29,427 nt of DNA from a virus (taxonomy: Duplodnaviria; Caudoviricetes): positions 1 to 29,427 of the IMG/VR virus record IMGVR_UViG_3300016270_000022. One strand, 5' to 3'. Below, piece by piece: positions 1-29,427 of the stretch. The number at the start of each line of letters is the position of its first letter. The stretch's first letter is position 1. A program made the position numbers and the translations under genes. A model generated the notes under the pieces. That model was not told where the DNA came from, did not search any database, and saw only the letters and a program-made list of their open reading frames with translations.

Positions 1-264
1 GAAAACAGACGAGCTGCCATGAAAAATAGCAGAGGGAAAATATCTGGCGATCTATTGGAAAAATTATATCTTCTGCAGAAAGGGAAGTGCGCATGTTGCG
101 GTACACCTCTTAACGGTAAATATCATATTGACCACATAATGCCGCTGAAATTGGGCGGAGATAATTCTCCATCAAATATTCAATTGCTTAATCCGCTGTG
201 CAATATGAGAAAAGGAAAAATACATCCTGTTGACTATATGCAGTCTAAGGGATTTTTAATATGA
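1..264 (+). CDS. HNH endonuclease, 5'-truncated by window edge
   Basis: Frame open from base 1; CACC...HIDHIMPL..GG.N...NIQLL...CN..K HNH motif. Confidence 0.85.
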   Translation, partial: ENRRAAMKNSRGKISGDLLEKLYLLQKGKCACCGTPLNGKYHIDHIMPLKLGGDNSPSNIQLLNPLCNMRKGKIHPVDYMQSKGFLI

Positions 265-270
265 AAACGC

Positions 271-299
271 TTGTAAACTTTTTTCGGTTGTATTACACT
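271..299 (+). promoter_or_regulatory. sigma70-type promoter, probable late promoter
   Basis: TTGTAA (271-276), 17-nt spacer, TACACT (294-299); all downstream genes co-oriented. Confidence 0.6.
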
Positions 300-338
300 A
301 AAGGCCTAGGCAGATTTTCCTATGGAAAAATCAGTCTC

Positions 339-374
339 AAGCCGCCAGCATTCGTGCTCGCGGCTTTTTTATTT
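339..374 (+). terminator. Intrinsic terminator closing a short promoter-proximal leader
   Basis: AAGCCGC.AGCA-TTCG-TGCT.GCGGCTT hairpin followed by T run. Confidence 0.75.
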
Positions 375-420
375 GCATCTTGTAAACTTTCGCACCGGCT
401 TGGCAAGCCAACACGCAAAT

Positions 421-434
421 CGTTCTTTAACAAT
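421..434 (+). promoter_or_regulatory. boxA-like Nus antitermination site
   Basis: CGTTCTTTAACAAT, one mismatch to the GCTCTTTAACAA consensus; small hairpin GGCTT-GGC-AAGCC at 397-409 just upstream. Confidence 0.6.
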
Positions 435-449
435 TCTGGCCCAGCCTTA

Positions 450-822
450 GGGGCGTCAATCTGCGGATCAAGCCAAACCGCGCCGGATGCAGTCACCGGC
501 CTCGCTCTTTGATTCAAAGACCCGGATGCAGGCGTTCCTGCTTGCGCGGCTCAGCGACGCGCCATATCGCGCTGATAGAAAAGCTCTTGGTGCCTTCGGG
601 CCGGTGGTCGCACGAAACGCGACTTGTACGATAAATCGTACATAACTGCCTTAGTGCTCGATTTAAGGCATATCAAGCAAGCTTTTTAGAATTCCGGGCT
701 TAGTTTAGTTCCGAAGTTAATATAACGTCCAGCGGGACATCAGTGATGTCGCAATACCGAACGGAGACTATATAAGGAATTAATTTTGTCGGTCGATATT
801 TAAGGGAGTCGGCTCTAGAAAG
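450..822 (+). ncRNA. Putative structured non-coding RNA region (multi-domain)
   Basis: No credible ORF; consecutive hairpins at 482-500, 551-575, 592-601 (cUUCGg), 607-623, 625-642, 647-670; long-range stems 581-592/671-685 and 690-695/776-781. Confidence 0.5.
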
Positions 823-912
823 TTTCCTTGATCGGTTGCGCGGCAAACCCCGTCGTTCACGGCGGGGTCAAGAGCGCGGACGGCAGAGCCGGCCTTTGGT
901 AGTACAACAGGT

Positions 913-940
913 TTGCAGATGAGTCTCCACTGTATATAAT
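913..940 (+). promoter_or_regulatory. tnpB promoter, probably giving a leaderless mRNA
   Basis: TTGCAG (913-918), 16-nt spacer, TATAAT (935-940); ATG at 947 lies where the start site is expected; no SD. Confidence 0.6.
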
Positions 941-946
941 CACAGC

Positions 947-2188
947 ATGCAAAGACTTCAGGCCTTCAAGTACGAACTGATGCCAACCAGCGATCAAACA
1001 CGCGCTATGCACCGCTTCGCCGGGTCGTGCCGATTCGTCTATAACAAGGCATTGGCTTTGCAAAAGGAGAACCACGCGGCGGGTAAGAAGTTTATCGGCT
1101 ATGTCGCCATGGCGAAGCACTTGACTGGGTGGCGCAATGGTACAGAAACGCCCTGGCTAAAAGAGGCCCCTTGTCATCCTTTGCAGCATGCCCTGAAGGA
1201 TCTGGAAAGGGCATACAAAAATTTCTTCGAGAAGAGGGCAGACTTTCCAAATTTCAAGCGCAAGAATGGCGGTGATGCCTTCCGTTACCCGGACGCGAAA
1301 CAAATCAAGCTCGACCAGGATAACGACCGCATCTTTCTACCCAAGCTCGGCTGGCTACGTTACCGCAACAGCCGCGACGTACTGGGCGAGGTGCGTAATG
1401 TCACCGTGAGCCAGTCGGGCGGCAAGTGGTTCGCGTCGATTCAAACGCAACGCGAGGTCAAACAACCACTGTCCACGGCGACGACGGCCATCGGCATCGA
1501 TGTCGGCGTGGCCCGTTTCGCCACCATGAGCGATGGCAGCTTCATCGCGCCGCTCAACAGTTTCAAGAAACACCAGCAACGTCTTGCGCGCTACCAGCGC
1601 CGGATGAGCCGCAAGGTCAAGTTCAGCAACAACTGGAAGAAGGCGAAGGCCCGCATCCAGAAGATTCACACCGGCATCGCCAACGCCCGGAAAGATTTCC
1701 TGCACAAAACCACAACGACGATCAGCCAAAACCACGCGCTCGTATGCATTGAGGATTTGCAGGTACGGAACATGACCAAGTCTTCTAAAGGCACGGTCGA
1801 ACAACCGGGCAAGAAAGTCAGCCAGAAGTCTGGTCTGAACCGCGCCATTCTCGATCAGGGATGGGGTGAGTTTCGTCGCCAGCTTGGCTACAAGGTCACA
1901 TGGAACGGCGGCATGCTGCTGGCTGTGCCGCCGTATCACACCAGCCAGACGTGCCCGGCCTGCGGCCACGTCTCGAAAGACAATCGGCAGACTCAGGCAT
2001 CGTTCCTTTGCGTCGATTGTGGCCACGAAAATCACGCCGATGTGGTCGGCGCGATTAATGTTTTAAGGGCGGGACACGCCCAGTTAGCCTGTGGAGAGTC
2101 GGCGCAGTCGGGCCGCTCGATGAAGCAGGAACCCACCGAAGCGACCCGTAAATCATCACGCGGCGCCGTAGGAATCCCCGTCCTTTAG
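947..2188 (+). CDS. tnpB: RNA-guided endonuclease TnpB
   Basis: N-terminal HTH (AFKYEL.P...GSCRFVYN); RuvC-I GIDVG, RuvC-II IEDL, zinc finger CPACG/CVDCG, Ruv[12 protein letters not shown]; catalytic D-E-D intact. Confidence 0.95.
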
Positions 2189-2221
2189 GGCGGGGAGGAT
2201 GTCAAAGTGAATGCTGGATCC
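2060..2221 (+). ncRNA. TnpB omega/reRNA (scaffold overlapping tnpB 3' end; guide from 2206)
   Basis: Established location of TnpB guide RNA at the IS right end; 5' and 3' limits approximate. Confidence 0.6.
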
Positions 2222-2304
2222 TGACCAGCGCGCCTCAGTTGTAAGAGCATGCAGCGTGGAATTGCTTACCCCCAAGCTGGAATTACAGGGCCAGCCACTA
2301 TCAA
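2206..2304 (+). ncRNA. Structured RNA with potential kissing loops, 5' arm split by the IS
   Basis: GCTGG-ATCCTGA-CCAGC (2213-2229) and GCTGG-AATTACAGGG-CCAGC (2276-2295) hairpins with complementary loops CCTG/CAGG; closing stem TTGAT|AGTG pairs with CACTATCAA (2296-2304) in the empty site. Confidence 0.55.
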
Positions 2305-2310
2305 AGATTT

Positions 2311-2384
2311 GCGAGTGAGCACAAGGTGTGCCGCCAGGTTTCCACCCTGAGCAGAGAAGGCTTCGATTGCCTCCATTCGCTCCA
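2311..2384 (+). tRNA. tRNA-Gly(TCC), non-canonical
   Basis: Acceptor GCGAGTG/CATTCGC, discriminator T, encoded CCA; anticodon arm CAGG-TT TCC AC-CCTG; T loop TTCGATT; D arm GCAC-AAGGT-GTGC. Confidence 0.8.
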
Positions 2385-2544
2385 GAAGGCACTTGCGAGG
2401 AGCGCTGCCACGCCTTGATGACGAAGGCGAAAAAATCACTCGCGCGGGAGACGCAATCCCCAAACTGCGTTGGCGGTCGGAGAAAATTAGAGCCGATGCT
2501 TGCTGGTAAGCCGCATTCAAGCCAGTTTCAAAATAGGAGGCCAT

Positions 2545-2709
2545 ATGCAAGCCAGCCAAATCCCAGGCGATGAACTCCTATTTCACGCAAAGCATCTGGT
2601 CGCTGAGGACAGCCTCACGACCGAGAAGATTATCAGCTACCTGGCCAACAAATACGGTGCCAAGGCTGAAGAAGTCCTGAATAGTATCGAAAGCGAGTGC
2701 GCTGCATGA
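2545..2709 (+). CDS. Hypothetical protein (54 aa)
   Basis: GGAGG SD at 2536-2540 before ATG 2545; stop overlaps the next start. Confidence 0.65.
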   Translation: MQASQIPGDELLFHAKHLVAEDSLTTEKIISYLANKYGAKAEEVLNSIESECAA

Positions 2710-2828
2710 ACTGGACCATGTTTTGCGTCGCCACTTGCTGCGCGATTGCCGGCTTCGTTGTTGGCGCCCTCTGGTTTTCTGGCTGGATGCTTTCTTCCAT
2801 TTGCAAGATAGTCGGGAGCCAGCGATGA
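2706..2828 (+). CDS. Small membrane protein (40 aa), not in the ORF track
   Basis: MNWTMFCVATCCAIAGFVVGALWFSGWMLSSICKIVGSQR; ATGA overlaps at both ends. Confidence 0.55.
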   Translation: MNWTMFCVATCCAIAGFVVGALWFSGWMLSSICKIVGSQR

Positions 2829-3112
2829 CCGAACGCGATGAAATCGATCTTGGTGACAATCACACGATGATATTCAGCGAATATCAGGGCGAAAAGCGGG
2901 TCGGCGCGAACATCGTTCATCAGGCTGCTGATGGCAGTAAATGCCAAGGTTGGATTTCCTTTGAAGGCCGGGCATGGGCGAATAGCTTCAATGGCTCGAT
3001 TGCGACATGGAAAGTTGAGCAAGACGAACCGATCACTTTGTCGCCCAGTATAGCCTGCCGTGTATGCGGCGATCATGGCTATGTGAGAGACGGAAAATGG
3101 GTGAAAGCGTGA
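2825..3112 (+). CDS. Small putative Zn-binding protein (DUF6527-like)
   Basis: C-terminal TLSPSIACRVCGDHGYVRDGKW motif; GGGAG SD before ATG 2825. Confidence 0.65.
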   Translation: MTERDEIDLGDNHTMIFSEYQGEKRVGANIVHQAADGSKCQGWISFEGRAWANSFNGSIATWKVEQDEPITLSPSIACRVCGDHGYVRDGKWVKA

Positions 3113-3381
3113 AGCCGATGACCGAACAAGAAGCTGACCGCCAGCTTCGTTCTTTCGGCACCCTGGCCGAGAAGATGGAAACGCATGACCTGGTCGTCAA
3201 AGAGCCAGTCTTGACGGATGCAGGCTACGCGCAGAAATACCCAAGCTATATTGACGTTGGCAATATCACGGTCATGCAGGATGTTCCGCCAAACTATTTT
3301 GCGAAACTGATTGAAGAAATGAAGACTTGGCCATCTGTTGCGGATGATTGCCAGATATTCGATTTCACCCCACTGTTTTAA
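3109..3381 (+). CDS. Hypothetical protein
   Basis: GTGA overlap with upstream stop; ends before a terminator; start could be ATG 3118. Confidence 0.55.
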   Translation: MKPMTEQEADRQLRSFGTLAEKMETHDLVVKEPVLTDAGYAQKYPSYIDVGNITVMQDVPPNYFAKLIEEMKTWPSVADDCQIFDFTPLF

Positions 3382-3413
3382 CGATTTCTCCCCACGTCCT
3401 TATAGGACTTGCC

Positions 3414-3439
3414 AGCCGCTTTAATCAGCGGCTTTTTTT
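3414..3439 (+). terminator. Intrinsic terminator
   Basis: AGCCGCT-TTAATC-AGCGGCT plus T run. Confidence 0.75.
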
Positions 3440-3499
3440 ATTAAACAACAATTCAAACAAAATCAAAAACATTGAAATTAATCATAGGAAACCTTTAAA

Positions 3500-4972
3500 T
3501 TGGCCTCCACTTTCGCAAATCACGCAACCAGTTGGTATGTGCGTGCCGGTGGAGCTTTGACCAACGGAGGGGGATTCGATTCGACTGTAGCGGGTGCCGG
3601 CACAAATTATGCTGACCAGGACAGTCCTCAGTTGACGCTTACTGATGTTGCCACTGCAGGCGTGTCTGCGACCATCACTAGCGTGACAGGTGGCTTTACT
3701 TCTCAGATGGTTGGCAATGTAGTTGCCTTTAGTTCTGGCACGAACTTCATCGTTGACCGCTTTGTGATCGTTACCTACATCAGCTCCACTAGTGTGACGC
3801 TGGATAGGAACTGCACAACTGGTGTGGGCGCATCTGGGAATATGAAGGTTGGCGGCGCAATGGCCAGCCCGGCTAACTTGACCGTTGGCGGTAGTGGTAC
3901 TGGTGCTAACCCCACGACACCGCCCAGCCCGCTTATTCCTGGCAACACAGTGAACATTCGCGGCGCTGGCACACAAGATCCCAGTACGTTCGACTACGAC
4001 ATGTCGAGCGGCTACTATGAGTTTATAAACGGCAATAACACTGCTACGACCAGCGGCGGGGCCATCCGGTTTGTTGGCTATAACGGCAGGCCATACATAA
4101 AGCATTGCGGGCTGCTTTCCTTCGGCGGCTCAGGCGGTACTCAGTTTGGCAATGTCCACCAATGGAAGAATATTAAGTTCGTTCAGACTGTTGGCTCGTT
4201 TGGCATAGGCGACACCCATAATCTTTGCGATGCTGCGACCAATAGCTTCTACAACTGCATTTTCGATGCAAACGGCTTTGCGACCCAGATACTTGATTTC
4301 GGCAACAGTGCTAATGCCGCTGGAGCATGTGTTTGCTGCGAGATAAGAAACTCTGCCGGAGGAGCGGCCGCTACGACTGGCTGGGGAATTCGCCATAACC
4401 ACGGCGGGGGCTTCGTCTTCGGCACGTGGATACATGGCCAGCGCCAGCATGGCATTCAGGGCGTTGGCGTATTTGGTAGCCACATGTTCTGCCTCATCAA
4501 TGCCAATCTCAAGTATGGCTACAACGATTTGGAGAACGACGGTTCCAAGCCAATTCCGTTGTTCTTCATGAATTGCACATTTGATGGGAATAGCTCTGGT
4601 GCAATGAACTTTGCCGCGCTGGGCATTTTCAATAACACGATCCAGAACTGCATCTTCGCTAACCATACGACTGCCGCCACTGCTGCGCTCACATTCGCGG
4701 ATTCTTTGGCTACCAACACACAGAAATACCGTTGGATTGGCTACAACGACTATTTCAACAATACGGCGAACTTCAATGGCTCCCCTGCTGTGTGGGGCAT
4801 TAACAAGACAGTTGATGCCGGCCTGAGTGGGGACTTAACGCTTGATCCGCAATACACGAACTCTGCTGGCAATGATTACAGCACTGGATCTAACCTGGCT
4901 GGCAAAGGTCTGCTGTGGTGCAGCAATTTCACTAGCACCAGCTATACCATGCGCATGGGAGGCATAGCTTAA
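3500..4972 (+). CDS. Putative virion beta-helix (tailspike/adhesin-like) protein, paralog 1
   Basis: G/T/N-rich; beta-helix-like repeats (NCIFDANG, NCTFDGNS, NCIFANH); TTG start supported by identical MASTFAN start of the next gene. Confidence 0.6.
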   Translation: MASTFANHATSWYVRAGGALTNGGGFDSTVAGAGTNYADQDSPQLTLTDVATAGVSATITSVTGGFTSQMVGNVVAFSSGTNFIVDRFVIVTYISSTSVTLDRNCTTGVGASGNMKVGGAMASPANLTVGGSGTGANPTTPPSPLIPGNTVNIRGAGTQDPSTFDYDMSSGYYEFINGNNTATTSGGAIRFVGYNGRPYIKHCGLLSFGGSGGTQFGNVHQWKNIKFVQTVGSFGIGDTHNLCDAATNSFYNCIFDANGFATQILDFGNSANAAGACVCCEIRNSAGGAAATTGWGIRHNHGGGFVFGTWIHGQRQHGIQGVGVFGSHMFCLINANLKYGYNDLENDGSKPIPLFFMNCTFDGNSSGAMNFAALGIFNNTIQNCIFANHTTAATAALTFADSLATNTQKYRWIGYNDYFNNTANFNGSPAVWGINKTVDAGLSGDLTLDPQYTNSAGNDYSTGSNLAGKGLLWCSNFTSTSYTMRMGGIA

Positions 4973-6558
4973 TGGCCTCGACATTTGCAAACAGCACGGC
5001 GATATGGAAAGTACGCGCTGGCGGCTCCCAGTCGAACGGCGGTGGCTTTGATCCGCTGGTGACCAATGCCGGCACTGATTACACAGATCAGGACTCGCCG
5101 CAAACGAGTGGCACTACCGGCACGGTAACATCTGGCTCTACCACGTTTGTAGATGCGTCTGCGGCCTTTACTTCTGCCATGATAGGCAACGTCATGCAGA
5201 TCAGCGCAGCGACAGGCGGTAGCGCAGCGGCGGTTGATTACTACGTGATTACCGCCTACACAAGCGCAACAACTGTTACTCTGGATCGATCGCCTGCAAC
5301 TGGTTCGAATATAACGGCTTGCACCTGGGCTGTCGGCGGGGCATTTGCCACATTGGCGAATCTTGCATTGACGGCAACTGGAACGCTACCTGCGCCTGCA
5401 ACACCTGCTCCGCTGTTGATTGGCAATACTGTCATGATTCGCGGCTCTGGTTCTGCTGATCCTGGCTCGAATGATTACGATTGGTCTGGTGGCACATGGA
5501 CGTTTGTGGGCAATAGCCCGATCATCGTCAATGGCATTTCCACGAATATCATCACGCTGATTGGTTACAACGGCCGCCCACGCATTGCGCATGCCGGCCA
5601 AGTGATCAATGCTGGCAGCGGTGGCGGTAGCCCAACATCCGCCGGTTGGGACTGCAAGCACATTTCCTTGTTTAGGAAGCTGGGGACGAATACAACTCCG
5701 GCAATCACCTACGCATCGAATACAGCCTCCACGCCAATGCGCGTGATGGACTGTATATTCGATCAGAACGGATTTGACGCGCAGGAATACGCTGGTATAG
5801 GCGGCGGCTTCGATTTCAACGAAATCCGCAGCACTGGCGCTTCTGGTGCCGGGACGATTACAGTGGTTGCGATTGATCACCCTGGCTGCTCATGTGTAGG
5901 GAACTATATTCACGGCGTGAAAGGTCCGGCGGTTGCCATTATGTATGGCGCCAGCAGCATCACGACAACTCACCCAGTTATAGCTTTCAACCACATTGTA
6001 AATTGCTTAAGTGATGGCATTACGCTGAAGCTACAGAACGCCTCGACTCTATATAACGCCGTGGTGGTGCACAACACCATCGATAATAACCAAGGACATG
6101 GCATCGTTCTCGGCACGACGATGATGAGCTATCTCAGCTTGTTCAATAACATCATCAGCAACCATGTCGGAGTTGGCAAGAACGCCATCAACTTTACTGA
6201 TGGCTATCAGGTTAATGTGCAGTTGCAGAAAAACATAGTTGACGCGAACTGCTATTACGGCAATACAGCAGACTTCAACACGATTAGCTCTGTTGTCGCA
6301 TGGGCTTACGGCCCCAATGATGTGCAGGCCAATCCAGGTTATGTAAACGCAGGCAGTGGCAACTACAAGACTGGCTCCAATGTTAATGCCAAGGGCTTGA
6401 GTGGCCTGGGTGGTGTCGCCGGAACAATTGGCGCTGCAACAAACAAATTGAACATTGGTGCTTATCAAGGCCCAGCGGCATTAAGCGCCTTATTCACGCA
6501 GCAACTTCTTTCTGGGACTGGCGCAGGTGGAACATTAATGAGGAACCCATTGGGATAG
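4972..6558 (+). CDS. Putative virion beta-helix (tailspike/adhesin-like) protein, paralog 2
   Basis: Shares N-terminal domain with the previous gene; HNTIDNNQGHGI, NNIISNH repeats; NIGAYQ cap; TAATG coupling. Confidence 0.6.
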   Translation: MASTFANSTAIWKVRAGGSQSNGGGFDPLVTNAGTDYTDQDSPQTSGTTGTVTSGSTTFVDASAAFTSAMIGNVMQISAATGGSAAAVDYYVITAYTSATTVTLDRSPATGSNITACTWAVGGAFATLANLALTATGTLPAPATPAPLLIGNTVMIRGSGSADPGSNDYDWSGGTWTFVGNSPIIVNGISTNIITLIGYNGRPRIAHAGQVINAGSGGGSPTSAGWDCKHISLFRKLGTNTTPAITYASNTASTPMRVMDCIFDQNGFDAQEYAGIGGGFDFNEIRSTGASGAGTITVVAIDHPGCSCVGNYIHGVKGPAVAIMYGASSITTTHPVIAFNHIVNCLSDGITLKLQNASTLYNAVVVHNTIDNNQGHGIVLGTTMMSYLSLFNNIISNHVGVGKNAINFTDGYQVNVQLQKNIVDANCYYGNTADFNTISSVVAWAYGPNDVQANPGYVNAGSGNYKTGSNVNAKGLSGLGGVAGTIGAATNKLNIGAYQGPAALSALFTQQLLSGTGAGGTLMRNPLG

Positions 6559-6561
6559 GTC

Positions 6562-7455
6562 ATGGCAAAACTTCAAATATTGGCCGGATCCACTAGCCAA
6601 ACAGTAAATATTTTTATACAAGATACGACGAAAACAAACGGCGGCGGCTTGACTGGGCTTGCTTTTAATACTTCTGGGCTTACTGCCTATTATGCATTGC
6701 CGTCTGCCGCCTCTGTGGCTATTACCTTAGCCACGTTGGCGGCTGTGACTTCTGCTTATTCCTCTGGCGGCTTCAAAGAAATTGATGCTACGAATATGCC
6801 AGGATGGTACCGTTTTGATATTCCAAATGCTGCAATAGCTTCTGGCCGTTTCGTTGCGCTTCATTTTCGCGGTGCTACAAACATGGCAGAAACACCGATT
6901 GAAATAGAATTGACGGCAACAAATAATCAATCTGCAACCGCATTCATTACTGGTGTAAATAGTGTAACAATTACTGGTGATGCATACGCTAGGTTAGGTG
7001 CGCCTGCAGGTGCTTCTGTTTCTGCGGATATTGCAGCCATCAAGAGCGACACTGGCACAATTCTTACTGACGTGAATACTGGTGCTGGCGCAATTTATAC
7101 ACGCCTAGGCGCACCGGCCGGGGCTTCTATTGCCGCTGATATTGCGGCAGTAAAGACTGATACTGGGACATCTGGTTCTATTTATACCCGCATTGGTGCC
7201 CCTGTTGGCGCATCAATCTCTGCTGACATTGCAAACGTCAAGCCTAGCATCATGACCACAGCAATGACTGAGAGTTACGCTGCTGTGGGTGTGGCGCCTA
7301 CTCTCGTTCAGGGCATATTCATGCTACTCAGCGGCCAACAAGATTCGGTAAGTGGCACAACGCTGACGAACTACAAGATTGATGGCGTAACAGCCGCCCA
7401 GACCTTTACGCTGAACAGCGCCACAACGCCTACTAGCGTAGTCAGGGCCACATAA
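6562..7455 (+). CDS. Putative virion structural protein with three internal repeats
   Basis: Y.R[LI]GAP.GAS..ADIA.[IV]K repeated three times; A/T/G-rich. Confidence 0.6.
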   Translation: MAKLQILAGSTSQTVNIFIQDTTKTNGGGLTGLAFNTSGLTAYYALPSAASVAITLATLAAVTSAYSSGGFKEIDATNMPGWYRFDIPNAAIASGRFVALHFRGATNMAETPIEIELTATNNQSATAFITGVNSVTITGDAYARLGAPAGASVSADIAAIKSDTGTILTDVNTGAGAIYTRLGAPAGASIAADIAAVKTDTGTSGSIYTRIGAPVGASISADIANVKPSIMTTAMTESYAAVGVAPTLVQGIFMLLSGQQDSVSGTTLTNYKIDGVTAAQTFTLNSATTPTSVVRAT

Positions 7456-7616
7456 TGGCTGCCGTTTCCAATGTAGTTACTAGGGCATTCCGTATTGCCT
7501 TGGTGCCTACTGGGATTAACTACATGATGCGCAATGGACTTAGCGCGTCAGGTGGCGGGGGCGGATCAACATTCGCCACACTCATCATTTACTTTCGGCG
7601 CCGCGATAGATTTTAG
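7455..7616 (+). CDS. Small protein (53 aa) with Gly run and basic tail, not in the ORF track
   Basis: TAATG coupling; ends SGGGGGSTFATLIIYFRRRDRF; fills the gap exactly. Confidence 0.6.
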   Translation: MAAVSNVVTRAFRIALVPTGINYMMRNGLSASGGGGGSTFATLIIYFRRRDRF

Positions 7617-7625
7617 GAACCCATA

Positions 7626-8000
7626 ATGACAACCGTTAATTACACAGTCGCGAATGTCAATAATGACGATTCGATTCAGTTGGTGACATGGACCTTAGCG
7701 CAGGGCCAAACTGGCACAGCCTATGCGTTTTCCCAATGGGCTGATCGTTCCATTCAAATCTCCGGCACCTTTGGTGGCGCTACAGTAGCAACCAAGGGCA
7801 GCAACGATAATGCGACGTTTCTTGCATTGCATGACGCATTTGGCAACGCGATGACCGCAACTGCGGCAAATGCCTTGATCCAGATCACCGAGCTATCCGC
7901 CTATGTCCAGCCCGTGGTTACTGGCGGCGATGGCACCACCTCTCTGACCGTAACACTCTGCGCCCGTCGCCCACAACCCCTCTTTAGGCAGTCCCACTAG
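7626..8000 (+). CDS. Hypothetical phage protein, predicted beta-rich
   Basis: AGGA SD; 124 aa; IQISGTFGGATV.. alternating pattern. Confidence 0.7.
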   Translation: MTTVNYTVANVNNDDSIQLVTWTLAQGQTGTAYAFSQWADRSIQISGTFGGATVATKGSNDNATFLALHDAFGNAMTATAANALIQITELSAYVQPVVTGGDGTTSLTVTLCARRPQPLFRQSH

Positions 8001-8009
8001 GAGTAACAA

Positions 8010-8219
8010 ATGTCTCTGCAAGATGACCTGGCTTCCGCTGAAGCCGCAATGAAAGATGCCGCCTCTCGTGTTGACGCAATCCGCGCCAAAATCGAGGCTG
8101 CATTGCCCCATGTAAGCCTGTGGCAAGAGTTGGAATCCCACGCTCAGAGCTTGGAAGAAAGCGTGAAGAACGCATTGATGAACCTCGCCGCACGCGGCAA
8201 AGCTTTGTGGGAGATGTAA
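8010..8219 (+). CDS. Hypothetical helical protein
   Basis: AGGAG SD; 69 aa. Confidence 0.7.
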   Translation: MSLQDDLASAEAAMKDAASRVDAIRAKIEAALPHVSLWQELESHAQSLEESVKNALMNLAARGKALWEM

Positions 8220-8220
8220 C

Positions 8221-8382
8221 ATGGCAACTAAACATGTTGGCTTCAAAGGAGCCATGAAACAGGTCGAGAAGGAAGGCTACAGTAAGAAATCGGCCGGCGC
8301 GATTATTGCCAATGCTAGCCGTAACGCTTCCAAATCGGCCAAGGCAAAGAATCCGGCGCTCAAGCGCGTGAAGGGGAAGTGA
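8221..8382 (+). CDS. Small highly basic protein (53 aa), not in the ORF track
   Basis: MATKHVGFKGAMKQVEKEGYSKKSAGAIIANASRNASKSAKAKNPALKRVKGK; GGGAG SD; TGATG overlap with the next gene. Confidence 0.7.
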   Translation: MATKHVGFKGAMKQVEKEGYSKKSAGAIIANASRNASKSAKAKNPALKRVKGK

Positions 8383-8705
8383 TGGCTGACCAGCAAACTC
8401 AAGGCGGCGCTGATGCCGATGCAGAAGACCAAAGCAGCAATACTCAGGTAGACGGTTCCCCAGATGCCTCCAGCGGCTACTGCATTGAAATCAAGGTAGA
8501 CAGCCAAGGAAACATGAAGGTAGGCGTTGAGCCTTCGTCTGATGAGGAAGGCGAAGACGACAACGATGATGATTTCCAGGAAGTTGACAATCTTCAACAG
8601 GCATTCAAGCTCATCAAGGAAATCGTTTCTCACGCCGGCAACATGGCTGACATGACGCAAAGCTCCGATGAGATGGACCAAGGTTACGGAAGCGGCCCCA
8701 AATGA
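8382..8705 (+). CDS. Highly acidic hypothetical protein
   Basis: D/E-rich; coupled to both neighbours. Confidence 0.7.
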   Translation: MADQQTQGGADADAEDQSSNTQVDGSPDASSGYCIEIKVDSQGNMKVGVEPSSDEEGEDDNDDDFQEVDNLQQAFKLIKEIVSHAGNMADMTQSSDEMDQGYGSGPK

Positions 8706-8977
8706 CACAAATACTCAATTTCCCAACCGCGCAGCCGGAAGGCGTTGACAAGGCCGCACGGGAGCAACCAACTGGCTATAGCCTTGATGGATTGGCGGAC
8801 GCTACCCTAGAGCGCATTGCGGAGTTCTTTGGCAAGTGCGTGAATGAGCCTGGATTCTGTGGCTTCAGCGTTGACGAAATGACGGATGAGGATGGCCGTA
8901 TGCTGTCATTCACGCTGGTCCCCTGCGACGAAGTCAACGGCGATCCAGTGCGCCGTGTAGCCAAGCCGAGGCATTAA
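8702..8977 (+). CDS. Hypothetical protein
   Basis: ATGA overlap; 91 aa. Confidence 0.65.
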   Translation: MTQILNFPTAQPEGVDKAAREQPTGYSLDGLADATLERIAEFFGKCVNEPGFCGFSVDEMTDEDGRMLSFTLVPCDEVNGDPVRRVAKPRH

Positions 8978-9228
8978 TGGATTTCGGCGAATTGGAAAAA
9001 CTTATTTCAGATAAGGCCAAACAAAGCTTTCTCCTAGAGGTTTCAAATTCGCTGGCTCCATTACGGAAAGTAGTAAGCAAACATGCTGGGTTAGATTACG
9101 AAATAAATCGTGAAATAGAAAAACTAGAAAGATTAATCGCAGAAAAAGTTATCGATAAGGTAGTAGGTTCTACGATTAAGAAATGTGCTGATAGATTAGT
9201 TGACATGATTCAAGACGGAGATAGTTAA
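8977..9228 (+). CDS. Hypothetical protein (AT-richer than neighbours)
   Basis: TAATG coupling; GAGG SD. Confidence 0.65.
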   Translation: MDFGELEKLISDKAKQSFLLEVSNSLAPLRKVVSKHAGLDYEINREIEKLERLIAEKVIDKVVGSTIKKCADRLVDMIQDGDS

Positions 9229-9229
9229 A

Positions 9230-9532
9230 ATGCCTCGCGGTGGTGCTCGTAAAGGATCTGGTCGCAAAGTGGGAGCGACTACAAAAAAAACAAAAGAGAT
9301 CGCAGAAAAGGCAATCGCTGAAGGCATTACGCCCCTTGAATACATGCTGAAGGTTATGCGCGACCCAACACCATTGCCAGAAGATGCTTCCGCAGCTCAA
9401 GTGCTGGCAGACCGCATGATGAAATTTGAGGCAGCAAAAGCGGCGGCGCCCTATTTGCATCCTCGATTATCTTCTGTGGAAATGAACGCCAACGTGACGA
9501 ATCACGAGGCATCCCTAGATGAGCTTGAATGA
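9230..9532 (+). CDS. terS: Terminase small subunit
   Basis: MPRGGARKGSGRK N-terminus, TPLEYML, AAKAAAPYLHPRL; overlaps terL start. Confidence 0.75.
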   Translation: MPRGGARKGSGRKVGATTKKTKEIAEKAIAEGITPLEYMLKVMRDPTPLPEDASAAQVLADRMMKFEAAKAAAPYLHPRLSSVEMNANVTNHEASLDELE

Positions 9533-11048
9533 AAAAGAAAAGGCCATACGCCAGCGATTGAAAAGTGATTTCCAGCATTACGCTGAGAAATGCTTAAAGA
9601 TTCGCACCAAGGGCGCCAAGATTGAGCCATTAATACTTAATGAGGCGCAGCAATATTTACATGAGCGCGTAGAAGAGCAAAAAGCGCGCACAGGAAAAGT
9701 AAGGGCGATTATTCTAAAAGGTCGACAGATGGGGTGTTCGACTTATATAGAGGGTCGATTTTATTGGCTGGTTAGTCATACAAAAGGAGTTCGTGCATTC
9801 ATCCTGACGCACGAAGAAGAAGCAACAAACAATCTTTTTGAGATCGCCAATAGGTATCACGAGAACTGTCATCCATTAGTTAAGCCAAGCACGAGCGCAG
9901 CCAATGCCAAAGAGCTGCACTTCAACAAGCTAGACTCTGGTTACAAGGTTGGAACAGCCGGCAATAAAGCAGTGGGTCGCAGTTCCACAATACAACTTTT
10001 TCATGGGAGCGAAATCGGGTTCTGGCCAAATGCGCAACAACATGCCGCCGGTATCATGCAAGCCGTTCCAGATGAAGATGGGACTGAGATATTCAAAGAA
10101 TCAACTGCAAACGGTGTTGGGAATTACTTCCATAAAGAATGGCAAGATGCAGAAGCCGGATTGTCTGAATACATCGCCATCTTTGTTCCTTGGTATTGGA
10201 CAACAGAGTACCGCAAAGAAGTACCTGATGATTTTGTCATCACTGATGAAGAGCGGCAATACAAAGAAGACTATGGTCTTGATCTTGAGCAGATAGCCTG
10301 GCGTCGCAATAAGATTATTGAGTTGAAAGACCCAATCCTGTTTAAGCAGGAATATCCAGCGACAGCGGCAGAAGCATTTCAGGTATCAGGCTCCGATCCT
10401 TACATCAAGTCTGAGCTTGTCATGGCAGCTAGGCGCTGCAAAGACGCTGAGCCATATGGCGATAAAAAGCTTGGTGTCGATCCTGCCCGATTTGGGAACG
10501 ATCGTACCTCAATCTGCTTTCGCGAAGGCCGCAAGGTACATTGGATACGCAGCTACACAAAGAAAAGCACGATGCAGGTCGCTGGCCTTGTAAAAATGGC
10601 GATTGACGAAATTGGCGCGGATCAGTGCGCTATCGACGTTGGCGGCTTAGGGGCTGGCGTCTACGATCGGTTGGTGGAACTTGTAGATGACGATGATTGC
10701 AAGATCGTTCAAGTCAACAGCTCAGAGTCACCGATCGACGAAAAGAGTTATTCAAACAAGCGGGCTGAAATGTGGGGCGAGATAAAAAACTGGCTTGAAG
10801 CGCAGCCGGCAAGCATCCCAGATTCAGATGAGCTACAAGCAGACCTAACGCAGATACAGTACAGCTACAACAGCAATCAAGCGTTGGTGATGGAGAAAAA
10901 GGAAGACATGAAGAAGCGTGGTTTCAGATCTCCAGATATGGCAGATGCGTTGGGTCTTACCTTTGCCGTGCCAATCAAGAAGGCTAAGCCATTGCCGTCT
11001 ATCGACACATATTATTCGAGCACGCCAGGAATGGGGATTTTGGGATGA
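9519..11048 (+). CDS. terL: Terminase large subunit
   Basis: Walker A ILKGRQMGCST, Walker B LFHGSE, coupling ESTANG, nuclease GVDPARFGND and SPDMADAL. Confidence 0.95.
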   Translation: MSLNEKEKAIRQRLKSDFQHYAEKCLKIRTKGAKIEPLILNEAQQYLHERVEEQKARTGKVRAIILKGRQMGCSTYIEGRFYWLVSHTKGVRAFILTHEEEATNNLFEIANRYHENCHPLVKPSTSAANAKELHFNKLDSGYKVGTAGNKAVGRSSTIQLFHGSEIGFWPNAQQHAAGIMQAVPDEDGTEIFKESTANGVGNYFHKEWQDAEAGLSEYIAIFVPWYWTTEYRKEVPDDFVITDEERQYKEDYGLDLEQIAWRRNKIIELKDPILFKQEYPATAAEAFQVSGSDPYIKSELVMAARRCKDAEPYGDKKLGVDPARFGNDRTSICFREGRKVHWIRSYTKKSTMQVAGLVKMAIDEIGADQCAIDVGGLGAGVYDRLVELVDDDDCKIVQVNSSESPIDEKSYSNKRAEMWGEIKNWLEAQPASIPDSDELQADLTQIQYSYNSNQALVMEKKEDMKKRGFRSPDMADALGLTFAVPIKKAKPLPSIDTYYSSTPGMGILG

Positions 11049-11377
11049 TTAAAGAAAAAAATAAGCTTTCAAGAATTTTATTCTGCATTTACAAAGCTGT
11101 TTTATATGCGTGTTCCTTTTTGAGGATATATAAGAGGTCTTGCAATCCTCTTGGAAATGGTAAACATTCAACAAATGAGGAATACATGGCCTATTATAAA
11201 AAATATGGTGGCTATAAATCCTATGGCCCATTCAGGGTGTTTGTATTTAATTGGTCTAAATTAAATCCATTTAATATATGTGGCGTGTTTGCTGATGCAT
11301 CTATGGAATACGGATATTCAAATTCTAATCAGCAGGATAGAAGCCAATACCAAAAAATACGGAAAGTTGTAGAATGA
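11045..11377 (+). CDS. AT-rich hypothetical protein inserted between terL and portal
   Basis: ATGA overlap with terL stop; aromatic/basic; compositionally distinct. Confidence 0.55.
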   Translation: MIKEKNKLSRILFCIYKAVLYACSFLRIYKRSCNPLGNGKHSTNEEYMAYYKKYGGYKSYGPFRVFVFNWSKLNPFNICGVFADASMEYGYSNSNQQDRSQYQKIRKVVE

Positions 11378-11442
11378 ACCAATTTTTCTTGATCGAAGCA
11401 TCATTGCTGCAATTGGCGTTGCAATAGGGCATTTCGTCTAAT

Positions 11443-13965
11443 ATGCATCCTTCAAAATTCCTCGGTAAAGCAAATCCTATTGCTGAGCCGGAGATGTCGC
11501 ACGCCGAAAAAACTGAACATTTCAGTGACCTGTGCACCATCCTGGTCAGCAAGCGCAAGGATGCGATAGACGCACGCAAAGCGTCTGGTTTGGAGACGGT
11601 CTGGATTAACTGCGAAGAGGCATATCTAGGCATTGATGACATGAATCGGCACGAGTTTGCCGAAGCGCGCTGGGCCAAGCCTACTAGTATGACCGGGCCG
11701 CTGACATCTTCGCGTGTGGTAAACGATGAATCGCGATCAAGCGCATTCGTCAGACTTTCTAGTCGATATGCTGATTTCGCTGCAGCAAAATTGGGAGAAA
11801 TCATTCTCCCCATTGATGACAAAGCTTTCTCTTTTAGCCCAACGCCAAACCCAGAACTGATTAAGTCCATTGATGACTTAACGCCTATGGTTGGAGAGTT
11901 GACTGGTAAGCCGCTGATGCGTCCGCTTGGACCCAATGAGCAACCGCCAAATCCGCCGCAGCCTTCGCCTACCGCGCCCCCGCCACTTCCAGGACAAGCG
12001 CAGCAGGCACCAACAAGCACGCCTATTAATGTTTCCGATGTGGCTCAACAGGAAATGGAAAAGGCGCAAGACTGCGCAGACAAAGCCGAAGAAAGAATAT
12101 ATGGCTGGCTAATTGGCAGCAATTATTCTGCTGAAACGCGTAAGGTAATCGCTGATGCATCTCGCTTAGGCGTTGGTGTTCTGAAGGGGCCATTCCCTGA
12201 AATTAAGAAGCTGAAAGCATTTACCAAGAAAGGCAATATCGGCGCCCTACAGATAGAAAAGAAGATAGTCCCAGCGGTGAAGTGGGTTGACCCATGGAAT
12301 TGCTTCCCGAGCGATGATTGTGGCGAAGACATCCACAATGGCGAATACTTCTTTGAGCGCGATTATCTATCTGAAAAAGGTTTGCGCGATCTAAAACAAG
12401 AAGAAGGATATTTAGCAGATCAGATAGACATTGTTTTGCAGGAAGGTCCAGGAAAGGTATATGTTGAGGGCGGCAATCCAAGCGAAAAGAAAAACGATAA
12501 GAAACATCAGCGCTATGAAATCTGGTACTACCATGGAGTATTGACGCCCAAAGACATGGCTGTATTAGAAGCTGTTGGCGTTGATGACATTCCTAAAGAT
12601 CAAGAAGCTGTCTACGCCATTGTGTCGATGATAAACGACACAATCATAAAGGCCGTTATCAATCCACTTGATTCTGGTTCGCTACCATATAAGACAATGC
12701 AGTGGTCACGGCGCCCAGGTAGTTGGGCTGGCGTTGGCGTGATTGAGCAAATACAGATGCCGCAGAAGATGGTCAATGCATCTACTAGGGCACTCTTGAA
12801 TAACGCAGGGTTAAGCGCTGGCCCGCAGATCGTGATAGATCAATTGGGAGTGATCCCTGCGGACGGCTCTTGGAAGTTAACACCAAATAAAATATGGTGG
12901 AAGACAGGCGATTCCGATATAGAGGATGTTCGTGCCTCGTTCTTTGCTACTATCATCCCAAGCGTCCAAAAAGAGATGATGGGGATCATAGAATACGCCA
13001 TGAAATTGGCTGAAGAAAGCACCAGCATACCTTTGATCACGCAAGGTCAAACTGGCGATACCACTCCTGAGACTTTTGGGGCCGCTGAGCTTCAAAACAA
13101 TAATGCCCATACTTGGTTAAGAAGTATCGGCTATAGGTTTGATGACCAGATCACTGAACCATTGATTCACGATCTATACGAATGGTTGATTCTAGATCCT
13201 GATGTTCCGGACGATGAAAAAGGCGATTTTGAAATAAATGCTCACGGATCAATTTCTCTGGTTGAACGGGCTATTCAAGAACAGTTCTACATATCTCTGC
13301 TGAAGGCAGTTGAAAATCCAGCATTTAAACTTGATCCTGCAAAAGTAATTCAGGAATGCCTGAAGTCTAAGAGGCTTGATCCTCGCAAGTTGCAATTCAC
13401 CGCACAGCAGCAGCAGCAGATGGAGCAAGTACCTCCGACACCGCCAATTCAAGTTCAAGTTGCACAGATCAACCAGCAAACAAAACTGGGCGCAATTCAG
13501 GCCCAGCAGCAGGCAGATTTGCGGCAGCAAGCAGCAGAAATGCAGCAAGAGCAGCAAATGCTGCAAAACGGCGGAATGGCACCCCACATGGCAAACGCCA
13601 TGGCACGCATCGAGCAAGAGAAGATCAGGGCAACATCTACGCTCACTGTGGAACAATCTCGCGCCCAGGCAGAATTGGCCTACGCCCAGGCAGAAGCACA
13701 AATGGCGCATGACAACCACATTGCCGATATCCAGAAAATGCAGTTGCAGCGCGATTTGATGATCCTGCAGCTCCAGGCAAAAACCAATATGAGCCTGCAG
13801 GAAATCCATGCAGGATTGGCGAATACTGCAATGCAAGAAGACACAAAGCGGCAATTGGCAGCCGCAGAAATGGCGCAGCAACAAAGCGAAGCGCATCAGC
13901 AACGCCAGCACGAGGCCAATCTAGCCAATATGCAGCAGGTTACCAACAGTAACGCTAATGAATAA
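11443..13965 (+). CDS. Portal protein (podovirus type, long Q-rich C-terminal coiled coil)
   Basis: Follows terL; 840 aa; GVGVLKGPF, VDPWNCFP, GSWAGVGV motifs; exact start uncertain. Confidence 0.85.
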   Translation: MHPSKFLGKANPIAEPEMSHAEKTEHFSDLCTILVSKRKDAIDARKASGLETVWINCEEAYLGIDDMNRHEFAEARWAKPTSMTGPLTSSRVVNDESRSSAFVRLSSRYADFAAAKLGEIILPIDDKAFSFSPTPNPELIKSIDDLTPMVGELTGKPLMRPLGPNEQPPNPPQPSPTAPPPLPGQAQQAPTSTPINVSDVAQQEMEKAQDCADKAEERIYGWLIGSNYSAETRKVIADASRLGVGVLKGPFPEIKKLKAFTKKGNIGALQIEKKIVPAVKWVDPWNCFPSDDCGEDIHNGEYFFERDYLSEKGLRDLKQEEGYLADQIDIVLQEGPGKVYVEGGNPSEKKNDKKHQRYEIWYYHGVLTPKDMAVLEAVGVDDIPKDQEAVYAIVSMINDTIIKAVINPLDSGSLPYKTMQWSRRPGSWAGVGVIEQIQMPQKMVNASTRALLNNAGLSAGPQIVIDQLGVIPADGSWKLTPNKIWWKTGDSDIEDVRASFFATIIPSVQKEMMGIIEYAMKLAEESTSIPLITQGQTGDTTPETFGAAELQNNNAHTWLRSIGYRFDDQITEPLIHDLYEWLILDPDVPDDEKGDFEINAHGSISLVERAIQEQFYISLLKAVENPAFKLDPAKVIQECLKSKRLDPRKLQFTAQQQQQMEQVPPTPPIQVQVAQINQQTKLGAIQAQQQADLRQQAAEMQQEQQMLQNGGMAPHMANAMARIEQEKIRATSTLTVEQSRAQAELAYAQAEAQMAHDNHIADIQKMQLQRDLMILQLQAKTNMSLQEIHAGLANTAMQEDTKRQLAAAEMAQQQSEAHQQRQHEANLANMQQVTNSNANE

Positions 13966-13967
13966 GG

Positions 13968-14180
13968 TTGCATGTGAATCAGCCAATCACCATCACTGAA
14001 GATGAGAAAGAATCGAAACTCTGGAAAAAACTGAAGGAGCACATAGAAACCCGTCTTGATCTCTTGCGAAAGAAGAATGACGGAAATCTGGATGAGTTCG
14101 AAACTGCGCGACTGAGAGGCCGCATATCGGAATTGAAATCGTTCTTTGCTCTAGATAAGGAAGTTCCAGAAATTGAATAG
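13968..14180 (+). CDS. Small phage protein between portal and scaffold
   Basis: 70 aa; LWKKLKEH...LRKKND...TARLRGRI; AAGG SD with TTG start. Confidence 0.7.
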   Translation: MHVNQPITITEDEKESKLWKKLKEHIETRLDLLRKKNDGNLDEFETARLRGRISELKSFFALDKEVPEIE

Positions 14181-14233
14181 CCGCCCTTGAGACGGCAAGC
14201 AGTAACAACTAACGTTATGCGCTGGTTGTCCAT

Positions 14234-14257
14234 GCGGGTTCAACCCGTTTTTATTTT
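14234..14257 (+). terminator. Terminator-like hairpin in the scaffold gene leader
   Basis: GCGGGT-TCA-ACCCGT followed by TTTTATTTT. Confidence 0.45.
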
Positions 14258-14269
14258 GTGAGGATATGA

Positions 14270-15154
14270 ATGTCAGTCCAAGACGACGATCAATTTGAAG
14301 CTGGTTACACAGGCACGCCGACGGAAACGACAGCAGCAGCCAAAGCAGTAACCCCAGCAGATAAACAGGTAGATGCGAAAGCAGGAGATCAAGCAGCGAC
14401 CGCACTAGTGGCCACGCCTGATACGAAGCCAGAACCAGATGCCGCAGATCCAATCAAAGTCCTGATGGAGAAGATGGAATCCATCCAGAAAGGTCAGGAC
14501 AAAGCTTTTGGACACATCGGAGCACTTCAACAAAGTCAGCAAAAGATAGCCGAGCAGTTGGCCGCAGCTCAAGCAGCGACCAAAGCAGTGAACGACTCTC
14601 CTACGCAGACCCAAGTTAAAGAGGCGATGAGTGACCCGGAAGAATGGGCGCGACTGAAAAAGGAATATCCAGAGTGGGCTACAGCTACAGAACAGATCAT
14701 CGATGCCAAAGTTAAACAAAATGGCGGAGTAGATCAGGCCGCTATCGACAAGATTATCGCGGATCATCAAGCGGTAATCGATAAACGCGTAGCAGAAGAA
14801 GTAGCGAAGGCAACGGCAGCGAATCGTCAGGAACTGATTGATTCGCACTTAGACAGTATTGTCGATGGCAACTGGCGCAAAGAGTACACCTCTGAAGCGT
14901 GCCAGAAATGGATGTCAGAGCAACCGCCAGAAATCCAGAAACTAGCCTATTCTAACAAAATGGCAGATGCTGCAAAAGTGCTTAGGATGTATCAGGCATT
15001 TAAGCAGAAAAAGCCGGCACAGGCCACTCAAAAACCTGAAGTATCCACAAGACAGAAACGATTAGAGGCCGCTGTAAATCCTCGTGGCGTTGGCGGTGCA
15101 ACTGCTGCCAATACTGATGAGGATGAGTTTGAGGCTGGGTATAACGGCAGGTAG
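14270..15154 (+). CDS. Capsid scaffolding protein (putative)
   Basis: Between portal and capsid genes; helical, charged, low-complexity N-terminus; GAGG SD. Confidence 0.7.
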   Translation: MSVQDDDQFEAGYTGTPTETTAAAKAVTPADKQVDAKAGDQAATALVATPDTKPEPDAADPIKVLMEKMESIQKGQDKAFGHIGALQQSQQKIAEQLAAAQAATKAVNDSPTQTQVKEAMSDPEEWARLKKEYPEWATATEQIIDAKVKQNGGVDQAAIDKIIADHQAVIDKRVAEEVAKATAANRQELIDSHLDSIVDGNWRKEYTSEACQKWMSEQPPEIQKLAYSNKMADAAKVLRMYQAFKQKKPAQATQKPEVSTRQKRLEAAVNPRGVGGATAANTDEDEFEAGYNGR

Positions 15155-15183
15155 TTGAATTAGTTTATTACTTGTGCTATATT
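15155..15183 (+). promoter_or_regulatory. Promoter of the GIY-YIG gene
   Basis: TTGAAT, 17 nt, TG-extended TATATT; ATG at 15190 coincides with the expected start site. Confidence 0.55.
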
Positions 15184-15189
15184 CCGTGA

Positions 15190-15831
15190 ATGGATAAATT
15201 CAAACCCGGGATATATAAGATTCAACATAAAACAAGTGGTAAGTTTTATGTTGGAAGTGCTAAGAAAATTAGCAGGCGTTGGATTGAACACGTTCGTGAT
15301 CTGCGAGCGCAAAAACATTTCAGTCCCAAATTGCAGAAAGCTTGGAATAAATACGGGCAGGATGCATTTGAATTCTCGATACTTGAGATCGTAGAAGATG
15401 TCCATAAGCTTTTGGAGCGCGAGCAGTTTTGGCTTGATGCTACACAAGCTGTAAAGCATGGATATAACTCGGCTAAAACGGCCGGAAGTCTTCTAGGATT
15501 TAAGCATACCGAGGAAACAAAAGAAAAAATGAAGCAAGCAGCTTTAGGACATATAAAATCCGAAGAGCATCGCAAAAATCTTTCAATAGTCAATACTGGC
15601 AAAAAAATGTCAGCGGAAGCTAGAGAAAAAATGCGGCTTGCCAAACTTGGGAAAAAACGCCCACCGCACACGGAAGAGACTAAAGCATTAATGTCTGCAG
15701 TAAAAATGGGTAAAACTGCTACTGATGAAGCTAAGGCGAAAATGTCTTTAGCTAAAATGGGTAGAAAGTTATCTGAAGAGACTAAAAGGCGAATGTCAAT
15801 TGCTCACCAAAAAAGGCTTCAAAAGTCTTAA
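15190..15831 (+). CDS. GIY-YIG homing endonuclease with NUMOD3 repeats
   Basis: GIYKI...FYVGSA...RW..H; LEREQFW; YN; repeated HTEETK.KMS units. Confidence 0.9.
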   Translation: MDKFKPGIYKIQHKTSGKFYVGSAKKISRRWIEHVRDLRAQKHFSPKLQKAWNKYGQDAFEFSILEIVEDVHKLLEREQFWLDATQAVKHGYNSAKTAGSLLGFKHTEETKEKMKQAALGHIKSEEHRKNLSIVNTGKKMSAEAREKMRLAKLGKKRPPHTEETKALMSAVKMGKTATDEAKAKMSLAKMGRKLSEETKRRMSIAHQKRLQKS

Positions 15832-15857
15832 CAACTAAGCGCAGTAAATCAAAACAC

Positions 15858-15886
15858 AAGCCAGCTTTCGCTGGCTTTTTTATTTT
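15858..15886 (+). terminator. Intrinsic terminator-like hairpin before the capsid gene
   Basis: AAGCCAGC-TTTC-GCTGGCTT plus T run. Confidence 0.65.
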
Positions 15887-15907
15887 CAAATTTAGGAGTT
15901 TTATATC

Positions 15908-16975
15908 ATGACAATGCAGACATTTGCATTAACACCTGGTCGTCTGAACAAGTTTAAGGGCGAAATACTTGCTCATGCGAAACCTTATGAGGTATTGGCT
16001 AAGGCCGGTCGCCAAGTGAAGATGCCGCAGAACATGAGCGACACCTATGTGGCACGTCGCTTCCTGCCATATGGCGCCACTTCGGCACAGCCTAACATCT
16101 TCTTCCCCACCGCTACCGGTGACCGCGGCAACGTGATTGTGCAAGCACACGTTACCCAAGAGGGCGTTACACCAGCTCCAGATAGTATCGTACCTGTGGA
16201 TATTACTGAGGTTGTAGTTCAGTATTCCTGCTTGTACGGCTTCTCCGACAAGACCTTCAATCTGTACGAGGATGACATCCCTGAGCAGATGAAGATCCAG
16301 ATCGGTGAGCGCGTTGGCCTGGTCAATGAAATGATCGTGTACGGCAAGCTGAAATCCTGCACCAACCAGTTCTATGGTGGCGCCGGCACTTCTCGCGCAA
16401 CCGTGGCAGGTCCAATGGTACTGAATCTGCAGCGTGCTGTGGTCCGTAGCTTGATGGCCAACCATGCCTTGCCAGTGACAAAATTGCTGGCCGCCGCTGC
16501 GAAGTATGATACTTCCGCAGTTGCCCCCGGCTATTTCTGCTACACCCACTCGGATTTGGAAGGCCAGATTCGCGACCTGCCCAATTTCACCCCTGCTGAA
16601 AAGTATGCCACTGGCACACCACAAGAAGGTGAAATCGGCAAGTGCGAGCGTTTCCGCTACATCCTATCTCCTGATCTGCCTTCCTTCCAGGATGCCGGCG
16701 CTGCAGTGGCCTCGTGGACTGGTTCCGGCACTGGATATTCGACCACTGGCGTGAACTTGGATGTCTATCCAATGATCGTCATGGGCGCCGATGCCTTCAG
16801 TCAGATCGCCGTGCGCGGTGTTGATTCTCTCGATCCTACCTTCCTGCCTCCTGGCGAAAAATCCAAGTCTGATCCATTGGGTCAACGTGGCTACGCAGGC
16901 ACGTCCTGGTGGAAGGCGACTATGATTGAGAATCAGCTCTGGATGAGCGTTATCAACGTAGCCCGTCAGGCATAA
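15908..16975 (+). CDS. Major capsid protein (N4-gp56-like)
   Basis: 355 aa; AGGAG SD; EGVTP, GEIG, DVYP, KSDPLGQRGY.G..WW motifs; synteny. Confidence 0.88.
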   Translation: MTMQTFALTPGRLNKFKGEILAHAKPYEVLAKAGRQVKMPQNMSDTYVARRFLPYGATSAQPNIFFPTATGDRGNVIVQAHVTQEGVTPAPDSIVPVDITEVVVQYSCLYGFSDKTFNLYEDDIPEQMKIQIGERVGLVNEMIVYGKLKSCTNQFYGGAGTSRATVAGPMVLNLQRAVVRSLMANHALPVTKLLAAAAKYDTSAVAPGYFCYTHSDLEGQIRDLPNFTPAEKYATGTPQEGEIGKCERFRYILSPDLPSFQDAGAAVASWTGSGTGYSTTGVNLDVYPMIVMGADAFSQIAVRGVDSLDPTFLPPGEKSKSDPLGQRGYAGTSWWKATMIENQLWMSVINVARQA

Positions 16976-17074
16976 CATTTAAAATCAATAACTTATGTTG
17001 GAGTAACTACTTGGATATAAAAACTTATCAAATTAAATGATATAATTTCCTTGTTATGAGCGAGGAGATAAATC

Positions 17075-17908
17075 ATGAAAATTGAGAAAGTTTGTGGCGA
17101 ATGTAAAAGCACGTATTTTGTCAAGCCTAGTCAGGTTGGAAGATCTAAGTTTTGTTCTAGGGTATGCCTTAAAAAGCATGGAAGTATAGACAAAATATGT
17201 GCTTGCTGCGGGAATGTATTTAATGTCCCAAGGCGACGACATGAGCAACTTAAATTTTGTTCACCACAGTGCAGGGCTTCGGCCCAACATAAGACACTGA
17301 AATGTGAGTGGTGCAAAAAGCCATTCACTTGCGAGAATCATCGGAACAGATTGTTTTGTTCTCGTGAATGTTTTCATGCAGCGGATAAAGGCGCTAAACA
17401 CGCCGAAATGCCAGGGCATGAAAAACATTACAAGGATTGCGTGATATGTGGAAAAAATTTTCGAGTTACCAAAACGAGAAAAGATACTGCTAAATATTGC
17501 TCTAATTCTTGTAAATTAAAATGCCCTGATTTTAGATATAAAAAATCTGCATCTGTTAGGGCTGAAAAAAATCATCGTTGGACTGGCGGTTTGTATAAAA
17601 CCGGCACCGGCTATATCAGGGAAAAGAAGAAAATTCTTGGAACTGAAACATTCACATTCAACCATCGCACTGTTATGTTAAATGCGATGTTGAAAGAATG
17701 CCCGAATCATCCATTCCTTATTACAAATTTGGATGGAGAGATTAAGCTTAGTTCATCGATAGAGGTTCATCATATAGATAGAAATAGGTCTAATAATGAA
17801 ATCTCAAACCTTCTCGCAGTAACAAAATTAGCTCACGCTAAAATTCATCACCATAACCGCAAACCCGAACCATGGGAATGCTGGCCCAGTGATCCAACTA
17901 TTTGGTAA
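17075..17908 (+). CDS. HNH homing endonuclease with four N-terminal Zn-ribbon repeats
   Basis: Four CxxC...[FY]CSxxC units; EVHHIDRNRSNNEISNL...HAKIH; extended -10 TGaTATAAT at 17038-17046 and AGGAG SD. Confidence 0.85.
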   Translation: MKIEKVCGECKSTYFVKPSQVGRSKFCSRVCLKKHGSIDKICACCGNVFNVPRRRHEQLKFCSPQCRASAQHKTLKCEWCKKPFTCENHRNRLFCSRECFHAADKGAKHAEMPGHEKHYKDCVICGKNFRVTKTRKDTAKYCSNSCKLKCPDFRYKKSASVRAEKNHRWTGGLYKTGTGYIREKKKILGTETFTFNHRTVMLNAMLKECPNHPFLITNLDGEIKLSSSIEVHHIDRNRSNNEISNLLAVTKLAHAKIHHHNRKPEPWECWPSDPTIW

Positions 17909-17934
17909 TTGATTTCAATCGCAAAGGAATAGAA

Positions 17935-18450
17935 ATGATAGGAACCATCACTCAATGGCTGTCGCAAATGGCCGGGGAAACAAACCAGAAAGCGGTTCGC
18001 GTTCCCATGAAAGCCATCGGCGACCGAGAATCAACCACGGCCCTAACCTCGGCTGGTTTGCGTATTCATGGCGGCAGCGCTTCTGCAGTAGTGCAGGGCC
18101 ATACCGTCATGTACGCAATCTGCCAGGGTATTTTGGTAACGAAGCCAGCAGACACGGATATGGCGGCATTGGCGGGAACAGTCGTTAATGGCACCTTCAA
18201 CGTGTTCTGCCACTTCATCGACCAATCTGGCAATCTAACCACGCTAATGGGCATTGCCGGAGCAACTTTGGGGGCAGTAGTTTTCCCGCAATTCCCGGAG
18301 ACCAAGGCGATCCTCGGCTTCACCATCATAAATCCAACCGGAACGGGTAATTTCGTCGGCGGCACTACCGCGCTTGACGATGCAACCGTCGTTCCCAATG
18401 CCGTCTTCGTGAATACACCTAGCGGCTTTGATCCATCCATTCTGCTGTAA
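17935..18450 (+). CDS. Putative capsid decoration/virion protein, paralog A
   Basis: AAGGA SD before ATG 17935; downstream of MCP; G/T/A-rich. Confidence 0.55.
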   Translation: MIGTITQWLSQMAGETNQKAVRVPMKAIGDRESTTALTSAGLRIHGGSASAVVQGHTVMYAICQGILVTKPADTDMAALAGTVVNGTFNVFCHFIDQSGNLTTLMGIAGATLGAVVFPQFPETKAILGFTIINPTGTGNFVGGTTALDDATVVPNAVFVNTPSGFDPSILL

Positions 18451-18468
18451 TTTCAAAGGAAAACAATC

Positions 18469-18951
18469 ATGGACTTTCTTCAAGCAATCCCAATCACTCA
18501 ATGCATGAGCAAAGTTGCTCTTGCGGCGGGTACTACCACAACCATCAGCACAACTGGCACAACCGTCTTTGCTATTCGCGGCAAGGCATATAGCAAAACG
18601 GCGATCACCAACGGCGCTACCCCAACCACTGATGCCACTACTGGCTTGGCTTTCCCATCGCTGACCGCAAATAACGGTTGCGTGGTGGTTATCGGCCTGG
18701 ATTCCGCTGGCAATATCAAGGCATCCCAAGGCGGTATCATCGGCCTGGATGTCGCTGGTCTATTCATCAGCGCGCCCCAGTTCCCCATGGTGCCGGATAC
18801 CATGTGCCCGATTGGCTACATCGTCCTGAAAGCTGGCTCTACCTTGGCTAGCACATGGACCTTCGGCACAAACAACCTTTCGTCGGTAACAGGAATGTCA
18901 TACGCTTTTGTGGACGTAATAGGGTTTCCTGACAGGCCACAAGTAAGCTAG
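18469..18951 (+). CDS. Putative capsid decoration/virion protein, paralog B
   Basis: AAGGA SD; shares AI.G....K.A.T, D..GN and PQFP motifs with the preceding gene. Confidence 0.55.
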   Translation: MDFLQAIPITQCMSKVALAAGTTTTISTTGTTVFAIRGKAYSKTAITNGATPTTDATTGLAFPSLTANNGCVVVIGLDSAGNIKASQGGIIGLDVAGLFISAPQFPMVPDTMCPIGYIVLKAGSTLASTWTFGTNNLSSVTGMSYAFVDVIGFPDRPQVS

Positions 18952-18966
18952 GCTATAATTCAACTT

Positions 18967-19041
18967 GTGCGGCTAGGGTAGCTCCCGAATATATGTTTCC
19001 TGAACATATGCCGCACTTTTTATTCAGGATATCCTCAGGAG
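18967..19041 (+). promoter_or_regulatory. Structured 5' leader of the HNH gene with potential SD-sequestering pseudoknot
   Basis: GTGCGGC/GCCGCAC stem enclosing two hairpins; loop TCCTG complementary to CAGGA at the SD; TATAAT at 18954-18959. Confidence 0.55.
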
Positions 19042-19047
19042 ATATAA

Positions 19048-19587
19048 ATGAAGAAGTGCGTTATTTGTGAAATAGAAAAACCATTTACAGAATTTAATAG
19101 GCGATCCAAAACTAACAATACATTGCGCGGCGACTGCAAAGCATGTAGAAAAATAAAATGGCAACTATACCAAGAAAATAATAAAGATAAAATTAATGCT
19201 AGAAAGAATGAATATGTAAGAAACGTTTATAAGGAAAAACAAAAAGCCGCCGGTAAAGCATGGAAAGAAAAAAATAGAGCGAAATATAATGCAATAAATA
19301 AAAAATGGCGCGATAAAAATAAACCGTTAATCAATTATCATACTATGCTTAGAACGGCAAGCAAATTACAAGCCACGCCAAAATGGGCAAATAATTTTTA
19401 TATTTTAGAGGCATATAAGCTTTCAAAATTGAGAGGCAATATTACCGGGATTAAATGGCATGTAGATCATATAGTTCCATTGCGCAGCAAATTAGTTTGC
19501 GGCCTACACGTAGAACACAATCTGCAAGTAATACCAGCATCAGTAAATCAAAGGAAGTCTAATAAGTCATGGCCTGATATGCCATAG
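19048..19587 (+). CDS. HNH homing endonuclease
   Basis: N-terminal CxxC..K...EF...CKAC; WHVDHIVPL...VCGLHVEHNLQVIPASVN..KSN; AT-rich. Confidence 0.9.
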   Translation: MKKCVICEIEKPFTEFNRRSKTNNTLRGDCKACRKIKWQLYQENNKDKINARKNEYVRNVYKEKQKAAGKAWKEKNRAKYNAINKKWRDKNKPLINYHTMLRTASKLQATPKWANNFYILEAYKLSKLRGNITGIKWHVDHIVPLRSKLVCGLHVEHNLQVIPASVNQRKSNKSWPDMP

Positions 19588-19609
19588 CTTTATTGTAGTA
19601 TTCACAAAC

Positions 19610-19638
19610 AGCCGCCCTAAAAAGCGGCTTTTCTTTTT
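19610..19638 (+). terminator. Intrinsic terminator
   Basis: AGCCGC-CCTAAAAA-GCGGCT plus T-rich tract. Confidence 0.65.
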
Positions 19639-19650
19639 CTAGGAGTGAGA

Positions 19651-20193
19651 ATGTCAGACGCAAAAGATACCCCTGTTAAGCGCCAATACAATAGGCGAGA
19701 AACCCACACTGAGGATTTGCCTATCAGGCAGTATGGCGACGTAGATTTGGGCCTAGACGCTCAATTGGTACGTGGTGAGTCCATTCCTTTTGAGGGAGAT
19801 CCAGAAGCAGCAAAAGCATACTATGCTGAACTGGCTTTCATGGAAGAGCCGCTTACTATCCGCATTGAAGAAAATAGCGGCAATGCCGAATATCCAGAAA
19901 CTCATGTTCCTGTTTCTGTGCAAGGTAAAATGGCTGAAGTTTTCTATAACGGGAAATGGGTAGAAATTGGTTGGCTCCCCATCGGCCAAACATTGATCAC
20001 CAAGCGCAAATATGTGGAAGTTCTGGCGCGTTCTGTTTCCGTCACACTGCGCACCATCCATGACGATGCTACAGTTGAGCGCCCAAGAAATACTGAGCGT
20101 CGCAACAACAAAGTAAATTACCCGATGTCGATCCTCCAAGACGACAATCCACGTGGCCGCCAATGGCTGCAAAATATCCGCATGGGTCATTGA
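19651..20193 (+). CDS. Hypothetical phage morphogenesis protein
   Basis: AGGAG SD at 19641-19645 favours ATG 19651; between capsid and tail genes. Confidence 0.7.
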   Translation: MSDAKDTPVKRQYNRRETHTEDLPIRQYGDVDLGLDAQLVRGESIPFEGDPEAAKAYYAELAFMEEPLTIRIEENSGNAEYPETHVPVSVQGKMAEVFYNGKWVEIGWLPIGQTLITKRKYVEVLARSVSVTLRTIHDDATVERPRNTERRNNKVNYPMSILQDDNPRGRQWLQNIRMGH

Positions 20194-20194
20194 A

Positions 20195-21127
20195 ATGAAC
20201 TATTTGCAGTTGGTTAATCGCTTGATGGTCAATTGCGGAGTAAGCGGGGCCGCATTAACCACGACTGCAAATCAAACTGGTGAGCCTGGGCGCCTCTGCA
20301 ATTGGATTAACGAGGCGTGGGAAGACATCCAAACACAACGCCAGGATTGGCAATGGATGCGCAAGACAGCGACATTTACCACGGTTGCCAATCAGCCCAT
20401 CTATACGATTTCTCAGATTGGATTAACCGACTTTGGGCACTGGTCGCGTGACACATTCAGAAATTACGCAAATCCATTCGTTTCAATTTCCATAGGATCT
20501 CCAGCGGTTGCCAATTTGCAGGGACACTTGCTAAATATAGGCGACCAAGTGCAGTTCTTCACAAGTGGGTCATTGCCAACTGGTATCACTCAAGGCATCA
20601 CATATTACGTGGTTTCGATTCCCACGCCCGATACGTTCACTTTCTCATTGACTGCTGGCGGTTCTCCAGTGAATACCAGCGGCACGCAGTCGGGCAATCA
20701 GTCGATGACCTCCAATAATACAACCACATTCTCAGGAATGAGGTCAGAGATTTTCATGGAGTATATGGACTATGATGGCTGGAGAAATTCATACGAATAT
20801 GGCGCGTTGCGGACGATAAAAACTCGTCCTCTGAATATGACCATTACTCCAAACAAGAGCATTGGCCTTGGTCCATTCCCAGACAGTGGATATACCGTTC
20901 TTGGTGATTACTACAGCGTTCCTGTCGACCTGGTTGCTGATACAGATGTACCAGCCATGCCAGCAAAGTTTCACCTAGCAATAATCTATAAGGCTATGAT
21001 GGCTTACGGTGCATTTGAGGCCGCCTCCGAGGTTTATGATCGTGGCGAAAAAGAATACAACAGATGGATACGCCGCATTCATGCGGATCAAGAAATTGAA
21101 ATGACATCTTCGGGGCCGCTTGCATGA
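20195..21127 (+). CDS. Head-tail adaptor/tail tubular protein with inserted domain
   Basis: MNYLQLVNRL...WINEAWEDIQ....W.WMR; P.PD..Y; P.MP.KFHLAII pattern typical of adaptors. Confidence 0.7.
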   Translation: MNYLQLVNRLMVNCGVSGAALTTTANQTGEPGRLCNWINEAWEDIQTQRQDWQWMRKTATFTTVANQPIYTISQIGLTDFGHWSRDTFRNYANPFVSISIGSPAVANLQGHLLNIGDQVQFFTSGSLPTGITQGITYYVVSIPTPDTFTFSLTAGGSPVNTSGTQSGNQSMTSNNTTTFSGMRSEIFMEYMDYDGWRNSYEYGALRTIKTRPLNMTITPNKSIGLGPFPDSGYTVLGDYYSVPVDLVADTDVPAMPAKFHLAIIYKAMMAYGAFEAASEVYDRGEKEYNRWIRRIHADQEIEMTSSGPLA

Positions 21128-23430
21128 GCATGAAGATGCCGAAGGTTAAGCAGGAGTACTATCCACTGAAGGGTGGGCTTGACCTCATCACGCCAGCTAT
21201 AGAAATGGCGGCAGGAAGAGTGATTGATTCCCAGAACTACGAGCCGAATAATGGGGTCTACAGCCGCATTTACGGTTATGAGGTGTTTGACGGCCATGCA
21301 TCGCCATCATCTGCTTCCTATTGGTTGTTGGGGATTAATCAAACAGGATCCATCAATATAGGAGATACGGTAACAGGTGTAACAAGCGGAGCGACGGCTA
21401 AGGTTCTAAAAATTGTTGGATCAAATCTTGTTATTGGCCGCCTTACTGGTGCATTTGTTATAGGTGAAAATCTGACGGATAGCGGTACAGTTGGAACCAC
21501 GACTACAGTTGCACTTATAGGCGCCGCATTGTCTCCCAGTGATGATGCTGACTATAACCTTCTGGCAGCCAACGATCAGCGCCTGAATATATCCAAAGTT
21601 CCGGGAAGTGGTCCAATTCGCGGGGTTTGGATATACAAAGATAACGTATATGCGTTTCGCGATAATGTCGGGGGAACAGCTGGAAACATGTGGGTTGAGA
21701 CTCCAAGTGGATGGAGTCAAATAACTTTCGGCAGGGAACTGTTTTTTACTAGCGCGCCAGCTGTTTCTGCAACGGTCACCATTACTATAGCATCACCTGC
21801 CGTCGTAACTTATACAGCACATGGATTCACTGCCAATAGGCCAGTTCAGTTTTCTACAACTGGCACACTACCTACGGGGATCGTAGCGGGAACAACATAT
21901 TATGTTATTGCCGCAGGCCTTACAGCAAATACTTTTGAAATATCCGCTACCGTAGGCGGAACAGCTATCAATACTAGTGGCTCTCAATCCGGTACGCACA
22001 CATGCACTGCAGTTCCCAATGTGAATGTTGGTGATACTGTGACTGGTGCAAGTTCTGGCGCAACAGCTGTAGTAAAGAAGGTTCTTCTTAGAACTGGGAC
22101 ATGGACAAACGCAGGTGCTGGATCATTTGTGTTTTCCTCGGTTACTGGAGCATTCACAAATGGAGAAAACCTCAAGGTAACAGGCGCTGCGGTAGCGATC
22201 GCATCTTCTGCAGATTCTTCCATTACCCGTTTGCCTGGCGGTCAGATGGAGTTCGACAATATTAACTTCACAGGATCGACGGCAACGCAGTACATGTATG
22301 GCGTGGATGGTGTAAATACCGCATTTGAATATGACGGCACCACTTACACGCCAATCCATACTGGGATGGCTGCTGATACGCCATCGCATATCAAGGGCCA
22401 TAAGTTTTATCTGTTCCTATCATTCCTTGGGAGCGTGCAATTTAGCGCTTTGGGCAATCCATACGCTTGGACGGTAGTGCTGGGGGCAGGTGAGATAGCT
22501 GTTGGCGATACAGTTAGCGGATTTGCCCAGAATGGCGGCAACATCGCCAGCGGTTCAACGTTACAGATTCTAACCAGTGCAAAGCTTTTCACTTTGTACG
22601 GAACGTCAAGCGCAGATTTTAGGCTTGTAACATCCATTCCAGATATGGGGTTTTCTCCATTCACAGCACAGCTAGTTAGCAATGATGTATATGGATTCAC
22701 TGCTCGTGGTGTACAAGCAGTCATAACTACACTGACATTCGGTGATTTTGATTATGCATCAATCACCCATGAAATACAGCCACTTATCATGGCGAAGCGT
22801 GGAACGGAATGCGCCTCTACAGTAATTAAAAGCACGAATCAGTACCGAGTATTTTTTTCAGATGGAACGGCATTGGCAGTTGGCCTGACTGGTGAAAAAG
22901 TGGATGCGATTATGCCGTTGAATTACGGAATACCAGTTCGCTGCATCGTTACACAAACACTTTCCAGCGGAAAAGAAGTTACCTATTTTGGCTCTGATGA
23001 TGGCTTCATTTATCAAGACAATATAGGAACAAGCCAGAACGGTAATGCGATTGAAGCATGGTGCAGGATGCCTTTCAATCACAGCGAATCGCCTCAGATT
23101 TTGAAAACGTATCGCAGAGCTATCTTAGAGGGAAAAGTTACCTCCTATAGCCAGATCAATGTTTCCTATGATCTTGGATATGGATCGCCCGACATTCTGC
23201 CATCTGCTCCATCTGGTGATTTGGTTTTGAACGGAGCAGGCGGGTATTGGGATCAGTTCATATGGGACAACTTTGTGTGGGATGCGCAAATAATCGCTGC
23301 GCCAGTCATTAAATTAACTGGAACCGCAACAAATATTTCTATACTTTTTTACAGTAATAGAGCACAAGACAATCCTCATACTTTGCAGGGAATTACAATT
23401 ATCTATTCCCCACGGCGGCTTTCTAGGTAA
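21124..23430 (+). CDS. Tail nozzle/stabilisation protein (P22 gp10 or T7 gp12 functional equivalent) with inserted domains
   Basis: 768 aa beta-rich; GGL N-terminus; YFGSDDGFIY; position after the adaptor. Confidence 0.7.
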   Translation: MSMKMPKVKQEYYPLKGGLDLITPAIEMAAGRVIDSQNYEPNNGVYSRIYGYEVFDGHASPSSASYWLLGINQTGSINIGDTVTGVTSGATAKVLKIVGSNLVIGRLTGAFVIGENLTDSGTVGTTTTVALIGAALSPSDDADYNLLAANDQRLNISKVPGSGPIRGVWIYKDNVYAFRDNVGGTAGNMWVETPSGWSQITFGRELFFTSAPAVSATVTITIASPAVVTYTAHGFTANRPVQFSTTGTLPTGIVAGTTYYVIAAGLTANTFEISATVGGTAINTSGSQSGTHTCTAVPNVNVGDTVTGASSGATAVVKKVLLRTGTWTNAGAGSFVFSSVTGAFTNGENLKVTGAAVAIASSADSSITRLPGGQMEFDNINFTGSTATQYMYGVDGVNTAFEYDGTTYTPIHTGMAADTPSHIKGHKFYLFLSFLGSVQFSALGNPYAWTVVLGAGEIAVGDTVSGFAQNGGNIASGSTLQILTSAKLFTLYGTSSADFRLVTSIPDMGFSPFTAQLVSNDVYGFTARGVQAVITTLTFGDFDYASITHEIQPLIMAKRGTECASTVIKSTNQYRVFFSDGTALAVGLTGEKVDAIMPLNYGIPVRCIVTQTLSSGKEVTYFGSDDGFIYQDNIGTSQNGNAIEAWCRMPFNHSESPQILKTYRRAILEGKVTSYSQINVSYDLGYGSPDILPSAPSGDLVLNGAGGYWDQFIWDNFVWDAQIIAAPVIKLTGTATNISILFYSNRAQDNPHTLQGITIIYSPRRLSR

Positions 23431-23435
23431 GAGAA

Positions 23436-23500
23436 ATGATAACTTCCGGATATATAAAATTAAATTATCTGCGGCTCAAAAATTAAGCTTCCCAATAGAG
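23436..23500 (+). pseudogene. Scar of an internally deleted GIY-YIG endonuclease
   Basis: ATG ATA ACT TCC GG- ATA TAT AAA ATT = MITSG/IYKI with one base missing, joined to KLSAAQKL. Confidence 0.45.
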
Positions 23501-23507
23501 ATAAATA

Positions 23508-24725
23508 ATGACTAACCCTTTCTATAATCATACTGATGGAGTTCCAGCATCGCAAACACGCGGTGTTTCAGCATCTATACGCGCAGAATTTGATTTAATA
23601 GCGGCTGGATTTGCGGGAGTTGCTAATATTGGCGGCCTAAATTCTGGAATAGATACAGGAACGACAAATTCATATGTCGTGTCACCATCACCTGCTGCCG
23701 GACAATATACTCAGTTCATGCAGGTTTCGTTTATAGCTGCAAATACAAATACTGGCGCATCAACGATTAATATTAGTGGACTTGGTGCAAAGAATATTTT
23801 GCGAAGGGATGGATCATCTTTAATTGCTGGTGACATTCAAGCATCTGGTCTATATGTCGTTGTTTACGATGGGGTTGAATTTCAACTTCAAGCCAATCCA
23901 TTATCGGGAAGTGCATCTGGCCCAATAAATTTCAAATCCTCTTCTTCCATAGCATCGGCATCAACGATAAATTTGGATGCCATGACAGGAAATTATGGCC
24001 ATATAACTGGCACCACAACAATAACCGCAATTACTCTTGCTGCTGGTTCCATGAGGCAGGTTATTTTTGATGGCGTATTAACGCTTACAAATGGCACAAA
24101 CTTGGTGCTTCCTGCTGGAGCAAATATTGTAACTGCTATTGGTGACACCGCTACTTTTTATGGTGATGGATCTGGCAAAGTAATTTGTACCTCCTATCAA
24201 TCCGCAGGAGGGGCTGCATTGGTACCAATTGCTGCAAGTTCTTTTTCAAGTGTTTCGGTAATTAACTATTTAACGGCTTTTTCTTCTTCGTATGATAACT
24301 ATTTGATATTGTTAGAAAACTTCACTGGGGACGGGAGCGGATTTCTTCAAATGAATCTTGCTATAGGTGGGGCTGCTATCGGCGCTAGCAACTACAATTA
24401 CGCTATTACGGGCGTAGATTCTGCTGGAACAGTTACCGGATCTGGATCTACGAATGCCGCACAAATTCGACTCACTAGAAATGGTCCATCAGCATCACCA
24501 GGTACTTTAGGTGGAACAATTTCCATATTCAATGCCAATGCATCTAGTTCATCGAGAAATGTGAATTCGAATCTCTCTTACACAAATAGTCTATCTTATT
24601 ACTCTGATGTGTCTGGGGCTAATTTAACTAGCTCATCATCAGGTGTAATTACTGGATTTAGATTGCTTCTATCTACTGCTGGTAATATGAGTGGCACTAT
24701 AAAAATATTTGGATATCAAAAGTGA
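23508..24725 (+). CDS. Tail fibre protein
   Basis: N-terminal anchor (IRAEFDLIAAGF); NTGASTINISGLGAKNI and GDI motifs; S/T/G-rich C-terminus ending IKIFGY. Confidence 0.8.
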   Translation: MTNPFYNHTDGVPASQTRGVSASIRAEFDLIAAGFAGVANIGGLNSGIDTGTTNSYVVSPSPAAGQYTQFMQVSFIAANTNTGASTINISGLGAKNILRRDGSSLIAGDIQASGLYVVVYDGVEFQLQANPLSGSASGPINFKSSSSIASASTINLDAMTGNYGHITGTTTITAITLAAGSMRQVIFDGVLTLTNGTNLVLPAGANIVTAIGDTATFYGDGSGKVICTSYQSAGGAALVPIAASSFSSVSVINYLTAFSSSYDNYLILLENFTGDGSGFLQMNLAIGGAAIGASNYNYAITGVDSAGTVTGSGSTNAAQIRLTRNGPSASPGTLGGTISIFNANASSSSRNVNSNLSYTNSLSYYSDVSGANLTSSSSGVITGFRLLLSTAGNMSGTIKIFGYQK

Positions 24726-24732
24726 GCCGATT

Positions 24733-25053
24733 ATGACATATATAATTCTTGATAATGGCATAGAGCGTCCAGCGACAGAAGACGAAATAGCTGAACTAAA
24801 CTTCATAAAATCGATGCCAATATCTGTTCCGCAAATTATAACAATGAAGCAGGCTAGACTTGCGCTACTAGCTGCTGGAAAACTTGATGCGGCCAATACT
24901 GCATTTGCCTCAGCATCAACTCAAGCGCAGGTGATGTGGGACTATTCCAGCACAGTAGAGCGCAATAATCCTTTGGTTATTTCCATGGGAACCACGCTCG
25001 GTTTGAGTTCATCCGACATCGATAATCTTTTTATTCAAGCAGCTACTTTATAG
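24733..25053 (+). CDS. Tail fibre-associated protein (putative chaperone)
   Basis: RPATEDEI; ITMKQARLAL...WDYS...R..PLV...LGL....IDNLF; follows the fibre gene. Confidence 0.65.
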   Translation: MTYIILDNGIERPATEDEIAELNFIKSMPISVPQIITMKQARLALLAAGKLDAANTAFASASTQAQVMWDYSSTVERNNPLVISMGTTLGLSSSDIDNLFIQAATL

Positions 25054-25062
25054 GGGAATAGA

Positions 25063-25284
25063 ATGCACGAAGCACTCAAGCAGGCCGTTATAGAAGCTGC
25101 AAATAGCGAACCAGTTGCACGTAGTGTAGCTGGAGCATCAGCCGTTATAGGAGTTGCTTCCATCTTGGGGTATATTCAAACGATCTTATCCATTGCTGCT
25201 ACATTAGCAGCGTTTATTTTGTCTGCGATTTTGATAAAAATAAACTTGAAAAAGCTAAAAGATAAAATCGACGATCATGATTGA
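25063..25284 (+). CDS. Holin-like membrane protein
   Basis: Long hydrophobic stretch, charged C-terminus; start of lysis cassette. Confidence 0.6.
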   Translation: MHEALKQAVIEAANSEPVARSVAGASAVIGVASILGYIQTILSIAATLAAFILSAILIKINLKKLKDKIDDHD

Positions 25285-25516
25285 TAAGTTACGCAAATGG
25301 GTCAATGACATTTGTACTGAGCCTAATGATAAAACAATTTGTCCTATTCGCATTGTCGGAATTATAGGTACGTTGCAAGGGCTAGTAATGCAAGGATATG
25401 ACGTATTCATCCAGCATGCACATATTGACTTACAAGCATTTGGCATAGGACTTGGTGCTACATTAGCTGCACTTGGTGCAGCGTTGGGATTCAAGAAAGA
25501 TTCACCGAAAGAATAA
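25277..25516 (+). CDS. Second holin/antiholin-like membrane protein
   Basis: Two hydrophobic segments, basic tail; directly before the endolysin. Confidence 0.55.
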   Translation: MIDKLRKWVNDICTEPNDKTICPIRIVGIIGTLQGLVMQGYDVFIQHAHIDLQAFGIGLGATLAALGAALGFKKDSPKE

Positions 25517-25517
25517 G

Positions 25518-25964
25518 ATGGATATTGATTTATTGGTTACCGAACTGAGGCGCGATGAAGGGGTTAGATATAACCCATATCGTGATACAAAAAATATTTT
25601 AACAACTGGAGTCGGTCACAACATGGAGTCCGATCCATTATCAGTTGGTACTACCTTTCCATTATCTGATGATCAAGTGAATGCGCTGCTGGTTAGTGAC
25701 ATTCAAACAAAAGCAATTGATCCGCTTAATAACTACTTGCCATGGTGGACATTGCTGGATGAAGTTCGCCAAAGAATTTTGGCTAATCTTATGTTTAACA
25801 TGGGGCCTGGGACTTTACTTGAGTTTCATCACACGTTGGCAGCTATGGAATCTGGCGATTACGTGACAGCAGCCGCAGGAATGCGTAATTCTGCATGGGC
25901 AAAAGAAGTTGGCGCTCGTGCTGATAGACTTGCGACCGCTATGGAAACAGGAGTAATGCCGTGA
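25518..25964 (+). CDS. Endolysin, T4-lysozyme-like (GH24)
   Basis: LRRDEGVRYNPYRDT....TTGVGHN with E-x8-D-x5-T triad; LMFNMG; SAWAKEV..RA.RL. Confidence 0.9.
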   Translation: MDIDLLVTELRRDEGVRYNPYRDTKNILTTGVGHNMESDPLSVGTTFPLSDDQVNALLVSDIQTKAIDPLNNYLPWWTLLDEVRQRILANLMFNMGPGTLLEFHHTLAAMESGDYVTAAAGMRNSAWAKEVGARADRLATAMETGVMP

Positions 25965-26476
25965 TTACAGGCCTTATCCTGAAATACCTTCCATCCATTA
26001 TTGGCGTACTTGCCCTAATTGCTGCTTTGGCGTGGATCTATGAACACATAGAAAACGAAGGCATTGCTAAAGGAAAGGCAAAAGTACAGGCACTTTGGGA
26101 CGCCGATACTAAGGCACGGCAACAAGCAGAAATAACTGCCGTTGCGCAACGCGAAAAAGAAAATGCCGCAACTGCACAGGCACAAACTGAAACAAATGAA
26201 TTACTGAAGAAAGAACACGCCAATGAAATCGCTAATCTTGATGCTAAGTATTCTGCTAGTCAGTTGCGCATCAACACCGCAATATGTGGTAAAGGATCTG
26301 CCGGCGCCGCCAAAGCCCCAAGCCCCAGCGGAAGCAATGAAGCCAATCCCACAACCAGGATACTTCCTGAGCCGTATAACACAAATATTAAGCAATTGAT
26401 GCGTGAGGCTGATGAACTAGCAGCTAGTTGCCGATCGCTTCAAGGATTCGTCAAAGACAATGGACTCGCCCCATAA
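25961..26476 (+). CDS. Rz: i-spanin (Rz-like)
   Basis: N-terminal TM helix, coiled coil, two Cys; follows the endolysin. Confidence 0.8.
   Translation: MITGLILKYLPSIIGVLALIAALAWIYEHIENEGIAKGKAKVQALWDADTKARQQAEITAVAQREKENAATAQAQTETNELLKKEHANEIANLDAKYSASQLRINTAICGKGSAGAAKAPSPSGSNEANPTTRILPEPYNTNIKQLMREADELAASCRSLQGFVKDNGLAP
26223..26399 (+). CDS. Rz1: o-spanin lipoprotein (Rz1-like), embedded in the +1 frame of Rz; not in the ORF track
   Basis: MKSLILMLSILLVSC lipobox then Pro-rich ASTPQYVVKDLPAPPKPQAPAEAMKPIPQPG; 58 aa. Confidence 0.8.
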   Translation: MKSLILMLSILLVSCASTPQYVVKDLPAPPKPQAPAEAMKPIPQPGYFLSRITQILSN

Positions 26477-26485
26477 GGAATAGGA

Positions 26486-27577
26486 ATGGCTACTCAATCT
26501 GCAACTACTGGTGGTCAAGGTATATTGAATGGAGCAGTGCAAGATCCCAATGCGCCAAATACTCAGGCCGATTTGAATAACAATCCATCTGTCACCGGTC
26601 AGCCACAGCAAAGCACAATCTCAAGTGCTGTAACCCCCAATGTTTCTGGTAATACTCAGCCGTCCTACAATCCATCGACTGATGTGTCGAGCTGGTATAC
26701 AAGCGAGCTTGGAAGGCATCCAGACGCCGCCGGTTTATCATACTGGGATCAGCAACTTGCATCTGGACAAAATCCAAATCAAGTAAAGAATAACTTTGAG
26801 TTGGCCGCCATACAAAACGGCGAAACCATTAACGGACATGGCGCGCAGACCTATAAACCTGCAATTCTATCCTCTCCAACAGCATTCACAGTTCAGCCAA
26901 ATCAAACAGTACAAGGGCAACTTACTGGTTTGATGGATCCCAATAGCCCGCTCATACAGCAAGCCGAAACCAGGGCCAACCAACAGGCAAATTCCAGAGG
27001 CCTGCTGAACTCTAGCATAGCCAATACAGGCGCCCAGGAAGCGGCCTATGCCGCAGCAATACCCATTGCGACCACTGATGCAGCAACTTACAATAATGCT
27101 GCTGGCTATAACGCCAACGAATCGAATATTTTTGCGATGCAAAATGCAAACGCGCAGAATGCCGCTGGACAGTTTGGAGCCAATGCAAACAATACGCTGA
27201 TGGGCGAACAGCTAGGCGCAAATACTCAGACATCTATTGCCAATGGCAATCAGGCGACCCAGCAGCAGATTGCGCAGATGCAGACAAATGCGCAAAAAAG
27301 CTTTTACGGTGCAAGTGACGCAACGCAGCTCGCTAATAACTATCAAGCTGCGATTGCTCAGATCGGTAGCCTCAATATGGACGAGGCTTCTAAGCAGGCA
27401 CTGCAAAACAATATCTTCTCTGCCTATCAACAAGCGGTTGCTGCACTCGATCAAAAACTTGGAATTCCAAATACATCGGGAATGCTTTCGTTTAATCCTG
27501 CGCCAGTAACTACGCCAACCGCTCCAGCGACAAACAATGGCGCTTCGTCTGGCATTTTGAATGGTGCTGCCGGTTAA
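26486..27577 (+). CDS. Putative internal virion/DNA ejection protein with a DUF4214-like segment
   Basis: Q/N/A-rich; RGLLNSS motif; WY...LGRHPDAAGLSYW segment. Confidence 0.6.
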   Translation: MATQSATTGGQGILNGAVQDPNAPNTQADLNNNPSVTGQPQQSTISSAVTPNVSGNTQPSYNPSTDVSSWYTSELGRHPDAAGLSYWDQQLASGQNPNQVKNNFELAAIQNGETINGHGAQTYKPAILSSPTAFTVQPNQTVQGQLTGLMDPNSPLIQQAETRANQQANSRGLLNSSIANTGAQEAAYAAAIPIATTDAATYNNAAGYNANESNIFAMQNANAQNAAGQFGANANNTLMGEQLGANTQTSIANGNQATQQQIAQMQTNAQKSFYGASDATQLANNYQAAIAQIGSLNMDEASKQALQNNIFSAYQQAVAALDQKLGIPNTSGMLSFNPAPVTTPTAPATNNGASSGILNGAAG

Positions 27578-28035
27578 TGCTTACATTTCAGCAGGAGTCC
27601 ATTCGCGAAATATGGCGAGAAATGGACGAGCTTCTTTCACTTCATTACGAAGAAGTTGCGCTATATAAGTCGTTGATAAAGCTGGAGCCAATGTGGAATC
27701 AGTATTTTGCGTTGGAAGATCTAGGCAGATTCATCATTTATACAGTTAGGGACGATGGTGTGCTTGTTGGGTACGGCGCATTTTTTGTTACCCCGCACAT
27801 GCACTACGGTTCAACGGTGGTTGCAATGAATGATGTCTTATTTATCCATCCTGAATACAGAAAGAGCACTGGCGGGTATCGCCTAATAAAGTTCTGCGAC
27901 GAATCTTTAAGGCAGCGCGGTGACATTCACAAAATCACATGGCATGTGAAGATCGCCAAGGATTGGACAAAGGTTCTGCATAAGCTTGGCTATGCAGATG
28001 AAGAAATTATGTGTGGGAAAATGGTGGGGAGCTAG
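27577..28035 (+). CDS. GNAT-fold acetyltransferase-like protein
   Basis: LVGY...LFIHPEYRKSTGGYRL...KLGY motif A/B pattern. Confidence 0.75.
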   Translation: MLTFQQESIREIWREMDELLSLHYEEVALYKSLIKLEPMWNQYFALEDLGRFIIYTVRDDGVLVGYGAFFVTPHMHYGSTVVAMNDVLFIHPEYRKSTGGYRLIKFCDESLRQRGDIHKITWHVKIAKDWTKVLHKLGYADEEIMCGKMVGS

Positions 28036-28036
28036 C

Positions 28037-28912
28037 ATGGGATTTACTGCTGTTGGAGCTGTACTAGCTGGTACGGCTGACGTAGCAACAACAATCGCTG
28101 CCGTGGGTGAGGTTGGCCTGGCTACTAGCGTTGTTGGTGCCGTTACGGGAAACTCTACGCTTACGAAAATTGGCGGATACATGGGCCTAGCTAGTGGCGT
28201 AGGATCGCTGGCAAATAGTGCCTTCGGTGCCGCCACAGATGCCGCAGCAACTGGCATAGGTTCTGGCATTCAAGACGCTGGCAATTCGTTCTCTGATGCA
28301 GGTTTTTCTGCTCAGAATGGACTTGATCAAGGATATGTCGGCTCAAATACAGCAGAAAGCGGATTGGACGGCAGCACTGGCGGTGGATTTGGCGAGGGTG
28401 TTGGCGGCGGAATGGGTGGTGGTAGCGATTCCTCTGTAAATTTCATGGGTGGCCAGACCGCATCCAATCCGCAAGATATCGGCGCGTCTGTAAGCCAATC
28501 TCCAAATCCAACTCCAAACGCTACAGCAAACTCCCCAGCGGATAACCAGCTCGCAACGCAACCGGACGGCACTTCTACTTTTGATGATTCTCGCTATGCG
28601 GCTCAGGCTGGTATTGATCCAAGCTATACGGCAACGAATGCAAATTCCATCAATGGAACTGCTGCCCAAGCTTTAAATGGGAATTCCTATTTCGACAAGC
28701 TTGCCAATTATCTTGGTACAGACAAAGGTATGAACACAAGCTTGCAGCTTGGTGCTGGTTTGCTGTCTGGTTTGGGACAAGCCTATAACGCTAATCGTAA
28801 CTATGAACTCAACAAGGATCTGGTTACATTGCGTCAGAACCAGGCAGCAAATATGAACGATCAGGTCAAGGTTGCGAAGAATCCAGGCATCCTTAACAGT
28901 GCGAAAGGTTAA
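28037..28912 (+). CDS. Putative DNA ejection protein
   Basis: Hydrophobic G/A-rich N-terminus, disordered middle, LGAGLLSGLG helix; GGGGAG SD. Confidence 0.6.
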   Translation: MGFTAVGAVLAGTADVATTIAAVGEVGLATSVVGAVTGNSTLTKIGGYMGLASGVGSLANSAFGAATDAAATGIGSGIQDAGNSFSDAGFSAQNGLDQGYVGSNTAESGLDGSTGGGFGEGVGGGMGGGSDSSVNFMGGQTASNPQDIGASVSQSPNPTPNATANSPADNQLATQPDGTSTFDDSRYAAQAGIDPSYTATNANSINGTAAQALNGNSYFDKLANYLGTDKGMNTSLQLGAGLLSGLGQAYNANRNYELNKDLVTLRQNQAANMNDQVKVAKNPGILNSAKG

Positions 28913-28914
28913 TC

Positions 28915-29427
28915 ATGCTACCAGTTCAAGGCCAAGATACAAATCCCATTCTGCAAAAAACTGAGCAAGGTATTCAGCAAAAAGTTCCGCAGAATCTTCA
29001 AGACCAGTTTCAGAAGGTAATCACTGCTGGCCAAACCATTATGTATTCAGGAAATGGCAAACTGATCGCGCAGCAGCTAAATAAGCCTGGCGATGTTTTG
29101 CAGAATGTAGGCGAGGGCGCGGCAAAACTGGTTGGTAAACTATTCCAGCAATCAGGCCATCAATTGCCAGTTTCACTCGCTGCTCCCGCCGCGATTATAT
29201 TTATGTGCGAGGCGTTGGACTATCTGGAACAGTCTGGGAAAATCCAGGTTACAAATGATGTAGTGGCGAAGGCCACCCAGGACACATCTGCTTACGTTCT
29301 GCAATTATTTGGCGTGTCCCAAGACAAACTGCATCAGATCATTGCTAATGCACACGGTGAGGGCGCAGTTCCTCATCCAGCAGGAAACCCAGCGGCGAAT
29401 ATACCAAATCCGCCACAACCTTCACAA
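28915..29427 (+). CDS. Hypothetical virion-module protein, 3'-truncated by window edge
   Basis: AAGG SD, ATG 28915, MLPVQGQDTNPILQK..., frame appears open to the end. Confidence 0.65.
   Translation, partial: MLPVQGQDTNPILQKTEQGIQQKVPQNLQDQFQKVITAGQTIMYSGNGKLIAQQLNKPGDVLQNVGEGAAKLVGKLFQQSGHQLPVSLAAPAAIIFMCEALDYLEQSGKIQVTNDVVAKATQDTSAYVLQLFGVSQDKLHQIIANAHGEGAVPHPAGNPAANIPNPPQPSQ

Follow-up and report, generated by a model that had tools for sequence, protein, structure and literature searches.

A predicted structured RNA around a phage tRNA-Gly(UCC), split by a TnpB-only IS element

The stretch of DNA that we analysed (29,427 nt; hereafter the window) comprises the whole of a linear virus record, IMGVR_UViG_3300016270_000022, which is ~50% complete, and the same sequence is present in eight soil metagenome runs from seven studies. 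The phage carries genes for terminase, portal or adaptor, capsid, tail and lysis proteins as well as several homing endonucleases. Its host is likely a betaproteobacterium, which we infer because the closest DNA matches to its TnpB gene are plasmids of Janthinobacterium, Comamonas and Burkholderia, because a terminase with 79% identity was found in a Burkholderiaceae bin, and because a related phage has two Betaproteobacteria-1 RNAs. The latter RNAs (RF02932) score above the gathering score in this 58-kb relative, G004, at 3656–3779 (−) and 13041–13162 (+) of its locus L554. Between the head genes of the window lie GIY-YIG/NUMOD3, HNH and endonuclease VII-like genes (15190–15831, 17075–17908 and 19048–19587), and upstream of terminase are two tandem paralogous Gly/Thr-rich ORFs of 490 and 528 aa (3500–6558) with similar N-termini, which had no Pfam or PHROG match and are possibly tail-spike-like.

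The region of interest begins behind an HNH gene (19–264, + strand). Next to this gene is a promoter-like site, TTGTAA-17-TACACT (271–299, +), a candidate start for the transcription unit that is weak, matching the consensus at 8 of 12 positions by eye and thereby falling under the 9/12 threshold of our promoter scan. An intrinsic-terminator-like hairpin with a T-run (339–372, +; inverted repeat 339–350/355–366), which the terminator scan did not report, forms the 5′ border of a non-coding stretch (373–832, +). An exact 12-mer, CTTGTAAACTTT, occurs in two + strand copies on either side of this hairpin (270–281 and 379–390) and is possibly a promoter element or regulator site of the phage, while its count with up to two mismatches (four) was not over chance (38/100 shuffles). 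The IS element (833–2205) follows, and behind it are a second non-coding stretch containing a tRNA (2206–2544, +), three or four small ORFs (2545–3381, +) and a terminator-like site, found by the terminator scan, that closes the unit (3414–3440, +). A promoter-like site (3472–3501) lies between the unit and the morphogenesis genes, which begin 3′ of both of these sites, and the promoter scan gave no convincing promoter between 372 and the stems. The original prediction placed the stretch at the head of the late operon, which is doubtful because the sites at 3414–3440 and 3472–3501 intervene before the morphogenesis genes, such that the stretch instead appears to head a small unit of its own.

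Coding potential was assessed using a codon model trained on the long ORFs of the same phage. All six frames of 373–832 were negative (−0.12 to −0.21), compared to −0.08 to +0.23 for 12 likely real small genes, and the overlapping ORFs 261–512 and 487–645 scored −0.11 and −0.14. Neither ORF had a Pfam match, and ORF 261–512 had no PHROG match and no homologue. We therefore rejected a coding region, and 373–832 is non-coding, which bears out the earlier statement that it holds no credible ORF.

The IS element (833–2205, +; 1,373 nt) is a TnpB-only member of the IS200/IS605 family with left-end and right-end hairpins, a promoter-like site at 912–940 and a tnpB gene (947–2188) whose product carries the Pfam domains OrfB_IS605 and Cas12f1-like_TNB. 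Other copies of the IS align from TTGAT (828–832) on and end in TCAA, and at 2205, the right end, the match to many unrelated contigs stops; the element thus starts at 833, directly behind TTGAT, and not at 823 as first proposed. Omega-RNA-type Rfam models matched the IS below the gathering score. According to the accessible text of PMC8612924, ISDra2-type members of the family likewise insert 3′ of TTGAT without target duplication, and they share with the IS here the end hairpins and a TnpB with a right-end guide RNA; the IS here differs in its absent tnpA. Since it has no tnpA and, with only 114 nt from its left end to tnpB, no space for an intron core, we consider it an ordinary non-autonomous element, presumably moved in trans, rather than an IStron, a reading that we rejected, and no self-splicing from RNA is expected. 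For the eight soil DNA runs from seven studies, no IS-free allele was among the junctions listed: no joint skipped the IS and no loose end lay at 832. These runs were identical over the non-coding part wherever it was covered, and the contigs spanning the IS junction come from possible source samples, so they are not independent evidence for fixation of the IS. None of the runs listed with this sequence was an RNA run, which speaks neither for nor against a transcript. A second TTGAT, on the − strand at 2296–2304, is followed by four guide-matching bases (7/20 overall). The partial guide match would be a consequence of the helix predicted below, and the site is unlikely to be a TnpB target.

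The tRNA beyond the IS is a tRNA-Gly(UCC) with an encoded CCA and a short D-loop (2311–2384, +), a widespread phage type. ARAGORN and Rfam at default thresholds both miss it, and it was recognised by its UCC anticodon, T-loop, CCA end and homology to annotated tRNA-Gly. It matches the tRNA-Gly of several cultured phages, among which the tRNA-Gly(UCC) of Serratia phage Kashira and Escherichia phage 4MG have 74–77% identity and the same short D-loop. Across 21 aligned copies, of which 19 are distinct, 99.2% of the cloverleaf was paired, compared to 29–57% in slid controls, and 11 of its 19 pairs had changes on both sides (0/500 shuffles as high); the copy in the window has compensated pairs of its own. 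Both the IS and the tRNA named in the original prediction are thus real, the former on account of its Pfam domains and of ends defined by other copies, the latter on account of homology and cloverleaf pairing. A tmRNA was rejected, ARAGORN having called it only at a lowered threshold and among 25 mostly spurious calls. The short-D-loop tRNA-Gly(UCC) was often missed by ARAGORN and Rfam defaults in other phages as well (loci among L484–L541, L381 and L404), and this type is probably under-annotated in phages. Two other phages have unannotated, apparently structured spacers immediately 5′ of a tRNA-Gly of this type (L514, ~1540–1625 (−), ~85 nt; L489, ~1365–1500 (−), ~130 nt), for which there was no Rfam match and no likeness to the RNA described here.

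Behind the tRNA, a 3′ trailer (2385–2526, +) is predicted to form hairpins at 2411–2429, 2446–2460 and 2464–2477 and to contribute the 3′ strands of a clamp at 2479–2514. The loop GACGCA of hairpin 2446–2460 complements TGCGTT at 2466–2471 by eye, and an H-type pseudoknot at 2446–2471 that competes with hairpin 2464–2477 is possible. A core word of the SAH riboswitch, GAGGAGCGCTGC, together with a compensated first stem was seen at 2391–2479 (+), upstream of ORF 2545; a riboswitch was rejected at 15.8 bits against a gathering score of 37 (E 1.3), and the likeness is likely due to chance or decay.

We compared folding energies with those of shuffled sequences for the left flank, where the original prediction described three folded domains within 450–822. 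The motifs on which it was based are present, namely GCCGG-ATGCAGTCA-CCGGC (482–500), CTGC (461–464), cUUCGg (594–599) and AATTCC/GGAATT (690–695/776–781), but only domain 2 beat the shuffles, while domains 1 and 3 and the span as a whole did not go beyond chance. By itself, 450–822 was only modestly folded and slightly better on the − strand (z −2.09) than on the + strand (z −1.53, 7/100 shuffles as good). Domain 1 (451–507) had z −0.15 (78/200 shuffles as good), and domain 3 (690–781, +) had z −1.57 (11/200), with its closing AATTCC/GGAATT helix predicted at pair probabilities of 0.67–0.80. The domain 1 hairpin at 482–500 belongs to a weakly folded 5′ part (373–545, +) whose membership in the RNA is uncertain, and other weak 5′ segments gave z −0.11 (508–580) and +0.56 (380–450). 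The 10-mer CCGGATGCAG is repeated at 483–492 and 523–532 with a small hairpin after each copy, for which a rough estimate of chance is ~0.1.

Domain 2 had z −3.74 as originally delimited (581–685; 0/200 shuffles as good), and z −4.79 on the + strand (0/200) and −2.98 on the − strand when its full closing stem was included (578–687, +). In the predicted ensemble its most likely form is a long rod that has bulges on the 3′ side and is capped by hairpins 606–624 and 625–642 (pair probabilities 0.94–1.0; 0.95 for the rod pairs), and not the multi-way junction with a cUUCGg hairpin that had been proposed. The junction was rejected as the main fold since its cUUCGg closing pair had a probability of 0.03, although the best fold containing cUUCGg is only 1.2 kcal/mol worse than the rod. 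Domains 2 and 3 are both borne on a predicted large arm with the stem 564–578/786–799 (564–799, +; z −2.97 on + and −1.87 on −). Across the phage, z ≤ −3 was reached by 5 of 129 windows of 110 nt and by 2 of 9 ordinary windows of 610 nt, and folding energy by itself is therefore not decisive. Elsewhere in the phage, 610 nt starting at 15500 have z −3.2, despite no group I intron match, and a coding part of the portal gene (12500–13110) has z −3.7.

We also assessed pairing between the two flanks of the IS, which was left out in silico, such that the boundary tested was set in advance by the IS end and not by the analyst. The junction strand (808–832, +) pairs almost wholly with the far side of the IS in the nested helices 808–818/2487–2497 (11 bp), 823–827/2479–2483 and 828–832/2300–2304 (probabilities 0.94–0.97), and 828–832 joined to 2206–2209 forms a 9-bp Watson-Crick helix with 2296–2304. 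We found that attaching the 30 nt on the left side of the IS to 2206–2544 yields a gain of −18.1 kcal/mol, a value matched by 1/150 random genomic 30-mers, 0/150 shuffles and none of 196 pseudo-junctions at contiguous positions of this phage (the best of which reached −15.4), while the IS right end in place of the left 30 nt gave −1.3. The two IS flanks thus have unusually strong complementarity. This supports the earlier inference that the stretch, once the IS is removed, forms a single structured unit with the tRNA and the stems beyond it, and it makes one large RNA more likely than several small ones.

Tests that extend further from the junction gave graded results. For the whole flanks, 373–832 with 2206–2544, 0/44 genomic controls were as good, whereas the gain was not significant compared to a shuffled 3′ flank (6/44 as good). 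Those junction-strand bases whose partners lie beyond the tRNA were only moderately significant when taken alone (37/1000 genomic and 18/1000 shuffled controls as good). In a predicted outer clamp, 5′ strands at 546–557 (+) pair with 2500–2505 and 2509–2514 at a probability of ~0.8, and 540–564 against the post-tRNA part was equalled by 1/1000 genomic and 31/1000 shuffled controls; the segments of both of these comparisons were selected after the fold was seen. This was also the case for the boundaries of a 610-nt IS-free unit, 540–832 plus 2206–2522, which had z −3.6 (0/100 shuffles as good). The + strand, which is the strand of the tRNA, beat the − strand in 5/5 IS-free or domain comparisons.

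On the right flank, the rest of the IS-cut helix and a rod occupy 2206–2304 (+; 2206–2209/2296–2299 and 2213–2229/2276–2295), with z −3.0 when 828–832 is attached (1/200) and −1.25 alone. The kissing-loop RNA originally described beyond the IS is here one of two competing forms, as the rod is predicted at −37.6 kcal/mol vs −31.9 for two hairpins, and a loop-loop duplex (about −6) brings the two-hairpin form nearly level with the rod. Loop-loop complementarity was at chance (3 pairs vs 2.7 ± 1.9), and we rejected an enrichment of kissing loops on this basis. The IS-free fold, a single-sequence prediction, has eight multiloops, of which the tRNA is one. When the IS-free unit is folded without constraint, the 5′ strand of the tRNA pairs with 2436–2444 (9 bp). 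With the acceptor stem imposed, the whole fold is 6.8 kcal/mol less stable, and the outer scaffold stays the same.

The reading that we prefer, to which we give roughly even chances on the strength of these predictions, is that 373–832 is the 5′ part of one structured RNA of 600–800 nt, encoded on the + strand, that encloses tRNA-Gly(UCC) in a loop. The unit might instead be smaller, which we regard as appreciably less probable though still a serious contender: 808–2497 (~320 nt without the IS) would be a leader-trailer processing fold around the tRNA, with domain 2 a separate small RNA or a regulatory hairpin and the rest spacer. The type of substrate would then be a precursor stem as processed by RNase III or RNase P. 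Consistent with such a unit, the cross-IS pairs with the best support are all confined to 808–832, the 808–2497 sub-unit alone reaches z −4.07 (0/40), domain 2 folds well by itself (z −4.79) and 373–545 is no better than shuffles. The outer clamp argues for the larger RNA, as 546–557/2500–2514, at its probability of ~0.8 and with 1/1000 genomic controls as good, adjoins the partner of 808–818 and would place domains 2 and 3 inside one and the same RNA.

Homologues of the non-tRNA parts were absent from Rfam, 50,697 phages, pattern scans and 400-genome samples. Among INPHARED phages, blastn gave no match to 380–830, 540–832 or 2386–2545, and 2206–2545 matched seven records in the tRNA only. The best of 97 plasmid records had E 0.3, which we took as chance. 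The RNA was not found at 80 loci of terminase relatives, and 3 of 29 whole records of such relatives matched, all within the IS. Exact-pattern scans gave 65, 78 and 17 viral loci and at least 120 metagenome loci (26 of 64 parts), none of which extended, and tRNA-anchored scans covered 111 and 58 loci. Using nhmmer, 47 of 540 loci had E ≤ 1, of which 46 were over the tRNA, and the best E with the tRNA left out was 4.4 (172 pattern-scan and phage loci). Searching by neighbouring proteins led to one locus without the RNA for ORF 2825 and to none for ORF 2545, and BLAST against genome samples found it in 0/401 (twice) and in 0/399 scored genomes. Single-sequence covariance models, which are weak and had the window itself as sole positive control, gave no match in 50 phage records, 100 loci, and sets of 5 and 150 genomes (R1) or in 100 loci (R2). 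The best E in the ORF-free gaps of eight related phage records was 2.5. Rfam gave nothing at E up to 10 for the left IS flank and two sub-threshold matches for the right (E 1.3 and 3.2), and the literature searched, largely outside the subscription journals, contained no description of this RNA. In these searches the RNA fell into none of the described families, and we regard it as a candidate orphan of a known kind, the large tRNA-associated phage RNAs, with an arrangement of its own.

This absence of homologues from every search is what would be expected of ordinary intergenic or decayed DNA by a lone tRNA, in which one or two hairpins are due to chance or regulation and the long-range helices are artefacts of minimisation. 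Background windows with similar z, domains 1 and 3 at or near chance and the tolerance of the phage for an IS at this site point in the same direction. We nevertheless consider ordinary DNA improbable, given that the cross-junction pairing exceeds 196/196 contiguous controls, that the + strand was consistently better folded in IS-free comparisons, and that the IS-free gap of ~800 nt is longer than the longest ORF-free gap (612) listed for eight related records, the two lengths being from different methods. The absence of homologues also counts against the one large RNA that we prefer, as does the fact that the same tRNA type is found elsewhere without it: most of the other phage copies examined belong to tRNA arrays or follow a gene directly, and the upstream RNA accompanies none of them.

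Large phage RNAs associated with tRNAs include GOLLD and ROOL, with which we compared the locus. Neither IS flank nor the record as a whole matched the GOLLD model (RF02032) at E up to 10, and the ROOL model (RF03087), which finds its positive control, the L. salivarius copy, at E 1e-29, had no match at E up to 10. In a pairwise comparison of the IS-free form with L. salivarius ROOL, 10 to 40 of 100 shuffles scored as well as the real sequence. The likeness to GOLLD lies in a large multi-branched RNA, here predicted only, that is tied to a tRNA in a phage, a location borne out by the terminase, portal and capsid genes and the tRNA-Gly of the window. In the accessible portions of the sources, GOLLD RNAs sometimes hold a tRNA in a linker (10.1101/2024.12.08.627333, PMC12990946, PMC6582537), and a mycobacterial GOLLD clusters with an HNH gene, like the gene at 19–264. 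GOLLD differs in its conserved 3′ domain of ~375–416 nt, whereas only ~140–160 nt follow the tRNA here (tRNA end 2384, next start codon 2545), and in its separate domains, whereas the 5′ and 3′ parts here are predicted to pair together. ROOL RNAs have a mean length of 581 nt and six multistem junctions (PMC5737381), and ROOL resembles the predicted fold in size, intertwined 5′ and 3′ regions and phage and tRNA context; ROOL has three pseudoknots, whereas none is supported here. GOLLD and ROOL are also rich in kissing loops, of which there is no excess here. Nanocages of the GOLLD/ROOL type are protein-free homo-oligomers formed via kissing loops and A-minor contacts, and nanocage formation has no support for this RNA, the loop-loop pairing being at chance. 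The RNA would be GOLLD/ROOL-like in setting but not a member of either family.

Its size and branching (eight predicted multiloops), its location behind a terminator in a phage with several homing-endonuclease genes and a single group I R-like word at 759–773 would also suit a catalytic or cis-acting RNA, such as an intron diverged from group I or group II, a self-cleaving ribozyme that processes the tRNA or a leader for antitermination of late genes. We regard this as very unlikely. No matching S element lies downstream of the R-like word, the Intron_gpI model had no match at E up to 10, and searches for Rfam ribozymes, group II introns and the CUGANGA hammerhead core were negative. Among the descriptors applied, a loose domain-V pattern had only matches that lack the hairpin by eye, and an HDV-like descriptor had one poor match. 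The group I, group II, hammerhead, HDV-like/theta, twister and pistol readings were rejected because core motifs are absent, and an antitermination leader is opposed by the terminator-like site at 3414–3440, which parts the unit from the late genes.

If one large RNA is formed, it would act as a carrier or precursor scaffold for tRNA-Gly(UCC). It would be transcribed together with the tRNA and the three or four small ORFs, between 339–372 and 3414–3440, starting by read-through from 271–299 or from an unseen promoter. Nested helices of 546–557, 808–818 and 823–827 with 2479–2514 would unite leader and trailer, with the tRNA hanging from a multiloop, and the 9-bp pairing of its 5′ strand with 2436–2444 would hold the tRNA immature until refolding. 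Release by host RNase P and 3′ nucleases is general tRNA biology, and after refolding these enzymes would free the tRNA, the scaffold serving as carrier or timer. The 1,373-nt insertion in a predicted helix probably disables this scaffold, although the tRNA could still be expressed from the IS promoter-like site at 912–940. With the first ~20 nt from 2206 as its guide, TnpB would cut IS-free alleles if it follows the mechanism in the accessible text of PMC8612924.

In its action the proposed scaffold would resemble the GOLLD RNAs that carry a tRNA; for these, PMC12990946 puts forward ‘inhibited storage’ of the tRNA as a role. A further step, which we hold to be unlikely, is that the locus represents a new large phage RNA family in phages of Betaproteobacteria, without sequence kinship to GOLLD, ROOL or any Rfam family, in which intertwined ends cage a functional tRNA-Gly and switch it between sequestered and releasable states. 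Such an RNA would store and release a single tRNA, with the TnpB element as a natural knockout. The claim of a single large RNA comes from one sequence and folding predictions, and as a matter of method it suggests that pairing between IS flanks can expose an RNA gene without homologues. The structures of GOLLD and ROOL have been solved and their function is unknown, inhibition of the held tRNA being one proposal in the accessible portion of PMC12990946. If the reading is true, this RNA would be a third architecture that, with one tRNA, a competing acceptor pairing and a natural insertion allele, would offer a small system in which such a role may be tested.
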